Origin: Acidimicrobiia bacterium
GTDB taxonomy: Bacteria; Actinomycetota; Acidimicrobiia; Spongiisociales; UBA5794
Direction: 5' to 3'
DNA: 64,000 nucleotides
NCBI GenBank assembly: GCA_051011415.1
Contig: JBPCTY010000147.1
Span: 8,405-72,404 of the forward strand
The notes beneath the pieces were generated by a model. It did not search any database. It was not told the origin of the DNA and worked only from the letters and a program-made list of their open reading frames with translations. This document shows positions 1 to 64,000 of the stretch, piece by piece. A program made the position numbers and the translations under genes. How positions within the stretch are numbered: position 1 is the stretch's first letter; each line of letters starts with the position of its first letter.

Positions 1-453
1 GTGCACCACGAAGCCGAGCTAGCGATCGTGATCGGCAAGGTCGCACGAAACGTTGCTCCGGAGGACGCGGCCCAACACATCCTCGGCTACACAGCGGCGA
101 ACGATGTCACCGCACGGGACCTGCAACGATCGGACGGTCAGTGGACGAGAGCGAAGGGCTTCGACACTTTCTGCCCTCTCGGTCCTGCGATCGACACCGA
201 ATTCGATCCGAATGAGGGTCAAGCGATCACCTGCTCGGTCAATGATCAGCTGCGACAGGACGGCAATACAGGGGATCTGGTGTTCGGTGTTGCAGATCTC
301 GTCGCCTTCGTCTCGTCGGTGATGACGTTGCTGCCCGGCGATGTGATCCTGACCGGCACTCCCGCAGGCGTTGGCCCAATCGCTGCCGGGGATCGGGTCG
401 AGGTTGAGATCGACGGAATCGGTGTGCTGTTCAACCCGGTGGTGGCAACATGA
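1..453 (+). CDS. FAH-family hydrolase/isomerase (fumarylacetoacetate hydrolase fold), C-terminal fragment; the 5' end lies outside the window
   Basis: The ORF is open from base 1. FAH-type motifs are present (HEAELAIVIGK, GYTAANDVTARD, KGFDTFCPLGP, LLPGDVILTGTPAGVG). Its stop overlaps the gltX start (ATGA at 450-453). Confidence 0.8.
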   Translation: MHHEAELAIVIGKVARNVAPEDAAQHILGYTAANDVTARDLQRSDGQWTRAKGFDTFCPLGPAIDTEFDPNEGQAITCSVNDQLRQDGNTGDLVFGVADLVAFVSSVMTLLPGDVILTGTPAGVGPIAAGDRVEVEIDGIGVLFNPVVAT

Positions 454-1898
454 CCGTTCGCGTCAGATTCGCCCCCTCGCCGACGGGTTATCTCCACGTC
501 GGATCGGCTCGCACGGCTCTGTACAACTATCTCTTCGCGAAGAGCAACGGTGGTTCGTTCATTCTCCGTTCGGATGACACTGATCAGGCCCGCTCCTCGG
601 AAGAGTTCCAATCTGACATTCTCGAGCATCTTGATTGGCTCGATCTGCCATGGGACGAAGGCTTTGCCAAGGGTGGCGATCACGGTTCGTATAGGCAGTC
701 CGACAGATTCGACCGGTACGCGGAGGTCGCCCACCAGCTTGTCGAGGATGGCTGGGCTTACTACTCGTTTGCATCACCCGAAGATCTAGAAGACTTCAAG
801 AAGGCTGCTCGTGAGGCAGGGACATCCCCGGCGTACGACGGGTCCCGCGAGCCGTCGCGCGAAGAAGTGTCACGCCTTCTTGCCTCTGGCACAAAGGCTG
901 TCGTTCGATTCAAGGTGCCTCGGCCGGGAGAAACCGCGTTCAACGACCTTGTCCGTGGCGACATGCTGTTCGATCATGCTCAGGTCGATGACTTTGTCAT
1001 CTTGCGGTCCGATGGGTCGCCGACCTACCACCTTGCCTCAACCGTCGACGACGTGGACTACGGCATCACACACGTGATCCGGGGCGAGGACCTCCTGTCC
1101 TCTACGCCGAAACACATCCTCCTCACGCAGGCGATGGGTGCAGATGCGGCAACGTATGCACACCTGTCGCTCCTGATGGGCCCCGATGGCAAGAAGCTGT
1201 CGAAGCGGCACGGCGACACTGCGATGAGCGCATATCGTGAAGCGGGCTATTTGCCCGAAGCGATGAACAACTACCTTGCGTTGCTCGGTTGGTCGGGCGG
1301 CGAGGAGGAGGACATCATTAGACGGTCGGACATGGTGTCCCGCTTCGACATTGATGATGTCTCCAAGAATCCGGCGATCTTTGACCCAAAGAAGCTCGAG
1401 TGGATGAACGGTGTCTATATCAGGGACATGTCAGACGACAGCTTCACCAACAGCGTCACTGCGCTGGTTGAAGCCGATCTTGGCCAACCGTTGACCACAC
1501 AGCAGTCTGACCGTTTGGCGGCGATCATTCCGCATGTGAAGGAACGCACCAAGCTGCTCACGGATGTGCCCGATCAAACACGATTCTTGATGGGGGATCT
1601 TGAGGGATACGACGAGAGTTCCTGGTCGAAGGCCGTTGACAGTCCGGAAGGCGCTGCCGCGCTTGACGGCGCGATCGCAGCGCTCGAACAGGTCGACCCG
1701 TGGACCACTGACCTGATCGACGATGCGCTACGAGGAATGCTTGCCGAGCAGGGCCTTTCGGCCCGCAAAGGTTTGCAACCGATCCGCGTTGCGATTTCCG
1801 GGTCCACTGTGAGCCCTCCGCTGTTCGAATCACTTGAGGTGCTCGGTAGGGAACAGTCCCTCAGTCGTCTCATTGCTGCTCGGTCGCATCTTGGCTGA
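450..1898 (+). CDS. gltX: Glutamate--tRNA ligase
   Basis: 482 aa. It carries the class I HIGH-type motif (PSPTGYLHVGSARTA) and a KMSKS-type motif (KLSKRHG). tRNA-Gln and tRNA-Glu follow it. Confidence 0.95.
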   Translation: MTVRVRFAPSPTGYLHVGSARTALYNYLFAKSNGGSFILRSDDTDQARSSEEFQSDILEHLDWLDLPWDEGFAKGGDHGSYRQSDRFDRYAEVAHQLVEDGWAYYSFASPEDLEDFKKAAREAGTSPAYDGSREPSREEVSRLLASGTKAVVRFKVPRPGETAFNDLVRGDMLFDHAQVDDFVILRSDGSPTYHLASTVDDVDYGITHVIRGEDLLSSTPKHILLTQAMGADAATYAHLSLLMGPDGKKLSKRHGDTAMSAYREAGYLPEAMNNYLALLGWSGGEEEDIIRRSDMVSRFDIDDVSKNPAIFDPKKLEWMNGVYIRDMSDDSFTNSVTALVEADLGQPLTTQQSDRLAAIIPHVKERTKLLTDVPDQTRFLMGDLEGYDESSWSKAVDSPEGAAALDGAIAALEQVDPWTTDLIDDALRGMLAEQGLSARKGLQPIRVAISGSTVSPPLFESLEVLGREQSLSRLIAARSHLG

Positions 1899-2277
1899 AG
1901 TACCTGCAGACGCGACAATCACCTTCCTTCCTTGCAGCGACCTCGGTGCGAGCCGGGAGTTCTACGAGGCGGTGCTCGGGTTGCAGCTTGTTGCAGATCA
2001 GGGAACGTGTTTGATCTTCAAGGCCTCTGCCGACGGCTTCGTTGGGGTATGCACTCGTGCAAACCCAGACCCCGGCGACGGAATCATTGTCACGCTTGTC
2101 GCAGACGATGTCGACAGATGGTGCAACGAGATCGTTCATCGGGGCGGTGTCCTTGCATCGGGTCCGGAGCACAGCGACTCCTATCCGATCTACCACGCGT
2201 TCATCGCTGATCCCGATGGAAACCTCGTCGAAATCCAGCGCTTCGATGACCCGGACTGGGCGACAGCCGCTATCTGA
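1834..2277 (+). CDS. VOC (glyoxalase/bleomycin-resistance/dioxygenase) family protein
   Basis: A single VOC beta-alpha-beta module (SREFYEAVLGLQL ... HAFIADPDGNLVEI). Coordinates are the maximal ORF. The true start is probably an in-frame TTG at 1873 or 1891, because the 5' end overlaps gltX. Confidence 0.65.
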   Translation: MRCSVGNSPSVVSLLLGRILAEVPADATITFLPCSDLGASREFYEAVLGLQLVADQGTCLIFKASADGFVGVCTRANPDPGDGIIVTLVADDVDRWCNEIVHRGGVLASGPEHSDSYPIYHAFIADPDGNLVEIQRFDDPDWATAAI

Positions 2278-2294
2278 CCTTCTCCGAGGCGTTG

Positions 2295-2324
2295 TTGCCA
2301 ATAGAGAGGTCCAGCACGTATCCT
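2295..2324 (+). promoter_or_regulatory. Candidate promoter for the tRNA-Gln/tRNA-Glu pair
   Basis: TTGCCA (2295-2300), an 18-nt spacer, then TATCCT (2319-2324, TANNNT type), ending 12 nt before tRNA-Gln. Based on sequence pattern only. Confidence 0.3.
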
Positions 2325-2335
2325 TGCCGACGCCT

Positions 2336-2407
2336 TCGGGGATGGTGTAATTGGCAACACGCCTGGTTCTGGTCCAGACATTGAGGGTTCAAGTCCTTCT
2401 CCCCGAG
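2336..2407 (+). tRNA. tRNA-Gln (anticodon CTG)
   Basis: Hand-folded cloverleaf. Acceptor stem UCGGGGA/UCCCCGA, D stem GUGU/ACAC, anticodon loop UU-CUG-GU, T arm GAGGG-UUCAAGU-CCUUC, discriminator G. No CCA is encoded. Confidence 0.9.
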
Positions 2408-2428
2408 CTGGCAGATATCTGCCGAAAT

Positions 2429-2504
2429 GGCCCCGTCGTCTAGCGGCCTAGGACGCTGCCCTCTCAAGGCAGTAGCGCCGGTTCAAATCCGGTCGGGGCT
2501 ACCA
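2429..2504 (+). tRNA. tRNA-Glu (anticodon CTC), CCA encoded
   Basis: Cloverleaf with the typical tRNA-Glu D arm (UCGUCUAGCGGCCUAGGAC), anticodon stem-loop CUGCC-CU-CUC-AA-GGCAG, T loop UUCAAAU, and a 3' ACCA. Confidence 0.9.
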
Positions 2505-2508
2505 CACA

Positions 2509-2538
2509 AAGACCCCCTGTCATCTGGCAGGGGGTCTT
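2509..2538 (+). terminator. Stem-loop directly after tRNA-Glu (probable terminator or processing hairpin)
   Basis: A perfect 11-bp stem, AAGACCCCCUG (2509-2519) pairing with CAGGGGGUCUU (2528-2538), and an 8-nt loop. The U-tract is weak. Confidence 0.55.
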
Positions 2539-2585
2539 GTGCTTGGCTGAGTCGGGTGCAGCGTCACCGGTACGCTGTTCAGGTG

Positions 2586-4034
2586 ATGGGTGTGGCTTGT
2601 TTTCGTCGGACAGTGGTGGGCTTTGTTGTGCTTGCCATTGGGCTCAGTGTGCTGATAGCCGCAGCCCCGTCTGCATCCGCTGGCGACCATCCCGATGCAA
2701 CGGCAGTAGTCGATGGCTCCCAGGGGATCTGGTACCTCAGAGACGGTGCATCAGAGGCCACCACATCGTTCTACTACGGCAACCCTGGCGACGAGCCGTT
2801 CCTAGGCGACTGGGACTGTGATGGCGAAGACACCCCCGGTCTGTATCGACGATCCGATGGGTACGTGTACCTTCGCAACTCGAACACGCAGGGCATCGCC
2901 GATGTCGCCTTCTTCTTTGGAGATCCAGGCGATGTCCCACTTCCCGGTGACTTCAATGGTGATGGTTGCGACACCGTGTCGCTGTATCGCCCTTCGAACG
3001 GTCGTTTCTACGTCATCAACAAACTTGGTCAGGGAGATGAGGGTCTCGGGGCTGCAGAGGCCGACTACGCCTTCGGAAATCCAAGCGATACGCCATTTGC
3101 CGGTGACTTCGACGGTGATGGAATCGACACGTTCGGCCTCCATCGGCGTCTCACAGGCGAGGTCTTCCTGCGCAACGCACATGCGGGCGGGGCTGCGGAC
3201 GTCTCCTTCGTTTACGGAGACCGAGGTGACAGGGTCGTCGCAGGAAAGTGGGTAGGTGACGCAGACACCGTCGGGCTGTATCGGCCCTCGACTGGCACGT
3301 TCTTCCTTCGATACACCAACGATCCCGGGCCCGCTGATACCCAGCACCAATATGGGGGCCGCGAGTTCACGCCGATTGCAGGCAGCTTCCGGTTGCCAGG
3401 TGGGACGGATGCGCCGCCAGTCAACGCCCCCTATATGGTCGCCGACTACACCACCTATCACGGGGCCGGTGAAGATCGCAATATCAATATCAACCTGATC
3501 GCAGACATGGTCGACGGAGCGGTGGTTCTTCCAGGAGAAGTCTTCTCACTGAACGACCACGTCGGGCAGCGAACCGTTGAAAAGGGTTTCGTTCCTGCTG
3601 GTGCAATCATCGGCGGGAAGATCTATTGCTGCGACCACCCGGCGAACATCGGTGGCGGCACATCCCAGTTTGCGACCACCCTCTACAACGCCATCTTCTT
3701 CGGCGGCTACGAGGACGTGTACCACCGACCCCACTCCCTGTACTTCAACCGCTACCCGGTGGTGAGGGAGGCGACTCTGGGTTTTCCCGGCCCTGACGTG
3801 TCGTTCCGCAACGACACAGCCTTCCCGGTCACGATCCGCACGGGACACACGTCAACCGCGATCACCGTTCAGCTGTGGGGGGACAACGAGGGACGTATCG
3901 TCGAAACCTCGACGGTTGGTGAGGTGACATCGGACGGCGGCGGTAAGGCCACGGTCTATCGGACGATCATCTCAGCGAACGGTTCCTATCGCGTGCAACA
4001 GTGGACCCACACATACAGGGTGCCGCTCGAGTGA
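2586..4034 (+). CDS. Secreted protein: four FG-GAP/VCBS-like Ca-binding repeats plus a C-terminal VanW domain
   Basis: Start refined to the ATG at 2586, because the upstream part of the ORF overlaps tRNA-Glu. Signal peptide (VLAIGLSVLIAAAPSASA). Repeats follow the pattern GDxxGDGxDTxGLYR. The VanW core is LPGEVFSLNDHVG...CCDHPANIGGGTSQFATTLYNA. Confidence 0.8.
   Translation: MGVACFRRTVVGFVVLAIGLSVLIAAAPSASAGDHPDATAVVDGSQGIWYLRDGASEATTSFYYGNPGDEPFLGDWDCDGEDTPGLYRRSDGYVYLRNSNTQGIADVAFFFGDPGDVPLPGDFNGDGCDTVSLYRPSNGRFYVINKLGQGDEGLGAAEADYAFGNPSDTPFAGDFDGDGIDTFGLHRRLTGEVFLRNAHAGGAADVSFVYGDRGDRVVAGKWVGDADTVGLYRPSTGTFFLRYTNDPGPADTQHQYGGREFTPIAGSFRLPGGTDAPPVNAPYMVADYTTYHGAGEDRNININLIADMVDGAVVLPGEVFSLNDHVGQRTVEKGFVPAGAIIGGKIYCCDHPANIGGGTSQFATTLYNAIFFGGYEDVYHRPHSLYFNRYPVVREATLGFPGPDVSFRNDTAFPVTIRTGHTSTAITVQLWGDNEGRIVETSTVGEVTSDGGGKATVYRTIISANGSYRVQQWTHTYRVPLE
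2769..3389 (+). repeat. Four tandem repeats of about 50 aa each inside the CDS (FG-GAP/VCBS-like)
   Basis: The repeat unit FGxPGDxPxxGD[WF][DN]GDGxDTxGLYRxSxGxFxLR occurs four times (aa 115-321 of the 2427 ORF frame). Confidence 0.6.
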
Positions 4035-4101
4035 TCCATCATCTCGATCGATGAGATCGGTGCCGGTCAGGCAGTAGGGTGCCGTCGATGGAGAACGCAT
4101 C

Positions 4102-5409
4102 ATGAATGTCGGAGCCCTTCTGCTCGCAGGCCTCTTCATCGTCTATGCGCTGTTCAGCCGGAGCCTCAGTCGCAGCTCGGTGACCGGTCCGATGCTGTTT
4201 GCGGGTGCGGGTCTTCTCGTAGGGGTCGATCTTCTCGGGAGCGGGGTCAGCGTCGAGGCGTTTCGCGTTGAAGTCAACAGCCATGTGATCCAGCTTCTGC
4301 TGGAGGGAACGCTTGCGATCATCCTCTTTTCGGATGCGGTGATGATCGACTACAAGGCTGTCCGCAAGGAAGCCTCGCTCCCTGGCCGGCTGCTCGGCAT
4401 CGGTCTCCCGCTCACCATCGCCCTGGGGACAGTTGTTGCCCTCCTGCTGTTCCCTGATCTGGGATTCTGGGGAGCGGCTGTTATTGCAATCATTCTTGCG
4501 CCGACCGACGCTGCCTTGGGGCAGGCCGTGGTGTCGAATGAGGATGTACCAGACATGGTGCGCCAGGGTCTCGGCGTCGAGAGTGGATTGAACGACGGCA
4601 TCGCGGTGCCCTTTCTTGCGATTGCCGTTGCTGGGGCTGCCAATGAGATGCAGAGTGCCGGCGAGATCGCCACGGTGTTCATCGAAGAAATCGGGCTTGC
4701 GATCGTCATTGGCCTCGCCGTCGGCCTCGCGGGTGCGTTTCTCGTGAAGAAGGCCTCCGGATTCGGGTGGACCGGCAGGGAAGGTCGTCAGGTACTCATC
4801 GTCTTTCTTGCGATTCTGTCCTTTGCACTCGCTGACGGCGTCGGTGGCTCCGGGTTCATTGCTGCATTTGTTGGTGGGCTTGCGTTCGGTTCAAAGGTGC
4901 GCAGGGAGTATCCAGATATCTGCCACTTTTCGGAGGGCACAGCACACCTTCTCGCAATGCTCTCGTTCTTTGTGTTCGGGGCACTCATCCTGGGCCCTGT
5001 TGTTGAATTGATCGAGTGGCGAACCGTCGTCTATGCGATTCTCAGTCTCACGATCGTGAGAATGATCCCGGTTGCGCTGGCGCTCCTGCGCACCGGACTC
5101 AGGTGGCCGACCGTGGGGTTCATCGGCTGGTTCGGGCCGAGGGGTCTGGCATCTCTCGTGTTCATCGGAACGATTGTCCTTGATACTGCGCCTGGTGACT
5201 CGCGGGACATCGTTGCGGTTGGGGCGACCACTGTCGGGCTATCGATTCTTCTTCATGGCGTGACCGCATGGCCTGGGTCGAGACGCTATGCAGAATGGAT
5301 CAGGCGTACTGACGAGGCCATGGATGAGGGTCGAATGACCGAGAACGATGACGTTGGGGAGATGCCACCGATGCCGCAGCGCGGTGACCTCAAGAACCCG
5401 ATGGCCTGA
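4102..5409 (+). CDS. Cation:proton antiporter (Na+/H+ exchanger family, NhaP/CPA1-like)
   Basis: 435 aa and polytopic. It has Na_H_Exchanger-type segments, including ILAPTDAALGQAVVSN. Confidence 0.8.
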   Translation: MNVGALLLAGLFIVYALFSRSLSRSSVTGPMLFAGAGLLVGVDLLGSGVSVEAFRVEVNSHVIQLLLEGTLAIILFSDAVMIDYKAVRKEASLPGRLLGIGLPLTIALGTVVALLLFPDLGFWGAAVIAIILAPTDAALGQAVVSNEDVPDMVRQGLGVESGLNDGIAVPFLAIAVAGAANEMQSAGEIATVFIEEIGLAIVIGLAVGLAGAFLVKKASGFGWTGREGRQVLIVFLAILSFALADGVGGSGFIAAFVGGLAFGSKVRREYPDICHFSEGTAHLLAMLSFFVFGALILGPVVELIEWRTVVYAILSLTIVRMIPVALALLRTGLRWPTVGFIGWFGPRGLASLVFIGTIVLDTAPGDSRDIVAVGATTVGLSILLHGVTAWPGSRRYAEWIRRTDEAMDEGRMTENDDVGEMPPMPQRGDLKNPMA

Positions 5410-5429
5410 CCGGTTGCCCGGCGGCTGGA

Positions 5430-6143
5430 TCAAATGACTGCTGAGCCCCACACAGGGACGAAGGCGCCGTTGATGACCTTTGAGTCCTCGCTTGCGACGA
5501 AGTTGATCACATCGGCGATTTCCTGTGGCTGCGGCCAATTCACGTAGTCCGCATAGGGAAGCGCTGCCCTCGTTGCATCCGTATTGATCACTGAAGGCAG
5601 CAAGGCGTTGCACGTCGTGTTGGTGTCCAACAGCTCGATTGCAACCGACTTGGCAAGCGCAAGGACGCCAGCCTTTGCGACGTTATATGCGGCTTGGCCG
5701 GCGGGGGAGTCGAGTGCATGCTTGGACCCCATGAGGACGATGCGACCCCAGTCCTTGGACATGTACGGGATGGAGGCGCGAGAGCTGTTCCATGCCGTGC
5801 GGAGGTTGAGATCGAGCATTCGGTCGAGTCGGATGTCGTCCGTCTCAGCGACGTCGCGACCTCCGGCCCAGCCTCCGACAAGAGATGCCATGACGTTGAT
5901 GTCGCCCCATGCGTCCGACGCTTCGGCCATGAACCCATTGACGGCGTCAGCGTCGGTGCAATCGACACGTCGCAGGATCAAGCGGTCCTCATCGAGATCG
6001 AGTGCGGATTCGAGCGCCGTCGCCTCATCCGGGATCAGATAGGTGACGGCGACCTTGAACCCGCGGTCGATCAACTGTGGAACGAGACACCGACCGACCG
6101 AGCCGGTCCCTCCGGGAATTACCGCAACATTGGCTTCAGACAT
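5430..6143 (-). CDS. SDR-family oxidoreductase
   Basis: Gly-rich NAD(P) motif GGTGSVG and catalytic YNVAKAG (YxxxK). A GGAGGT RBS lies upstream of the ATG. Confidence 0.8.
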   Translation of the reverse strand: MSEANVAVIPGGTGSVGRCLVPQLIDRGFKVAVTYLIPDEATALESALDLDEDRLILRRVDCTDADAVNGFMAEASDAWGDINVMASLVGGWAGGRDVAETDDIRLDRMLDLNLRTAWNSSRASIPYMSKDWGRIVLMGSKHALDSPAGQAAYNVAKAGVLALAKSVAIELLDTNTTCNALLPSVINTDATRAALPYADYVNWPQPQEIADVINFVASEDSKVINGAFVPVWGSAVI

Positions 6144-6254
6144 ACCTCCACATTAGCTCGGACGTCCGATCTGGCAGGTGGTGGCTACGATCTAACTCAC
6201 GAGAGGCGGTCGTGGTAATCTCTGCCTACTTAGATTTGTACGGAAGGGGCCTGT

Positions 6255-7472
6255 ATGGCGTCCATCACACTTGAGGACATCGGAAAGATCTATCCAGACG
6301 GAACCCGCGCGGTCGGTTCGGTTTACCTCACTGTTCAGGATGGTGAGTTCCTGGTTCTTGTCGGCCCATCGGGTTGTGGCAAGTCGACGGTGCTCCGGAT
6401 GATCGCCGGTCTTGAGGACATCACCGAAGGGAAGATGTCCATCGGTGAGAAGGTCGTCAACGACATTCCTCCGAAGGACAGGGACATCGCGATGGTGTTC
6501 CAGAACTATGCCCTCTACCCCCACATGTCCGTGTACGACAACATGGCGTTCGGGCTCAAGCTTCGCAAGATGTCGAAGGACGAGATCGACCGAAGGGTCA
6601 AAGAGGCTGCGGAAATCCTTGAGATCACTGAGTTCCTGGATCGCAAGCCGAAGGCCCTCTCTGGTGGTCAGCGGCAGCGTGTTGCCATGGGTCGTGCCAT
6701 TGTGCGTGAGCCGAAGGCCTTCCTCATGGATGAGCCTCTCTCCAACCTCGATGCCAAGCTGAGGGTGCAGATGCGTACCGAGCTCGGGCGTCTACACCAT
6801 CGGCTGTCAACTACAACCGTCTATGTCACGCATGACCAGGTCGAAGCCATGACCCTCGGGCACCGGGTGGCGGTGCTTCGACCGGTTTCCGCAAAGCGAC
6901 CGTACAACCTTCAGCAGGTTGCACCTCCGACAGAATTGTTCAACAACCCGGCCAACTTGTTTGTTGCAGGGTTCATCGGCTCACCAGCCATGAACATGGT
7001 CTACGGAACGCTCACCGACAACGGCGACTCAGTCTCACTTGGCTTCGCTGGCAGGACGGTCACAGTGGCGCAGGCTGCGCTCGATGCGCACCCTGGGATC
7101 GATGCGTATTACGGGAAACAGGTCGTCGTCGGAATTCGCCCATCGGCGCTTGAGGATGCACGAGTAGTTGTCGAGGACCCGGATCACACGATCACCGTCA
7201 CGACTGATGTGAATGAGTTGCTCGGATCCGAGTCCTATGTGCACTTCGTGCTTGATACGGCACCGGTGATCACACCGGATATTGAGGAACTGCTCGCTGA
7301 CTCGGGAACCGACGCCGCATCTCTCGGCGATACGACGAAGTTCACCGCTCGAGTGAGCGCGGATGTGCCTGTGCCAGACGGGTCAACCGTTGATCTGGTC
7401 CTCGACACAACGAAGCTTCACTTCTTCGATGAGGACACATCGGACAAGATCGGCTATTCCGCCAACGACTAG
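6255..7472 (+). CDS. ABC sugar-import ATPase, MalK/UgpC/MsiK type, with no adjacent permease or binding protein
   Basis: Walker A GPSGCGKST, signature LSGGQRQR, Walker B FLMDEPLSNLD, and a C-terminal TOBE/MalK-like regulatory domain. Confidence 0.85.
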   Translation: MASITLEDIGKIYPDGTRAVGSVYLTVQDGEFLVLVGPSGCGKSTVLRMIAGLEDITEGKMSIGEKVVNDIPPKDRDIAMVFQNYALYPHMSVYDNMAFGLKLRKMSKDEIDRRVKEAAEILEITEFLDRKPKALSGGQRQRVAMGRAIVREPKAFLMDEPLSNLDAKLRVQMRTELGRLHHRLSTTTVYVTHDQVEAMTLGHRVAVLRPVSAKRPYNLQQVAPPTELFNNPANLFVAGFIGSPAMNMVYGTLTDNGDSVSLGFAGRTVTVAQAALDAHPGIDAYYGKQVVVGIRPSALEDARVVVEDPDHTITVTTDVNELLGSESYVHFVLDTAPVITPDIEELLADSGTDAASLGDTTKFTARVSADVPVPDGSTVDLVLDTTKLHFFDEDTSDKIGYSAND

Positions 7473-7488
7473 CGCCGAGGTCTGTTCC

Positions 7489-8619
7489 TCATCGTGCGTC
7501 GATGTCGTGATCAGTCGTGTCGATAGTGATTCCAACCTGATCCAGCTCTGGCAGTAGCTCGCGTCCATCGACTGCTTCCTGCATTGCATACACGCCTGGT
7601 CGCAAGACAGCACCCGTGACGATGAGGTGTGCGAGGGCTGTCGCCGGGAAGGCGGTCGTCCTTGCCAACGCCGAAAAGGCGCCGTGTGCGCGGTCGTCGA
7701 TCTCCATTGTGGTGCGAGATCCGTCCTGATCCCTCCATACGCGAACGAGCACAACGTCTGGTTGATCTCTCGGAAGCGATCGGTTCAATGCGCCGAGCAG
7801 CACGGTGCGTGGTGCGACCTCGGCTGAATCTGTGCGTCGGATGGTCTCGTCGAACAAGCCAAGTTCGTACATGCCGCGGAACACTGCGCCATGACCTGGA
7901 TATCGAAGAGTCTTGTACTCGAGCGATTGCACCCGATCCTCATGGTGGATGCACATCGTGGATGTTCCACCAGCGGTTGAGAATGCCTCGAGTGGACCCC
8001 AGCCAGGCCATGAAACGTCCTCGAATCGCGAGAGAGGCTCGACGGTGGCATGTCGACCGCGCTCGATCACCTCGCAGGGTTCTGCGTACTCATTGATGAG
8101 TCCAGCAGCGTTGAAGGCCAGCTGGTAGGCCAGTTCGCCGCTCGGCGCCTGGGGGAGGGCGCCGACCCGCATCTGGACTGAATCGATCGGTCCGTCGGCA
8201 GCTTTCGAGATCAGATGCTCGGCCATCACGTTGGCTAGCCCGGGGGCGAGGCCGCAGTCGGGAACGATCATGACACCGTTTTCGACAGCATCACTGTGCA
8301 TTCGTCGTTGCGCAGCTACGACAGTCGGGTTTCCCCCGAAGTCCAGGTAGTGGCATCCAGCGCTGAGTGCGGCTGAAGCGACGGCGTAGCCGTAGCGATA
8401 GGGGATTGCGGATACCACCACATCGTGGAGTGACATCAGATCGGTGAGATCTGCTCCATCGTTGACATCGATGACGACCGGTGTCGCACCGTAGGCGTTT
8501 GCAATCGCTTCGACTGACCCTGGGGAAGCATCGCCGACAGTGACGTCATGCCCGCGGCGGCGAAGGTCCCAGGTAGCAGCTGAGCCGACGATGCCGGCTC
8601 CGAGAACCAATACTGACAT
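7489..8619 (-). CDS. Saccharopine dehydrogenase-family NAD(P)-binding protein
   Basis: N-terminal Rossmann motif VLVLGAGIVGSA. The length (376 aa) and C-terminal domain are typical of the saccharopine dehydrogenase family. Confidence 0.7.
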   Translation of the reverse strand: MSVLVLGAGIVGSAATWDLRRRGHDVTVGDASPGSVEAIANAYGATPVVIDVNDGADLTDLMSLHDVVVSAIPYRYGYAVASAALSAGCHYLDFGGNPTVVAAQRRMHSDAVENGVMIVPDCGLAPGLANVMAEHLISKAADGPIDSVQMRVGALPQAPSGELAYQLAFNAAGLINEYAEPCEVIERGRHATVEPLSRFEDVSWPGWGPLEAFSTAGGTSTMCIHHEDRVQSLEYKTLRYPGHGAVFRGMYELGLFDETIRRTDSAEVAPRTVLLGALNRSLPRDQPDVVLVRVWRDQDGSRTTMEIDDRAHGAFSALARTTAFPATALAHLIVTGAVLRPGVYAMQEAVDGRELLPELDQVGITIDTTDHDIDAR

Positions 8620-8628
8620 TTGTCCTCC

Positions 8629-9381
8629 CTATGGTGTGAGACGCTTGAAGACCTCAGCTGGTCCGACTCCAAACGGAGCTCCAGCCTGAACGTGCCACTC
8701 ATGGATCCGGGCTCTGAATGCAGCAAGTTCTTGCGCGCCATCGGATGCGTCGCCCATTGTGGTGTGTACCTGCGAGGAGTGGTGGAGCAGCGCTTCAAGT
8801 TTTCGTTGTGCGTAGGCATCGGTCACTTCCTCGGCGTGGTCGGGAGCGTCGGCGGACCAGAGGAGGAGTGCAATCGGCCGATGGGCAGCCAAGTCCGAGT
8901 CGAGCATTGCCAGCGGTTCTCTGGCGGACACCACAGCATCGACGGCACTTATCCCCGTCGCACGATGATCCGGGTGCATTTGGTATCGCTGCCATGGGTC
9001 GTGCGTGAGCACATAGTCGGGTTTCGTCGTGCGAATGATCTTCGCGAACTGCAGACGGAGCTTCATGGATGCCTCCAGCTCACCATCTACGTGCCCGAGG
9101 TGCACGAATGAAGTCGCACCCATCACTTCGCCCGACGCCGCTTGCTCAGCCTTCCGTCTTTCGATCAGGTCGGCGGCTCGTTCGCTTGGATCCCAACTGC
9201 CCTTGGAGCCGTCGGTCGTGATGCACATTGTGACGTCAGCTCCCTCATCTGCCCAGCGCGACAAGGTCGCTCCAGCGCCGAACTCAGCGTCGTCTGGATG
9301 CGCACCGATGGTGAGGACCCTCTCTGGGGTGGGGAGTGGCGTTGCTACCAGCGAGAATTCGTCGTAGAGGTTGGATGACAT
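8629..9381 (-). CDS. PIG-L/LmbE-family deacetylase
   Basis: AHPDDAEFG zinc-binding motif near the N-terminus and a later HPDH motif. The start abuts the cofC stop with no gap. Confidence 0.8.
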   Translation of the reverse strand: MSSNLYDEFSLVATPLPTPERVLTIGAHPDDAEFGAGATLSRWADEGADVTMCITTDGSKGSWDPSERAADLIERRKAEQAASGEVMGATSFVHLGHVDGELEASMKLRLQFAKIIRTTKPDYVLTHDPWQRYQMHPDHRATGISAVDAVVSAREPLAMLDSDLAAHRPIALLLWSADAPDHAEEVTDAYAQRKLEALLHHSSQVHTTMGDASDGAQELAAFRARIHEWHVQAGAPFGVGPAEVFKRLTP

Positions 9382-9960
9382 CTAGCGCCCACCGTAGATG
9401 GTCTTCGTCCACAGAGAATCGAAGTCCAGGGCGGACAGATGCGTTGGAGTGTCGAGCTCCACCGATAATTCGCGCGACGGCAGCACCACAGCAGACGGCG
9501 CTGAGGCGAGGTGCCGATGAAAAGACCCCTCGCCGAAGGAGAAGGGAAACAAGCCGTTGCTACTTATGACGTTGGTGCCACCGTCCACACTCGGAACAAG
9601 GACGGTGCTGCCGCTGGACATCTTGAGGACCTGAACCAGTGCGTCAGGGGTCACGTACGGCAGATCAGCGTGGGCGAGGACCCATCGGCCGGGGCAGTGG
9701 TCGACCCCGGTCGCTGCCGCCGAGGTCAACCCGGTGCCGTCGTCTTCTACGACCCTCACGTTGTGCGAGTCTGCCCAGCCCTTCACCCTGGCGCTGCGAG
9801 ATACAACGACGGGTTCCAGGTCAGCTCCAAGACCGCTCTCGAGCATTCTCTCGGCGAGCCGAACGGTCAGACTCGACCGCTCCTCGAGTGACAAGACCGA
9901 GGCCAGGCGCGTCATCCCTGAAAAGTCCCTGATCGGCAGGACGAGCGAGATCGGAGCCAT
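9382..9960 (-). CDS. cofC: 2-phospho-L-lactate / phosphoenolpyruvate guanylyltransferase (CofC/FbiD family, F420 biosynthesis)
   Basis: Start refined to MAPISLVLPIRDF. Family pattern present: LPIRDFxxxTRL, ADLPYVTP, PSVDGGTN, FGEGSFxRH, ELDTPTHL. The ATGA overlaps the upstream stop. Confidence 0.7.
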   Translation of the reverse strand: MAPISLVLPIRDFSGMTRLASVLSLEERSSLTVRLAERMLESGLGADLEPVVVSRSARVKGWADSHNVRVVEDDGTGLTSAAATGVDHCPGRWVLAHADLPYVTPDALVQVLKMSSGSTVLVPSVDGGTNVISSNGLFPFSFGEGSFHRHLASAPSAVVLPSRELSVELDTPTHLSALDFDSLWTKTIYGGR

Positions 9961-10406
9961 CAGGGCTCTTCTGCGGAGAACTCCGCAAGCTGGATCAGCA
10001 CCCCGTTTGCGGATCGTGGGTGAATGAAGACCTCCTTCCACCCAGGATCTGATTCGTCGTACCCGACGAGCGTGAATCCTTTTTCGGTGGCCGCTGCTGC
10101 GGCGGCTTCCAGATCGTTCACCTTGAATGTGAGATGGTGGAGCCCTTCTCCGTGCGTCGCAAGAAACCGATTGATGAAATGGTCAGGATCCGTCGAGTCT
10201 GTGCGGATCATCTCGAGGCGGCCAGTGCCTGGCAGTTCGTACTGCACCCAGTGAAAGTCGGCTGATGCTGCGTACCCCCCGTCAAAGCGTTGTGCGCCAA
10301 GCAGTGCAACGAGGGCGTCGACGGATTCGAAGTCCTCGACCGCCATCGAAACGTGGTCGTAGCGATCGATTACATCAGCGAGCTCGGCTGGTGGGGCAGC
10401 CGTCAT
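9960..10406 (-). CDS. VOC-family protein (methylmalonyl-CoA epimerase-like)
   Basis: Start refined to MTAAPP, with ATGA overlapping the permease stop. VOC-fold motifs present (DHVSMAVEDFE, GLHHLTFKVNDLE). Confidence 0.65.
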   Translation of the reverse strand: MTAAPPAELADVIDRYDHVSMAVEDFESVDALVALLGAQRFDGGYAASADFHWVQYELPGTGRLEMIRTDSTDPDHFINRFLATHGEGLHHLTFKVNDLEAAAAAATEKGFTLVGYDESDPGWKEVFIHPRSANGVLIQLAEFSAEEP

Positions 10407-11215
10407 GCCGGGACGCTGATCTTTCGCTCGTACCACTGGAGCAGCAGGCTGAGCGTCACGGTGAGCGTCAGGTAGATGGCGGCGAGAATCATGAAGCCAG
10501 CGAAGAACTGGAAGCTCCTGCCTGTCCACAGCTTGGTCATCTGGGTGAGCTCCCGAACGGCAAGGATGGATACAAGCGACGAGTCCTTCAGCAGTGCGAT
10601 GAGGTCGTTTCCAAGCGCGGGGAGGACGTTCTTGATTGCCTGTGGCCACACGATGAGCCTGAAGACTTGGCGCTTGTTGAGGCCCACTGCCATGCCAGCT
10701 TCGCGCTGGCCGTACTGAACAGATTCGATGCCAGCGCGAAAGACCTCAGCTATGAATGCTGCGTATATCAAACCGACGGCCACCGTCGTCTTGAAGGTGT
10801 TGGAGCCTAGAAACGACTGTGGGTCGACTCCGATCAGGTCAAGAAACCAAGGGACAATCACGAGTCCAAACATGAAGATGGTCACGAGAACCGGTATGCC
10901 GCGAATGGTTTCGATGTAGAAGATTGCGATGTTGCGTGCGACACCGTTGTTCGACATGCGACCGAGGGCAACGAGCAAGCCGACGAGCATTGCGATGACA
11001 AAGCCACCAATCGTCACTGCAATCGTGAGCGTGAGGCCGTCCTTGATGAAGAGGAAGCCCTCTTCCCAGGTCTCGTCGGTCAGGATCTTGAACGCGGGGT
11101 AGGCGATCAACGCGAGGATGCCAAGGAACCACCAGGGAAAGGATCCCCACTCGAACTTGGCCTTTGACCCTGGGGGAGATGGATCGACCCCGACGTCTGG
11201 GTTGAGTGTGGTCAT
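10403..11215 (-). CDS. Polar amino-acid ABC transporter permease (His/Glu/Gln/Arg/opine family)
   Basis: Polytopic membrane protein with an EAA-type loop (EAGMAVGLNKRQVFRLIVWPQA). Confidence 0.85.
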   Translation of the reverse strand: MTTLNPDVGVDPSPPGSKAKFEWGSFPWWFLGILALIAYPAFKILTDETWEEGFLFIKDGLTLTIAVTIGGFVIAMLVGLLVALGRMSNNGVARNIAIFYIETIRGIPVLVTIFMFGLVIVPWFLDLIGVDPQSFLGSNTFKTTVAVGLIYAAFIAEVFRAGIESVQYGQREAGMAVGLNKRQVFRLIVWPQAIKNVLPALGNDLIALLKDSSLVSILAVRELTQMTKLWTGRSFQFFAGFMILAAIYLTLTVTLSLLLQWYERKISVPA

Positions 11216-11264
11216 GCTTTCCTCGCTGTCGCTGTCGGCAAATGTAGCCGCACCCGAGACGCGA

Positions 11265-11294
11265 GAAGAGGCCGAGCCATGGCTCGACCTCTTC
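11265..11294 (-). promoter_or_regulatory. Intercistronic stem-loop between the binding-protein and permease genes
   Basis: Near-perfect 14-bp inverted repeat GAAGAGGCCGAGCC-AT-GGCTCGACCTCTTC with one mismatch, 27 nt downstream of the SBP stop. Confidence 0.5.
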
Positions 11295-11320
11295 CCTTGT
11301 TGCTTCTTGTTGTTTGCTGA

Positions 11321-12091
11321 TCAGCCTTCGAATTCGATGAACCACGTCGTGATGAGATCATCGAGCGTTCCGTCTTCCAGCATGTCGGCGATTGCCGTGT
11401 TCACTGGATCGATCAGGTTGGAATCCATCGGATAGATGAACCCAAGTGGATCGGACTGCAGGTCATCTGCAAGCAAACGGGTTTGGTCAGCGTTGACACC
11501 TTGGTAGCCCTGTCCGGCCACGTCATCGATGATGACGGCGTCGACGTCACCGGCAAGGAGCGCCTGCACCGCAACACCGAACTGGTCGTATGCATCGATG
11601 CGTCCTTCGTCGATCAGCGTTGCACCCAATTCGTAGTTCGTCGTGCCGACCTGTGTTCCGAGGCGGTAATCGCCTTCCTGGAACTGCTCAAGGTTGCCGA
11701 AGCGAGCTTCATCGGTTCGGACCATGAGCTTCTGGATCGTTGTCATGTACGGATCGGAGAACGCAACAATTTCCTTGCGGTCTTCTGTGATCGAGATGCC
11801 GTCTGCGGCCGTGTCATAGACACCTTGCCCGGTCTCCTCGATCACCGCAGGCCATCCTGCCTCTACGAACTCGGCTGAGCAGCCGATGCGATCGCAGATC
11901 TCGGCCCAGATGTCGTAGTCGAACCCAACACCTTCGCCTGCATCATTGATGTAGTTGAACGGCGGATATGCGTTCTCAACCGCAACCCGAACTGTCTGTC
12001 CTTCAAGATCCGCGCTGCTGTCGCTACTACATGCTGCCGCTACGAGCAGCACGGCGAGCGCCAGAACGACGATCTTCCATGCATTCTTCAT
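11321..12091 (-). CDS. Polar amino-acid ABC transporter substrate-binding lipoprotein (family 3 SBP)
   Basis: Start refined to MKNAWKIVVLALAVLLVAAAC (lipobox) with a GGAGGAAAATC RBS. SBP_bac_3-like sequence (VRVAVENAYPPFNY). Confidence 0.85.
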   Translation of the reverse strand: MKNAWKIVVLALAVLLVAAACSSDSSADLEGQTVRVAVENAYPPFNYINDAGEGVGFDYDIWAEICDRIGCSAEFVEAGWPAVIEETGQGVYDTAADGISITEDRKEIVAFSDPYMTTIQKLMVRTDEARFGNLEQFQEGDYRLGTQVGTTNYELGATLIDEGRIDAYDQFGVAVQALLAGDVDAVIIDDVAGQGYQGVNADQTRLLADDLQSDPLGFIYPMDSNLIDPVNTAIADMLEDGTLDDLITTWFIEFEG

Positions 12092-12212
12092 GATTTTCCT
12101 CCGTAGGGGGGACACGCTGTGCGTGCAGCAATACGGTACCGCATCGCGGCCGCACTGTGCCAAGCAGATGGTGGTGTGCCACCCACTTTCGGGTAGTGCC
12201 TAAGGTTGGACG

Positions 12213-13652
12213 ATGGAACGCAAGACGAAGATCATCGCCACGCTCGGCCCGGCCACGGACACAGAGGATTCCATCCGTGAGCTTATTTCCGAGGGGATGA
12301 ATGTTGCGAGGCTGAACTTCAGCCACGGAACACATGAGGACCACAGGAAGCGACATGGCATGGTGCGAGCCGTCGCCGAGGATCTCGGTGCTCCGGTTGC
12401 AATCATGCAGGACATCCAGGGGCCAAAGATCCGCGTCGGCAAGTTCCCCGGAGGCGAGACCACGATCGAGACAGATAGCGAGGTCACGCTTCTCCCTGGA
12501 GTTGGCGTAGGCGATTCCGAGACGATCCACATCGCCTACCTCGACGACGTCGCAATGTCCGTCGGTGGCACGATCCTGATCTCCGATGGCCTGATTGAGC
12601 TCGAGGCGGTTCGCGTTGGCGAAGATGCAATCACGGCCAGGGTGGTCGAGGGTGGGGTCCTCAAGGACCACAAAGGGGCAGCATTTCCCGGCGCAAGAAC
12701 CACGGTGCCCGTTGTCACTCCGAAGGACGTTGAAGACATCGAGTTCGGATGGTCGCTGGGATTCGATCTCCTTGCGGCATCGTTCGTCAACTCGGGTAGG
12801 GACATCAGAAGCGTCAGGGAGGTTGCAGGGGACATCCCGATTATTGCCAAGATCGAGACGGCTGTTGGGTACGCCAATCTCGATGACGTACTGGACGAAG
12901 CTGCCGGTGCGATGGTCGCACGCGGGGACCTGGGTGTCGAGTTGTCGCTCGAGAGTGTTCCACGGGCGCAGAGCGACATCCTTCACAGAGCAAATACGGC
13001 CGGGAAGATCTCGATCACTGCCACCGAAATGCTTGAGTCGATGATTCAGGTCGCTCGACCGACGCGAGCCGAGGTAACCGATGTGTATCGATCCGTGATC
13101 GATGGCACGGATGCAGTGATGCTGTCGGCTGAAACAGCGATCGGGGCGTATCCCGCCCGCACTGTTCAGGTGATGGCGACGATCTGTCAGGAGGCCGAGC
13201 GATCGCCGGATTGGCGTCGAGCGCATGGAATCTCGAGCCTCGATATTGGTGCGGCGTTTGCCTCTGCGACTGCTGAAGCGTCCGTGGACACGGCAGATCG
13301 CCTGGATCTCCAAACCATCGTTGCGTTCACGGAGTCAGGAACGACTGCCAGCCTGTTGTCCAAGTACAGACCACGAGCCGACATCTTTGCGTTCACACCC
13401 CACGAAGCTACGTATCGAAGGATGGCCGCATACGGCGGAGTCCAACCGATGCTGCTCGAACGGGTCAAGTCCACGGATGACATGATCGATGTCGCCGAAC
13501 GAAGGCTTGCAGAGCTGGGTCTCGTCGAGCATGGAGACGGCGTCGTGATGGTTGCCGGTGTTCCGCCGAACAAGTCGGCATCCACCAATCTGATGAAACT
13601 GCACGTAGTTGGATCGGGCGACGTCCTTCACCCCGACAGCAATGTCGGCTAA
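12213..13652 (+). CDS. pyk: Pyruvate kinase
   Basis: 479 aa. The N-terminus TKIIATLGPAT...MNVARLNFSHG and MVARGDLGVE are canonical pyruvate kinase motifs. Confidence 0.95.
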   Translation: MERKTKIIATLGPATDTEDSIRELISEGMNVARLNFSHGTHEDHRKRHGMVRAVAEDLGAPVAIMQDIQGPKIRVGKFPGGETTIETDSEVTLLPGVGVGDSETIHIAYLDDVAMSVGGTILISDGLIELEAVRVGEDAITARVVEGGVLKDHKGAAFPGARTTVPVVTPKDVEDIEFGWSLGFDLLAASFVNSGRDIRSVREVAGDIPIIAKIETAVGYANLDDVLDEAAGAMVARGDLGVELSLESVPRAQSDILHRANTAGKISITATEMLESMIQVARPTRAEVTDVYRSVIDGTDAVMLSAETAIGAYPARTVQVMATICQEAERSPDWRRAHGISSLDIGAAFASATAEASVDTADRLDLQTIVAFTESGTTASLLSKYRPRADIFAFTPHEATYRRMAAYGGVQPMLLERVKSTDDMIDVAERRLAELGLVEHGDGVVMVAGVPPNKSASTNLMKLHVVGSGDVLHPDSNVG

Positions 13653-13707
13653 CTGCTCGCGGCGACGCGACACCTAAGATTCGGAACCAAGGCACACAGG
13701 AGCATCG

Positions 13708-14010
13708 GTGGGACAGCGAATTGAGATCGACGGAACAGTGGTTGTTGATGATTCCATCATCGTGTCGACCAATCGGAGTCTCACCGGCACAGATGGTGAG
13801 GGCTACGACAGTCCGGAGCAGGCTTCAGACGGCGAGACATTCGCTGCCGACCTTGCCGTCGACTTGTTCGAAGCAGACCCGGAGCTCTCGCGTGTCTTCG
13901 TGAGCTCAAACGTTGTTGTGGTGAAGCGTGCTGCGGGTTGGCCGCAAGATGCCGTCGACGCATCGAGCTCCGTCATCGAAGAGTTCTTCCTCTTCTATCC
14001 AGAGGCCTAG
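13708..14010 (+). CDS. Small acidic protein, possibly Nfu/NifU N-terminal-domain-like
   Basis: 100 aa. The pattern LAVDLFEADPELSRVFVSSNVVVVKR...W...VIEEFF resembles the Nfu_N fold consensus. This is a weak call. Confidence 0.4.
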   Translation: MGQRIEIDGTVVVDDSIIVSTNRSLTGTDGEGYDSPEQASDGETFAADLAVDLFEADPELSRVFVSSNVVVVKRAAGWPQDAVDASSSVIEEFFLFYPEA

Positions 14011-16013
14011 CCCTCTTCTTCGCCGCCGCCTGAGTAGCTGCCTATCGTCAGTGTCACGGTGGATCCAGAGTTGGCCCACTCGCCCACGGCAGGATCCTGG
14101 CCGATAACTCGACCGTCCAGATCGGCGTCTTCGACCGGTTCATCTACACGGGCAGCGAGCAATCCAAGCTCCTGCAGTGCCAACAGAGCGTCTTCCCAGG
14201 TTTGACCGGCCAGGGTCGGTACCTGCACGGGGCATGACACCGGCTCGCCCGAAACCTCACACGGATGAACGGTGTAGAGCTCGCTCAGCGGCTGATATCG
14301 CCAGACCAGTTGGAGATCGATCTCCTCCTGCCCGTCTGGGTACGTGACAACACGGTCTACTCGAACCAGGAATCCATCGATGCCGCTCCGCTCCTGACGT
14401 CGCTGGCCAGGTGCAAGCTCGTCTTCTTCATCAGCGACAAGCTCCTCCTCGAACTCGACGATGTCCTCTCGCTCATGAGTTACGTCGGTGCATGTCTTGC
14501 CGCCGTTGTTCCCGAACATGAGCACCGTGATCGAGGTATCGGTGTAGGCGGTCTTGATAATTACGGGAGCTTCGGTGTCATTCCCGAACCTGACATCAGG
14601 GCCCGGTACGCCAAGGGTCGCTTCTCGACCCTCCGGATAACGGGTGAAGTGCAGTGAATGTGGGCGATGCTCGACATCTTCAAGACATGCAAAGAAGACG
14701 GCATTGAACAACGTGGTCCCGAACTGGCTCACACCACCGCCGATATTCGCCGGGTGATCGCAGCAGTAAGGGACTCCGTTGATGATCGCCGGTGCAGCGA
14801 CGTAACCCTTTGCCTCGGTGCGTTCCCCAATGTGATCGTTGATTGACCATTCGGCGCCAGGCTGAACGATTGCTCCATCCACGTCTCTGGCCATTTGCTG
14901 GATGTTGGTGACCCGCTCCTGGCGAGCTGGGTGGTTCGTTGTGAAGCTCGCAAGCAACCCGAGGTCGGTGTACGACTCTGCGGTTTCGGTTGTAAACGAC
15001 GGCTGGGCACCGACGATGAGCGGAAATGGCCCTACGCCACTGCCGAGGGCCGCTTGCTTCATCTCCACTAGAAGTGCTGGTGTATCAAGCAGCGTTCCTG
15101 CACGCCCCGGAATCACACTGATGCGACTGGTTGCGAGATCAATATCGAACTGTGCGTCGACGGGCTGGATCTCGAACTCTGAACGCCGCGGCTCAAGAAT
15201 CTCGACCACTGCAGCCTCGTCGAACGTGACGATGAGCGCATCGGCTGCCTCATTGAGATCTGCGCGAACTGCTCGCGTCAGCTGATCAACGAAGAAGGTT
15301 GCACGAAAGCCGACATCATTTGATGTGAGCGTGATCTCGGAGTCGATCATTGAACGCATTTCTTCGGCTGCGGCGTCGATGTCCGCATCGGTGAGGATCG
15401 GTTCGGAGGTGACGACCGCGAGACTCGCCGTTGTCTTGTCAAGGATGGACATCTGCTCGATGATCGTCTTGCGCGCTGTCACCTTCTCGATCTTTTCTCC
15501 GGCGAGCGGATACTGCCTCGAGATCTCCTCATTTGCGATCCACACGGCACCCTCGAAGGCTGCGTTCGGAATTGCTGCAGACTCCCAATCATCCAGGTGG
15601 TCATCGATGGCTTCGTCAGAGAAGTTGACCTGGAGCGGGACCTCCTCGCCGGTGCTGAAGGACTCCACCCACGAACGAAAGTTCTCGACGAAATTGCCGG
15701 TTCGTCTCGTTGACATCGCGTCGGCAACTGCCCGTTGCGTGTTTGCGGTCAATCCGACACTCGTCGGTGACATCTTGAAGGTCTGGCCGTTGACGACGAA
15801 GACGCCTGTGCTTTGTCTGAGAGCTTGCTCGTGCGCCTGAACAGCAAGCAGAGCGTCGTCCTCGGTCATTCCGCCGACTGGTACGCCCGCGACAGAAACA
15901 TTGCGAGCGACCTCCTCCGACGACGTCGTGCTGTCGGCTAAATAGATCCCGATCGGGAGAAGGAGTATCGCCAGCGGAACGATGAGAAATAGTGCTCTGC
16001 GTGGCGTTGTCAT
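14007..16013 (-). CDS. Membrane-anchored VanW-domain protein with a C-terminal PASTA domain (YoaR-like)
   Basis: N-terminal TM helix, a PG_binding_4-like segment, and the VanW core (QPGAEWSINDHIG...CCDHPANIGGGVSQFGTTLFNA). The PASTA domain reads VQVPTLAGQTWEDALLALQELGL...GSTVTLTIGS. The tail is Gly/Glu-rich. Confidence 0.8.
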   Translation of the reverse strand: MTTPRRALFLIVPLAILLLPIGIYLADSTTSSEEVARNVSVAGVPVGGMTEDDALLAVQAHEQALRQSTGVFVVNGQTFKMSPTSVGLTANTQRAVADAMSTRRTGNFVENFRSWVESFSTGEEVPLQVNFSDEAIDDHLDDWESAAIPNAAFEGAVWIANEEISRQYPLAGEKIEKVTARKTIIEQMSILDKTTASLAVVTSEPILTDADIDAAAEEMRSMIDSEITLTSNDVGFRATFFVDQLTRAVRADLNEAADALIVTFDEAAVVEILEPRRSEFEIQPVDAQFDIDLATSRISVIPGRAGTLLDTPALLVEMKQAALGSGVGPFPLIVGAQPSFTTETAESYTDLGLLASFTTNHPARQERVTNIQQMARDVDGAIVQPGAEWSINDHIGERTEAKGYVAAPAIINGVPYCCDHPANIGGGVSQFGTTLFNAVFFACLEDVEHRPHSLHFTRYPEGREATLGVPGPDVRFGNDTEAPVIIKTAYTDTSITVLMFGNNGGKTCTDVTHEREDIVEFEEELVADEEDELAPGQRRQERSGIDGFLVRVDRVVTYPDGQEEIDLQLVWRYQPLSELYTVHPCEVSGEPVSCPVQVPTLAGQTWEDALLALQELGLLAARVDEPVEDADLDGRVIGQDPAVGEWANSGSTVTLTIGSYSGGGEEEG

Positions 16014-16128
16014 GGGCCTGAATCGGTGGGCGGCTTCGTTGCGAGTGTAGGTTCAGGTCCCGTTAAGTGGTGTCGGGAGAAGACGCTCGAAACCCTTGCA
16101 GCGCAACAGTTTCCACGGAGTATGAGGA

Positions 16129-18210
16129 CTATTCGTCCTCGCCGCCGCCGCCGTCGCCGCCACCACCACCGGTGTAGTTGCCGACAGTGATCGTGACCGT
16201 CTCACCGGGATCGAGCCATCCCGTAGGATCGGCGCTGATGACGATGCCATTGAGGGACTCGTCATCTGTGTCGACCGTCACGACCGCTACGCCGAACCCA
16301 GCTTCAGCAAGTGCCGCAGATGCCGCGCCCTGTGCCATGCCGGTAACTCCTGGTACCTGGGCGGGGCATTGCCCGTTGCCGCCGACCCGTTCATCGCATG
16401 GATGAACGACGATGACGTTCTTCTCGCCGCGGTACCGCCAGTAGAACGCTTCACGGTCCAACTCGTTGCCTTCGGCGTCGTAGAAGATCCGAGTGTTCGT
16501 AACCGACCAACCCTTTGAGCCCTTCGACTTCACATACTCTTGGCCGGGCTTGATGATGTTCTCGTCGTCTGCTTGGTATTCGGTGACGGGTGATGCGACA
16601 CCGGTCCGCTCCGAGCGCTGCGTTCCGCAGTAGTGGCCGTTCTGGTTGCCAAAGAACGTGACGGTCACCGAGCGCCTTGTGTATGAGGTGCGGATGATCA
16701 CTGGCGCATCGGAATCATTCTCGAATGCAACATCAGGGCTTGGGTATCCCAGTGTTGCCTCGCGGCCCTCTGGATACTTGGTGAAGTAGATGCTGTGCGG
16801 CTGATGGACAACGTCCTTGTAGCACCCGAAGTAGATGGCGTTGAAGATCGTCGTGCCGAACTGGCTCACGCCTCCGCCAACGTTGACGGGATCTTCCTCG
16901 CAGGAGAGTTCGCCACTTACGATTGCGCAGTCGTACTTGAAGCCCTTCTCGAGGGTGCGACGACCTATCAGTTCATTGACCGAGAACGTTTCGCCAGGCA
17001 TCACGACCGTGCCGTCGACGAGGTCCGCCATCAGCTTGATGTTGTGCGCTCGGTTTGTTCCAGGCATGTATGTCGTGAACTCGGAAACCTCGTACAGATC
17101 GCCGAACGACTCCGCCATCTCGGTGGTGAAGGCTGCCGGCGCATTAAGAACAATGGGAAGTTCGCCACTGCCCTGCGTTCTCGCTGCCTCTTCGATCGCA
17201 GCCGCTACCGCGTCGACATCAATCGTTGTGCCGCTCTTGGCCGGGATGAGCCGAATGGCGTCGTCATCGGGGAGATCACTGCTCTGCTCGCTGTCCTTGA
17301 TCTCGTAGTTCTCATCCCATGACTCGTGGTCATCAACGACGACTGTCTCCCAGTAGGCGTCTTGCGGTGCGAGCTCGAGTTGGGTGCGTACGCCCTCGAT
17401 CAGTGGGACAAAGATGTCTCGATCAAAGAAGAACTCGATCGTTGGTGGGTTCCCCAGTGTGACTGCGGCATCGAGTGACCGTGAGATGTCGAGCGAGTCG
17501 ATACGCAACGTGAAGTCGTATTCGTCCTGTGTCAGCACGACCGTTGTGCGCAGGATCCGCTCGGCCTCAGCGACGGCTTCGTCGATGTCTGATTTGGTGA
17601 GAACCGGTGAGGTGACTGCGGTCGGGAGCACGACTGCTTCATCGCTCCCGGTCGATAGGGCAGCAAGAAGCAGGTCTTCGGCAACATCTCGGTCGATTGC
17701 CTCGCCATCGGATGGGTATTCGTACCTGACCTCTCGATTGACGATTGCGATGGTGCCTTCGAACGCAGGATTTGGAATCGCCGCTTGCTCCCATTCCCGA
17801 AGCTGCGCCTCGAGTAGATCGGGATCGAGTGCTGCTGTGACCGGTACATCAACGCCCTCGGAGAAGGCTCGAAGCCAGTCAGTGATGCCGCCCTTTCGCT
17901 GTTCAAGGGCCATGTCGACTGCGGCCTCGGTGCCGAAGGTGAGCCCGACGGCGACCGGGTCAAGATCGAAGGATTGTCCGTTGACTTCCACCGATGCTGG
18001 TGTTGCTTGGAGCTCGGCTGCGTACTTCTCAGCAGCGGCCTGTGCCTCGTCCTCCGTGTAGCGAGAGACATCGACACCTTCAATGGTGACATTGCGGGCG
18101 ACCTTGTCGGATGCTGCCGCACTGTCCATGAAGTAGATGGACAGTGGGAACATCAACAACAACACCGGTACCGCGGTGAAGAGAATCGTTCGACTCCGAG
18201 AAATGACCAT
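16129..18210 (-). CDS. Membrane-anchored VanW-domain protein with a C-terminal PASTA domain (tandem paralogue)
   Basis: Same architecture as 14007-16013. VanW core MPGETFSVNELIG...EEDPVNVGGGVSQFGTTIFNA; PASTA domain AQVPGVTGMAQGAASAALAEAGF...GETVTITVGN; GGGGGDGGGGEDE tail. Confidence 0.8.
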   Translation of the reverse strand: MVISRSRTILFTAVPVLLLMFPLSIYFMDSAAASDKVARNVTIEGVDVSRYTEDEAQAAAEKYAAELQATPASVEVNGQSFDLDPVAVGLTFGTEAAVDMALEQRKGGITDWLRAFSEGVDVPVTAALDPDLLEAQLREWEQAAIPNPAFEGTIAIVNREVRYEYPSDGEAIDRDVAEDLLLAALSTGSDEAVVLPTAVTSPVLTKSDIDEAVAEAERILRTTVVLTQDEYDFTLRIDSLDISRSLDAAVTLGNPPTIEFFFDRDIFVPLIEGVRTQLELAPQDAYWETVVVDDHESWDENYEIKDSEQSSDLPDDDAIRLIPAKSGTTIDVDAVAAAIEEAARTQGSGELPIVLNAPAAFTTEMAESFGDLYEVSEFTTYMPGTNRAHNIKLMADLVDGTVVMPGETFSVNELIGRRTLEKGFKYDCAIVSGELSCEEDPVNVGGGVSQFGTTIFNAIYFGCYKDVVHQPHSIYFTKYPEGREATLGYPSPDVAFENDSDAPVIIRTSYTRRSVTVTFFGNQNGHYCGTQRSERTGVASPVTEYQADDENIIKPGQEYVKSKGSKGWSVTNTRIFYDAEGNELDREAFYWRYRGEKNVIVVHPCDERVGGNGQCPAQVPGVTGMAQGAASAALAEAGFGVAVVTVDTDDESLNGIVISADPTGWLDPGETVTITVGNYTGGGGGDGGGGEDE

Positions 18211-18277
18211 GACTCCAAGAGTGGGTTGCTTGCGGTTTCGCGAGTATATGAATGGGTCTCAAATAGCGTTGTGATTC

Positions 18278-19084
18278 GTGCCTACGCACTATCTCGATAC
18301 GCTGCCTGTTGTGGTGATGCTCGAGCAACTTCCTCCCGGACAGCCGATTGGCGTTTCAGCGACGCTGTTCATCGCCTATCAGAACTGCCCACAGCAAGCC
18401 CTTGCACGGCTTCGGGGCATCTATGGGCCCCCATCGCGTGCGTCGTTCAGGGGCCTGCTCGCCCATCGGATCTTTGCGAGGCACATCAACTCAGGGCCGA
18501 TCGCAAGCGACGACGTTGCGCAAGCGTGCAGGGAGGAAACGGGTGAGAATCTCAACGGGGTGCTTTCGGACCTCGGGCTGGTACCGAGCGAGTTCCGATC
18601 TGTGGTAGCTGAGGTTGCTGATCTGTACGAGCGGTTTCAGACGTTGCCGCTCGACGGTGCAGCGGAAGCTGAGAAGGAGTTCGATGTCGAAGTTGGCGCC
18701 GACGTGCGTGTTCGGGGTCGAATCGACGCCGTGTTTGCTGACGACGCGGGTACGCGGATTGTCGATTGGAAGACCGGCAAGGATCTTGGTGATGATGTCA
18801 CTGATCAGCTTCTCTTCTACGCATGGGCGTGGAAGGTGGCCACTGGCGAGCCTCCTTCGGCAACGGAGGCAATGTCAGTAACGACCGGGGAGCGCCTGGT
18901 CGAAGACTTCGATGCGGATGATCTTGGCGAAATCGAGTCCAGCGTGGCGGAGATGGTGTCCGTGTTGCGGGAGGCGATGTCCGCCGACACCGATGTTTCT
19001 CGTACCGGGGGTCCGCACTGTCGCTGGTGCCCGCTGCTCGAAGATTGCAGCGAAGGGAAGGCCGCCGTCGAGCTTCTCGGGTGA
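18278..19084 (+). CDS. PD-(D/E)XK nuclease, Cas4/AddB-type with Cys cluster (RecB-family exonuclease)
   Basis: Motifs RGRIDAVF...IVDWKTGK, an N-terminal Cys (NCPQQA) and a C-terminal CRWCPLLEDC. The start is uncertain (GTG at 18278 or ATG at 18317). Confidence 0.7.
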   Translation: MPTHYLDTLPVVVMLEQLPPGQPIGVSATLFIAYQNCPQQALARLRGIYGPPSRASFRGLLAHRIFARHINSGPIASDDVAQACREETGENLNGVLSDLGLVPSEFRSVVAEVADLYERFQTLPLDGAAEAEKEFDVEVGADVRVRGRIDAVFADDAGTRIVDWKTGKDLGDDVTDQLLFYAWAWKVATGEPPSATEAMSVTTGERLVEDFDADDLGEIESSVAEMVSVLREAMSADTDVSRTGGPHCRWCPLLEDCSEGKAAVELLG

Positions 19085-19123
19085 CGTGTGCCATGTCCCC
19101 GGACCACGCCATACTTGATCGCT

Positions 19124-19972
19124 ATGGCTCGCACCATCCTTGCTCTTCACGCACATCCAGACGACGAGTCCTCCAAGGGCGCAGCGACTGTGGCACGCTA
19201 CGTGTCAGAGGGTGCATCCGCAGTACTTGTCACCGCCACGGGGGGAGAAGCAGGGGACATCCTCAACCCTGCGATGGACAAGCCGGGAATTCTCGAGAAC
19301 CTGAAAGCAGTCCGAGAGGACGAGCTCGCTGCTGCCGCGAAGACGATTGGCTATGACGAAGTCATCCTGCTCGGCTACCGAGACTCGGGAATGCCGGACT
19401 CTGAAGACAACTCGCGACCCGAGGCATTCTGCAACCAGGACGAAGATGAAGTGCTCTCGCAGCTTGTTTCGATTGTTCGCAAGCACAGGCCAGATGTCGT
19501 GCTTGGCTACGACAGTCACGAGTTCTATCCGCATCCCGATCATCTCTACGTCCACAGGCTTTCGATGGAAGTGTTTGTCGCCGCAGCAGACGCAGAGCGC
19601 TTTCCTGATCAGGGCCCCCCGTTCGAGATTCAGAAGATGTACGCGCCTGTCTTTACAGCCGAGCGCATAACTGCATTGCACGAGGCCATGCTCAGCCGGA
19701 CAGGAAGCTCTCCCTACGCCAGATGGATGGATGCCCTCCAGGACCGCACCCTTCCGGATCGCAAGCTCACCCGCATCCGAGTCGATGGATGGATCGATCA
19801 GGGCCGAGATGCGCTTCGGGCCCATCAGACGCAGGTGGACCCAGACGGCTTCTGGTTCGAGGTTCCAACGGCGGTGATTGAAGAGGTGTATCCGTGGGAA
19901 GACTTCGAGTTGCTCGCCTCCCGGGTTCCGTGGGATCCGGACGAGGATGACCTGTTCGCCGGTATCGACTGA
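19124..19972 (+). CDS. mca: Mycothiol S-conjugate amidase (Mca/MshB family PIG-L deacetylase)
   Basis: Start refined to MARTILALHAHPDDESSKGAATVARY...TGGEAGDILNP, which closely follows the Mca N-terminal pattern. Confidence 0.75.
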   Translation: MARTILALHAHPDDESSKGAATVARYVSEGASAVLVTATGGEAGDILNPAMDKPGILENLKAVREDELAAAAKTIGYDEVILLGYRDSGMPDSEDNSRPEAFCNQDEDEVLSQLVSIVRKHRPDVVLGYDSHEFYPHPDHLYVHRLSMEVFVAAADAERFPDQGPPFEIQKMYAPVFTAERITALHEAMLSRTGSSPYARWMDALQDRTLPDRKLTRIRVDGWIDQGRDALRAHQTQVDPDGFWFEVPTAVIEEVYPWEDFELLASRVPWDPDEDDLFAGID

Positions 19973-20005
19973 CGGCAGGACCGTCGTGTCTGCTGGAATG
20001 AGACC

Positions 20006-21304
20006 GTGACAACGATCGCTGAACTTCGAGCACAGTTGCTATCGGTGCCGGTGGCGCTTCTTGGTGCTGATGAGCGTCGGGTGAAGGAAGAGGCCCTCAC
20101 GTCGCTCGACGCACTTGCGCAGTTCGACATTGTCCCTGCGGCTGTTGCGTTCGTCGGGAGCTCTGGCTCGGGGAAGTCGACCATCTTCAATGGCTGTGTC
20201 GGCGCCGATGTGTCTCCGGTATCGGTGAAGCGGCCAACGACAACGCGAGCGATCATGGCTGGATCTTCGGGACCTGTTTCGCTCGCCGTCGAATCCGAGT
20301 ACGTGCTTGTCCCATCAGCTCGGCCAGGTGTCGTGTTTATCGACACACCTTCCTGGGAGCACGATCCCGAAACGATTGCGTCGGTGATGGCCGCCGTAGA
20401 ACTCGTCGTCGTGGTGTTGACTCCTTCGAGATACGCCGATGCAGCGGTCTCAGAGCTTGTGGATTCGCTTCCTGAGCGTCGCCCGTCAGCCGTCGTCGTC
20501 AACAGGGTGGACGCCGAACCGGAAGACGTTGCTGCGCTGATGGACTCGGTTCGTGAGCTGTACGGGGCGGACGTTGTGGAGCTGTCGGAGGGTGGAAGTG
20601 TCGCAGATGCATCTGAGATTCTGTTGAGAGATCTTGCAATCGACACCATCGGATACCAGCGAGGAGCGGTACTTCGTGCCTCCGGGAGTTCTGGAGCTCG
20701 ATTTCTCGCCAGCGCAGTGACCTCGCTCTCGACAGAGATTGGATCGTTGGCGGAGGTCATCGATGGTGCAACGGCTTCTGTCTCGGGAGACGAGACACTT
20801 CCTGTTCTGGAGACGTGGCATGAAACCAGGGGTGCGATCGTCAACGAGACGAGGCGCCGGGTCGCTGCGCTCGACGCCACTCTGGCCCTTGAGGACGGTG
20901 GCGACATTGCCCCTCGGGTGCGGCTCGATCTCGATCCCTGGGAGGGGGAGAGTCTTGGAGACGATCTCGATTCCTGGCACGACAGGCTCACGGCCTCCGG
21001 CGTCGCAAACGCTCGGATGCGCTGGAGAAAGAAGTCAGGGACCGAGCTGATCGCACACAACCTGTGGAAGGCTGGCGTCCACCCCGGCCTCAGCCTGCCG
21101 AACAGGGTCCAACGAACGCTTGGCCCTCGACTTGCACCAACGGTCGCCGAGGCCCACGAAGAGCTGGTCAGCCTTGTCGACGCTGCGACTGAGGCAAGAC
21201 GGCAGCAATGGGCCTCGTATGTGGCGATGCTCGGTAGCTATACACCGGGCAACCTGCTTGCAGCGGCTGACGGGTTCAGCCCAAGAGGTGCAGCCCGTGG
21301 CTGA
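20006..21304 (+). CDS. P-loop GTPase-like protein (dynamin/YfjP-like G domain) of unknown function
   Basis: G1 GSSGSGKST, G3-like FIDTPSW, G4-like NRVD, followed by an Ala/Leu-rich helical C-terminal half of about 250 aa. Confidence 0.6.
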   Translation: MTTIAELRAQLLSVPVALLGADERRVKEEALTSLDALAQFDIVPAAVAFVGSSGSGKSTIFNGCVGADVSPVSVKRPTTTRAIMAGSSGPVSLAVESEYVLVPSARPGVVFIDTPSWEHDPETIASVMAAVELVVVVLTPSRYADAAVSELVDSLPERRPSAVVVNRVDAEPEDVAALMDSVRELYGADVVELSEGGSVADASEILLRDLAIDTIGYQRGAVLRASGSSGARFLASAVTSLSTEIGSLAEVIDGATASVSGDETLPVLETWHETRGAIVNETRRRVAALDATLALEDGGDIAPRVRLDLDPWEGESLGDDLDSWHDRLTASGVANARMRWRKKSGTELIAHNLWKAGVHPGLSLPNRVQRTLGPRLAPTVAEAHEELVSLVDAATEARRQQWASYVAMLGSYTPGNLLAAADGFSPRGAARG

Positions 21305-22202
21305 TCTACGCGAGGTCATGGATCTAGTCGACATCACCATGGTGAGGTCAGAGGACGTCGTATCGGAGAGCACGTTCCGCGATATGGAATCCATCGCCCG
21401 TCGGTCCAGGATGCGAGATGGCTTCATTGGCGAAGTGCTTGTAGTGGCTTTCGCTGGTGGCACTGGTTCTGGGAAGTCATCAATCCTCAACGCCCTGGCT
21501 AGCAAGGACCTGGTGACCACAGGGATCGTTCGGCCGACCACTCAAATCGCCGCTGCCGTGTACCCAAACAATCTCGGCGCCGACATCTCGCCGCTGCTCG
21601 ATTCGCTTGGCGTAGAAACCCGCATTGCCCACGACACATTCGATGCAATCGTCGTCGTAGACCTTCCAGACTTCGATAGCACAGCCGAAGCACACCGACA
21701 CGTGGTCGAGGAGGTCGTGCCAAAGGTCGATGCGGTGGTGTGGGTGCTCGACCCCGAGAAGTATGCCGATCCAATTCTCCACGATGACTTCCTCTCGCCG
21801 CTTGTGCCATATGAGAGCCAGTTCATCTTTGCGATGAACCAGGTAGATCGCCTCGGCGACGACGCCGACGATGCGGTCGATACGCTGAATGCTCTCCTAA
21901 CGGCGGACGGGTTCGACAGTCCGTCGATCGTGGCCATATCGGCCGCGCCACGCGAAGGGGATCCAGACGTCGCATCGCTGAACGATGCGATCGAGCAGCG
22001 TCTTGATGTGAAGAAGGCCGCTATTGCAAAGATTGCTTTGGACCTCAGAAGCCTTGCATCCCTGGGATGGGATGCGTGTCATAAGGTGGACCGGACGGAT
22101 ATGGGCACCACGTCACTCGATGCGCTCGCGCTTGCCGCGGCCTCGTTCGTATCGTTGGGTGTCGCCGCATACGAAGTGCACCACTCGGCGATGAGCCGCT
22201 GA
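21297..22202 (+). CDS. P-loop GTPase-like protein, paralogous partner of the upstream gene
   Basis: Start refined to the GTG at 21297 (GTGGCTGA overlaps the upstream stop). G1 GGTGSGKSS, G3-like VVDLPDFDS, G4-like NQVD. Confidence 0.6.
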   Translation: MADLREVMDLVDITMVRSEDVVSESTFRDMESIARRSRMRDGFIGEVLVVAFAGGTGSGKSSILNALASKDLVTTGIVRPTTQIAAAVYPNNLGADISPLLDSLGVETRIAHDTFDAIVVVDLPDFDSTAEAHRHVVEEVVPKVDAVVWVLDPEKYADPILHDDFLSPLVPYESQFIFAMNQVDRLGDDADDAVDTLNALLTADGFDSPSIVAISAAPREGDPDVASLNDAIEQRLDVKKAAIAKIALDLRSLASLGWDACHKVDRTDMGTTSLDALALAAASFVSLGVAAYEVHHSAMSR

Positions 22203-22214
22203 AGGGGAGTTCAG

Positions 22215-23084
22215 ATGGAGCGTCTGGAAGAGTTCTGGGACACCGTCACGTCGAATTGGGGCTACGAGCTTCTTGCGAGCCTGGCCGTGGTGGTTGGTGC
22301 CCTGATCCTGCTGTGGGTTGTCCGCAAAGCCGTTGTTCGGTGGACGAGTCGAGTCGAGCGCAACTACCACACGTCAGATGCGCAAGAGCAAAGGGAGCAG
22401 GGTCAGCGGCTCGTGACGATCACCAGCGTCACTCGGGTCGTGATCTCGATCACCGTGTGGGTTGTCGTGATCCTCACGATCATGGCGATCTGGGGCATTC
22501 CAATGGCACCGTTGATCGCAGTTGGGGCAACGGTTGGTATTGCTGTCGGTTTCGGTGCGCAGGACTTCGTCAGGGATGTGATCGCAGGCTTCTTGATCCT
22601 TGTCGAGGATCAGTATGCAATCGGCGATGTCGTGTCGATCGCAGGCGTTTCGGGCTCGGTCGAAGAAGTCACGCTCCGCACAACGGTGCTGCGAGATCTC
22701 GAAGGGAACAGGCACCACGTACCAAACGGCGAAATTCGCGTGGCCTCAAACCTGACCGCGGGCTTCTCCCGGCTGGTGGTCGATGTCTCGGTCTCCTACG
22801 ACACCGATTTGGACAGAGCTATCGATGTGATCGCAGATGAAGCGTTGGCACTCTCCCAGGATCCCGACTGGCAGGCGATGCTCCTCGAGGAACCCGTTCT
22901 GCTTGGCGTGAACAAGCTGGGCGAATCTGGCATCGACATCAGGGTCTTGCTGACGACCACCACCGAGGATCGATGGGCCGTGAAGCGAGAGTTTCTCAAG
23001 CGTATGAAACAAAGGCTCGACACCGAGCAGATCGAAATTCCGTACCAGTACCTGAGTGTCGTGATGAAGGACGAGGGCGCCTAG
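22215..23084 (+). CDS. Mechanosensitive ion channel, MscS family
   Basis: Three N-terminal TM helices and the MscS beta-domain motif (GDVVSIAGVSGSVEEVTLRTTVLRDLEGNRHHVPNGEI). Confidence 0.85.
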   Translation: MERLEEFWDTVTSNWGYELLASLAVVVGALILLWVVRKAVVRWTSRVERNYHTSDAQEQREQGQRLVTITSVTRVVISITVWVVVILTIMAIWGIPMAPLIAVGATVGIAVGFGAQDFVRDVIAGFLILVEDQYAIGDVVSIAGVSGSVEEVTLRTTVLRDLEGNRHHVPNGEIRVASNLTAGFSRLVVDVSVSYDTDLDRAIDVIADEALALSQDPDWQAMLLEEPVLLGVNKLGESGIDIRVLLTTTTEDRWAVKREFLKRMKQRLDTEQIEIPYQYLSVVMKDEGA

Positions 23085-24013
23085 CCGTCATCACCATCCG
23101 GCGGTCGAAGGACGAGGAGTCCCTGCTCGTCCGGCGTGAGGTCAATTGCAGCTGCATGACCAAGCATCTCGCCGTCGGCCTGGAAGGGCGACGTTGGTTC
23201 TGCGTCTACTGACAGCTTCTCGTAGTTGGTCCACAACTGGACGCCTGTTGCTTCCCTGTGCCGAATGCCAGCGGCTGCACGCGTAAAGATCTCCGCTGCC
23301 CTCCCGATGCCGAGGTTGTTGGCAGCCAACGTCGCGATTCCCTCAGGAGGTTCAGATGTGAGCCGCAAGGGAAGCATGCCGAAGTAGGTGTATGGATCGT
23401 GGACCTGCGTGAGTGCCACGAGTGCATCGAACCGGTCCCCGTCACATGTCATCCTGAGGTTCGGCTGTTCCGAACGCCAGCTCGAAAGCAGCCTGCTGAT
23501 GGCGGTTGATGCGTAGTGGACACTGCCAAAACGTGACTTTGCAAACGGTCTGGTTTCAGCAGACTCGACGACGTCTGCATCGAAACCGATGCCCACGGAG
23601 AACACTGCATGGCGCGTCATCGACCCACTCAGAGTTTCTGCATCGATGCGTACGGTTCGTGTTGGGAGTGGTCTCCACTCGACCGACCCCTCAGCCGCCT
23701 TGTCTGCAGACTGCGGGATGCCGAGGATGCGGCTCAGGACGTTTGTCGTTCCGACAGGAATGATCCCAAGCGCTGTTGAGCTGCCGACCAGTCCGTTTGC
23801 GACGTGATGTGCAACGCCGTCTCCACCCATCGCAAACACGACGTCCACGTGATCGTCGGCTGCCGCACCGCTCACCACCCTGGTCTGATCGGCTGACACC
23901 GGCCATTCGGTTGAGAGGTCGTAGGCCTTCGACAGCGTTGTCTTGATCTGACGAAAGACGCCTCCGGTGAACTGGGACGCCGATGGGTTGGCGATGAGGA
24001 CCGCTCGAGGCAT
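23081..24013 (-). CDS. Diacylglycerol/lipid kinase family protein (YegS/BmrU type)
   Basis: DAGK catalytic-domain motifs VVFAMGGDGVAHHV and GIIPVGTTNVLSR. Confidence 0.8.
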   Translation of the reverse strand: MPRAVLIANPSASQFTGGVFRQIKTTLSKAYDLSTEWPVSADQTRVVSGAAADDHVDVVFAMGGDGVAHHVANGLVGSSTALGIIPVGTTNVLSRILGIPQSADKAAEGSVEWRPLPTRTVRIDAETLSGSMTRHAVFSVGIGFDADVVESAETRPFAKSRFGSVHYASTAISRLLSSWRSEQPNLRMTCDGDRFDALVALTQVHDPYTYFGMLPLRLTSEPPEGIATLAANNLGIGRAAEIFTRAAAGIRHREATGVQLWTNYEKLSVDAEPTSPFQADGEMLGHAAAIDLTPDEQGLLVLRPPDGDDG

Positions 24014-24060
24014 GCTGCAATGCTACGGCGGCACGTTGTCGAGCTATTCGACGATGAGGT

Positions 24061-24429
24061 CTAACCGGCGAGAAGCTTCTCGACCTGGACGCGGAGATCA
24101 AGCGGACGGAATGGCTTCGTCATGAAACTGTCGGCGCCACCCTTGGCGGCCTTGTCTGCCATCTCGGGTTGTGCATGCGCCGTGAGGACGAGAACCTTTA
24201 TCGAGGCCGTCTCCTGATCGTCCCTGAGTTGTCGCAACACTTCCCAGCCATCGAGTCCAGGAAGACCGATATCGAGTACCACCGCATCCGGTTTCGATTC
24301 ACGAATTGCATCGAGACCGGTGACACCGTCGGCTGCTGAACTCACCTCAACACCGAGAACGCGTAGACAGACCTCGATGAGGCGTCGCACGGACGCAGAA
24401 TCTTCGATGACGAGCACATGTTGTTCCAC
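24061..24429 (-). CDS. Single-domain response regulator (CheY-like receiver)
   Basis: 122 aa. The receiver motifs VLVIEDS, the phospho-acceptor context DAVVLDIGLPGLDG, and the conserved K in FMTKPF are present. Confidence 0.85.
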   Translation of the reverse strand: MEQHVLVIEDSASVRRLIEVCLRVLGVEVSSAADGVTGLDAIRESKPDAVVLDIGLPGLDGWEVLRQLRDDQETASIKVLVLTAHAQPEMADKAAKGGADSFMTKPFRPLDLRVQVEKLLAG

Positions 24430-24563
24430 ACTGTGTGTATCGGCGCTTCGCTTTCGCGACTTCAGCGTTTCTTCAACTGCCGTGATGGGCAGAGCAGAGG
24501 GCGTATGCGTACGCTGAAGACACGCATCAAACCACCAACGTCACCTTCCCCCCGGAGGAACCA

Positions 24564-26123
24564 GTGCTCCCGCCATATCGCACCGAACCGTATTCAGACT
24601 TCACCGATGAGACCGTGGCATCACGGTACCGACAGGCTCTCCGAGCCGTTGAGGCGTCTCTTGGAGAGAGATCGCCGCTCATCATCGGTGATGCCAGAGT
24701 TGACACGAAGGCGTCGATTGAGTCTGTGAACCCGTCGAATCCATCGGAGATCGTCGGAACCGCGGCGTCTGCCGATGCAGGCCATGTCGACGCCGCGCTC
24801 GATGCGGCGTGGGCTGCGTACCCGGACTGGTCGAGGCGTACGGCCGAGGAACGAGCCGGACTCGTCCATCGCGTGGGCGATCTCATCGCCGAGAGGAGTT
24901 TCGAGTTTGCCGCTTGGCAGACCTTCGAGGCAGGAAAGAACTGGGCAGAAGCAGAAGCAGATGTCGCTGAAGCCATTGACTTCTGTCGGTACTACGCCCA
25001 TCAGGCGCTCGAGCTTGCGCAGCCTGTCGCGGTGCACACGTACCCGGGAGAAACCAACGAGTCGTGGCTGCAGCCGATGGGCGCCGGCGTGGTCATCCCG
25101 CCGTGGAACTTCCCGCTTGCGATTCTGGTTGGCATGACGATTGGACCAGTTGCTGCTGGCAACACGGTTGTCCTGAAACCCGCATCAAACACACCGATGG
25201 TCGGTTGGGGTTTCATCAAGGTCCTCCAAGAGGCTGGTCTTCCGGCTGGAGTGGTCAACTACCTCCCAGGGTCAGGTGGAGAAATTGGCGATGCGCTCGT
25301 CGACGACGGCAGGACCAGGTTCGTGAACTTCACAGGCTCAAAAGAGGTGGGTCTTCGGATTGCTGAGCGGGCCGCAAAGGTGCACGACGGCCAGAAGTGG
25401 CTCAAGAGGGCCTACATGGAGATGGGCGGCAAGGACGCGTTGATCGTCGACGACACCGTTGATCTTGATGCAGCAGCGGCAGATGCCGTGCGTTCGGCGT
25501 TCGGCTTTCAGGGTCAGAAGTGCTCTGCGTGCTCTCGGCTGATCGTGTTCTCATCCGTCCACGATCAGCTTCTCGATCTTGTGGTTGAGAAGGCAAGCCA
25601 GCTCAGTGTGGGGCCGGCGAACGAGAACCACCCGATGGGACCAGTCATCTCCGCTGCCCAACGTACGTCCGTCATGTCGGAGATTGAGTCAGGAAAGACA
25701 GAAGCTGCGCTTGTGATGGGTGGGCAAGCGATAGACCGGGATGGCGGTTACTACATCGAGCCAACGATTTTCGATAGCGTCGCCCCCGCTGCCCGCTTGG
25801 CGCAGCATGAAATCTTTGGTCCGGTCCTGTCCGTCATCACCGTTGACGACTTCGACGAGGCGATTGAGGTCGCCAACGGAACCGAGTTCGGTCTCACCGG
25901 TGGTCTGTACTCGAACGATGCGCATCGTCTCGAGAGAGCAAAGCGTGAGTTCCATGCCGGCAACCTGTATCTCAACCGAAAGATCACCGGTGCGTTGGTA
26001 GGGATTCAGCCGTTTGGCGGGTTCAACATGTCAGGCTCAAATGCGAAGGCAGGAGGACCTGACTATCTCAGGTTGTTCATGGAGATGAAGAGTGTGACCA
26101 CGCGAATCTCCGAGGAGTCCTAA
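24564..26123 (+). CDS. pruA: L-glutamate gamma-semialdehyde (1-pyrroline-5-carboxylate) dehydrogenase
   Basis: 519 aa ALDH with EMGGKDA and GQKCSACSR motifs. The N-terminal region is typical of RocA/PruA-type P5C dehydrogenases. Confidence 0.8.
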   Translation: MLPPYRTEPYSDFTDETVASRYRQALRAVEASLGERSPLIIGDARVDTKASIESVNPSNPSEIVGTAASADAGHVDAALDAAWAAYPDWSRRTAEERAGLVHRVGDLIAERSFEFAAWQTFEAGKNWAEAEADVAEAIDFCRYYAHQALELAQPVAVHTYPGETNESWLQPMGAGVVIPPWNFPLAILVGMTIGPVAAGNTVVLKPASNTPMVGWGFIKVLQEAGLPAGVVNYLPGSGGEIGDALVDDGRTRFVNFTGSKEVGLRIAERAAKVHDGQKWLKRAYMEMGGKDALIVDDTVDLDAAAADAVRSAFGFQGQKCSACSRLIVFSSVHDQLLDLVVEKASQLSVGPANENHPMGPVISAAQRTSVMSEIESGKTEAALVMGGQAIDRDGGYYIEPTIFDSVAPAARLAQHEIFGPVLSVITVDDFDEAIEVANGTEFGLTGGLYSNDAHRLERAKREFHAGNLYLNRKITGALVGIQPFGGFNMSGSNAKAGGPDYLRLFMEMKSVTTRISEES

Positions 26124-27055
26124 CTCTGACCGCCGCTGTAGGTGAACCAGACCACGGCATTGCCGAGGGTGTCAGACACGATTGCCGTGTCCCCTCCGTT
26201 TGACCAGACGGGTGTATCGGAGCACCAGTAGATCGCGTCTGGAGCGGCGCCATCACAACCTGTGACGACGGTGACCGACTCGCCTGGTGCCAAGACTGTC
26301 CCATTTGGGAAGGTCAGCCGGTTGGAGCTGCTTTCGTCGCGAAGGACCCATCCTTGGATGGACACCCGTCCGTACCCTTCGTTCACGATCGTTACGAACT
26401 CGCTCTCGAGCGAAGCATCATCGGGTCCGTCGGGATTGAAGGCGAGCTCGCTCACTCGGATGACAGGGCGGTCCGCCTTGATTCCTTCCGCGTCGCCGCA
26501 GGCAAATGTCCCCCACATGCCGCGGCCTGATTGGAATGCCCTTGCTTCTGCGGCTTTGAGGGACGGTGCGAACTCATTTCCGTTCTGAACCGCGACCGCA
26601 TGTCCGCCTGTGGTGAGATCCAGATTGACGAATGAAACAACCTCAGCGGTTTCGATGTACACGAACCGCAAGGCCCTGCCAAAGCTGTCGAGATCCTCCG
26701 CTCCGGCAACCATCTGCACTTCCTGACCAAGCACCATGCTCGCAAGTACGGCGGTCGCCTCATCGCCCCAACACTCCGTTGTCTCTGGAGCATTGATGCC
26801 AAGCAGTCGCACGTCTATCGACTCGCCAAGCACAGTCACCCTGATTGTGTCGCCGTCCGTGATCTCGGTCACGGTTCCGGTGACACGCTCTTCGACGGGG
26901 GGCAACGTCGGGGTCGTCGTTGTTGCTCCGCCTGATCCGGCAATAGTGGAGCTTGTCGTTGTGGTCTCGACGAATTCAGGAGCTTGTGGCCGCGAGTCGC
27001 ACGCAACAGCGACCAACGCGACGACGATTCCCAGCAGTGCTGACCCTTTCCGCAT
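26120..27055 (-). CDS. Secreted lipoprotein: staphylococcal-nuclease (SNase) domain plus a lamin-tail domain
   Basis: Lipobox LVAVAC. SNase motif DGDTIRV...VRLLGINAPE. The C-terminal LTD pattern is VSELAFNPDGPDD...FVTIVN...ISIQGWVLRD. Confidence 0.75.
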   Translation of the reverse strand: MRKGSALLGIVVALVAVACDSRPQAPEFVETTTTSSTIAGSGGATTTTPTLPPVEERVTGTVTEITDGDTIRVTVLGESIDVRLLGINAPETTECWGDEATAVLASMVLGQEVQMVAGAEDLDSFGRALRFVYIETAEVVSFVNLDLTTGGHAVAVQNGNEFAPSLKAAEARAFQSGRGMWGTFACGDAEGIKADRPVIRVSELAFNPDGPDDASLESEFVTIVNEGYGRVSIQGWVLRDESSSNRLTFPNGTVLAPGESVTVVTGCDGAAPDAIYWCSDTPVWSNGGDTAIVSDTLGNAVVWFTYSGGQS

Positions 27056-27185
27056 CCCGGAACGGTAGGCAGGTATCCACGAAACTCACGGCAACGTCGA
27101 ATGTGTCGGGACCTGAGCGGCTATGGGATTCCTAGTATTGCCGCGGCTGGGCGCCGGGACGGGCGCAATGAACCACGGAGGACCC

Positions 27186-27950
27186 ATGGCAGGCATGTTC
27201 GATCTGACCGGGAAGACAGCCATCGTCACTGGCGGCAATAATGGCATTGGGCGCGGAATGGCCGAGGCGTTGGCCGACGCAGGTGCGTCGGTTGCCATCT
27301 GGGGCCGGAACGAGGAGCGAAACCTCGAAACCCTTGAATCGATCCGAAGTAGGGGCGTTGAGGGGCTTGCTCTGCCAGTCGATGTCGGGGACGAGCAGTC
27401 AGTAGTTGAGGCATTTGCAGAGACCGTCGATGCCTTTGGGCATGTTGACTCGGTCTTTGCGAACGCCGGCGTCGGCTCGGTGGGAACACCGTTCAGTGAC
27501 ATCACCACAGAGGAGTGGCGGTACATCTTTGGTGTCAACATGGAAGGTGCGTTTTGGACCTTCCGCGAGGCAGTTCGACACATGAAGCCCAGAGGCACCG
27601 GATCCTTGGTTGTGACTTCCTCGGTGTCTGCGGATGCTGGATTCCCGACCGGCGAGCACTACGCCGCAACAAAGGCTGGCGTGAGGGCCCTCATCCAAGG
27701 GCTTGCTGTTGAGTACGGGAAGTACGGCATCAGGGCGAATGCAATTGCTCCGGGCTGGGTCGTCACCGGCATGACCGATTCCTTCATCGACGGCGATCGA
27801 TTTGCACAGAACGTCAAGCCGCGGATACCCGTGGGACGTTGGGGAACACCCGACGACTTTGGGGGCATCGCTGTGTACCTGGCTTCGGACGCTTCCGTAT
27901 GGCACACCGGCGACACGATCACCATCGATGGTGGGTATCTCAACAAGTAG
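27186..27950 (+). CDS. SDR-family oxidoreductase
   Basis: Start refined to MAGMFDL after a GGAGGA RBS. Motifs TGGNNGIGRG and YAATKAG. Confidence 0.8.
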   Translation: MAGMFDLTGKTAIVTGGNNGIGRGMAEALADAGASVAIWGRNEERNLETLESIRSRGVEGLALPVDVGDEQSVVEAFAETVDAFGHVDSVFANAGVGSVGTPFSDITTEEWRYIFGVNMEGAFWTFREAVRHMKPRGTGSLVVTSSVSADAGFPTGEHYAATKAGVRALIQGLAVEYGKYGIRANAIAPGWVVTGMTDSFIDGDRFAQNVKPRIPVGRWGTPDDFGGIAVYLASDASVWHTGDTITIDGGYLNK

Positions 27951-27997
27951 CGGCACATCTTTACGAGCACACATGCACAACAGGCGGGCGGAACCAC

Positions 27998-28909
27998 ATG
28001 ATCACCTTTGATGAGCGCGTCGCGATCGTTACCGGCGCAGGACATGGCCTTGGCAGGTCACACGCACTCGCCTTGGCCGAGCGTGGGGCACGAGTCGTCG
28101 TCAACGACCTTGGAGGGGCTCGCGACGGCACAGGATCTTCGTTGTCGGCCGCAGAGGCGGTAGTAGCCGAGATCGAGGCTGCAGGCGGTGAGGCCATTGC
28201 TGATGGTGCAGACGTTACCGACGAAGCGGCTGTTGGCCGTATGGTGTCCAAGGCCGTCGACCGGTGGGGTCGGATCGACATCCTGGTGAACAATGCTGGC
28301 ATATTGAGGGACAAGTCGTTTGCCAATATGAGCCAGGGAGACTTCGACACCGTCGTCGGCGTACACCTCACCGGCACCGCAATCTGCACCCATTCCGTAT
28401 GGGGCGTGATGCGGGATCAGGGCTTCGGTCGGATCGTCGTAACAACATCGTCATCAGGTCTCTACGGCAACTTTGGCCAGTCGAACTACGGTGCGGCCAA
28501 GCTCGGCGTGGTGGGGCTCATGAACACGCTTCGCCTTGAAGGTGCGAAATACGACATTCGAGTCAATGCACTGGCTCCCGTTGCGCACACCCGGATGACG
28601 GACGAGCTGTTTCCCGAGCAGGCGAAGGCATTGATGCAACCCGAAGAAGTGACGCCTGCCGTGCTGTTTCTTGTGAGCGATGACGCACCCAATGGTGTGA
28701 TCGTGGCAGCCGGGGCAGGCGGGTTCGCAGCCGCCAAGATTTTTGAAACCGAGGGCATATGGCTTCCCCCAGAGGAAAGAACGCCCGAGCGGATCGCTGA
28801 GCGGTTCGACGAGATCCTTTCCGAGGATGGACAGCAGGAATTCTCCTCGGGCTCCGAACAGAGCATGAAGTTTCTTGGCAAGGCAACAGCATCTGGCGAC
28901 GGAGGATGA
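27998..28909 (+). CDS. SDR-family oxidoreductase (MFE-2-type 3-hydroxyacyl-CoA dehydrogenase-like)
   Basis: Start refined to [21 protein letters not shown]. Motifs YGAAKLG and VVNDLGG are typical of the hydroxyacyl-CoA dehydrogenase SDR subgroup. Confidence 0.75.
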
Positions 28910-28919
28910 GGAGCACAAC

Positions 28920-30098
28920 ATGAGAGAAGCAGTCATCGTGTCCGGCGCACGAACACCCATCGGAAAGGCATATCGGGGCGCCTTCAACAATCTCGAAGCA
29001 CCATCGCTTGGTGCCGTCCCGATCGCTGCGGCGGTCGAACGTGCGGGCGTCGGCGGCGACGAAGTCGACGATGTCATCATGGGGTGCGCGATGCCGCAGG
29101 GAACGCAGTTCCCAAACATCGGTCGACTTTCCTCGCTTGCTGCCGGACTCCCGACTTCGGTGAGCGGGATGACAATCGATCGACAGTGTTCTTCAGGGAT
29201 GATGGCGATAGCGACCGCTGCCAAGCAGGTGATGTACGACGGGATGGACGTCGTCGTTGCCGGCGGAGTCGAGTCGATCTCACTCGCGCAGAACGAGCAC
29301 ACCAACACATGGCGGATGGTCGATCCTGCGCTTGTCGAGCATCAACCTGCCGCGTACATGCCGATGCTTCAGACCGCCGAGGTGGTCGCCGAGCGGTTTG
29401 GCATCTCACGAGAAGCCCAGGACGAGTACGGCTACCAGAGCCAAATACGGACGGCTGCTGCTCAGGAGGCGGGTGCGTTCGATGCCGAGATCGTGCCAGT
29501 GACGGCTTCGAAGGCCGTTACAGACCGTGAGACAGGCGAGACGTCGTTCGAGACCGTGACTCTTACCGCAGACGAAGGCAACAGGCCAGGAACCACGCTT
29601 GAAGGTCTTTCGCAGTTACCGGCAGTAACGGGTGGGTCGATCTCTGCTGGCAACGCCAGTCAACTGTCAGACGGCGCAGCTGCCACGGTCGTGATGGCTT
29701 CAGATGAGGCAGAGGCACGCGGCGTCGAACCGCTCGGCTACTACCGAGGCATGGCCGTTGCGGGCGTGGACCCAGACGTCATGGGCATCGGTCCGGTGTT
29801 TGCTGTGCCGAAGCTGCTCGCTCACGCCGGTCTCGACATGGATGACATCGGTCTGTGGGAACTGAATGAGGCGTTCGCCGTGCAGGTGATCTACAGCCGC
29901 GACACGCTTGGCATACCCAATGAGATCCTCAACGTGAACGGTGGATCGATCTCGATCGGACACCCCTACGGCATGACAGGAGCACGCATGGTGCTGCATT
30001 CCCTTATCGAGGGGAAGCGGCGTGGAGCGAGGTATGTCATCAACACGATGTGTGTCGGCGGCGGGATGGGTGCGGCCGGTTTGTTCGAGGTCGCGTGA
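28920..30098 (+). CDS. Acetyl-CoA C-acyltransferase (thiolase)
   Basis: Start refined to [16 protein letters not shown]. Active-site motifs [22 protein letters not shown] and CVGGGMG. Confidence 0.9.
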
Positions 30099-31075
30099 TG
30101 AAAGCTCTGGTATGCAGTGCAATCGGGGATTTCGATGCAATCGCTCCGGGTGATCTGCCATCCCCCTCGGCGGGAACAGGCCAACTCGTCCTCGACGTGC
30201 ACGCCGGCGCAGTCAATTTCGCTGACCTGCTCGTGCTCCAAGACCTCTATCAGTTCAAGTCCACTCCGCCATTCGCGCCCGGGATGGAAGGCGTGGGAAC
30301 CGTGGCCTCGATCGGTGAGGGTGTGGAAGGCTTTGAAGTCGGGGATCGGGTTGCTGCAGTTGGATACTCCGGTGCATTCGCTGAGCAGTGGGCAATCGAG
30401 GCCACAAACGCCGTTCCGATTCCAGCCGATGTGAGTTTCATCGAAGCGGCAACGATGACGATTGCCTACGGAACCTCGTACCACGCACTCAAACAGCGAG
30501 CGAATCTTCAGCCGGGCGAGTCTGTGCTTGTGCTCGGGGCAGCAGGCGGCGTGGGTGTCGCTGCGATCCAGATCGCAAAGGCCATGGGAGCCACGGTGAT
30601 CGCCGCAGCATCCAGCGATGAAAAGACTGAACTCTGCAGCCGAGTCGGGGCAGACCATGTGATCAACTACACGACGGATGATCTACGGTCCGCCATCAAG
30701 ACCACCACCGACAACCGCGGCGTCGATGTCGTCTACGACCCGGTTGGTGGGTCCCTCTCGGAGGCCGCCTTTCGATCGCTGAGATGGCGCGGGCGTCACC
30801 TGGTGATCGGATTTGCCGCTGGAGACATTCCGTCGCTGCCGATGAATCTTCCGCTGCTCAAGGGCGCAAGCCTTGTGGGTGTGTTCTGGGGGGCATTCAC
30901 TGCACAGGAACCGGAGGTCAACCGACAGAATGCTGCTGAGCTATTCGAGCTGTTGGCCGACGGTTGGATTGCCCCTGTCGTTGACGAAACGCATTCACTT
31001 GAGAATGCGAGAGAGGCACTGCGGACGGTCGCCGACCGAAGGGCGCTCGGCCGTGTCGTCGTGACTGTTCGTTAG
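30098..31075 (+). CDS. NADPH:quinone oxidoreductase / zinc-type alcohol dehydrogenase superfamily (MDR)
   Basis: Start refined to MKALV (TGATG overlap with the thiolase stop). MDR pattern with the VLGAAGGVGVAAIQ cofactor motif. Confidence 0.8.
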   Translation: MKALVCSAIGDFDAIAPGDLPSPSAGTGQLVLDVHAGAVNFADLLVLQDLYQFKSTPPFAPGMEGVGTVASIGEGVEGFEVGDRVAAVGYSGAFAEQWAIEATNAVPIPADVSFIEAATMTIAYGTSYHALKQRANLQPGESVLVLGAAGGVGVAAIQIAKAMGATVIAAASSDEKTELCSRVGADHVINYTTDDLRSAIKTTTDNRGVDVVYDPVGGSLSEAAFRSLRWRGRHLVIGFAAGDIPSLPMNLPLLKGASLVGVFWGAFTAQEPEVNRQNAAELFELLADGWIAPVVDETHSLENAREALRTVADRRALGRVVVTVR

Positions 31076-31078
31076 CGG

Positions 31079-31864
31079 TCAGGTTCCCGGCACCATCTTT
31101 GATTGCAGGCCCTGCATCCCGCCGATCCATCGGTCGTAGTCCGTTGCCTTGTGGCGGAAGTAGTCGCCGACTTCTGGATGCGGGAGCACAAGGAATCGTT
31201 CCTCGTGCATAGCCTCAACCACCGCATCCGCGACGTCGTCAGGCCGAATCGCGAGGTCCGTTACCCAATCGCGCATCGTGTCCGAGCTGGCCCCGAAGAC
31301 GTCGAGCATTGGCGTGTCAACAAACTGCGGACACAAGCACGAGACGGCCAATCCTCTCCGCCCGTATGTCACGGCCAGCCATTCTGAGAATGCGACAGCG
31401 GCATGCTTCGTCACGGCGTACGGTGCGGCGCCGATGTTGGTGAGGAGTCCTGCCGCTGAAGCGGTTGTAATGATGTATCCGCCGCCACGGGCGATCATCC
31501 CAGGGACGAGCTCTCGCGCTGCAAATACGTGTGCCATCACGTTGACGTCCCAGGCGGTTGTCCACTCCGAATCGGGAGCATCGAAAGAACCATCGATGGC
31601 GACTCCTGCGTTGAGGCAGGCGACGTCGATCGGTGCGATCGTTGCCTCAATTCTCTTGAACACCTCGTGTGTCGCGTCGGGGTCAGCAACGTCAAGCACT
31701 GCCGATGTCCCGCCGATGTCGGCTGCAACGGCTTGTGCCCGATCAGCGTCTCTGTCGATGACGACGATGTGTGACGCCCCATCTTCGGCGAATCGTCGAG
31801 CGATCGCTTCACCGATTCCGCTTGCCCCGCCCGTAACTACTGCTGTCTTTCCGTTGATGAGCAT
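31079..31864 (-). CDS. SDR-family oxidoreductase
   Basis: Motifs TGGASGIGEA and YAVTKHA. Confidence 0.8.
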   Translation of the reverse strand: MLINGKTAVVTGGASGIGEAIARRFAEDGASHIVVIDRDADRAQAVAADIGGTSAVLDVADPDATHEVFKRIEATIAPIDVACLNAGVAIDGSFDAPDSEWTTAWDVNVMAHVFAARELVPGMIARGGGYIITTASAAGLLTNIGAAPYAVTKHAAVAFSEWLAVTYGRRGLAVSCLCPQFVDTPMLDVFGASSDTMRDWVTDLAIRPDDVADAVVEAMHEERFLVLPHPEVGDYFRHKATDYDRWIGGMQGLQSKMVPGT

Positions 31865-31942
31865 CCGCCCTCCTTGCCAGTCATGTTGCCATCACTCTGA
31901 GATGTAAACTGCCGTTCACTTTTCGAGACCGACCGGAGCAGC

Positions 31943-32401
31943 ATGCAAACCGTGCCCCGAGATGAGATGCACGAATGGACAGGAAAGCAGACGGGTATCT
32001 CCGACTGGTTCACGATTGACCAGGAACGTATCGATGCGTTTGCGGATGTCACCGAGGATCATCAGTGGATCCATGTGGACCAATCGGCGGCTGCAGATGG
32101 CCCTTTTGGGACGACGGTCGCTCACGGATTCCTGACGCTATCGCTTCTCAGCAACCTCGCATCCGATGCGATGGTCGTGCCAGCGGGTGCCGTCATGTAT
32201 CTGAACTACGGATCGGACAAAGTCCGGTTCCTCAGCCCGGTCCCATCCGGTGCGCGAATACGAGCCGTTGGCGTGCTCAAAGCTGTGACCGAGAAGTCGC
32301 CAGAGCGCACGCTTGTCACCACCACGGTCACGGTTGAGATTGAAGGCCACGAGACCCCGGCCCTTGTTGCAGACCTGCTCACGTTGGCAATCGTTGAGTA
32401 A
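31943..32401 (+). CDS. MaoC-family (R)-specific enoyl-CoA hydratase / dehydratase
   Basis: 152-aa single hot-dog fold with the DxxxxH-type hydratase motif (VTEDHQWIHVD). Confidence 0.8.
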   Translation: MQTVPRDEMHEWTGKQTGISDWFTIDQERIDAFADVTEDHQWIHVDQSAAADGPFGTTVAHGFLTLSLLSNLASDAMVVPAGAVMYLNYGSDKVRFLSPVPSGARIRAVGVLKAVTEKSPERTLVTTTVTVEIEGHETPALVADLLTLAIVE

Positions 32402-32443
32402 CCGAATCCGAACCGACCAAGTACAACTGACGAAAGGAATGTC

Positions 32444-33649
32444 GTGACAACCCAGCACCCTGACACCGTTCGCGTGGCGACGGCAATTGATCGGCTGCTT
32501 GCAGAACACCCGCCCGATTCGACCGATGCCAAGGAGTTCTGGGGAGCACAGTTTGATGCGGGATTGGCGTTCGTCGACTTTGCAGAGGGAAACGGCGGAC
32601 TCGGAGTCTCTCCGCGGTATCGCGAAACCGTTGCGCGGCGGCTAGGAGAGGCCGGCGCACCCATGTGGAACCGCACAGCCAACATCATCGGAATCGGCAT
32701 GGGCTCCGGAGTGCTTGCTGCCCACGGAACCGAAGAGCAGAAGGCGCGATGGCTTCGCCCAATGTTCACGATGGAGGAGATTTGGTGCCAGTTGTTCTCC
32801 GAACCCGGTGCAGGATCCGACGTCGCAGGGCTCTCTACGAGAGCCGTCCGTGATGGCGACGAATGGATCATCAATGGCCAGAAGGTGTGGACCACGCTTG
32901 CACATCTCTCGAAGTGGGGAATGCTCGTCACCCGCACAGACCCTGACCAGCCCAAGCATCGGGGTCTGACCTACTTCATTGTTGACATGGAAGCCGAGGG
33001 AGTCGATATCCGGCCGTTGTATCAGATCACGGGTGAGGCCGAATTCAACGAAGTCTTCTTTGACGACGCACGGATCCCCGATGGCCTCCGGATCGATGAT
33101 GTCGGAGCTGGCTGGCGGGTGGCCATGACGACGCTGATGAACGAGCGGGTCGCAATCGGTGGAAGCACGGTTCCGCGGAATCATGGAGCCATTGGCGTAG
33201 CTATGAAGACATGGAACGATCAAGGATCTGGCGATCCAGGAACACGACGCGAACTCGTACGGCTCTGGGGTGAGGTTGAGGCGATGAGGCTCACTGCTCT
33301 GCGTGCAACCGAGAACATGAAGGCTGGGACACCGGGTCCGGAAGGGTCGACGGGCAAACTTGCCTGGGCGGATCTCAACAAGGAGATCACCGCCTTTTCT
33401 GTCGGTCTCATGGGCATGGATGGTGCGACCCTCCCTGAGGGCTACTCGCTCGAACCGACGACCTACGGCACCAGGGAGGTTGAACGGGAGATGAGTCCAC
33501 AACGAGCGTTTCTCCGTGCACGGGCGAACTCGATTGAAGGGGGCACGTCAGAGATCATGCGGAACATTCTTGGCGAGAGAGTCCTCGGACTGCCGGGCGA
33601 ACCGCGGGTTGACAAGGACCTGCCTTGGAAGGAGGTGCCCCGTGGCTGA
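32444..33649 (+). CDS. Acyl-CoA dehydrogenase
   Basis: 401 aa ACAD. The C-terminal motif IEGGTSEIMRN holds the canonical catalytic Glu position. Confidence 0.85.
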   Translation: MTTQHPDTVRVATAIDRLLAEHPPDSTDAKEFWGAQFDAGLAFVDFAEGNGGLGVSPRYRETVARRLGEAGAPMWNRTANIIGIGMGSGVLAAHGTEEQKARWLRPMFTMEEIWCQLFSEPGAGSDVAGLSTRAVRDGDEWIINGQKVWTTLAHLSKWGMLVTRTDPDQPKHRGLTYFIVDMEAEGVDIRPLYQITGEAEFNEVFFDDARIPDGLRIDDVGAGWRVAMTTLMNERVAIGGSTVPRNHGAIGVAMKTWNDQGSGDPGTRRELVRLWGEVEAMRLTALRATENMKAGTPGPEGSTGKLAWADLNKEITAFSVGLMGMDGATLPEGYSLEPTTYGTREVEREMSPQRAFLRARANSIEGGTSEIMRNILGERVLGLPGEPRVDKDLPWKEVPRG

Positions 33650-34757
33650 ACCGCTCACCTTCTTGCGCTCGGATGAGCAACAAATGCTCGGCACGGCATT
33701 GCGTGACATGCTCGAGGCGACTGTCGACATGGACCGCACAAGAGAACTGTCGCTCACTGGCGATGCGTTCGACAGGCCCGTGTGGGCAGGTCTGAGGGAC
33801 ATGGGTCTCGTAGGTCTGACGGTCGACGATTCGTTCGGTGGAGCGGGATCGTCAATCTCCGATCTTGCCGTCGCTTTTGAGGAGCTCGGCAGAGTTGTCG
33901 CTGCAGTGCCGTTGCTATCGACCGTGATGGCCATGACCCTCATTGAGCAGCTCGGTTCGGAAGCGCAGAAGTCTGCGTTGCTTCCCGCGCTTGTGAGTGG
34001 CGAACGCATCGGCACCGTAGGGATCTACGAGGCTGCCCACGGCTCTTCCGGGGCCGGGATGCAGACCGTTGCCGAGCAGACTCCGACGGGATGGCGCCTC
34101 GTCGGACAGAAGCGGTGGGTGACCGATCTTCCCAATGCCGATGTCGTGCTTGTTGTCGCATCGGTCGACGATGGGTTGGGTGTGTTCGTCGTCGACACCG
34201 ATGATGATGGATGCGATCGCACCCTGCTGTCGGCACTCGACCCAACTCGACCGCTGGGCGTGTGCACGCTCGCAGTCGATCTTGAAGAGGATGCGCGGCT
34301 CGGTGACGAGGCGGACGAGGCGGTGGCATCGGTCGTCGATCTTGCGGTGACTCTGATGGCTGCCGAGCAGGTGGGTGGTGCGCAACGGTGTCTCGAGTCA
34401 GCTGTCGATTACGCATCTACCCGATTCCAGTTCGGTCGAGCGATTGGATCGTTTCAAGCGGTCAAGCACAAGTGTGCAGACATGCTGGTTGCGGTCGAAC
34501 ATGCTCGGTCGGTGGCATCGCACGCATCGGCGACCTTTGCGACAGATGAGTCCAACGTGGCGGTCCCGCTCGCAAAGAGTGTGTGCACGGACGCCTATCT
34601 CCTCGCAGCGTCGGAGAACATTCAGATTCATGGTGGTATCGGATTCACCTGGGAACACGACGCTCACCTGTACTTCAAGAGGGCGAAGGCCGATGCGTTG
34701 CTGTTTGGCGGTGTCGATCACTACAGAGATCGCCTTGGAGCTGCGATCGGTGTCTGA
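33642..34757 (+). CDS. Acyl-CoA dehydrogenase family protein (possible partner subunit)
   Basis: Start refined to the GTG at 33642, giving an 8-nt overlap with the upstream ACAD. The C-terminal motif is IHGGIGFTWEHD rather than YEGTSEI. Confidence 0.8.
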   Translation: MAEPLTFLRSDEQQMLGTALRDMLEATVDMDRTRELSLTGDAFDRPVWAGLRDMGLVGLTVDDSFGGAGSSISDLAVAFEELGRVVAAVPLLSTVMAMTLIEQLGSEAQKSALLPALVSGERIGTVGIYEAAHGSSGAGMQTVAEQTPTGWRLVGQKRWVTDLPNADVVLVVASVDDGLGVFVVDTDDDGCDRTLLSALDPTRPLGVCTLAVDLEEDARLGDEADEAVASVVDLAVTLMAAEQVGGAQRCLESAVDYASTRFQFGRAIGSFQAVKHKCADMLVAVEHARSVASHASATFATDESNVAVPLAKSVCTDAYLLAASENIQIHGGIGFTWEHDAHLYFKRAKADALLFGGVDHYRDRLGAAIGV

Positions 34758-35352
34758 CCAAGCGCTCTCTGAACAACGATCGACCACAGAAAAGGGCTTG
34801 GCCCGCCGCGAGGCAATACTCGAGGCAGCGACAACCTTGTTCTATCAGCACGGATATCACGCCACCGGGATCGATGACATCGGTAGGCGGGCCGGAATCA
34901 CGGGACCCGGCATCTATCGTCACTTTGACGGCAAGGATGCGATTTTGGTCACGATCTTCGACCGTTTGTGGCGTCGCCTGGAATCAACGATCGCCGAATC
35001 CCAAGCGCTGGAACCGCGGGCGGGGCTCGATCTCCTCATCTCGAACCACGTCAACCTGGTTGTTGATCGTCGTGCCGAGGTGGTTCTGCTTCTGAATGAC
35101 CTGCGGAGTCTTCCAGCTGACTATCTGGCCCTCGCTCAAGAAAACGACGCTGTTTACCAACGCGCATGGGCAGGTCACATCGGAGCGATCCATACCGCTT
35201 TGACATCGGATGAAGCATCCGTCGGGGCCCGCTCCGCCATCTGGCTCATCACCGCATATGACCAGGGGGCTGGACCGCAGGATCTTGACCCGGTTCGTGC
35301 AAAGGGCCTGCTCACCACGATGGCGAACGCTGCGGTTGACAGTCTGGCGTGA
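34750..35352 (+). CDS. TetR-family transcriptional regulator
   Basis: Start refined to the GTG at 34750, an 8-nt overlap with the ACAD. HTH region ATGIDDIGRRAGITGPGIYRHFDGK. Confidence 0.85.
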   Translation: MSDQALSEQRSTTEKGLARREAILEAATTLFYQHGYHATGIDDIGRRAGITGPGIYRHFDGKDAILVTIFDRLWRRLESTIAESQALEPRAGLDLLISNHVNLVVDRRAEVVLLLNDLRSLPADYLALAQENDAVYQRAWAGHIGAIHTALTSDEASVGARSAIWLITAYDQGAGPQDLDPVRAKGLLTTMANAAVDSLA

Positions 35353-35383
35353 CTGGGTGAAACAAGACCCCTAGGGTCGAATC

Positions 35384-36373
35384 ATGCAGTTTGGAACATT
35401 TATCCCGCAGGGCTGGCGCATTGACCTCGCCGGCATACCCGTTTCTTCCCAGTGGCAGACCATGGTCGATGCCGCGCAGCGAGCAGAGAGCGCTGGCTAC
35501 GACTCCATCTGGGTGTACGACCACTTCCATACGGTCCCAGAGCCCACCCAGGAGCCGACCTTTGAGGCCTGGACGCTCATGGCGTCGCTCGCCACGGTGA
35601 CCAATAGGGTGCGACTCGGCCAGATGTGCACATGCAATGGCTATCGACCCCCTTCGTATCTCGCAAAGGTGGCAGCGTCCATCGATGTGATCTCAGGCGG
35701 AAGAGTCGAAATGGGCATTGGGGGAGGCTGGTACGAGCACGAGTACAACGCATACGGCTATCCGTTTCCCAAGCCGTCGGTGCGTCTCGGTGAGCTCGAT
35801 GAGGCCGTGCAGATCATGAAACTGATGTGGGAAGAGGACGAGGCGTCGTTCGAGGGGAAGCACTACAGCCTCGATGGAGCAATCTGCCAGCCAAAGCCAC
35901 CACAGGGATCGATTCCGATGTGGATTGCTGGTGGGGGAGAGCAGCTGACGCTCAGAACCGCAGCCAAGTACGCCGACTACACGAATTTCGGTGGAACACT
36001 CGATTCGTTCATCCACAAGTCGGAAGTGCTTGCGCAGCACTGTGAGACGGTTGGAACTGATTTCTCAGGTATCACCAGATCCGTGAACTTCAACATGATC
36101 CTTGGATCATCTCAAGCCGACATTGATGCGCAGAAGGCGGTCCTCCTCGACCGATTCGCATCGGTCCCAGGCATCGACCCGCAGGACACCCTCAACCGTT
36201 GGTACGGGGGATCTGAGGCCGCTGTTGGCACACCCGACAAGATCGTCGAGCAGCTCGCGGCGTACCAATCCGCAGGAATGGGCTATGCGATCATCTACTT
36301 CCCAGACGCTGCCTACACAGGTGATTCCGTCGAACGGTTTGCCGCAGAGGTCATGCCTGCGCTGGCTGGCTGA
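35384..36373 (+). CDS. LLM-class (luciferase-like) F420-dependent oxidoreductase
   Basis: 329 aa. The N-terminus MQFGTFIPQGW... and the segment GRVEMGIGGGWYEHEY are typical of the Rv1855c-type F420-dependent LLM subgroup. Confidence 0.75.
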   Translation: MQFGTFIPQGWRIDLAGIPVSSQWQTMVDAAQRAESAGYDSIWVYDHFHTVPEPTQEPTFEAWTLMASLATVTNRVRLGQMCTCNGYRPPSYLAKVAASIDVISGGRVEMGIGGGWYEHEYNAYGYPFPKPSVRLGELDEAVQIMKLMWEEDEASFEGKHYSLDGAICQPKPPQGSIPMWIAGGGEQLTLRTAAKYADYTNFGGTLDSFIHKSEVLAQHCETVGTDFSGITRSVNFNMILGSSQADIDAQKAVLLDRFASVPGIDPQDTLNRWYGGSEAAVGTPDKIVEQLAAYQSAGMGYAIIYFPDAAYTGDSVERFAAEVMPALAG

Positions 36374-37675
36374 TCAGCCCTGCCCGTCGTAGAACTGCTC
36401 CTCTTCGGTCGAGCCCTCCAAGGCGAGGGTTGATGATGCTCCGGCGGACACCGCTTGGCTCACGAGATCGAAGTAGCCGGCTCCCACCTCTCGCTGGTGG
36501 CGGGTCGCGGTGTAGCCTTCAGACTCCATCGCGAACTCGTGCTCCTGGAGCTCGACATATGCCTCCATGCCTCGTTCGGAGTAGCCCTTCGAGAGGTCGA
36601 ACATCGTGGCATTGAGTGCGTGGAACCCAGCGAGCGTGATGAACTGGAACCGGTACCCCATTGCACCGAGTTCCTTCTGGAACGTAGCGATCGTCGCATC
36701 GTCGAGATGGCGCTTCCAATTGAACGACGGCGAGCAGTTGTACGCAAGCATCTTGTCCGGAAATTCGGTATGGATCGCCTCTGCGAACTGCGCTGCTTCG
36801 GCGAGGTCCGGGGTGGACGTTTCGCACCAAATCAGATCCGCATACGGTGCGTACGCAAGGCCGCGAGCTATCGCCGCTTCCATCGAGTTGTCGACGACGT
36901 AGAACCCTTCTGCAGTTCGTTCTCCGGTGGTGAATGCGCGGTCGCGTTCATCCACATCCGTGGTCAACAAGGATGCGCCGAGGGAGTCCGTGCGGGCGAC
37001 AATCAGTGTCGGCACGCCCATCACATCGGCTGCGAGTCGTGCGGATCGGAGTGTGCGCACATGCTGGCTTGTCGGCACCAGCACCTTGCCTCCCATGTGG
37101 CCACACTTCTTCTCGGATGACAGTTGATCCTCGAGGTGGACTGCAGCTGCGCCCGCAGAGATGAACGACTTTGTGAGTTCGAAGACATTGAGCGGCCCGC
37201 CAAAGCCAGACTCCGCATCAGCCACGATCGGAACAAACCAGTCGGGACCGTCGGTGCCTTCAGACCACTCGATCTCATCGGCGCGCCGTAGTGCGTTATT
37301 GATGCGTCTCACGAGGGATGGAGCAGAGTTGGCCGGATACAGTGACTGATCCGGATAGACGGATTCGGCATGATTGCCGTCTGCGGCAACCTGCCACCCT
37401 GACAGGTAGATCGCCTGCAGACCAGCCTTGACCATCTGGACGGCCTGACCACCCGAAAGCGCACCGAGAGCGTTGACGTAGTCCTCCCTTGCCAGGAGCG
37501 ACCACAGCTTGTCGGCCATTGCTGAGGCAAGCGTGTGTTGCTCGACGAGGGAGCCCTGGAGCTTGACAACCTCCTCGGCCGTGTGGTCCCGCACAACGCC
37601 CTTCCACCGAGGGTTGGTATCCCAGTCGTTCTGCAACGCTTGAACTCTGCTGTCGAGGTTGGTGTGCGTCGTCAT
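36374..37675 (-). CDS. aceA: Isocitrate lyase
   Basis: 433 aa with the KKCGHMGGK active-site signature. Confidence 0.95.
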
Positions 37676-39282
37676 TCGTTTGTCTCCGATCGGTAACTGT
37701 GTTCGAGTACTGCGTACGCCGGGAGCGTGAGGAACTCTGGAAAGTCGTTGGCGAGAGCAACTTGTTCGAAGATGTCTCGCGCTTCATCGAACCTGCCTAT
37801 CTCGTAGGCCTCGTGGCCGACGGACGTCCGTAGGTGATCTGTCTCCTCGTCAGCGATTTTCCGGACAAGGGCGGGAGTGACCTGCAATCCCTCGACAGTC
37901 GACGATCCGGAGCGGACCCATTGCCAGATCTGGGACCGTGATATCTCGGCGGTGGCCGCGTCCTCCATGAGGTTGTACAGCGCGGCAGCTCCTCTGCCGC
38001 TGAGCCATGATGCGATGTACTGGATGGCGACGTCGATGTTCTGCCTGAGGCCCTCTTCAGTGATCGTCCCTTCTGCAATGCTGAATCGAGTGAGATCGGC
38101 TGCGGTAACCGAGACATCGTCCCTTTGTCGCTCGATCTGGTTCGGTGCGGACCCGAGCACATCGTCGAAGATCTCCGTTGCGAGAGGGACAAGATCTGGA
38201 TGTGCGACCCATGTGCCATCGCAGCCGTCCGCCGCTTCGCGAGATTTGTCCTGACGAACCCTTTCGAAGGCGACTGCGTTGATGGACTCGTCGGTTCGTG
38301 AAGGAATAAAGGCAGCCATTCCTCCCATGGCGTGTGCGCCTCGCCGATGGCAGGTCTTGACGAGCAGTTCGGTGTACGCCCGCATGAACGGCACCGTCAT
38401 TCCAATCTGACTTCGGTCAGGGAGCACAAATCCATCTCGATTCCTGTACTTCTTGATCACCGAGAAGATGTAGTCCCATCGACCCGCATTCAGACCGGCC
38501 GAATGGTCCCGCAACTCGTACAAGATCTCGTCCATTTCGAATGCTGCTGGGATGGTTTCGATGAGGACGGTGGCCTTGATCGACCCGGTGGGAAGCCCAA
38601 GATGATCCTGCGACACGATGAAGACATCGTTCCAAAGCCTTGCTTCCAGATGGCTCTCCAGCTTGGGCAGGTAGAAGTACGGGCCCGAGCCACGTTCGAG
38701 CAGTTCTGTCGCGTTCGTGTAGAAGTACACGCCGAAATCGAAGAGGGATGCAGACACCGGCTCACCATCGACAAGCATGTGTGCCTCATCCAGATGCCAA
38801 CCACGCGGACGAACCATGAGAGTCGCAGGTACTTCATCGAGCTCGTAGCGCTTGCCGGTATCGGCCGTGAAGTCGATCGAACGTCTGACTGCGTCAGAGA
38901 GGTTCTGCTGCCCGTTGGTCATGTTGTTCCACGTCGGTGAGTTCGAATCCTCGAAGTCCGCCATGAAGACTCGAGCTCCCGAGTTCAGGGCGTTGATGAC
39001 CATCTTCCGGTCGGTCGGTCCCGTGATTTCACATCGACGGTCCGAGAGATCAGCGGGAGCCGGCTTCACGGTCCAGTGCCCATACCGCACTTCAGCAGTT
39101 GCGCTGAGGAATCGGTATTCGTTGCCATCATCGATCGTTCTTTGGCGGTCGAGCCGTTGCCCCAACAATCCGCGGCGACGCCCATCGAACCGTCGGTGGA
39201 GCATTGCAACGAACGCAAGCGCATCCGGACTCACCGCGGTCCCCGCGGAAGATGGAACCGGTTCCGTGAGTACGTAGTCCAT
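37672..39282 (-). CDS. aceB: Malate synthase A
   Basis: 536 aa, the size of an A-type malate synthase. The DFEDS motif is present, and the stop overlaps the aceA start. Confidence 0.9.
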
Positions 39283-39330
39283 CTGAGCCTCCTGGCGGCG
39301 TGGTTGGGGTGCGAGTGCCTGTGTGATGAC

Positions 39331-39370
39331 ACAAAAGAAGAAACTTCTCCAAAATGCAACTTCGAGAAGA
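39331..39370. promoter_or_regulatory. A/T-rich inverted repeats in the aceB-ramB divergent promoter region (candidate operator)
   Basis: AGAAG-AAA-CTTCT (39336-39348) and the palindrome CTTCGAGAAG (39360-39369). AAACTT and TGCAA elements loosely resemble the RamB box but do not match it exactly. Confidence 0.3.
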
Positions 39371-39420
39371 GATAAGAAGTGCTACTCTTTCCAATTCTGG
39401 TTGAGAAGGACGGTATTTCG

Positions 39421-40866
39421 ATGATCGATCCACTGATGTTCGGACACCGAGTTCGCCATTACCGCAAAAGAGCGGGGATGACGCTCGATGATCTCGGCAG
39501 CCGTGTCGGCAAGCCTGCGCCCTACCTGTCGCTGCTCGAGAATGGCAAAAAGGAGCCGAAACTGGGGCTGATGAATGATCTGGCCGTGGCCCTCGGCATC
39601 GACCTCACGGACCTTGTTGACCCGGAGCCTCCATCGCACCGAGCGGAGCTTGAGGTTGCGATTGAGAGATCCCAAAGGGATCAGGCGTATCGGGATCTGT
39701 CCCTGCCGTATCTCAAACCGTCGGCCAAGGTGCCTGATGTGGCGCTCGAGCACATCGTTGCGCTGTATGAAGAGCTGCGGGGCCGAGATGCCGCAGCCGC
39801 ATTCACCCGAGACGAGGCTCGAGCCGCAAACGCCCAGCTGCGTGCGGAGATGACGGACCGCGGGAACTACTTCGAATCGATCGAACGCATCGCCGGCGAC
39901 GCTGTTGCGTCGGTCGGCTTCTCTGGCCAAGGTGCCATGTCAAAGGGCGACTTGAACGCATTGGCCGAGCATTTCGGGTTCACCGTGATTCGGACGCCGG
40001 ACGTTCCGGCCTCAGTCAGGTCCGTTACCGACACCAGAAACGGTCGTATCTATGTGCATGGACGGGACAGTTTCGACTCAAAGCAGTCGAGGTCGGTGAT
40101 ACTCCAGACCCTCGGCCACTTTGCCCTCGAGCACCCCGAACCCAGGGACTTCGCAGAATTTCTGAGGCAGCGGGTTGAAGCAAACTATTTCGCAGGTGCG
40201 ATTTTGGTCCCGGAGACAGTGGCGGTGCCGTTTCTCCGGGAGGCGAAGACGGCGCGCAACCTCTCTGTTGAAGACCTGAAGGACCGGTTCTTCGTTTCCT
40301 ACGAGATGGCAGGTCATCGCTTCACGAACCTTGCCACTGAGCACTTGGATCTGGAAACGCACTTCGTCCGATCCGACGATCAGGGAATCATCTGGAAGGC
40401 CTACGAGAACAACGGTGTGCCCTTTCCGAGGAACTCAGCTGGCGCCATCGAAGGACAACGGCTGTGTCGTGAGTGGGGGACCCGGCAGGCATTCTCATCT
40501 GAAGCCAGGTACACAATCCACTACCAATACACCGACACTTCGGCCGGCACCTTCTGGTGCGCCACGTTTGTCGAGACTGCGAACGAAACAGCATCGGCAA
40601 TAACCGTCGGAGCCCGGTTCGAAGATGCACGGTGGTTCCGAGGCTGGAACACGGAGCGACGGTCGGTGTCTGGATGCCCAGATGGAGATTGCTGCCGGTG
40701 GGTGACAGACGAAATGGCCGAACACTGGAACGGATTTGCTCGGCCGTCGGTACGACCGAACTCGCATGTCCTTGCGGCGATGCCGGTGGAGACGATTCCC
40801 GGGGTTGACATGGTCGAGATCTACGAGTTCCTCACCAGGCAGGAGAGCGACGCCTACGACGGCTAA
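39421..40866 (+). CDS. ramB: XRE-family HTH regulator with an ImmA/IrrE-like domain, RamB/ScfR type
   Basis: Start refined to MIDPLMFGHRVRHYRKRAGMTLDDLG (XRE HTH). It is about 480 aa with the HExxH-like GHFALEH, and it is divergent from aceBA as in corynebacteria and mycobacteria. Confidence 0.65.
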   Translation: MIDPLMFGHRVRHYRKRAGMTLDDLGSRVGKPAPYLSLLENGKKEPKLGLMNDLAVALGIDLTDLVDPEPPSHRAELEVAIERSQRDQAYRDLSLPYLKPSAKVPDVALEHIVALYEELRGRDAAAAFTRDEARAANAQLRAEMTDRGNYFESIERIAGDAVASVGFSGQGAMSKGDLNALAEHFGFTVIRTPDVPASVRSVTDTRNGRIYVHGRDSFDSKQSRSVILQTLGHFALEHPEPRDFAEFLRQRVEANYFAGAILVPETVAVPFLREAKTARNLSVEDLKDRFFVSYEMAGHRFTNLATEHLDLETHFVRSDDQGIIWKAYENNGVPFPRNSAGAIEGQRLCREWGTRQAFSSEARYTIHYQYTDTSAGTFWCATFVETANETASAITVGARFEDARWFRGWNTERRSVSGCPDGDCCRWVTDEMAEHWNGFARPSVRPNSHVLAAMPVETIPGVDMVEIYEFLTRQESDAYDG

Positions 40867-42050
40867 CCGTCTCTGGTTGGTTCGAGCGCAAGCACTCTTC
40901 CCTCGATCGTGGTGATGAGCAGCTCGCCCTTGTGGTCAGCCGCGATTGACGTAATCATCCCAACCTGTCCGATGAACGGCTCCCAGTTGACCTCGGGACC
41001 GAGGGTCCCGTTGAGAAGCGGTGCGGATCGAATCCAGCCGATGCAAAAGTCCCCATAGAGGTAGTGCCCGAAGAGCTCCGGAATCTGCGAGCCTCGGTAG
41101 ACAGGTCCGCCGATCAGCGCACACGAACGTGTGCGGGGTATCACGAATTCGGGAGTGGTGAGTCCTTCGGTGTCACAGGGATCGGTCTGGAAGCAATCAA
41201 AGCCTTCCATAATCGGCCAGCCATAGTTGAGGCCCGGGGCATCGACGTCCGTCACGTTGATCTCGTCAGCAGTGTGCTCGCCGACATCGGCAACCACGAG
41301 CTGGACGCCATCGATTGTGAAGCGCCAGGGGTTGCGAAGACCGATTGCCCATATCTCGGGCCGGTTCTCGTCGCTGGTTGCGTAGGGGTTTGTCGATGGG
41401 ATCGCATAGGGAGAGCCTCTGTCGACATCGATACGCACCAGGGTGCCGCGGAGGGTGGTTGGGTCCTGGCCGTTCTTCCGTTTGTCTCCACCTCCGCCAC
41501 CATCGCCTAGGGAGAGCCAAAGCATGCCCCTCGGTCCGAACAAGATGCCGCCGCCCTGGTGGTACTTGTGTGGTTGCGTGACCAACAACACCGTCTGCTC
41601 GGACGACGCATCAAACACGTCCCCGGTCCAATCGAAGGACGAGACAACCACATCGCGGTCCTTGTTGGTGTAGACGGCGAATCCCCGAGAGTCCTCTGGA
41701 AACCGTGGATGCACAGCGAAGCCAAGGAAGCCCTGCTCATTGACGTCCCAGCCGACGGAACCTGTGATGTCAAGAACGGCTGTCGGGGGTTGGTCGGCCG
41801 CGATGAGCCTCCCCGTGCGTTCGACGACGAAGGTACGGCCGATGCCAACAGCCGGAGCGACAGCGACGGGTTCGCTCAATCCGGTCACTACCTCGACGAT
41901 CTCGAGACCGATCAATCGACGTGCTGGCTGATCCGGCACGGACGTGGATGTCGTCGATGCTGGAGGGGGCTCGACCACTGGAATCGATTCGTCGGCGCTA
42001 CACGCCGCGCATGCGAGAGCCGCCATGAGAATGAAAAGGAGGAGCCGCAT
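40863..42050 (-). CDS. PQQ-dependent sugar dehydrogenase-like beta-propeller lipoprotein (sorbosone/soluble glucose dehydrogenase family)
   Basis: Start refined to MRLLLFILMAALACAAC (lipobox). Family motifs GFLGFAVHP, HQGGGILFGP, WAIGLRNPWRF and GGPVYRG. Confidence 0.75.
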   Translation of the reverse strand: MRLLLFILMAALACAACSADESIPVVEPPPASTTSTSVPDQPARRLIGLEIVEVVTGLSEPVAVAPAVGIGRTFVVERTGRLIAADQPPTAVLDITGSVGWDVNEQGFLGFAVHPRFPEDSRGFAVYTNKDRDVVVSSFDWTGDVFDASSEQTVLLVTQPHKYHQGGGILFGPRGMLWLSLGDGGGGGDKRKNGQDPTTLRGTLVRIDVDRGSPYAIPSTNPYATSDENRPEIWAIGLRNPWRFTIDGVQLVVADVGEHTADEINVTDVDAPGLNYGWPIMEGFDCFQTDPCDTEGLTTPEFVIPRTRSCALIGGPVYRGSQIPELFGHYLYGDFCIGWIRSAPLLNGTLGPEVNWEPFIGQVGMITSIAADHKGELLITTIEGRVLALEPTRDG

Positions 42051-42102
42051 CGACGGAGGGTATAGCGCAAGGCTTGTTGAGAGGCATCGGTACGCTGCCG
42101 CC

Positions 42103-43350
42103 ATGCAACGCACGCCGAGACTTTCGTTTGCGATCGCGGTTGTAGCAGTGCTCGCCCTGGGTGCCTGCTCACCGGGGGGAGACGAATCGACCGCAGCAAC
42201 CTCTTCTTCCACTTCATCGGCGGCGACAACCTCCGCCGCGACCGGCGGATCGACCACGACCCAGCCAGGCACGCCATCAACCGATACGTCGACGACGACG
42301 CTGCCCATAGAGAATCTGCACGTGATGCTCACCGAGGTTGGGGCTGGGTTTGTACACCCTGTCCTACTCGTCGCCGACCCGGATGGTGTGGACGACTACG
42401 TTGTTGAACAGCGAGGGACGATTACGACGCTGACCGGGCGCCGACTTGCTCTCGACATTGCCGACGACGTCAGATTCGAGGGCGAGCAGGGACTCTTGGG
42501 TCTTGCGTTTCACCCCGACTTTGCATCCAACCGGCTCGCGTACGTGAACTATTCGGATGAAGACTCGGCCACGATCGTCGAAGAGTTCACGGTCGCTCCA
42601 GATGGCGATTTTGATGTCGCATCGCGACGAACGATCTTGCGGGTCGCACAGCCAGCGGGAAACCACAACGGAGGGATGATCGCCTTCGGTCCCGCTGGAC
42701 ATCTGTGGATCGGTATGGGTGACGGTGGTGGATCGAACGACCAGTTTGGTACCGCCCAGGACACAGCATCGCTTCTGGGGTCAATGCTTCGGATCTCTGT
42801 TGGGAGCGACACAGAAGGTGCGTATGACATCCCTGCTGACAACCCATTTGCCGGCGGAGCCGGAGGCGCTCCGGAGGTATGGGCGGTCGGTCTTCGCAAT
42901 CCATGGCGTTTCAGTTTTGATGGTGCGGATGTCTGGATTGCAGATGTCGGGCAGGCGCGCATTGAGGAGGTCGACCTCGCAGATGCAACAGTCCCCGGAC
43001 TGAACTATGGATGGTCTGTGATGGAGGGGTCGGAGTGCTTCCGCGAGGACAACTGCAATACGGAGCCTTTCGTTCTGCCGATAACCGAGTTCACCCACGA
43101 CGACGGGTGTTCGATCACAGGTGGCTACGTGTACCGGGGCAGTGCAATGCCTGAACTTGCCGGCCACTACTTCTATTCGGATTTCTGCGGCGGATTCCTC
43201 CGGTCCATTCGCCCCGGTGACGGTGATCGGGATTGGACACCCGATGTCGGTCGCATCCCGTCACCCACGGGCTTCGGTGTCGGGAGCGATGGAGAGATGT
43301 ACGTCGTGTCCCAAAGCGGCAGCATCGTCCGACTGGACCGCGCACCATGA
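42103..43350 (+). CDS. PQQ-dependent sugar dehydrogenase-like beta-propeller lipoprotein (divergent paralogue)
   Basis: Start refined to MQRTPRLSFAIAVVAVLALGAC. Motifs GLLGLAFHP, HNGGMIAFGP, WAVGLRNPWRF and GGYVYRG. Confidence 0.75.
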   Translation: MQRTPRLSFAIAVVAVLALGACSPGGDESTAATSSSTSSAATTSAATGGSTTTQPGTPSTDTSTTTLPIENLHVMLTEVGAGFVHPVLLVADPDGVDDYVVEQRGTITTLTGRRLALDIADDVRFEGEQGLLGLAFHPDFASNRLAYVNYSDEDSATIVEEFTVAPDGDFDVASRRTILRVAQPAGNHNGGMIAFGPAGHLWIGMGDGGGSNDQFGTAQDTASLLGSMLRISVGSDTEGAYDIPADNPFAGGAGGAPEVWAVGLRNPWRFSFDGADVWIADVGQARIEEVDLADATVPGLNYGWSVMEGSECFREDNCNTEPFVLPITEFTHDDGCSITGGYVYRGSAMPELAGHYFYSDFCGGFLRSIRPGDGDRDWTPDVGRIPSPTGFGVGSDGEMYVVSQSGSIVRLDRAP

Positions 43351-44213
43351 TCGTCGTCGTTGGGTCTGCGAACCGCGATCTGACAACACAGGTTGAGCGA
43401 CACCCCTTGCCTGGGGAAACAGTTGTCGCCCGACGGATGCGCGAATCCCACGGGGGAAAGGGAGCCAATCAAGCGGTTGCCGCTGCTCGGCTCGGCCAGT
43501 CGGTCTTGTTTGTTGGGGCCGTGGGCGACGACTCTGGAGCAGACGATCTTGTCGGCGAGCTCGTCGCCGAGGGTGTTGATACCTCGGTGGTATCCCGCAT
43601 CGAAGGTCCGTCAGGTACGGCCTTCATCACCCTCGCCGACAATGCCGAGAACTCGATCGTCGTCGTGCCGGGCGCAAACGGAATGCTCGAGATAAGCCCT
43701 GCCCAAAGTGCGATGATCGCCACAGCGGATGTCGTCCTTGCGCAATGTGAGGTTCCTGTAGATGCGCTGGAAACGGCTCGCAATGCGGCGTCAGGGATCT
43801 TTGTTCTCAACGCTGCTCCAGCTATCCGTTTGCCGCCGTCACTCATCGCATCGGTTGATGTGCTCGTGGTGAACCAGCACGAGCTTGTATCGCTCGCCGG
43901 GGGCACGGATCCGCAGTCCGCCCGCTCCCTCGGATGCGCGACCGTGGTGGTGACCCTCGGAGCTGATGGTGCCCAGATCGTGACAACCAGCGACATCGGC
44001 TACGTGCCCGCTCCCGACGTTGCAGTACGCGACACGACCGGCGCAGGCGATGCGTTTTGCGGTGCGTTTGCGAGCGCCCTCTCTGATGGTCGGGATGTGT
44101 TTGAAGCATCGGCATGGGGTGTCGCAGCAGGAAGCCACGCAACAACGATCGTCGGTGCGCGGTCTGGACCGAACCGGGCACGGCTTGAATCGTTGCTCAG
44201 GAGGAACACATGA
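43347..44213 (+). CDS. rbsK: Ribokinase
   Basis: Start refined to MIVVVGSANRD (ATGA overlap). PfkB motifs GGKGANQAVAAARLG and DTTGAGDAFCGAF. Confidence 0.75.
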   Translation: MIVVVGSANRDLTTQVERHPLPGETVVARRMRESHGGKGANQAVAAARLGQSVLFVGAVGDDSGADDLVGELVAEGVDTSVVSRIEGPSGTAFITLADNAENSIVVVPGANGMLEISPAQSAMIATADVVLAQCEVPVDALETARNAASGIFVLNAAPAIRLPPSLIASVDVLVVNQHELVSLAGGTDPQSARSLGCATVVVTLGADGAQIVTTSDIGYVPAPDVAVRDTTGAGDAFCGAFASALSDGRDVFEASAWGVAAGSHATTIVGARSGPNRARLESLLRRNT

Positions 44214-45133
44214 CGAGACCCATCATCATCGATACGGACCCCGGCCAGGACGACGCGCTTGCCATTCTTCTGGCTCTTGCGTCGCCCGAGCTCGATGTTC
44301 TCGCCATCACGACGGTGGCGGGAAATGTGCCTCAACCCACTGTGACCGATAACTCGAGAGCCCTGCTGGAGCTTGCGGGCCGGACCGATATACCTGTGTA
44401 CAAAGGATGCGAGCGGCCGCTGATCCGCAAGCTATACACCGCTGAGTACGTTCACGGTGATTCGGGCGTCGATGGCGCAGATCTGCCAACTCCGACTGTT
44501 GCCGCTGAGCCGGGGCACGCCGTCGATCTCCTCATCGAGGCTTGTCTCGACGCTGACGAACCGATCACGCTTTGTCCGATCGGGCCATTGACGAACATCG
44601 GAATGGCGATCGCGAAGGAGCCGTCGATCACCTCGTTGATCCGGGAGATCGTTTGGATGGGCGGCGCATTCGACGAACCAGGCAACACGACTGACCTCGC
44701 CGAATTCAATGCCTATGTAGACCCACACGCTGCGGCAATCGTGTTCAATGCACCTGTTCCGCTGACCGTGTTCCCACTCGATGTCACGCACAAGGCGTTG
44801 ATGACACCGAACTATGTCAATGCGCTGGAGACGGTGGGAACTCCTGTCGCCAAGGCATCGGCCGGCATGATCCGGTTCTACGAACAGTACGACATCGAGA
44901 AGTACCGAATAGTCGGCGCCCCGATGCACGACCCGTGTGTCATCGCATATCTGGTGGATCCAACGCTCTTCTCGGGCGAGCAGGGGCCGATTGATATCGA
45001 CATCGTGAACGAAGCAACGATCGGAAACACATTCTTCTCGGATCGCGATCTGCCAGGGCCACGAACAGTGATGACCACGGTGGATAGCGATCGATTCTTC
45101 TCCATGTTGGTCGAACGAGTGGCGACCCTGTGA
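44210..45133 (+). CDS. Nucleoside hydrolase (IUNH family)
   Basis: N-terminal IIIDTDPGQDDALAIL (DxDxxxDD) motif. ATGA overlap with rbsK. Confidence 0.85.
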   Translation: MTRPIIIDTDPGQDDALAILLALASPELDVLAITTVAGNVPQPTVTDNSRALLELAGRTDIPVYKGCERPLIRKLYTAEYVHGDSGVDGADLPTPTVAAEPGHAVDLLIEACLDADEPITLCPIGPLTNIGMAIAKEPSITSLIREIVWMGGAFDEPGNTTDLAEFNAYVDPHAAAIVFNAPVPLTVFPLDVTHKALMTPNYVNALETVGTPVAKASAGMIRFYEQYDIEKYRIVGAPMHDPCVIAYLVDPTLFSGEQGPIDIDIVNEATIGNTFFSDRDLPGPRTVMTTVDSDRFFSMLVERVATL

Positions 45134-46257
45134 GCAACGGACCGCTCGCGGGCACCACGGTTGTTGAGTTCGCGGGGATTGGGCCTGGTCCCTTCGCGTG
45201 CAGCCTGCTCGCAGACCTTGGTGCCCTCGTGGTGCGGGTGGAGAAGCCAGGAGCCGCAGATGTCGCGGTCCCCGGCGCAACCAGGCTTGGTGTTCGCCGC
45301 CGGCTGGTGATTGAGGCAGATCTCAAGACGGACGCGGGCATTGTCGCGGTGCGAAGCCTTCTCGCTCATTGCGATGCGGTTGTTGAGGGCTTTCGGCCGG
45401 GTGTGATGGAGCGCCTCGGATTTGGACCGGAGGACGTGCACGCACAGAACAAGACTTTGGTCTACGTTCGGATATCGGGCTGGGGGCAGGACGGCCCCTA
45501 TGCGTCGATGGCTGGACATGACATCAACTACATCGGGCTGAGCGGTGTGCTTGCGGCGATCGGTACCGATGAGCCAACGCCTCCACTGAACCTGATCGGC
45601 GACTACGCCGGTGGGGCGCTCTTTGCGGTCGTCGGCGCACTGGCGGGCATCCTCAGCGCGCGAGAGAGCGGCGAGGGAAGTGTTGTCGACGCAGCGATGG
45701 TGGATGGCTCATTCGCCCTGCTCGGTCCGATCGCTGATCTCATGGCGAAGGGTCTGTGGACGACCGAGCGAAACTCGAACCTTCTTGACGGTGGTGCGCC
45801 CTTCTATCGCACCTATCGGACGCAGGACGACGAGTACGTTGCAGTTGGAGCGCTCGAACCAGCCTTCTACTCCGAGCTGTTGGACGGACTGGACCTGGAC
45901 GTTGAGGCCATTCCGGACCGCACAGACAAGTCGGCGTGGCCGGAACTCCAGACGCTGTTTGCGGAGCGGTTTGCTGCAAGAACTCGAAGCGAATGGGCGG
46001 AGGTCTTCGATGGCACGGATGCATGCGTGACACCCGTGTTGTCCATGGACGAGGTTGGGGCGCATCCGCACAATGACATGCGAGGCCTCGTGACATCGTG
46101 GGAGGACCAGGCAGTTGCCGAGATTGCTCCGCGGATGGGGTCCGTCCGCCCGCTTTACCGTGCGGACGCCGACGTTTCCGATACTCTTGTCGCACTCGGC
46201 ATGCAACATGGGGTTGCAAACAGCCTCGCAGCCGCAGAGAAGAGCTATTGGGTGTAA
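45130..46257 (+). CDS. Family III CoA-transferase (CaiB/BaiF; alpha-methylacyl-CoA racemase-like)
   Basis: The N-terminus LAGTTVVEFAGIGPGPFACSLLADLGA is typical of the family. 375 aa. Confidence 0.8.
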   Translation: MSNGPLAGTTVVEFAGIGPGPFACSLLADLGALVVRVEKPGAADVAVPGATRLGVRRRLVIEADLKTDAGIVAVRSLLAHCDAVVEGFRPGVMERLGFGPEDVHAQNKTLVYVRISGWGQDGPYASMAGHDINYIGLSGVLAAIGTDEPTPPLNLIGDYAGGALFAVVGALAGILSARESGEGSVVDAAMVDGSFALLGPIADLMAKGLWTTERNSNLLDGGAPFYRTYRTQDDEYVAVGALEPAFYSELLDGLDLDVEAIPDRTDKSAWPELQTLFAERFAARTRSEWAEVFDGTDACVTPVLSMDEVGAHPHNDMRGLVTSWEDQAVAEIAPRMGSVRPLYRADADVSDTLVALGMQHGVANSLAAAEKSYWV

Positions 46258-46291
46258 AAGGTCAACGTCGACACCTTCTGTAGGAGGGACG

Positions 46292-47734
46292 ATGAGAGCG
46301 GTTGTAGTGGGTGCAGGAGCGAGCGCCCGCGAACTTATCCGACGTCTCGGTGACAGCTGGGAGGTCACGGTTATCGATCCGGACCCGGACCGATTGCGTC
46401 TCGCCGAGAAGGTTCGCAACGTCGACAGCGTCGTCGGCGATGGTTCGAGCGCTCTCGTATTGCGCAACGCCGGGATAGAAACAGCCGTCACGGTCGTTGC
46501 GGCCACCGGTTCCGACGACGTCAACCTCGAAGTCACGAGACTTGCGCACGAAGCAGGAGTGGAACAGGTCGTGGCGGTGGTCCGACTTCCCGATCGGTTG
46601 GACGAGTATCGGGATCTCGGAGCCGAGTGCGTGACACCGGCGTCGCTTTCGGGTCGCGATCTTGAGATCGCCATGGAGCCGAGGAAGCTGACGTCAACCA
46701 CGTTCGCTGAGGGCAAGGCCGAGGCCATCGAATTCGAAATCACGCCGGATTCACCCGTGCAGGGGATGGCGTTGAAGGAGATTCACTCAGAGAAGTGGGT
46801 TGTTGCAGCAATCCTCAGAGATGATCGACTGGTTGTCCCACACGGCGCCACCCGATTGCTCACTGGCGACCGTGTGACGGTCGTGGGGTCCGCTACCGAC
46901 TTCGCCCAGGTCGTTCGGACGTTTGCAGGCGGCGTGTCAAGATTCCCTCTCAACTTTGGACGCCGCGTCATCGCTCCGCTCCGAAACCGCCAGGACCTCG
47001 AGACTGCCGTTCTTGAAGCAGCGAACTTTGTACGAAACTCCAACGCGGTCGAGCTCATCCTCGTCCATCGGGATCCCGCAAAGATCAAGAATGCGGGCGA
47101 TGCTCAGGATCTCGAAGCCCTGATCGCCGAGACCTCCGCCGAGGCGCTCGGAATCGAGGTGGAGCACAGGTCCGTCGACACCGACCCGTATGCCGCGTTG
47201 AGCGAGGTCGCTCTCAACGAGAGTGTCGGCGTCATATGTGTCCCGTTGGCAACAAGATCTGCAACCCGGCCTTTTGCAGGTGTACCGAGGGCGCTGAACC
47301 GGTTGGGACGCACCGGGCTCCCGGTGCTGCTGGCCAGGGGAGATGCGCGCTTCTCCTCGATTGTCGCGCCAAGTCGGCGGACTATCTCTGGTGACGGGGC
47401 GGAGCGCGCCGCGATCGACATTGCAAAACGGTCTGGCAGCAAGGTGATCGGCGTGGCGGTTGCCAACCCAACCTTCATGGGTTCAGACGACTTGATGGAG
47501 AAGAAGCACGCAACGGCATGGCTGCGGCAAGAGGCATCGGTCCAGGAGGTCGAAGTCGAACGTCATGTGGTACGAGGCAACCCGGTAAAGGTTCTCGGCG
47601 AGATCACAGAGTCGGATCGTCTGCTTGTCGTCTCGATGCCTGAGCTTCCGATCAGCAGGCTGAACCCAGGGATTGCCGTGTGGGCCGCAGCAAGAGGCGA
47701 CGGCTCCGTCCTCTTCGTTCCGGTGGGCGACTGA
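46292..47734 (+). CDS. RCK (TrkA-N/TrkA-C) regulatory protein fused to two universal-stress-protein-like domains
   Basis: Start refined to MRAVVVGAGASAREL after an AGGAGGGA RBS. The TrkA_C segment (GKAEAIEFEI...GDRVTVVG) is followed by about 260 aa of USP-like alpha/beta repeats. Confidence 0.7.
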   Translation: MRAVVVGAGASARELIRRLGDSWEVTVIDPDPDRLRLAEKVRNVDSVVGDGSSALVLRNAGIETAVTVVAATGSDDVNLEVTRLAHEAGVEQVVAVVRLPDRLDEYRDLGAECVTPASLSGRDLEIAMEPRKLTSTTFAEGKAEAIEFEITPDSPVQGMALKEIHSEKWVVAAILRDDRLVVPHGATRLLTGDRVTVVGSATDFAQVVRTFAGGVSRFPLNFGRRVIAPLRNRQDLETAVLEAANFVRNSNAVELILVHRDPAKIKNAGDAQDLEALIAETSAEALGIEVEHRSVDTDPYAALSEVALNESVGVICVPLATRSATRPFAGVPRALNRLGRTGLPVLLARGDARFSSIVAPSRRTISGDGAERAAIDIAKRSGSKVIGVAVANPTFMGSDDLMEKKHATAWLRQEASVQEVEVERHVVRGNPVKVLGEITESDRLLVVSMPELPISRLNPGIAVWAAARGDGSVLFVPVGD

Positions 47735-47735
47735 C

Positions 47736-48983
47736 GTGGAGTTTGTCGTCGCCGTCGCGACGGAGGAGATTCTGCCGAGCGGTCTGACGTTCATTGTGAT
47801 CGGCTTCGCTGCGTTCCTTCTCCCACTTGTTGCGCGGGTTGTGCGGGTGCCTGCGGTTGTGCTTGAGATCCTCTTTGGGCTCCTGATCGGTCCGCATGTG
47901 ATCGGTCTGATCGGGTCAGAGACCGTTGGCGAAGGGTTCGTTCTCGTTCTGGCGGAGATCGGACTCTTTCTGCTGATGTTCCTTGCGGGGTTTGAGATCG
48001 ACTTCGGGTCGCTTGAACGGGAGGGGAGAGGCCCGATTCTGTTCGGTCTCGGTTTCTTCGCCGTCGTCGTCGGATTGTCGTGGTTTGGTCTTGGATTCGT
48101 CGAACTCGGAGGGACCAACGAGCGGATCTATATGACGCTGCTCATCTCCGCCGCTTCAGTCGGGATCATCATCCCGGCACTCCGGTCGACCGGCCGCGGT
48201 GCGACCAAGCAAGGTCAGATGACGATCGTGATTGGTATCCTTGCTGAGTTCCTGGCTGCGACCGGCATCATCGTGTTCTCCGTTTGGTACCAGCACGGAT
48301 GGAGCATGCAGCTGCTGGCTGTGCCTCTCTTTGCGATCATCTTGCTGGTCTCTCTCTGGCTCATGCGATCTCTTGCGTGGTGGTTCCCTGAGAGGGCGGA
48401 GAGGCTCTTTTCCGGCCACGATCCGGACGAGATCGGAATCCGTTTCAGCTTGGCACTTCTCTTCGTGTTCGTTGGACTGTCCCTCGTACTCGGTATGGAT
48501 CCCATTCTCGGGGCGTTCATGGCAGGAGCGATCTTCGCCTTCGTCTTCAGGGACAGCGGCGATCTTGAGGAGCGTCTGTCGGGATTCGCATACGGATTCC
48601 TCATTCCGATCTTCTTCATATCGGTGGGAATCCGGTTCCCGCTCGATGCGCTAGCCGATCCAGCGGTTCTGATCGCGGCGTTGTCGATCATCGCTGTTGC
48701 GATTGCAGCCAAACTGATTCCATCCCCCCTCCTTATGCTCCGAGGTTTGTCGTTCAAGGACAGCGCGGGGGCGGGTGTACTCCTCGCCGGTCAACTCTCG
48801 GTCATCATTGCATTGGCTGAGGTTGGCGTTGCCCTCGGGATTGTCGGTGAGGGCGTGTCGGCCGGAGCGGTCCTACTCGTTGGCGTGACCGCACTGCTGT
48901 CGCCCGTGATCTTCAAGATTCTCTCGCCACCGATTGAGCCAACGACCGCCGACAGTCGCACGGTTTCGGCAAGCCGGCCATGA
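47736..48983 (+). CDS. Cation:proton antiporter (CPA2/Kef-type)
   Basis: Start refined to the GTG at 47736, 1 nt after the upstream stop. Polytopic Na_H_Exchanger-type sequence (LLEILFGLLIGPHV). Confidence 0.8.
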   Translation: MEFVVAVATEEILPSGLTFIVIGFAAFLLPLVARVVRVPAVVLEILFGLLIGPHVIGLIGSETVGEGFVLVLAEIGLFLLMFLAGFEIDFGSLEREGRGPILFGLGFFAVVVGLSWFGLGFVELGGTNERIYMTLLISAASVGIIIPALRSTGRGATKQGQMTIVIGILAEFLAATGIIVFSVWYQHGWSMQLLAVPLFAIILLVSLWLMRSLAWWFPERAERLFSGHDPDEIGIRFSLALLFVFVGLSLVLGMDPILGAFMAGAIFAFVFRDSGDLEERLSGFAYGFLIPIFFISVGIRFPLDALADPAVLIAALSIIAVAIAAKLIPSPLLMLRGLSFKDSAGAGVLLAGQLSVIIALAEVGVALGIVGEGVSAGAVLLVGVTALLSPVIFKILSPPIEPTTADSRTVSASRP

Positions 48984-49174
48984 ACGACAATCGTCTCGAC
49001 ACGATCAGCAGACAGGTTGCAGACGGCGAGTACGCAGTGGATTCGATCTCCGTCGCCGATGCGATTCTGCGGCGATGGACAATGATCGATGTTGTCGAAC
49101 TATTCGAGGAGGCTCAGTCCGGGGCGCCTGCGGATACGGTTGCGTCGGATGACGGGTCGGATTCGAGTCGCTGA
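48980..49174 (+). CDS. Small acidic protein with a FlgM-like (anti-sigma-28-type) C-terminal motif; function unknown
   Basis: 64 aa with an ATGA overlap on the antiporter stop. The segment VADGEYAVDSISVADAILRR resembles the FlgM consensus (G-Y-VD---IA--LL). The last 61 nt overlap the convergent DUF368 gene. Confidence 0.4.
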   Translation: MNDNRLDTISRQVADGEYAVDSISVADAILRRWTMIDVVELFEEAQSGAPADTVASDDGSDSSR

Positions 49175-50070
49175 GCGAACCGCCCGATAACGATGACGGC
49201 GATCATCGCAATCAACGCACACAGAAGTGCAAGCGGCACTTGTGAATCAGGCGTACCGAGCTCGGTCGACTCGACTCCGAGTGGCCACGGCCACAGGACA
49301 CGCACCGAACCAGCCATCAGACCGATCAGGACGGCAAGGACGAGGTCGTGGTGCGACCGGAGAGCCCGGTAGAGCAGCTGGGAAAACAGTGCAAGACCGA
49401 TGATTGCTCCAAGCCCAAAGACCGCAAGGGATGCGAAGTCGCGGTCGGTTACGGCCGACAGCACAGGTCCGTACATGCCCATGACAACGAGTAGGAAAGA
49501 GCCAGAGATGCCCGGCAGGATCATCGCGCAGATCGCAATGGCTCCCGCAAAGAAGAATGCGATCAGAGCTGGTTCGGCAGCCTGGGAAACGCTCTCCTCG
49601 GTTGTTCCACCACGAAGGCCGAGCAACACAAAGACGATTGCTCCGACCCCGAGTGCAATCCACGCATGTCTGCTGGTGGGTGAACCGATCAGTTTCCAAG
49701 CGATGACGACTGAACCGGCGACCAATCCAAGGAAGATTGATGCCATGATCACCGGCTGGTCCTCGAGTAGCTGTTCGATCACATGGGCCAGAGAGAACAA
49801 TGCGATCAGCACTCCGAGGCCCAGCGGAATGATGAACGACCAGTCCACCGCACCAAACCAGCGCTTGAACCCTTCGATGTCGCCCTTGACGAGTGCGCCG
49901 AGCGCAGACGACCCTGCACGCACGGATGTGATCAGTCGCTCGTAAATGCCGAAGACCAGGGCGATGGTGCCCCCTGAAACGCCTGGCACGATATCTGCAG
50001 CACCCATGGCAAAGCCGCGCACGGTCGTGAAGAGAGCCCTCAAAAGCATCGTGCGAGTGTAGGTTCGCAC
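49114..50070 (-). CDS. DUF368-family integral membrane protein
   Basis: DUF368 hallmark IVPGVSGGTIALVFGIYERL, repeated later as LPGISGSFLLVVMGMY. The start is ambiguous (GTG at 50070 or ATG at 50049). Confidence 0.8.
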   Translation of the reverse strand: MRTYTRTMLLRALFTTVRGFAMGAADIVPGVSGGTIALVFGIYERLITSVRAGSSALGALVKGDIEGFKRWFGAVDWSFIIPLGLGVLIALFSLAHVIEQLLEDQPVIMASIFLGLVAGSVVIAWKLIGSPTSRHAWIALGVGAIVFVLLGLRGGTTEESVSQAAEPALIAFFFAGAIAICAMILPGISGSFLLVVMGMYGPVLSAVTDRDFASLAVFGLGAIIGLALFSQLLYRALRSHHDLVLAVLIGLMAGSVRVLWPWPLGVESTELGTPDSQVPLALLCALIAMIAVIVIGRFAQRLESDPSSDATVSAGAPD

Positions 50071-50075
50071 CAGTC

Positions 50076-50531
50076 ATGCGAGCGGTTCTTCAAAGAGTGT
50101 CCAGCGCTGAGGTGACTGTTGATGGCGCCGTCGTTGGCAGCATCGACGGCGGCATTGCGATGCTCGTGGCGGTGTGGGAGGACGACACCGCCGAAGACGC
50201 CATTGCGCTTGCAGACAAGACCGCGAACCTGCGGATCTTTGCGGACGATGACAATCAGATGAACCGGTCGCTGCTGGATATCGGCGGTTCTGTGCTCCTG
50301 GTCTCCCAGTTCACGCTCGCAGCCGATGTGCGGAAGGGTCGACGACCGAGTTTCACGCGAGCTGCGGCGCCCGATGAGGCGCAGCGGCTCATCCTGCGGA
50401 TTGCCGACCAACTCTCCGCCGCAGGCGTCGAGGTCGAACACGGTGTGTTCGGGGCGATGATGGAGGTGTCGCTTGTCAACGACGGCCCCGTGACAATCGT
50501 CGTTGAGGTCGTCGGTGGCTCGGTGCAGTAG
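50076..50531 (+). CDS. dtd: D-aminoacyl-tRNA deacylase
   Basis: 151 aa. N-terminus MRAVLQRV and the SQFTL motif. Confidence 0.9.
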   Translation: MRAVLQRVSSAEVTVDGAVVGSIDGGIAMLVAVWEDDTAEDAIALADKTANLRIFADDDNQMNRSLLDIGGSVLLVSQFTLAADVRKGRRPSFTRAAAPDEAQRLILRIADQLSAAGVEVEHGVFGAMMEVSLVNDGPVTIVVEVVGGSVQ

Positions 50532-50534
50532 CCG

Positions 50535-53500
50535 TTAGCGGTCGGCGACTGCTGCCTTCCCTGCGGGGCAATGGTGTAGAAAGTCACACCAACGGCATGC
50601 AGGCGTTGGTGCGGCTGGGAAGGGCCCGAGTTCCGCCTGTTCAAGCAGATCAGTGATCTGCTCGTGCGCTGCGTCGAGCCACTGCTCATCCGCTGCCTCG
50701 GTCTCAACCGCAACGGGAGACACGCCGAAGTAGGCGAAAGTTACGTACACGTTGTCGGGCACGTTCGTCGATATCGCTCCCTCCGTGGCTGCAACGGCGT
50801 AGGCCTGCAGCTGCACCGTCTTGGAGGTTGACGGCGATGGCGCACCTGACTTGTAGTCGACGATCTCCCAGCGGTCCGGCGTGCCATACACGGCGTCAAC
50901 CTTGCCGCGCAGCGTTCTGCCGTCGAGGGTGATCTCGAAGGGTGTCTCGACGAGCATGGGGTGTTCCTTGGAGAAGCGTGATGCGGTGAAAACGTTCCAT
51001 GGGTCGACCGACGGCTCGACCGCTCCTTCAGACGAAGGGCTGTCGTAGGTCACGTCCTGGGCATCGTCGAGGGCAAGCACTCCGAGGTTGTGGAGCTCGG
51101 CCCTTCGGTGAAACTCGGTGCCCTTACGGGCAGACAATCGCGGCTTGCGAGGCAGCCTGTCGTGGTGGATCCATTTGAACTTCAACGGACATTGCTTGAG
51201 CGCGACCAGATTCGTGACTGAAGTAGCGAACGGCCGCTCGGTGTCTGCGGCAGCGGGGTCGCTGAGACCTTCGAACTCGATGTTCAGCTGTTCACTCTTC
51301 TTGTCCACTGCAGCTGCCACCTCTGGGAACGCCTCTTCTGCCCATTCTGGACGGTCAACAGTGTTGCGGAGCGCGTCGCTCCAACTGACATCGAAGAGTG
51401 GATCCGGCGGAAGTGGAGTTGGGACGTACTCGGGTGGCTCAGGCCGCGGTCCTGGCTCGTCGAGCACGCGATCGAGTTCGGTGGCGGGAGACTCGAGTGC
51501 AAGGGTGAGGAGCTCGCTGGGTGTGCGAGGTTTGACGTTGTCTGCATGCCACACGTGACCGGTGAATACGAGCCGGTGTCGAGCTCGCGTCACGGCGACG
51601 TAGGCGAGTCTCCATTCCTGGTGGTCATGTCGGATCTTCAGCTGCCGCTTTCGCTCCTTGACGTCTGATGTCTGATCCACCGATGACATCGTCGATCCGG
51701 TGAGCTGCATCGAGTACGGGAGTGCGACGTGTGAGTCGATCGGGTCGTAGTAGCGAATGACTGAACTCGGAAAGATCTTGCTCGACAATGCGGGGATGTA
51801 GACCTCGTCCCACTCGAGTCCTTTTGCGCCGTGGGCCGTGAGGATGCGCACAGCGTCCTCGGCGGGCAGCTCTGCTGCATCGAGCTCTTCTGCACGACCA
51901 GACTCGTCGAGGGCGTCGAGATATCTCAGATACCCAGCGAGTGACGGTGCCCCATCGAGGGGTCGCCAGCGCTCAGTCAGATCGCTGAACCGGTTGATAT
52001 TGATCCGGGTCGTCGTTGCCCGTGCCTCTGGGAGTACGGCAACCTCGGCCCAGTAGTCGAGGGCAGTGAGCAGAGCCTCCAAAGTGGCAGCAACCGTCAT
52101 CGCTTGGCATTGCACAAAGAGCTCTCGGTACACGGATGCAAAGGAGCTGGCGGATTCGTGGGCCTTTTCGTCGAAGTCCGCTCCCTCAAGCCGCGTTCCA
52201 ACGTCATCAGCCAGCACCGCATCGATCAGCGTTGATGTCTTTGCCGGTCTGGATCGGATGAGTGCAGCAACCTCCGACATGCCAAGCCGATATCTCCCTC
52301 CGGTGAGGATTCGGAGGAGTGACGCCTCATCCGACGGATCGGCAAGAACACTCAGCCAAGCGACGAGATCGGTGATTTCAGGGACGTTGAGCAGTTCTCC
52401 CATCGAGCCGACCGAGTAGGGGATGCCGGCAGCCCTGAACGCATCGGCTATTGGCCGCATCCCGTCCCGCTTTCGACACAGGACGGCGATCTCGGCGTAC
52501 GGGACTCCGTTCGAATGGCGAACAAGGATATCTCGGGCGATCCAATCGGCTTCGTCGGACTCGCTGTTCAACCACGCTGCAACGATGGTTCCATCCGCAG
52601 CCGACGGGCTTGCAACGAGTGGTGCAGCTCCACCGGCGTCAGGCAGTTCAGTCTTGACAAGGTTTGCCATTTCGATGATCGAGCGGTCGCTGCGACGGTT
52701 GATGGACAAAGGCAAAGTGGCGGTTTCGCCCCCCTCTGCTTGGGGGAAATCGTTCGGGAATTCTTCAAAGTTCTCAATCGATGCGCCTCGCCACTCGTAG
52801 ATCGTCTGATCGGTGTCCCCGACCGCTGTGACCGAAGTCCCATCTCCGAACAGCTCGCGCAGGAGACGCCTTTGTACCGGATCCGTGTCTTGGTACTCAT
52901 CGAGGAGAACCATGTCGTAGCGGCTTCGGACTTCGGCGACAACCTCTGGGTGGTTCTCGACGATCTCGACCGCAAGGCGAAGGAGGTCTCCGTATTCGAT
53001 GAGGCCAAGCGCAACCTTTGCTGCCTCGAACTCTTCAACCGCATCGACGAGAGCCAACCGCTTCTGCCACGTCGCATCGGGATCCGACGGTGCGTCGGCT
53101 CGAACTCTCTTCGCCGTCACAAGGTTGTCCCGCATGTTCGATGCGAGCATGAGGAGTTCATCGCGGCGTTGGGGGAGGGCTGTGAGGTCGAGCAGATCTC
53201 CGTCGTATTCCCTGAGTACACGGATCGCAAGCTCGGAGCGATGGGCCTCGTCCATGAGTTGTGCGCCGGCGGGGTGCCCGATGTGTGCGCCGAATTCGTC
53301 GAGCAATCCCGCAGCGAAGCCGTGATAGGTCGCTACTTCGACCTCGCGTCCGTCTGCTCTTTCCGGGATGGTCATCCGGAGCCGGTACCGCAGTTCATCG
53401 GCAGCTTTGTTTGTGAACGTGATGCCAAGCGCTCGCGCCGGGTCTGCTCCGTTGGCGACTGCCCTTGCGAGGCGCTCGACAATGGTCGTTGTCTTCCCCG

Positions 53501-53585
53501 TGCCCGCACCTGCCGCGATGCGGACGGGGACCGGATCGTGACCGATGATCGCGTTCTGTTCGGGGGATGGAGTGAATCCGTTCAT
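50535..53585 (-). CDS. adnB: UvrD/PcrA-type helicase fused to a C-terminal PD-(D/E)XK nuclease (AdnB-like subunit)
   Basis: Start refined to MNGFTPSPEQ (ATGA overlap with adnA). Walker A AGAGTGKTT. The nuclease motif GKVDAVY...IVDYKSG is followed by CRWCDFLHHC. Confidence 0.75.
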   Translation of the reverse strand: MNGFTPSPEQNAIIGHDPVPVRIAAGAGTGKTTTIVERLARAVANGADPARALGITFTNKAADELRYRLRMTIPERADGREVEVATYHGFAAGLLDEFGAHIGHPAGAQLMDEAHRSELAIRVLREYDGDLLDLTALPQRRDELLMLASNMRDNLVTAKRVRADAPSDPDATWQKRLALVDAVEEFEAAKVALGLIEYGDLLRLAVEIVENHPEVVAEVRSRYDMVLLDEYQDTDPVQRRLLRELFGDGTSVTAVGDTDQTIYEWRGASIENFEEFPNDFPQAEGGETATLPLSINRRSDRSIIEMANLVKTELPDAGGAAPLVASPSAADGTIVAAWLNSESDEADWIARDILVRHSNGVPYAEIAVLCRKRDGMRPIADAFRAAGIPYSVGSMGELLNVPEITDLVAWLSVLADPSDEASLLRILTGGRYRLGMSEVAALIRSRPAKTSTLIDAVLADDVGTRLEGADFDEKAHESASSFASVYRELFVQCQAMTVAATLEALLTALDYWAEVAVLPEARATTTRININRFSDLTERWRPLDGAPSLAGYLRYLDALDESGRAEELDAAELPAEDAVRILTAHGAKGLEWDEVYIPALSSKIFPSSVIRYYDPIDSHVALPYSMQLTGSTMSSVDQTSDVKERKRQLKIRHDHQEWRLAYVAVTRARHRLVFTGHVWHADNVKPRTPSELLTLALESPATELDRVLDEPGPRPEPPEYVPTPLPPDPLFDVSWSDALRNTVDRPEWAEEAFPEVAAAVDKKSEQLNIEFEGLSDPAAADTERPFATSVTNLVALKQCPLKFKWIHHDRLPRKPRLSARKGTEFHRRAELHNLGVLALDDAQDVTYDSPSSEGAVEPSVDPWNVFTASRFSKEHPMLVETPFEITLDGRTLRGKVDAVYGTPDRWEIVDYKSGAPSPSTSKTVQLQAYAVAATEGAISTNVPDNVYVTFAYFGVSPVAVETEAADEQWLDAAHEQITDLLEQAELGPFPAAPTPACRWCDFLHHCPAGKAAVADR

Positions 53586-56521
53586 GGCAGAAATGCCTCC
53601 GCCCCCTGCGGCATCGCCGGACAGGTGGCGGCGACCGAGCATGTGCGGCAGTGCTTTCCTGGCGTTGGCGGAAACTCCTCTGCGGTGATTGCGTCTGCAA
53701 TCTCCACCATTCGGTCCTTCACCGAGTCGATTTCGCCCATGTCGAATGATCGGGTGCTGATGCCTCGCTTCAGGACGTCCTTCGGATACCAGAACTCTGC
53801 AGCATCGACCGAGCCAAGACCGGCGAACCTAGGGTCGGCCGCGACAGCCATCGCGTAGAAGCCGAGTTGCAGAGACGATGCGGCTTCGGCGATCGTTGCT
53901 GACTTTCCAGACTTGTAGTCGACAACGGTGACGGAGTCACCCGCGCGTTCGATCCGATCGGCGCGACCTCTCCACGGGGTGCCATCCACTTCGAGCTCAA
54001 GTGCCACTTCAAGATCTACCGGCACACCGGTGGATGGCCAGTTTTCGTACAGGTTTGTAATCAAGGTCGCGGCTCGACGCTTCCATGCCATGCCGACGCT
54101 GTCGGAGCCGAACCCTGCCTCTGGAAAGAGAATGTCGAGTTGCCTGAGAGCTTCCTCGCTTGTTGAACGGGGTCGTCCTTCGCTCATGGCATTTCGTTCC
54201 GCCGCTTCAAGCACATCGTGGAGCAACGTGCCGATCCGCATATAGGGGGACTCTTCGGTGGCTGAGAGCAGGAACCGCTCAGCGACGTAGCGTCGTGGAC
54301 AGTCGTCGAAGCTCTTTGCCTGGCTGGGGGAGAGCTTGAGCCTGTCGGTTATCACTCCGTGGTCTGCGCCCTCGCGTCGCGTCCCATACCTATCGAGAGG
54401 TCCGGTGCCTGTCGGGTCCGTTGCGAGAAACGAGAGAGCTGCCAGCCGGTCCACCGTGGTGGCCTGCGGGTCTGCGAGAACTCGTCGCAGGCTCGAAACC
54501 ATTGCCTTCGGGGTCAAGGGTGTCGCACTCGTTGATGCCGGAGTCGTAGGCCGGACGAGGCGCATGAATCGGCTCGGCGCTGATCCGGCTCCTTCATCTG
54601 TTGCCGTTGTCGCCGTCCACACGACACGGTTGGCTGAGCGTGTCATTGCCGTATAGGCAAGGCGTCGTTCCTCGTCGAGACGGAACGTGACGTAATCGGC
54701 GGTCGCTGTTGGCAAGTTGGGGTTGAGGTGACGGACACCGAGCAGCGAGTCCCTGGTACGTAGATCAGGAAGCGCACCCTCAACAGCGTCAGCGATGAAC
54801 ACGACATCAAATTCGGTCCCCTTGCTGCGGTGAAGTGTCGAGATGGTGACGCCGATTGCATCGTCGACCGAGAAGAGAGGTTCTGCCTCGAAGTCGAATT
54901 GTGCGGACAGGGCAGCGTGGTCGGCCAGAGTCGTGTGTTCGTCTCGCCCCGCAATGCGTTCCAGGACTTGTGCATACGCCGCCCACGCCCTTCGGTCTCG
55001 CTCAAACTCGTCATCAGATGCGACGATCTCGAGCTGAGGGAGCGTTGACCAGATGGTCCACAGTCCAGCCGACGCTGGTTGGTTGTTGCACCAGGCCGGT
55101 GTGCCGATCAGATCGGCGAGTGGCTGATGCTGTTCTCCCACGGCGAGGAGCCATTCCGCGAGATCGGCGCCAGAACCGTCCGGCATTGTTGACACTTGTC
55201 CTTGGTTGAGTCTGAAGAAGGGGCCGAGCAGCACACGCCGCAGCGATGCTGCTGCCTCATCTCCTTCGATCGTTGCGGTGGCGACGATGTCATGCAGAAG
55301 CCTGATGACACGTTCATCGGTGAGCCGGTCCTCTGACTCCGTGTGAGGAATGTTGCGTCTATCAAGCGACCGAATCACGTCATCGACGAAGGGCCCGTGG
55401 CCCCTGGTGAAGACGGCAATGCGCTCAAGAGGAACGCCGTCGCTCAGGTGAAGCCTCTCAATCTCAGCGGCTATCCACTCGGCCTCTTGGCCGCTTGTTC
55501 CGAACTCGTGACACTGGACGCTCCCGCCTGTTCGCGTCGAGAGCACCTTGCCCGCTCCACCTGGCAGCTCTCTTGCGGTGAGCTCTACAGCTGCCTCAAG
55601 TACCTCGGTTGGTACGCGGAACGACGTCGTGAGAACGAGCCGTTCAGCTTCTTGTCCGAGTTCTGACTGCACCATCGATGGAAAGTCGAACACGTTGTTG
55701 ATGTCCGCACCGCGAAACGAGTAAATGGACTGGTACGGATCGGCAGCGACGATGAGATGAGTTGAGGACCGAGCAAGCGCCGTGAGCAGCTGCGCCTGAA
55801 CCGGCGAAGTGTCCTGGTATTCGTCGGCAACGATGTAGTCGAACGATGCGACCTCGGGGCTCGTGTTGACCAGCCGCAGTGCCTCGGCCATCACAAGCCC
55901 GTAGTCGATGCGTCCCGTGGTCCGTAGCTCACTGTTGTAGCGGTCCAGAAACTCGGGGAGTCCCTTCCATTGATCTCGGCCGATTGCTGCAACCGACTCC
56001 GACGACCCGAGCTGCTCGTGGTTGCGGAGAATGAAGTCGGTGACGTTGGCAGCCATTGCGGTGCTCGTGAGCACGCCTCGGAAGGCACCATGCCATTCCT
56101 GAGGATCCTCCAGTTCAAGCAGCCGAGCGACGAGCTGCTCTTGTTCTGCGCCCGGAAGCAGAGCTGGGGGTCTCACCCAGCCAAGCTCTGCGTGGTGTGC
56201 CTCGACCAACCGCATGGCAAGGGAGTGATAGGTGACAACGGTGATGCGGTGGGCCGCATTGCCGATCAGTTTCGTCAGCCGTGTCTTCAGATCGGCTACG
56301 CCGGTCCGTGAGAAGGTCAAGAGCAATATGGATTCAGGTTCGACGCCGTCCTCTATCGCAGACTCGATGCGAGCGCAGAGGAAGCTTGTCTTTCCCGACC
56401 CGGGTCCGCCCACGACGATCTGGGGATGTTTCGAGGAGGAGACGTGATCGGTCCACTGGTCGGGACCAATTCGGACTTCGTTGGTTGCGCCGAGAGAGGC
56501 GTCGAGAGAGAGCTGTGCCAC
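53582..56521 (-). CDS. adnA: UvrD-like helicase fused to a C-terminal PD-(D/E)XK nuclease (AdnA-like subunit)
   Basis: Walker A GGPGSGKTS. The nuclease motif GRADRIE...VVDYKSGK is followed by CRTCSVAATC. The gene order matches mycobacterial adnA-adnB. Confidence 0.75.
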   Translation of the reverse strand: MAQLSLDASLGATNEVRIGPDQWTDHVSSSKHPQIVVGGPGSGKTSFLCARIESAIEDGVEPESILLLTFSRTGVADLKTRLTKLIGNAAHRITVVTYHSLAMRLVEAHHAELGWVRPPALLPGAEQEQLVARLLELEDPQEWHGAFRGVLTSTAMAANVTDFILRNHEQLGSSESVAAIGRDQWKGLPEFLDRYNSELRTTGRIDYGLVMAEALRLVNTSPEVASFDYIVADEYQDTSPVQAQLLTALARSSTHLIVAADPYQSIYSFRGADINNVFDFPSMVQSELGQEAERLVLTTSFRVPTEVLEAAVELTARELPGGAGKVLSTRTGGSVQCHEFGTSGQEAEWIAAEIERLHLSDGVPLERIAVFTRGHGPFVDDVIRSLDRRNIPHTESEDRLTDERVIRLLHDIVATATIEGDEAAASLRRVLLGPFFRLNQGQVSTMPDGSGADLAEWLLAVGEQHQPLADLIGTPAWCNNQPASAGLWTIWSTLPQLEIVASDDEFERDRRAWAAYAQVLERIAGRDEHTTLADHAALSAQFDFEAEPLFSVDDAIGVTISTLHRSKGTEFDVVFIADAVEGALPDLRTRDSLLGVRHLNPNLPTATADYVTFRLDEERRLAYTAMTRSANRVVWTATTATDEGAGSAPSRFMRLVRPTTPASTSATPLTPKAMVSSLRRVLADPQATTVDRLAALSFLATDPTGTGPLDRYGTRREGADHGVITDRLKLSPSQAKSFDDCPRRYVAERFLLSATEESPYMRIGTLLHDVLEAAERNAMSEGRPRSTSEEALRQLDILFPEAGFGSDSVGMAWKRRAATLITNLYENWPSTGVPVDLEVALELEVDGTPWRGRADRIERAGDSVTVVDYKSGKSATIAEAASSLQLGFYAMAVAADPRFAGLGSVDAAEFWYPKDVLKRGISTRSFDMGEIDSVKDRMVEIADAITAEEFPPTPGKHCRTCSVAATCPAMPQGAEAFLP

Positions 56522-56524
56522 GGA

Positions 56525-57367
56525 TCAGCCAGCTGATCCGACGGATGCATCACCCTGCCACGCAGGACAGAGTTCTGCCTTGAAGTCGCACCAATCGCAC
56601 AGAGGGGACGTGCGGGCCGGCCAGACATCTGTGTCGATGGCCTTGTCGATCGCACCCCACAGTGCACGGAGCTGCTTGTGCATCGCATCGAGCTGTTGGT
56701 CGTTGATGTCCATCGTGTACTCGGTTGGTCCGTTGAGATAGAGCAATCGAATCCTGTGTGGGGTGATGCCTCGCGTGATCCGAATGAGGAGGGCGTAGAT
56801 CTTGAGGGCAAAGAACGCCTTGTTCGCATACCGCTCGGGCGGTGCCTTGCCCGTCTTGTAGTCGGTGATGACGAGCACTTCTCTGTCGTTGCCATCCGGC
56901 CCCGGCTCAGTGACGGTCTCCATACGGTCGAGGATGCCGCGGATCTTCATGTCGCCGACCTCGACCGTCAGATCCATCTCGAGCTCCATCGGCTCGAACG
57001 CCGTCGGGTCCTCCATCGAGAAATAGGACGCAAGCAGTTGGAGCGAACCGACACCCCACTCGCGTTCTTCTGCCTGCGTTGCAAACAGATCTGGGTACTC
57101 GGTCTGCTTCAGCTCGCTCCAAGCTTCGCGGAACAGATCGAAGAGATGATCGGGTGTCCGGTCGTCTGCGGGGAGCTCGAACAGTCGCTCAAGCGCGAGA
57201 TGTGCGGTGGTCCCCCTGGCCTGATGAACCGTTGGTTCGGTTTCGATCTTGTCGATCGACTTGAATTTGTAGAGCTGTGGGCACGTCTTGAAATCTGATG
57301 CCCTGCTTGGTGAAAGCGATGTCAACGCAGGCGGCTGGAGCGGGACTTCGGAAGCAGTTTCGGTCAT
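56525..57367 (-). CDS. PD-(D/E)XK nuclease, Cas4/AddB-type (RecB-family exonuclease)
   Basis: Start refined to MTETASE. Motifs KTCPQLYKF, GILDRME...VITDYKTGK and CDWCDFKAELC. It ends 3 nt upstream of the adnA start. Confidence 0.75.
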   Translation of the reverse strand: MTETASEVPLQPPALTSLSPSRASDFKTCPQLYKFKSIDKIETEPTVHQARGTTAHLALERLFELPADDRTPDHLFDLFREAWSELKQTEYPDLFATQAEEREWGVGSLQLLASYFSMEDPTAFEPMELEMDLTVEVGDMKIRGILDRMETVTEPGPDGNDREVLVITDYKTGKAPPERYANKAFFALKIYALLIRITRGITPHRIRLLYLNGPTEYTMDINDQQLDAMHKQLRALWGAIDKAIDTDVWPARTSPLCDWCDFKAELCPAWQGDASVGSAG

Positions 57368-57434
57368 GATTGTGACTGTACCGCACGCCCGTGACACGCC
57401 CGCGATACGCAATCCCCATCGCCGAGAGGGGCTT

Positions 57435-57508
57435 CGCGAAAACTCGAAACAAGACGCGAAAAGCAACAAGCGTTGTGGGTTGCATCAGCCCCGGGTGCGG
57501 TTTACCTT
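57435..57508 (+). promoter_or_regulatory. Conserved upstream module and candidate promoter of structured RNA copy 1
   Basis: CGCGAAAACT (57435) and CGCGAAAA (57455) lie 20 bp apart, then AGCGTT (57469), TTGCAT (57480-57485), a 17-nt spacer and TACCTT (57503-57508). Positions 57435-57485 are collinear with 58529-58579. Confidence 0.35.
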
Positions 57509-57918
57509 CTCAGTTGTTCGAAGGGCGAAAGCCTGGAGAGACGGCAGATCCGATCCCTCGGGAAAGGATCACCGGGTAAAACCGGGTCGTGTGGACGGAG
57601 GCAACTCCGGACACCGCCACCAAACGCTTCGGCGGGAGGTGAGGTCTTGAGGAGGAGCCCAGCCTTCGATAGACCACCGGGACGCAGCCGAAAGGCAGCG
57701 ACCCACCCGAAGGGACTTCGGTCCCGAAGGGAGCGTACGCAGGACTTCGGTCAGGCGGGCGCAGATCTGGAAGCGGAACCGGCCTCGGTCGGGATCGGGA
57801 CCAGGTCAGCCGGACGGAGCCGGGAAACTGGCGAGGTCCGGATCGGAGTGAGCTTCGGTTCACTTCATGGAAACCCCGAGAGGGCGAGACTTCGGTTGAG
57901 CTTCCTCGGGGTTTCTGC
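57499..57918 (+). ncRNA. Candidate structured ncRNA, copy 1 (about 420 nt); family not recognised
   Basis: At least 12 hairpins, almost all capped by GAAA, GCAA, UUCG or CUCG loops, with G:U pairs that only work on the + strand and an 11-bp terminal stem. It is paralogous to 58604-58892. No plausible CDS spans it. Confidence 0.5.
57869..57916 (+). terminator. Terminator-like stem-loop closing RNA copy 1; it abuts the stop of the convergent lipoprotein gene
   Basis: GAAACCCCGAG (57870-57880) pairs with CUCGGGGUUUC (57905-57915). An inner UUCG hairpin sits in the loop, and UUUCU follows the stem. Confidence 0.5.
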
Positions 57919-57920
57919 AT

Positions 57921-58508
57921 TCAGCAGTTCGGTACACGCTCGATCAGCTGTACCAGCGCATCATCGTCGGTTGACCAAAGGTTTCCAGCCAGATGCTCAT
58001 CGTGTGATCCGTCGATGGTGTAGGTGGCGAGATCGATGCGTTCGTCGTCTTCGATCGTCAATCGAGACCCGTATGCGTCCTCGAGATCGATCCTGGTCGA
58101 ATCGAGACCGATTCCCTCCTCGGTCCGAAGACCGAGTCTGCGAAAGTCCTCAGCGTTTCCTGTGACGGGATCGAAACCGTACGACCATGTGTGGAACACC
58201 GACTGGACCCCATCGTCGACAAACAGGAGGACGAGGTTGCCCCATGAGACGAGTCGCGTCTCGCCACCCGGGCACTGAGGAACCTGGACCCTTGTGTCCT
58301 CGTCCGCCGAGTCGGCATCCCATCCACCAAGCTGGGAAGAGAGTCCAGATATGACCTCGTCCGCGGCCATGCCGATGCGGAACTCACCGATGCCATTCTC
58401 TGCCAAGACAAGCGAAGGATGGGGATTCGATTGGGATTCGTCCGAACCACTGCAGGACGCCAGAACCAGGGCAGCCACGGTTAGTCCGACGACAACTACG
58501 GAGCGCAT
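57921..58508 (-). CDS. Lipoprotein of unknown function
   Basis: Start refined to MRSVVVVGLTVAALVLASC (lipobox). The mature part is 195 aa and has no recognisable domain. Confidence 0.6.
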   Translation of the reverse strand: MRSVVVVGLTVAALVLASCSGSDESQSNPHPSLVLAENGIGEFRIGMAADEVISGLSSQLGGWDADSADEDTRVQVPQCPGGETRLVSWGNLVLLFVDDGVQSVFHTWSYGFDPVTGNAEDFRRLGLRTEEGIGLDSTRIDLEDAYGSRLTIEDDERIDLATYTIDGSHDEHLAGNLWSTDDDALVQLIERVPNC

Positions 58509-58603
58509 ATCTGCAGCGTACCGGTGACCGCGAAAACTGCCCGCAACTCGCGAAAACGAAGGAGCGTTTTGACTTGCGAAGCAGCACCACATGCCCCAAT
58601 ATT

Positions 58604-58892
58604 GGTTTACCGCAGAAGGGGAAACCCGGAAGCGGGCGTCGAAGGGAAACCGACGGCGGCTGGCGAAAGCCAGCAGGGTCCGGAAACGGATCCAAAACTC
58701 TGGACGGAGACACCCTCGGGTGGAAAGAGGCGAAAGCCAGCCGGACGGCTTAGGTCGGACGGAACGGAAGGAGAGGGAGTGAGCTTCGGCTCATGACCGG
58801 GCTCCGCTTGCGGAGCAGCGAGATCACTGATCGAAAGGTCAGATGGTTCGCAGAGAACCCCAAGGGGGCTCCGGCTTCCTTGGGGTTTCTCG
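58604..58892 (+). ncRNA. Candidate structured ncRNA, copy 2 (about 290 nt), paralogue of 57499-57918
   Basis: Shared sequence blocks: GGTTTACC, TCGAAGGG, GACGGC, TGGACGGAG, CAGCCGGACGG, GGAGTGAGCTTCGG, GGGGTTTCT. Hairpins: GCUGGC-GAAA-GCCAGC, GGGUCCG-GAAA-CGGAUCC, CUGAUC-GAAA-GGUCAG, GCUCCG-CUUG-CGGAGC, UGAGC-UUCG-GCUCA. Confidence 0.5.
58853..58891 (+). terminator. Terminator-like stem-loop closing RNA copy 2
   Basis: AACCCCAAGG (58856-58865) pairs with CCUUGGGGUU (58878-58887), followed by UCU. The stem covaries with the copy-1 terminator (CGAG/CUCG against CAAGG/CCUUG). Confidence 0.5.
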
Positions 58893-58914
58893 CGTCCGGA
58901 GTACCACACCCCGC

Positions 58915-58920
58915 TAATGT
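58915..58920 (+). promoter_or_regulatory. Candidate -10 element (TAATGT) for a leaderless transcript of the PH-SHOCT gene
   Basis: A TANNNT hexamer ends 6 nt before the ATG at 58927, and no Shine-Dalgarno sequence lies between them. Confidence 0.3.
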
Positions 58921-58926
58921 GCTCCT

Positions 58927-59532
58927 ATGGCTTGGCCCGAAGACGCACTCTCACACGACGAACAAATCATCACTTCCTTCCGACCACACTGGAAGCTGCT
59001 GTTCGTCCCGTTCCTCTGGTTCATCGGTTTCCTGATTGCGGGTTCTCTCGTGGCGGTGTACCTCGATTTCGCCCGGTGGGTGGTATTGGCGATCATCGTC
59101 GGGTTCTTTGTCTACTTCGTCGTGCGGCCGCTTGTCGCCTGGGCGACCACTCGCTATGTGCTGACAACCGAACGGCTGATCACCCGCAAAGGCCTGATCG
59201 CAAAATCCGGAATCGAGATTCCACTCGAGCGCATCACAAACGTGAACTTCAGCCAAAGCGTCTTCGAACGAATGCTCGGTGCGGGCGATCTTCTGGTGGA
59301 ATCCGCAGGCACCACGGGGCAGTCGGAGTTCAAGGACATCCCACACCCGGACGAATTCCAGTCGCTCCTCTACAAGGTGAGGGAACAGAGATCGATTGAG
59401 CTCTCTGGCTCGGCGCCGGCCGGCAAGGACCATGCGGGATCGATCAGGGATCTTGCCAAGCTGAGGGACGAAGGTCTGATCTCAGCCGAAGAGTACGAGG
59501 CAAAGCGCCAGGAACTGCTCGACGACATGTAG
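58927..59532 (+). CDS. Membrane protein with a bacterial PH domain (YdbS/YdbT-like bPH_2) and a C-terminal SHOCT domain
   Basis: Two TM helices, then the bPH_2 pattern (YVLTTERLITRKGLIAKSGIEIPLERITNV...GDLLVES). The SHOCT motif is IRDLAKLRDEGLISAEEYEAKRQELL. Confidence 0.75.
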   Translation: MAWPEDALSHDEQIITSFRPHWKLLFVPFLWFIGFLIAGSLVAVYLDFARWVVLAIIVGFFVYFVVRPLVAWATTRYVLTTERLITRKGLIAKSGIEIPLERITNVNFSQSVFERMLGAGDLLVESAGTTGQSEFKDIPHPDEFQSLLYKVREQRSIELSGSAPAGKDHAGSIRDLAKLRDEGLISAEEYEAKRQELLDDM

Positions 59533-59540
59533 CCCGGCGT

Positions 59541-60767
59541 CTAATCGACGTCGACCTCGAACGGCCGGCGGTCGAACGTTGCCACGACCTCTACGTGGAA
59601 TGTCTGCGGAAACATGTCAACGGGTGTGGCCTCGATGAAGTCGTACCCGATCTCGCCCAGTGCCCGCGCATCTCGAGCGAGCGACGCAGGGTCGCACGAC
59701 ACATACACGATGCGTCTGGGCATCGAAGACGTCACCGCATCGATCCCGTTACCGCCGAGTCCCTTGCGGGGCGGATCAACGATTGCGACATCCCAGTAGG
59801 CATCGAGAGATTCAATGTCCTTGGTCACTGACCCGGTGACGTAGTGGTGTTCAACACCCGCTGCCGTGAGGTTCCGACGCGCGAAGTCAACAGCGGCCCT
59901 GCCCGTGTCCATCCCGAGCACCAGATCAGCGTCCTTGCCGACGGTTGCCCCAAACAAACCGACGCCGCAGTATCCGTCAAAGAGAGTCTCCCCGGGTTGG
60001 AGATCTGCCGCAGCCCCGGCGAGTGCGACAAGGCTGTCTGCTCCATCGGTGTTGTTCTGGAAGAAACCTGCGATCGGAATCGTGAACAAGGTGTCTGCGA
60101 CGATCTCGTCGAGTACCGCATCGCCGATAACGCCACGAGCTTTCTTCCCGGTCATCTGTGCGACGGGGATGCCCCAGCTTTCGGCTTGGGATGGAATTGC
60201 GCCGTCGATAACCGCAAGCCTCCGGCCGGTCCTGATCCCTGTGCGCAAGGTGATCCGATCGACTCCCGTCAAGTCGCCGAGTGAAGCGAACACGGGCTGA
60301 AGCGTTGGGTGCAGGAGAGGGCAGTCGTCGAGGGGAACGACATCGTTCGATCGGGACCGCATCAAGCCGGCACGACCTTCGACAACATGAAAGTCCATCC
60401 TCGTGCGATATCCGAGCTCAGGTCCTGCAGCGACGGTCTGGTGGACTGTTGGCTCGCTGATCCGTCCGATGTGTGACAGCTGCGACGCAACGATGTCTCG
60501 CTTCCACTCCCTTTGTTCGGCGATGTTCGCAAATTGCCATTGACACCCACCACACACCAATGCGTGGGGACAAGGCGGTGTGCGACGTTCGGGTGATGGC
60601 TCAACGATTTCCACGACCGATGTGCGCGCCCACGACCCCCGATCTTCGGTGACGCGCGCCAACACGACCTCCCCAGGCATGGCGCCTGCGATGAAGTGGG
60701 CCTTGCCATCGTGGCGAGCAACTGCTTCGCCGCCGTGGGCCATGGATGATGGGTGGAGTTCCAGCAC
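59541..60767 (-). CDS. Class I SAM-dependent RNA (uracil-5-)-methyltransferase, RumA/TrmA family, with a TRAM domain and Fe-S Cys cluster
   Basis: TRAM-like N-terminus, CPHALVCGGCQWQ cluster, a SAM-binding motif (FDGYCGVGLFG) and a C-terminal VYVSCDPASLARD. Confidence 0.8.
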   Translation of the reverse strand: MLELHPSSMAHGGEAVARHDGKAHFIAGAMPGEVVLARVTEDRGSWARTSVVEIVEPSPERRTPPCPHALVCGGCQWQFANIAEQREWKRDIVASQLSHIGRISEPTVHQTVAAGPELGYRTRMDFHVVEGRAGLMRSRSNDVVPLDDCPLLHPTLQPVFASLGDLTGVDRITLRTGIRTGRRLAVIDGAIPSQAESWGIPVAQMTGKKARGVIGDAVLDEIVADTLFTIPIAGFFQNNTDGADSLVALAGAAADLQPGETLFDGYCGVGLFGATVGKDADLVLGMDTGRAAVDFARRNLTAAGVEHHYVTGSVTKDIESLDAYWDVAIVDPPRKGLGGNGIDAVTSSMPRRIVYVSCDPASLARDARALGEIGYDFIEATPVDMFPQTFHVEVVATFDRRPFEVDVD

Positions 60768-60827
60768 GGGGATAACCTACCGCTCCGCGGTCCCTGTGAG
60801 CCGCAGTCGTCGCGAGTGGAGTGATCG

Positions 60828-61196
60828 GTGCTGAGTTCAGTACTCGAGTTTCATCAGAGCTGGTTCTACGTGGCGGTCGTGGCATGCGGCGTCGTTGGGG
60901 TGTGGGGAGTCGTTCTCGCCATCATCAAGAGACCGCCAAGGCGCCCGTTTGCAGTAGCCCGTGCGATCGCCATCGTCGCGATGCTGGTGCAGGTGCTTGC
61001 CGGTGTCTATTTGTACTCGAACGGCATGCGACCTGGGAACTCCTTTCACGTGTTCTATGGCGTCGTCATCGTGATCACCTTGACGCTTGCCTATCTGTAC
61101 CGGTCGACGATGGCAAAGAGACCCGGTCTGGCATACGGAATCCTGCTGCTCTTTGTCATGGGTCTTGGGCTGCGAGCCTGGGCAAACGTTGCGTAG
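60828..61196 (+). CDS. Small integral membrane protein, unknown function
   Basis: 122 aa with four hydrophobic helices. It occupies the region that would otherwise be an implausible N-terminal extension of the inhA ORF. Confidence 0.5.
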   Translation: MLSSVLEFHQSWFYVAVVACGVVGVWGVVLAIIKRPPRRPFAVARAIAIVAMLVQVLAGVYLYSNGMRPGNSFHVFYGVVIVITLTLAYLYRSTMAKRPGLAYGILLLFVMGLGLRAWANVA

Positions 61197-61258
61197 CGAT
61201 ATCGACAGCCTGTGCGTCTAACCTCGTTCGAACCGATGTCGTAGGGACTGGAGCGGAC

Positions 61259-62095
61259 ATGCTCGATGGGAAGAGGCTGCTGATCACAGGCGTGCTCACA
61301 GACGACTCGATCGCGTGGCACACAGCACGCGTGGCGCAGGAACAGGGAGCCGAAGTAGTGCTCACCGGTTTCGGCAGAGGGCTGTCGCTGACACGTCGCT
61401 CATCAAAGCGGCTGCCAACCGAAGCGGATGTCTATGAGCTCGACATCAACGATGCGGATCACATGGATGCACTGGTGGCAGCCATTGACGCAAAGTGGGG
61501 TGGACTCGACGGTGCACTGCATGCAATCGCATTTGCACCAGGAGATGCGCTCGGCGGCGAGTTCCTGAACACACCGGCTGAGTCTGCCAGCACTGCCTTC
61601 CTGACATCAGCATTCTCCTACAAGACGCTGGCAGTGGGCCTTCGGCCACTGTTCGAAAAGGCGGGAGGCGGAGCGATGGTCGGTCTTGACTTCGACAACT
61701 CTCTCGCATGGCCCGCATACGACTGGATGGGTGTTTCGAAGTCCGCACTGCAATCGGTGAACCGATACCTTGCGAACTACCTCGGCGAGGAGAACGTCCG
61801 CGTCAACCTTGTCTCAGCTGGACCGCTTGCGACGGTTGCAGCGAAGTCGATTCCCGGGTTCGTTGCATTCGAGAATCTGTGGCAGATCCGCGCTCCGCTC
61901 GGATGGGACCCTCACGATGCCGAACCAGTCGCAAAAATGGCGTGTGTGTTGATGTCAGACATGGCGGTATCGACGTCGGGAGAGATCGTTCACGTGGACG
62001 GCGGATTCCATGCGGTCGCTGCAGGTCCGTCAGAGGGCCATCTTCTCGCTCGCGCAATCGAAATAGCCGAAGACGAAGCCGTAGACGAGGGCTGA
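61259..62095 (+). CDS. inhA: NADH-dependent enoyl-[acyl-carrier-protein] reductase, InhA/FabI type
   Basis: Start refined to MLDGKRLLITGVLTDDSIAWHTARVAQEQGAEVVLTGFGR, which closely parallels the InhA N-terminus. 278 aa. Confidence 0.85.
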   Translation: MLDGKRLLITGVLTDDSIAWHTARVAQEQGAEVVLTGFGRGLSLTRRSSKRLPTEADVYELDINDADHMDALVAAIDAKWGGLDGALHAIAFAPGDALGGEFLNTPAESASTAFLTSAFSYKTLAVGLRPLFEKAGGGAMVGLDFDNSLAWPAYDWMGVSKSALQSVNRYLANYLGEENVRVNLVSAGPLATVAAKSIPGFVAFENLWQIRAPLGWDPHDAEPVAKMACVLMSDMAVSTSGEIVHVDGGFHAVAAGPSEGHLLARAIEIAEDEAVDEG

Positions 62096-62131
62096 CGAGC
62101 CCGAAGCCCTAGACGATTGCCGGCTCACTGC

Positions 62132-63907
62132 CTATTCGGCGGCTGGGATTGCGACCGTAAAGGTTGCGCCGCCACCCACGGTCGGCTCAAACCAGACTCT
62201 TCCGTCCATCGCAACGACGAGTCCTTTCACGATGGAAAGCCCAAGCCCTGCCCCGCCCTTTGATCGCGTCGCGTGGGGCTGCAGCTGGGTGAATCGGTCA
62301 AACATTCGGTCGTGCTGCTCGTAGGGAATTCCTGGACCGTGGTCGATGACCGAAAGGTGTATTTCGCCCTTTGCCACCGCGGTGACCAGCTCCACTTCTG
62401 AGTCGCCGCCGTACTTGATGGCGTTGTCGACCAGGTTTGTGATCACTCGAGCGAGGTGGTCCGGGTCTGCAACAACCTTGCCGACGCCGGGGGTTGCTTC
62501 GTGGGCGACGGCGTCGCCGCCGGGAAGCGCTTCGAGCAGTTCTGCGATGAACGGTTCGAGCTCGAGTGTTTCTGGTCGCACGGGGAGCGAGTCGGCTTCG
62601 ATACGAGACATGACGAGGAGGTCCTCGATGAGCGTTCGGAGCCGGTGTGATTGCTTTGCTGCCATTTCGACGAGCTGTACTGCACGTGGGTCTTCGGGCA
62701 TGAGTTCGGGGCGCTGGAGCGTGCTCAGGGCTCCGATGATGCTCGTGAGCGGGGTGCGAAGTTCATGGGAGACCACCGACACGAAGTCGGTTTTGAGCTC
62801 GGCAAGCTCGGCCATCCGCTCGCTCGTCGAACGTGCGAGTTCGTATCGCGCCATCTGATTGAGTACCAGCGCTGCTGGTGCAGCGACGGACTCAAGCGTC
62901 TCGAGGTCTTCAGCGTCGAAGTCGTCCTCTTTGTCACCGACGAGGAGGACACCGATTGTTCGGTTCTCAACGCGCATGGCGACCGCTGCAATCCGACGAG
63001 CGTCGAGCTCGTCCGTCAAGCGGTCTCCTTCATGGGTTGCCATGTCATTGATCACGACAGGATCGCCACCCATGAAGACCCTCGGTCCAACGCTGTTCTC
63101 GTTGAGCGGCATCGTGAAGTCATCTGCATGCACGGTGTGGCCCGCAGCCCATATCGGCGACATCAGGTTGAGGTGTTCGGTCTCCGGGTCGTAGAGCAAC
63201 ACCAGACCGACGCGTGCGTGTACCGACTCGGCCACCCGCCCTACAAGTTCGGGCAGCACCTCGTCGAGTTTGGTGCCCGCACCGATCGTTCGGGACACGT
63301 CATACAGCTGGCTGATCTCGCGTTCTTGTCGGCTCAGGACTGCCTCGCGAGCCGCAAGCTCCGTATAGGCGTCTGCCGTCTGCTGAAGCTGTGTTCGGAT
63401 ACCAATGGACACGAGGAGAACGAACACGACGGCAGCGAGAAAGGCGAGGAAGTTGACAAACGACCGCTCGACGTCGGTGCCTGAGTACTGGAAGATGGCG
63501 ATCCCGTATGCGGCAGTGGCGGTCACTCCGACGGTCAGAAGTGCGCCGTTTCGCATGAGGGTTGCGGCAGCAAAGAAGGTCATCAGAAGGAACCCGATAC
63601 CCGATGGCGCTTGACCTCTGGACACCTCGAAGACAAGGACCGCGAAGAGGGCGATGACCGTCCACGCCAGGAGGATCCAGTCCCCGAATCCTGTGCGAAG
63701 CAATCGGCGCCAAGGAGCGAAAGTGATGATCGTCATCCCGATCGTGAATGCGCTGATCATCACGACGAGCGCCGTGACGGTGAAATTCTCTGAGGTGACT
63801 GCCCAGATCGACAGGACGATCAGCCCAAACCACGAGATGATCAGGCCGGTGACGATTACGCGAAGCCGATAATCGATGATTGGGTCGTTGCGGTCGTTCA
63901 CGCTCAT
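62132..63907 (-). CDS. Sensor histidine kinase: polytopic N-terminus, GAF, HisKA, HATPase_c
   Basis: Start refined to MSVNDRND. About 6 TM helices, a GAF-like segment, the H-box SHELRTPL, and G-boxes DHGPGIP and GGAGLGLSIV. No adjacent response regulator. Confidence 0.85.
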   Translation of the reverse strand: MSVNDRNDPIIDYRLRVIVTGLIISWFGLIVLSIWAVTSENFTVTALVVMISAFTIGMTIITFAPWRRLLRTGFGDWILLAWTVIALFAVLVFEVSRGQAPSGIGFLLMTFFAAATLMRNGALLTVGVTATAAYGIAIFQYSGTDVERSFVNFLAFLAAVVFVLLVSIGIRTQLQQTADAYTELAAREAVLSRQEREISQLYDVSRTIGAGTKLDEVLPELVGRVAESVHARVGLVLLYDPETEHLNLMSPIWAAGHTVHADDFTMPLNENSVGPRVFMGGDPVVINDMATHEGDRLTDELDARRIAAVAMRVENRTIGVLLVGDKEDDFDAEDLETLESVAAPAALVLNQMARYELARSTSERMAELAELKTDFVSVVSHELRTPLTSIIGALSTLQRPELMPEDPRAVQLVEMAAKQSHRLRTLIEDLLVMSRIEADSLPVRPETLELEPFIAELLEALPGGDAVAHEATPGVGKVVADPDHLARVITNLVDNAIKYGGDSEVELVTAVAKGEIHLSVIDHGPGIPYEQHDRMFDRFTQLQPHATRSKGGAGLGLSIVKGLVVAMDGRVWFEPTVGGGATFTVAIPAAE

Positions 63908-63962
63908 GTACCCCCTCTCGCGAATTCCGAGACCGTTTCGTCGCACACGGTAACCTCCCCGC

Positions 63963-64000
63963 ATGGCCCGGGTACTTCTTCTCTTCGGCGGTCGCTCGTC
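63963..64000 (+). CDS. Start of a gene running out of the window, possibly D-alanine--D-alanine ligase
   Basis: Only 12 complete codons are visible (MARVLLLFGGRS). The xRVxxLFGGRS pattern is typical of Ddl N-termini, but this is far too short for certainty. Confidence 0.25.
   Translation, partial: MARVLLLFGGRS

Follow-up and report, generated by a model that had tools for sequence, protein, structure and literature searches.

Does the non-coding DNA beside the adnAB operon of an Acidimicrobiia bacterium encode an RNA, and if so, what kind of RNA is it? Members of the Acidimicrobiia abound in soils, sediments and sponges, yet hardly any are in culture, and a literature search found no regulatory RNA specific to this lineage. 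The window, that is, the whole stretch of DNA analysed here, comprises 64,000 nt of assembly GCA_051011415.1 (contig JBPCTY010000147.1, positions 8,405–72,404, forward strand). The original prediction had placed an RNA-like element at 57436–57920, read from the + strand. We describe two hairpin-array RNAs at this locus, RNA A and RNA B, in the order PD-(D/E)XK nuclease with adnAB, RNA A, a lipoprotein-like ORF, RNA B and a bPH2-SHOCT gene.

On the + strand, 57436–57920 folds with a minimum free energy (MFE) of −238.3 kcal/mol (z = −6.56), a value that 0 of 100 shuffles attained, compared with −183.8 kcal/mol (z = −0.88) on the minus strand, in agreement with the earlier choice of the + strand as the functional one. 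We aligned 17 syntenic homologues from Acidimicrobiia MAGs, 399–450 nt in length (399–411 nt in most, 450 nt in L004 and L017). In this 17-sequence alignment, 92.6% of cells pair, against 32–51% when the partners are slid, and double-sided compensatory changes are found in 49 of 91 pairs, against 11–21 in the slid controls; the covariation values were reached by 0 of 500 shuffles. Every RNA A helix is kept within the clade. Compensatory change among the 17 relatives thus exceeds all controls, which bears out the predicted RNA element for ~57513–57916; the preceding part, 57436–57512, is instead promoter DNA with boxes, −35 and −10. The predicted hairpin positions (GGC-GAAA-GCC at 57524–57533, the AGCCCAG-loop hairpin at 57643–57675, GCCGG-GAAA-CUGGC at 57819–57832 and the 11-bp stem at 57870–57915) were also verified, the MFE series being identical. 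As judged from folding and sequence comparison, RNA A is very probably a stand-alone structured sRNA gene, with the following features:

57435–57442, + strand: upstream box 1 (CGCGAAAA) of the RNA A promoter, invariant in 20 of 20 aligned homologues
57455–57462, + strand: upstream box 2 (CGCGAAAA) of the RNA A promoter, 17 nt ahead of the −35 hexamer
57480–57485, + strand: −35-like hexamer TTGCAT of RNA A, with TTGC nearly invariant (alignment A2)
57503–57508, + strand: −10-like hexamer TACCTT (TAnnnT) of RNA A, 17 nt after the −35, with TA..TT invariant (alignment A2)
~57513–57916, + strand: RNA A, ~404-nt hairpin-array sRNA; inferred transcript, from strand-specific folding, homologues and covariation
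57516–57541, + strand: H1, the 5' hairpin UC-GAA-GGGC-GAAA-GCCU-GGA-GA; helices 1 and 2 covary
57572–57585, + strand: CCGG-loop-CCGG hairpin; helix 4, four pairs invariant in 17 sequences
57643–57675, + strand: H7, with a tandem G.A loop and the 7-nt apical loop AGCCCAG (57656–57662); helices 7 and 8
57683–57792, + strand: central four tetraloop hairpins (GAAA, UUCG, UUCG, CUCG); helices 9–13
57810–57841, + strand: H12, CCGGA...GCCGG-GAAA-CUGGC...UCCGG, strongly conserved; helices 14 and 15
57848–57863, + strand: H13, GUGAGC-UUCG-GUUCAC; predicted fold
57870–57915, + strand: terminator-like 3' hairpin of RNA A, followed by UUUCU; helix 16

The two CGCGAAAA boxes are direct repeats 20 nt apart, at about −55 and −75. 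The box occurs four times in the 64-kb window, always in 20-nt-spaced pairs that precede A and B only; the number of box pairs expected by chance in the window is 0. Downstream of the boxes, the sequence reads as a sigma-A-type promoter (TTGCAT, 17 nt, TACCTT), which predicts a transcription start at ~57512–57516. The paired boxes represent a new cis-regulatory motif and point to a putative transcription factor; by binding them, such a factor would set expression of the RNA, possibly within a DNA-damage or stress programme. A generic scan for E. coli-type sigma-70 promoters and terminators gave no match at A or B, and comparative conservation is therefore the sole basis of the promoter and terminator calls. 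The stem originally predicted as terminator-like at 57870–57915 is present, but its U-tract is short (UUUCU) and it fails the generic terminator scan. A metagenome scan for RNA-sized contigs marking transcript ends returned at least 120 matches, all of them ordinary contigs of at least 1.2 kb, and so yielded no sign of a transcript. A weak terminator-pattern match at 2036–2049 was rejected as a third element, as the sequence there reads as coding.

The predicted structure leaves scarcely any of RNA A single-stranded. Neither the MFE nor the consensus structure pairs its 5' end with its 3' end, which is a self-contained hairpin. MFE prediction is the source of the G.A internal loops and of the long-range pairs. 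RNAalifold left some helices unresolved, and the homologue alignment revealed neither pseudoknots nor covariation between distant positions. H1 carries a GNRA loop above a 3×3 purine internal loop, a module that also opens RNA B and many relatives. The stem of the CCGG hairpin is invariant, which fits sequence-specific recognition but is uninformative on structure. Helices 7 and 8 of H7 show compensation in 6 of 10 pairs, and the H7 loop, GGAGCCCAG, is invariant across the RNA A homologues. Compensation is denser in the central helices 9–13 (21 of 25 pairs). This central run is the variable-number region: L004, L017 and L007 hold one to four additional units, and TRF reports 43 nt × 4.1 copies in the central region of relatives. 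H12 is followed by a conserved linker, GGAUCGGAGUG. At the H13 position the homologues retain a hairpin of different sequence; MAFFT misaligned it, and H13 was therefore left out of the covariation count. The 3' hairpin comprises 8 bp, an A.C mismatch, 4 bp with tandem G.U, a tandem G.A, 3 bp and a UUCG loop. It hardly varies (in helix 16, 13 of 18 pairs are constant, while the apical pairs covary), with no alternative pairing and no competing conserved helix. We put the likeness of CGAGAGG/CGGAGUG to the sarcin-ricin region of 23S down to coincidence, as these bases are stem-paired here and no rRNA model matched.

To place RNA A among known RNAs, we searched the whole window with Rfam 15 (4227 models, including RNase P, tmRNA, SRP, 6S, 6C, riboswitches, raiA, OLE, ROOL, GOLLD, HEARO and STAXI). 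At the gathering threshold only two tRNAs were returned; a tRNA/tmRNA scan likewise found only tRNA-Gln and tRNA-Glu, far from the RNA genes. In E-value mode, 57300–58000 gave four chance-level matches (best E = 0.3), and Rfam on twelve related loci gave 0 matches. No family was matched, consistent with the earlier reading that the element lacks the signatures of RNase P, tmRNA, SRP RNA, 6S RNA and the common riboswitch classes. The overlapping ORFs have no Pfam match, and no frame is open across homologues. Gap runs in the alignments are mostly not multiples of three (186 against 32 that are in A; 121 against 23 in B), and coding potential was accordingly rejected for these ORFs, whose translations the original prediction had described as Arg/Gly/Ser-rich and of low complexity. 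The conserved terminator pattern has no exact match in viral contigs, the plasmid and phage collections contain no sequence match to the RNA family, and neither RNA A nor RNA B of the window contains tandem repeats.

The original prediction had put all gaps elsewhere at 138 bp or less, overlooking the neighbouring 418-bp gap at 58509–58926. This gap houses RNA B, a second gene with promoter and terminator modules as in RNA A, ~700 bp beyond it:

58529–58536 and 58549–58556, + strand: RNA B promoter boxes, from comparison with homologues
58574–58579, + strand: RNA B −35, TTGCGA
58597–58602, + strand: RNA B −10, CAATAT
~58609–58892, + strand: RNA B, second hairpin-array sRNA of about 282 nt, from folding and homologues
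58853–58892, + strand: RNA B terminator hairpin

RNA B folds with z = −6.18 on the + strand versus −2.44 on the minus strand, and across 14 homologues 32 of 81 pairs show double-sided compensation. Its first hairpin is duplicated in four relatives. In L006 and L015, A and B are directly adjacent; the intervening ORF is missing and the promoter and terminator signals are retained.

RNA A and RNA B belong to an Acidimicrobiia RNA family that is absent from Rfam and previously undescribed; a literature search found no prior description. We identified more than 130 units in Acidimicrobiia genomes, each an RNA bracketed by A/B-type promoter and terminator modules, with one to three RNA genes in tandem per locus and one or two fixed loci per genome, without dispersed copies. 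Among the matches listed, all came from MAGs. Over 133 family promoters, the box consensus is CGCGAAAac-N-CGCGAAAAc.Aa and the −35 consensus TTGacg, and in 110 of them the position of TAnnnT is constant, the spacer being 17 or 18 nt. Several MAGs carry, at a second locus, a related ~145-nt RNA with variant boxes, and a short class of ~143-nt relatives has a conserved GGCCCGCUUU loop. What stays constant across the family is the promoter, the type of the first hairpin and the 3' hairpin; the core is a variable array. Body length ranges from ~45 to 650 nt, and hairpin number differs through duplication; at the lower extreme, unit 1 of L173 consists of promoter and terminator hairpin only (~46 nt). 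The recurrent module is a lower stem, a symmetric purine (tandem G.A) internal loop, a short G-C stem and a GNRA or UUCG tetraloop. Loops of the GNRA/UNCG type cap 868 of 1189 predicted hairpins (73%; 4% in shuffles), the commonest being UUCG (314), GCAA (183), GAAA (151), GAGA (79) and CUCG (59), and symmetric purine internal loops occur in 41% of family hairpins versus 17% in shuffles. The result is a covariation-supported family of stand-alone RNA genes in which a fixed promoter and 3' hairpin surround an expandable array of ultra-stable hairpins, and a candidate new Rfam family.

What might such an RNA do? In design, though not in membership, the family resembles CsrB/CsrC and RsmX/Y/Z. 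These too are stand-alone genes with an upstream activator site at about −60 to −80 and an intrinsic terminator; they have a variable number of hairpin modules over ~100 to several hundred nt, and form paralogues and tandem copies that evolve through module duplication. Unlike them, the RNAs described here lack the GGA loop motif, having GNRA or UUCG loops instead (no GGA class is among the frequent loops of the 1189 predicted hairpins); their repeated feature is the purine internal loop within the stem; and we detected no CsrA-type partner and no sequence or Rfam relationship. Our leading proposal, made tentatively and by analogy, is a very stable, trans-acting, protein-binding sRNA, either decoy or scaffold. 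RNA A would be transcribed as about a dozen independently folding hairpins followed by an intrinsic-terminator-like hairpin, and this abundant, multivalent RNA would bind a protein in trans by CsrB/Rsm or 6S/Ms1 logic. Valency would depend on the number of hairpin copies, with sequence-specific contacts coming from the invariant 3' hairpin, the AGCCCAG loop and the CCGG hairpin. GNRA and UUCG tetraloops are usually structural caps and not protein sites, so that taking the G.A loops as the repeated protein-binding motif is an interpretation and not a result. Unit 1 of L173, being only promoter and terminator hairpin, is a poor fit to a many-module decoy. For the explanation as a whole, stand-alone sRNA gene plus decoy or scaffold mechanism, we put the chances at about even, balancing a well-supported gene against a mechanism that we consider less likely than not. 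With members of 1 to more than 12 modules, the family is also a natural series in which to study how valency evolves in decoy-type RNAs.

Alternatively, the RNAs could act in trans by base pairing, with the AGCCCAG and GGCCCGCUUU loops as mRNA seeds and the array serving stability only. The C-rich loops of actinobacterial 6C RNA pair with mRNAs in this way. The invariance of the loop sequences among covarying stems is in keeping with seeds, as is the possession of a promoter and terminator like those of classic sRNAs. We nevertheless regard this as unlikely: very little of the RNA is single-stranded, a body of 400–650 nt far exceeds the needs of a seed carrier, and the conserved loops differ among A, B and the short class, leaving no common seed.

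It is also quite unlikely that the locus works at the DNA level, as a strong promoter–terminator cassette beside the repair operon that couples the divergent promoters through supercoiling, insulates them, or titrates a transcription factor or RNA polymerase. Selection on the RNA would then be for inert hairpins only, which prevent R-loops and allow clean termination. Conserved promoters and terminators around bodies of ~45 to 650 nt, the L173 unit reduced to these two elements and the fixed back-to-back arrangement with the nuclease promoter would all be expected of such a cassette. Inertness, however, needs neither sequence-invariant loops nor an invariant CCGG hairpin, body length and every helix are conserved within the clade, and B and the second-locus RNAs lie away from the repair operon.

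A regulator that binds RNA polymerase, as a functional analogue of 6S RNA or Ms1, appears improbable as well. Actinobacteria generally lack 6S and use Ms1, whose synteny involves an HAD-IB hydrolase or ‘inhibition of morphological differentiation’ gene and an oxidoreductase (PMC9130861). Like Ms1, RNA A comes from an actinobacterium, stands alone, is highly structured, measures a few hundred nt and has a strongly conserved promoter. The sequences searched yielded no 6S family, and the RNAs described here, at 140–400 nt, are structured and probably abundant. The likeness ends there. The Rfam 6S models had no match, nhmmer, run with profiles for A, B and the short class, gave no match to S. coelicolor Ms1 at E ≤ 10, and the HAD-IB hydrolase/oxidoreductase synteny is absent at RNA A. 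Its architecture also differs, with 11 local hairpins in place of the Ms1 rod with a central irregular domain and four hairpin loops, and without the closing helix or open-promoter-like bubble of 6S/Ms1.

We give equally little credence to a self-assembling architectural RNA, one that its many GNRA loops and helical receptors would fold compactly or join into a homo-oligomer, a behaviour reported for ROOL, GOLLD and raiA-type RNAs. The extreme density of GNRA tetraloops and tandem G.A motifs and the conserved helix lengths would suit this idea. The family shares with the raiA motif, OLE, ROOL, GOLLD and HEARO a lineage-restricted, covariation-supported, non-coding and tetraloop-rich character, and with STAXI, in which structured units recur close to DNA-handling genes, that same combination of repeated units and neighbourhood. 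Against it, all of these have a fixed conserved core where ours has a variable array, and their covariance models, including the ROOL, GOLLD and raiA-type models, had no match; long-range covarying pairs or pseudoknots were not detected, and hairpin number varies freely among relatives, a misfit with a fixed three-dimensional architecture.

Cis-regulatory readings (leader or attenuator of the downstream gene, 3' UTR or terminator region of the convergent lipoprotein gene, or minus-strand nuclease-adnAB leader) are very improbable. RNA B does always immediately precede the bPH2-SHOCT gene, in the same orientation, and the 3' hairpin of RNA A abuts the stop codon of the convergent lipoprotein-like ORF at 57921–58508. 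However, the sequence 3' of RNA A varies by genome, being either the convergent ORF or the promoter of RNA B, and the invariant terminator hairpin lacks the mutually exclusive terminator/antiterminator pairing of a riboswitch or attenuator. The nuclease and bPH2 genes each have their own conserved TAnnnT 6–7 nt ahead of the ATG, and its distance to the RNA gene varies. A bPH2 leader was accordingly rejected, that gene having its own −10 and a leaderless start; so was a minus-strand adnAB leader, the minus strand not being significantly structured and the nuclease promoter being separate, conserved and leaderless on the opposite strand. With its own conserved −35, −10 and upstream boxes, RNA A is thus predicted to be an independent transcript divergent from adnAB and not its leader, as first proposed. 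Type III toxin–antitoxin arrays differ too, A and B having no tandem repeats and the downstream gene encoding a membrane-type bPH_2/SHOCT protein and not an endoribonuclease toxin. Finally, that there is no functional RNA, only a small protein gene or a REP/MITE-like repeat or mobile-element remnant, is barely credible: long ORFs do overlap in this GC-rich DNA and the hairpins are mutually similar, with short internal repeats, but no frame stays open or matches Pfam, and each genome has the family at one or two fixed, syntenic positions without mobile context, viral, plasmid or phage matches, or tandem repeats in the window element.

The neighbourhood of the RNA genes offers a possible clue to their role. 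In most loci, the family lies beside the main double-strand-break resection operon, with the RNA gene divergent from the nuclease gene and 60–130 nt away. The nuclease promoter fits TGTCAC-N11/12-TAnnnT in 37 of 44 loci, and in mycobacteria adnA depends on PafBC (PMC8682763). The RNA promoters themselves have no LexA box and lack the TGTC element. No conserved candidate RNA-binding gene or partner protein was found in the neighbourhood; Pfam and NCBIfam searches gave no functional clue to the lipoprotein-like ORF or to a 267-aa gene with a LexA box, nor did Pfam for a 96-aa ORF at the second locus. A tie between the RNA and the DNA-damage response, suggested by genomic association, is doubtful. 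Further reaching, and improbable, is the idea that the hairpin-array RNAs are the RNA arm of the actinobacterial DNA-damage response, tuning double-strand-break resection on or off. Their genes would be read divergently from the PafBC-type nuclease-adnAB promoter and answer to a box-binding regulator of their own, and the RNAs would be decoys or allosteric ligands of a WYL-domain regulator like PafBC, of the Cas4-like nuclease, or of AdnAB. The locus thereby offers a testable hypothesis linking a structured RNA to a PafBC-type DNA-damage regulon. In L135 and L200, RNA-type boxes precede a gene with a LexA-type box, CGAAC-N4-GTTCG.

A strongly folded RNA element lies in the gap at 57368–57920, which separates a PD-(D/E)XK nuclease gene from the neighbouring open reading frame (ORF). 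On the + strand, the region 57436–57920 folds at −238.3 kcal/mol, where dinucleotide shuffles give −196 ± 6.5 (z = −6.56, with 0 of 100 shuffles as stable), whereas the reverse complement is unremarkable at −183.8 kcal/mol (z = −0.88). These values mark the structure as real, strong and strand-specific, in agreement with the original prediction, whose individual hairpins were all recovered. Its statement that gaps elsewhere measure 138 bp or less is contradicted by the gap at 58509–58926, which is flanked by a lipoprotein-like ORF and a bPH_2/SHOCT gene and houses another RNA gene; this one is referred to as B and the first as A. The hairpin series of B is likewise found on the + strand (z = −6.18, versus −2.44 on the − strand), and sequence blocks common to A and B lie upstream and at the 3′ end.

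Features of the locus
57397–57375, − strand: nuclease promoter, GTGTCACGG-N8-TACAGT, then 7 nt to the ATG (57397–57365 up to and including the ATG)
57367–57365, − strand: ATG of the PD-(D/E)XK nuclease gene, which opens a nuclease-adnA-adnB-like operon (Pfam)
57435 and 57455 (starts), + strand: A boxes CGCGAAAA, invariant in alignments
57480–57485, + strand: A TTGC-type hexamer TTGCAT, exactly 17 nt after the boxes
57503–57508, + strand: A TAnnnT-type hexamer TACCTT, 17 nt past TTGCAT
57870–57915, + strand: A 3′ hairpin, nearly invariant, followed by UUUCU
57921–58592, − strand: lipoprotein-like ORF, 223 aa, stop at 57921, start probably Met 58508
58529 and 58549 (starts), + strand: B boxes CGCGAAAA, invariant in alignments
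58574–58579, + strand: B TTGC-type hexamer TTGCGA, exactly 17 nt after the boxes
58597–58602, + strand: B TAnnnT-type hexamer CAATAT, 17 nt past TTGCGA
~58609–58892, + strand: B RNA gene, with boxes, −35/−10 spacing and terminator module as in A; 14 relatives
58853–58892, + strand: B 3′ hairpin, nearly invariant, followed by UUUCU
58927 (start), + strand: bPH_2/SHOCT gene, TAATGT 6 nt ahead of the ATG (58915–58929)

For comparison, 77 loci were fetched by the nuclease protein from species-representative genomes; nearly all come from Acidimicrobiia MAGs, with a best match of 77% amino-acid identity. In about 20 of the nearest loci, A and B are both recovered by BLASTN and nhmmer at 67–75% nucleotide identity, with order and orientation unchanged. 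The widely conserved order is adnB-adnA-nuclease, A, an optional ORF, B, bPH2-SHOCT, a TrmA-like methyltransferase and an SDR gene. The optional lipoprotein-like ORF, without a Pfam or NCBIfam match in our window, separates A from B in many relatives and is missing in L006, L014 and L015; in L006 and L015, A is followed immediately by B without an intervening ORF. Its start is probably Met 58508, because a lipobox-like LASC motif comes after that residue.

The boxes upstream of A and B are spaced 20 nt start to start in both cases. CGCGAAAA occurs four times in the 64-kb window, each time as an A or B box, and the chance expectation for the paired pattern is 0.00. Because boxes, TTGC and TAnnnT hexamers stand at fixed spacing, the first ~80 nt of what the original prediction took as one RNA-like element are a conserved promoter instead, while the remainder stands as structured RNA; the observation is confirmed and its interpretation supported, with corrected boundaries. 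From this spacing, the A RNA probably starts at ~57512–57516. Neither promoter nor terminator of A or B is called by a generic scan of the E. coli type, so the basis for assigning them is comparative conservation.

Seventeen homologues of A (399–450 nt, cut from predicted start to terminator) support the fold by covariation. The consensus predicted by RNAalifold has 82 pairs, of which 39 show compensatory changes on both sides. In a reference structure of 91 pairs, taken as the majority of individual MFE folds, 92.6% of cells are standard pairs, compared with 32–51% after the 3′ partners have been shifted by 1–3 columns; 49 pairs change on both sides (11–21 after the shift), with a covariation score of 0.368 (0.06–0.09 after the shift), and 0 of 500 column shuffles reach any observed measure. 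Three helices were left out of these counts because MAFFT aligns without regard to structure. Compensation is strongest in the central hairpins, while the 7-nt loop AGCCCAG (57656–57662) is invariant and the terminator stem and CCGG/CCGG hairpin show no variation. In B, 32 of 81 pairs are compensatory across 14 relatives. A coding region is rejected: no open frame is shared across A or B homologues, alignment gaps are mostly non-multiples of three (186 versus 32 multiples in A, 121 versus 23 in B), and the ORFs overlapping A have no Pfam match.

Both flanking genes have transcription signals of their own. The conserved nuclease promoter layout (TGTCAC, 11–12 nt, TAnnnT, 6–7 nt, ATG) is shared by 37 of 44 loci, and an 11-nt direct repeat, CACGCCCG(T/C)GA at 57384–57410, is part of it. 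As its TAnnnT lies 6–7 nt ahead of the ATG, the nuclease-adnAB operon appears leaderless. The bPH_2/SHOCT gene also looks leaderless, with a TAnnnT 6–7 nt ahead of the ATG in every locus inspected, at a distance from the B terminator that varies between about 25 and 110 nt. A minus-strand leader of nuclease-adnAB is therefore rejected, given also the weak − strand fold, and the predicted independence of A from that operon is borne out. A cis-leader of bPH2 is rejected on account of that gene's own, variably distant −10 element, and a 3′ UTR because the sequence downstream of A differs between genomes. On the same grounds, we read A and B as stand-alone genes rather than leaders or 3′ UTRs; for A, a stand-alone structured sRNA gene is highly probable.

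At gathering thresholds, Rfam 15 identifies two tRNAs and no other family in the whole window, and a permissive search of the A region returns chance-level matches only (E ≥ 0.3), consistent with the earlier failure to recognise a known RNA class. Twelve family loci likewise have no Rfam match. A and its neighbour B belong to an Acidimicrobiia sRNA family that has not been described before. Across 185,579 species, the exact A/B terminator pattern occurs in 42 stretches, nearly all from Acidimicrobiia, with one or two on each contig. For the promoter pattern, in which TTG follows two boxes at a set distance, there are at least 120 matches, overwhelmingly Acidimicrobiia among those listed; the carriers listed by the scans are all MAGs. 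Counting distinct promoter units, 133 of 204 are followed within 700 nt by the conserved 3′ hairpin, and inferred RNA lengths span ~46 to ~650 nt. Lengths cluster at ~143 nt (35 units), 260–310 nt (B-like) and 395–402 nt (A-like). The well-conserved ~143-nt class has TTGACG, 17–18 nt and TAcgTT, followed by three hairpins with an invariant GGGGGCCCGCUUUCCC segment, the 3′ hairpin and UUUCUCGCGUC. First units are mostly divergent to the nuclease gene, 60–130 nt away, and the last lies directly upstream of bPH2; two complete chromosomes (L167 and L173) carry one tandem pair each. A looser terminator pattern has at least 120 matches in genomes and likewise in metagenomes, where those listed are ordinary contigs only, and none in viral contigs. 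A repeat or mobile element is rejected, given the one or two copies per contig and the lack of viral-contig matches or of matches to A in plasmid and phage collections. The family is not strictly single-locus, because several Acidimicrobiia MAGs carry a second locus with a related ~145-nt RNA, divergent from a 96-aa ORF that has no Pfam match.

Features in related loci of other genomes
L007:178–352: 43-nt hairpin-plus-linker unit in tandem, 4.1 copies, in an A homologue
L004 and L017, columns 280–330 of A4, the alignment of A homologues: one extra hairpin unit each
L173:4088–4213: promoter directly followed by a terminator-type hairpin, RNA ~46 nt
L369:6860–7140, likewise L356, L361, L363, L366, L383, L388 and L394: second locus, ~145-nt RNA, variant boxes GTCGCGAAGAAG...GTCGCGAAAT and the family 3′ hairpin
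L135:2121–2924 and L200:3425–4228, both − strand: gene for a 267-aa protein, family unassigned, preceded by paired CGCGAAAA boxes

The family RNAs share a modular design. In 132 of them, GNRA- or UNCG-type tetraloops cap 868 of 1189 predicted hairpins (73%, compared with 4% in dinucleotide shuffles), and 41% of hairpins carry a symmetric all-purine internal loop directly beneath the apical stem (17% in shuffles), most commonly GA/GA and then GAA/GGA. The 3′ hairpin, too, is built as one of these modules. Duplication alters how many modules there are, as in the listed A homologues and in four relatives in which the first hairpin of B is duplicated; the ~46-nt unit of L173 represents either the smallest functional form or a copy that has decayed. 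Taken together, the family is class-wide and consists of highly structured, non-coding RNAs that are predicted to be transcribed independently, from a dedicated type of promoter.

Our best mechanistic guess, offered tentatively, is that the RNAs would sequester or scaffold a protein; candidate protein sites would be the purine internal loops and the invariant 3′ hairpin. The guess draws on the activator-type site, own terminator, paralogous and tandem genes, variable module array and a small set of sequence-invariant elements. CsrB/Rsm RNAs similarly have an upstream activator-type site, their own terminator, paralogous and tandem genes and a body in which one hairpin module is repeated a variable number of times, but their defining GGA loops are missing here, so the family is not a CsrB/Rsm member. 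A base-pairing sRNA seeded by the loops is unlikely, and a DNA-level role of the promoter-terminator cassette quite unlikely. Slightly less likely still are binding of the RNA to RNA polymerase and self-assembly into an architectural RNA; neither sequence, fold nor synteny resembles that of 6S or Ms1.

Besides the sequestering or scaffolding role, a tie to the DNA-damage response is possible though doubtful. The nuclease promoter resembles the RecA-NDp/PafBC type, whose consensus Gamulin and colleagues reportedly gave in 2004 as tTGTCRgtg-N8-TAnnnT. The tie is suggested by the constant back-to-back arrangement with this PafBC-type promoter, by boxes about equidistant from both divergent start sites, and by boxes that also precede a gene with a LexA-type operator: the 267-aa protein gene has a LexA-type SOS box CGAACgtgtGTTCG (CGAAC-N4-GTTCG) between −35 and −10. 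This suggests that the putative box-binding factor may also act on damage-inducible genes. In mycobacteria, adnA has been reported to be exclusively PafBC-dependent (PMC8682763).

In five non-Acidimicrobiia Actinomycetes MAGs (L119, L139, L154, L195 and L215), the promoter pattern fell in a different, strongly conserved intergenic block, ...GGTTTGACGGATGGCAC.CGTGTAATTACACTCGTGAAACCGTGCTAGATGTAG...CCCCAACATCTAGTGGGTGTG.ATAGAT.TGTGGATA..., seen ~100–250 nt downstream of the pattern match. It contains palindromes and TGTGGATA-type boxes and is unrelated to the hairpin-array RNAs. Within the window, the stretch 1899–2335 lies in a gap of more than 138 bp in the list of ORFs of 150 aa or more; it reads as small-protein coding sequence, not non-coding DNA, and is followed by tRNA-Gln (2336–2408) and then tRNA-Glu (2429–2504).

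Follow-up and report, generated by a model that had tools for sequence, protein, structure and literature searches.

A conserved pair of paralogous structured small RNA genes next to a PH-SHOCT gene in Acidimicrobiia

The plus-strand region at about positions 58609-58890 of the window, by which we mean the whole 64-kb stretch of DNA analysed here, reads as the gene of a non-coding, highly structured small RNA with its own predicted promoter and terminator. Judged by sequence comparison, this RNA (copy 2) belongs to a pair of paralogous RNA genes conserved in one Acidimicrobiia lineage, of which it represents type 2. It is a diverged paralogue of the RNA of about 405 nt encoded at about 57513-57918 (copy 1, of type 1). 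The analyses below show that copies 1 and 2 are two independent, structured, non-coding transcription units that have in common a phased upstream module and a 3' hairpin constrained in sequence. They represent a new RNA family of the general kind of independently transcribed structured bacterial small RNAs (sRNAs), outside every named family. Acidimicrobiia are abundant in soils, sediments and the sea, and almost all of them are uncultured.

The copy 2 RNA is predicted to cover about 282 nt (58609..58890, plus strand) and to fold into 12 local hairpins. Its transcription most likely starts near 58609 rather than at 58604, on a conserved A that lies 7 nt past the -10 hexamer, and its end is placed within the U-tract. 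A 301-nt stretch folds with a minimum free energy (MFE) of -153.5 kcal/mol, against -114.7 +/- 4.9 kcal/mol for dinucleotide shuffles (z = -7.9), and none of the 100 shuffles folded as well. The RNA opens with two modules of a recurring type, H1 (58610-58635) and H2 (58637-58658), where helices 1-3 are supported by covariation. Over 58610..58658 both have the same layout: an outer stem, a purine-rich internal loop (AGAA/GGAA, AA/GA) and GGG-GAAA-CC(C). Each type-2 orthologue has 2 to 5 of these 5' modules. They are followed by H3 to H11, identified from the reading of the sequence and the consensus fold (58659-58674, 58676-58693, 58698-58709, 58711-58722, 58729-58738, 58741-58762, 58776-58797, 58801-58816 and 58827-58842, plus strand), and by the 3' element (58844..58895, plus strand), which consists of GAGAAC, the hairpin CCCCAAGGGGGC-UCCG-GCUUCCUUGGGG (58858-58885), a U-tract and a conserved tail, CUCGCGU. 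The six capped hairpins and the UUCG hairpin named in an earlier, sequence-only reading of this DNA, together with its terminator, are all present at the positions it gave. The MFE, RNAalifold and span-limited consensus folds of copy 2 are chains of local hairpins, and none of them supports long-range helices. Type-2 RNA is nearly all paired, with very little conserved unpaired sequence, and the RNA strand contains 37% G and 13% U.

Copy 1 (57513..57918, plus strand) is of similar design, with about 405 nt and 13 hairpins, and its start probably lies at about 57512-57516. It also folds better than shuffled sequences (z = -6.3). One of its hairpins has an invariant apical loop of 7-11 nt, GGAGCCCAGCC, and the RNA ends in a 3' element of its own (57860-57921, plus strand). 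The gene located 3' of copy 1 is convergent.

The gene that follows copy 2 encodes a membrane protein with PH (bPH_2) and SHOCT domains, as identified with Pfam (58915..59532, plus strand). Its ATG is at 58927 and it has a -10 hexamer of its own, TAATGT, at 58915-58920. In nearly all loci a TANNNT hexamer lies 6-7 nt upstream of the PH-SHOCT ATG. This is the signature of leaderless actinobacterial mRNAs, and we therefore consider the PH-SHOCT gene to be leaderless. Between the RNA terminator and this gene lies a spacer of about 25 to 100 nt that lacks conservation and frequently includes simple repeats. The sequence thus describes the PH-SHOCT gene as a putative transcription unit separate from the copy 2 RNA. 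It is succeeded by a TrmA-like methyltransferase gene and an SDR gene, and the minus-strand flank carries genes for an AdnB-like UvrD/PD-(D/E)XK helicase-nuclease and an AdnA-like nuclease. Among the named homologues of the PH-SHOCT protein, most are from MAGs of Acidimicrobiia.

We searched for relatives of this region using one genome per species, which resulted in 47 loci, 43 of them from MAGs of Acidimicrobiia type, some of which had been deposited under the name of another phylum. One or two such RNA genes are present in the same place in about 44 Acidimicrobiia MAG loci, and the type-2 RNA is kept in about 30 loci. Comparisons with blastn showed that both RNAs are conserved in place, with 62-78% identity over their full length: the orthologues of copy 2 are directly upstream of the PH-SHOCT gene, and those of copy 1 about 1.1-1.5 kb upstream of it. 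An alignment of 18 type-2 sequences has obvious compensatory substitutions. To quantify them, we used a span-limited RNAalifold consensus (88 pairs, 14 helices) and two kinds of controls, partners slid by 1-3 columns and shuffled columns. The type-2 sequences are paired in 91.3% of the cells, against 36-52% in the slid controls, and changes on both sides affect 33 of the 88 pairs, against 10-15 when partners are slid. Not one of the 500 column shuffles reached any of the observed measures. Type 1 (16 sequences) gave similar results, with 90.5% of cells paired over 109 pairs and double changes in 60 of these, against 15-25 in the slid controls. The sequence-only reading had asked for a check that pairing is preserved beyond chance; it is, and far beyond what either the shuffle or the slide controls produce.

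The patterns of insertion and deletion are those of non-coding sequence. Relative to the window copies, the lengths of indels are not multiples of 3 in 116 of 132 cases for copy 2 and in 181 of 198 for copy 1. We rejected a coding reading of copy 2 on the grounds that its indel lengths are mostly non-multiples of 3. The ATG of the open reading frame that overlaps copy 2 lies upstream of the inferred start site of the RNA. The dense compensatory changes throughout the body argue for selection on the RNA fold, and the persistence of pairing among orthologues identifies copy 2, as far as sequences can tell, as a structured non-coding RNA under purifying selection for this fold. Selection on RNA structure had been proposed before from the comparison of one copy with the other. 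The proposal is upheld, with the decisive evidence coming from the orthologues, whose conservation is accompanied by covariation, and not from the two copies.

Both RNA genes are preceded by a module made of two CGCGAAAAC boxes. The boxes of copy 2 are at 58529-58537 and 58549-58557 (plus strand), 20 bp apart from start to start, and its core promoter (58574..58602, plus strand), as read from the sequence, comprises the -35 hexamer TTGCGA (58574-58579), a 17-nt spacer and the -10 hexamer CAATAT (58597-58602). The putative promoter of copy 1 (57435..57508, plus strand) has boxes at 57435-57443 and 57455-57463, a -35 TTGCAT at 57480-57485 and a -10 TACCTT at 57503-57508. The box pair is found at only two places in the 64-kb window, 57435/57455 and 58529/58549, and it is present at a fixed spacing upstream of almost every member of the family. 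The common order is the CGCGAAAAC pair, a stretch of about 16 nt that includes the conserved AGCGTTcTGG, TTGc/TTGAC, a 17-nt spacer and the -10 hexamer. An alignment of 64 promoters needs no gaps, and the boxes, the -35 and the -10 occupy fixed columns in it. The -10 hexamer of type 1 is TAnnTT (TACCTT in the window), and that of type 2 is CAnnnT, preceded by TGn in most orthologues; in the window CAATAT follows CCC. Hence a promoter of sigma-A type, arranged like that of its paralogue, is predicted for copy 2. A simple promoter and terminator scanner missed both promoters and both terminators; the -10 hexamers belong to the actinobacterial TANNNT/CANNNT type, and both U-tracts are short. In the literature searched, the box sequence was matched by nothing but primers and unrelated sites. 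The terminator tail CTCGCGT resembles an inverted promoter box and is located past the usual point of termination.

The 3' element is the most constrained part of the RNAs. The 31-nt core of the type-2 element, CCCCAAGGGGGCTYCGGCTTCCTTGGGGTTT, is identical letter for letter in 28 of the 47 loci, and the neighbouring protein is only 57-74% identical in the loci that have this identical core. All 13 inner pairs of the type-2 3' helix are invariant, while the other helices covary freely. An alignment of 50 3' ends revealed the frame of the family, GAGAAC-CCCC(G/A)AG(R)GGG...CUYCCU(C/U)GGGG-UUUC-UCGCGU, in which the single-stranded GAGAAC beside the terminator is conserved in all members. The type-1 element has an additional apical module, a UUCG loop flanked by GA/GA. 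One terminator pair, A-U in type 2 and G-C in type 1 and in divergent lineages, covaries consistently across the family. In the divergent loci L025, L028, L037 and L038, the PH-proximal gene has a type-1-like terminator, which implies that the two types come together deeper in the tree. A model of the 3' element (R1) recovers copy 1 with E = 1.4e-17 and copy 2 with E = 7.8e-15. The element is predicted to be an intrinsic terminator with a near-invariant sequence across the family, and not one conserved in structure alone. Both strands of the 3' stem are constrained in sequence, including two conserved G-U pairs, which suggests the recognition of a partner beyond termination alone. The invariance could instead result from a constraint at the level of DNA or of RNA processing.

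The common promoter architecture, the homologous terminators and a cross-match between the RNA bodies confirm that copy 2 is, as the sequence-only reading had it, a second copy of a structured RNA in the same orientation. The similarity between the bodies is modest (Smith-Waterman score of 21 against 13.6 +/- 2.0, z = 3.6). That between the promoters reaches z = 8.6 and includes a direct repeat of 49 nt (D1) with 71% identity. Profile HMMs built without the rows of the window cross-match in collinear order at E = 0.02-0.1. We also built a covariance model of the type-2 3' half (R2) from 17 orthologues, without any sequence of the window; the E-values of R1 and R2 are rough. R2 gives 131.6 bits to copy 2 and 35.9 bits to the 3' half of copy 1 (57736-57915, E about 1.8e-8), and its sole further plus-strand match below E = 0.01 is also inside copy 1. 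The alignment by R2 pairs hairpins differently from the scheme of shared blocks, which leaves the one-to-one homology of the hairpins ambiguous, as one would expect of arrays made up of similar modules.

This bears on the ordered blocks that had been listed as shared by the two copies. The blocks GGTTTACC (58604 in copy 2 and 57499 in copy 1), TGGACGGAG (58701 and 57592), CAGCCGGACGG (58738 and 57807) and GGAGTGAGCTTCGG (58776 and 57845) all occur at these positions, but as evidence of homology they fared unequally. CAGCCGGACGG and GGAGTGAGCTTCGG occur in the window only at copy 1 and copy 2 and are 27 nt apart in both. TCGAAGGG and TGGACGGAG lie in different hairpin contexts in each copy. GGTTTACC has to be abandoned: in copy 1 it is promoter sequence and not a homologous part of the RNA, since it overlaps the -10 TACCTT, and in copy 2 it falls between the -10 and the inferred start, 11 nt out of register with the boxes. 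Some of the listed blocks are thus promoter sequence or recurrences of a common hairpin module. The claim of compensatory changes between the copies holds for the terminator, where there is a true double change that is part of the family-wide covariation. It does not hold for the UUCG hairpin, where the change from G:C to G:U is one-sided.

The two copies do not belong to a dispersed repeat, a possibility that the earlier reading had set against its own. When used with filters off, R1 identified exactly two plus-strand copies in the 64 kb (E = 1e-17 and 8e-15). Its other matches below E = 0.01 are weaker minus-strand echoes of both copies, and the best unrelated match has E = 0.77. Across the Acidimicrobiia loci R1 found 69 plus-strand copies, never more than two per locus and always in the same place; it found no copy in the Actinoplanes, Lihuaxuella and viral loci. 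BLAST searches of plasmid and phage collections gave no match, and TRF detected no tandem repeat in either RNA body.

To extend the family, we scanned metagenomes and viruses for the box pattern CGCGAAAA-N12-CGCGAAAA. With 16 bases this pattern is too unspecific, and nearly all of its matches, at least 120, are due to chance. Among the matches listed, family members were present only in loci L086, L093, L139 and L157, and in no viral contig. L086, L093 and L157 have the same boxes, a stronger -35 (TTGAC), a TAYNTT -10 and the same 3' element, with RNA bodies of 94, 150, 235 and 393 nt. The nearest downstream gene in L093 and L157 encodes an AMP-binding enzyme of the acyl-CoA-synthetase type and not a PH-SHOCT protein. 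The family as sampled comprises 65 genes of 94-579 nt. They are predicted to form 2-17 hairpins each, a number that rises with length (r = 0.87) and corresponds to about one hairpin per 30 nt. GNRA or UNCG/CUUG sequences make up 570 of the 729 predicted loops (78%). The recurring module is built of an outer stem, an internal loop that is symmetric and rich in purines (GA/GA, GAA/GGA, AGAA/GGAA) and GGG-GNRA-CCC, and its copy number differs between orthologues. The internal loops are candidates for tandem sheared G-A pairs. The loops are generic stable tetraloops, with no obvious repeated protein-binding motif such as GGA, an observation that counts against a protein-binding role. The member of 94 nt has a single hairpin ahead of its 3' element. 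Not every member therefore depends on the hairpin array, and the existence of one almost without an array counts against a role based on it.

We compared the pair with known RNAs. Rfam 15 gave no match at gathering score across the 64-kb window or in 12 related loci, and nothing meaningful within 57300-59000 at E up to 10. A literature search found no paper on regulatory or structured RNAs of Acidimicrobiia. The presence of a PH gene called for a comparison with Ms1, for which "PH" is a synteny word (PMC9130861). Ms1 of Actinomycetia binds the core of RNA polymerase (RNAP) and, like the RNAs described here, is an actinobacterial sRNA (230-300 nt) with a fast-evolving sequence (PMC9130861, PMC4191392), found mainly by synteny and near PH-domain genes in some genera. 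In contrast to it, the new RNAs are chains of hairpins and not a 6S-like rod, occur as two tandem genes and have, among six flanking genes, none coding for a HAD-IB hydrolase or annotated as "inhibition of morphological differentiation"; their class is absent from the list of the Ms1 survey. We took the sequence of Streptomyces coelicolor Ms1 (scr3559) from the supplement of PMC9130861 and rejected an identity with Ms1: blastn of this query against the window and the 47 loci resulted in chance matches only (E of at least 0.19). The Actinoplanes PH-gene loci L042-L044 had no match to it either, and upstream of the PH gene in L043, the locus inspected, there is no intergenic gap.

The other families resemble the pair in some aspects only. 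6S RNA is also an sRNA with its own promoter and sometimes has two paralogues, but the new RNAs have no Rfam 6S match, closing stem or central bubble. The closest likeness is in design, to the sponges CsrB/CsrC and RsmX/Y/Z: these too are sRNA genes in their own right that end in a rho-independent terminator, contain an array of short hairpins that varies in number between species, and exist as two or more paralogues per genome. As in CsrB/RsmZ, there is also a conserved upstream sequence whose distance from the promoter is fixed, and this implies a dedicated regulator. The resemblance is one of design only: the loops of the new RNAs are GNRA/UNCG, GGA being found for the most part in linkers and internal loops, sequence and Rfam comparisons give no similarity, the phylum is another one and the 3' hairpin is invariant in sequence. 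With raiA, OLE, ROOL and GOLLD the pair has in common a long fold supported by covariation, many GNRA tetraloops and the restriction to a single lineage; it differs from them by the lack of an Rfam match and of supported long-range helices or multi-stem junctions, and by its modular, variable length. An RNA of a type III toxin-antitoxin system (ToxI-like) was also considered and rejected, as TRF found no tandem repeats and the downstream gene has its own promoter. We file the RNAs as a new family because they depart from every tested defining feature of Ms1 and 6S RNA and from the GGA-loop criterion of Csr/Rsm.

What these RNAs might do can be proposed from their design. The two genes would be co-regulated by a factor that reads the boxes, or by UP-like contacts with the alpha-CTD of RNAP, they would be strongly expressed, and their products would act in trans. 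The variable array of hairpins capped by GNRA/UNCG, with its purine-rich internal loops, would provide repeated sites of binding or packing, and the invariant 3' hairpin would be an element of specific recognition or stabilisation. We give about an even chance to this explanation taken as a whole, i.e., an independently transcribed, co-regulated and strongly expressed pair of paralogous sRNAs acting in trans as a protein-binding decoy or scaffold. The role of decoy or scaffold for a protein, considered by itself, is plausible at somewhat below an even chance. It is favoured because of the CsrB/Rsm-like design, with an expandable array, paralogues, an upstream sequence and a strong terminator, and because both strands of the 3' stem are invariant. 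More tentatively, the pair may be the founding members of an undescribed class of Acidimicrobiia RNAs, defined by two CGCGAAAAC boxes, an array of 2-17 highly stable tetraloop hairpins that can expand freely and has tandem purine-purine internal loops, and an invariant 3' hairpin, that would be abundant and serve as decoys or scaffolds of an RNA-binding protein or pack themselves into an RNA-only particle.

Several other explanations account for part of the data. A trans-acting sRNA that pairs with its targets through GAGAAC or the copy 1 loop, with hairpins serving mainly for stability, would be consistent with a gene that has its own promoter, terminator and paralogues, with the single-stranded GAGAAC conserved in all members and with the invariant 7-11-nt loop of copy 1. 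We find it unlikely, though worth keeping in mind, given the length of the RNA (282-480 nt), its almost complete pairing and the location of the strongest conservation within a stem. An RNA that binds RNAP, i.e., the Acidimicrobiia counterpart of Ms1 or 6S, is improbable. The promoter looks strong, there are two paralogues of 280-400 nt, and Bacillus also has two 6S RNAs. In some Actinobacteria, "PH domain" genes neighbour Ms1 (PMC9130861). Yet the RNAs have no similarity to S. coelicolor Ms1 and no Rfam match of 6S or Ms1 type at E up to 10, their fold consists of local hairpins and has no long-range rod with a central bubble, the scan of the six flanking genes revealed no HAD-IB hydrolase, and their lengths range from 94 to 579 nt.

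The dense compensatory changes across the body, which reveal selection on the RNA fold, also make it quite improbable that the function resides in the act of transcription or in the DNA, with the RNA being secondary. The locus would then be a G-rich, R-loop-prone or insulating unit, or have a protein-binding DNA site at its tail; this would fit the family-wide invariants, which are the promoter boxes and the terminator with its box-like tail CTCGCGT, and a highly variable body with 37% G and 13% U in the RNA strand. Two further readings are effectively excluded. The orientation of copy 2 and the 35 nt between the end of its terminator and the PH-SHOCT ATG could indicate a cis-acting 5' leader, either a riboswitch or an attenuator. 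This is very improbable for a leaderless gene with its own -10 and an unconserved spacer of about 25 to 100 nt, all the more so since copy 1 has the same design with a convergent gene on its 3' side, distant members are not beside PH-SHOCT and the number of hairpins is variable. The lowest probability goes to a hairpin repeat (REP or MITE-like) that is selfish or without function, or to a neutral duplication of recent date, in spite of the GC-rich hairpin arrays and of a gap between the genes that accepts different inserts: there are two copies in 64 kb and at most two, always syntenic, per related locus, plasmids, phages and viral contigs gave no match, the bodies are free of tandem repeats, covariation is strong and the promoter is conserved.

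At the least, the pair is a new RNA family with a clean alignment suited to Rfam: a pair of sRNA genes supported by covariation, across dozens of MAGs, accompanied by a cis-regulatory module that matches them. A role of the RNA in titrating or scaffolding a protein, if true, would make it a new example of a hairpin-array regulator outside Proteobacteria and would point to a new RNA-binding protein in the phylum Actinomycetota, which is generally reported to be without Hfq and ProQ. Should the reading as a class of decoys or scaffolds be true, the RNAs would be a global regulator comparable to CsrB, 6S or Ms1, in addition to a new pair of transcription factor and box.

The two RNA genes of the window are separated by a gene on the minus strand (57921..58509), taken from the list of open reading frames. 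It codes for about 196 amino acids from an ATG at 58509 and has no Pfam match. Its product is likely a lipoprotein, since the protein would begin with MRSVVVVGLTVAALVLASC, and the gene appears to be leaderless, with a putative -10 TACGCT at 58516-58521. This intervening gene is missing between the two RNA genes in several related loci, where the gap has taken different inserted genes.

The duplication of the structured RNA gene, or the position of its second copy, is lineage-specific, because three related loci (L019, L035, and L036) hold a single RNA gene despite the 4 kb of upstream sequence available, and this gene carries a short terminator of intermediate type (CCCCGAGGGGGC...). Where the two RNA genes are paired, the gap separating them seems to tolerate insertions. 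It contains a lipoprotein gene in the clade of the window and no gene in other loci, and in one divergent metagenome contig (L086, 1100-2960, minus strand) a DUF222-HNH endonuclease gene lies between the two RNA genes.

In copy 1, the type-1 gene (approximately 57513-57918, plus strand), the hairpin at 57660-57690 has a loop, GGAGCCCAGCC, that shows no change in any of the 16 orthologues aligned, whereas the stem of this hairpin covaries. Copy 2, the type-2 paralogue (approximately 58609-58890, plus strand), is devoid of this hairpin. The invariant loop of copy 1 is a candidate for a site of recognition or for a seed.

At the 3' end, the alignment of the RNA family shows that the tail following the U-tract, TTTCTCGCGT, is kept family-wide (58886-58895 in copy 2), even though it sits past the usual point of termination. 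Read in inverted orientation, this tail is similar to the promoter boxes found at 57435-57463 (copy 1) and 58529-58557 (copy 2) (GTTTCTCGCG versus GTTTTCGCG), and the factor that binds these boxes may have a third site here. The spacer between the type-2 terminator and the start of PH-SHOCT, the membrane-protein gene downstream, is filled by short tandem simple repeats, such as TGACGTC, GGCATCT, GTAGTCC, and GTTCTGT, in several relatives (L016, L029, L034, L039, and L046).

Both PH-SHOCT and the minus-strand lipoprotein-like gene have a TANNNT motif 6-7 nt 5' of the ATG (within 58915-58929 and 58507-58521, respectively), and both genes look leaderless. The listed start of the lipoprotein-like ORF, 58592, is probably wrong; read from the ATG at 58509, the protein has a typical lipoprotein signal with a LASC lipobox. 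For this gene, the inferred -35 region would overlap the boxes of copy 2.

Directly upstream of copy 1, and divergent from it, is an AdnAB-type pair (53582-57469, minus strand), of which the first member, 979 aa long, combines UvrD helicase and PD-(D/E)XK nuclease domains and the next is a 314-aa PD-(D/E)XK protein. The sole Rfam matches in the window are two adjacent plus-strand tRNA genes (2336-2407 and 2429-2501).
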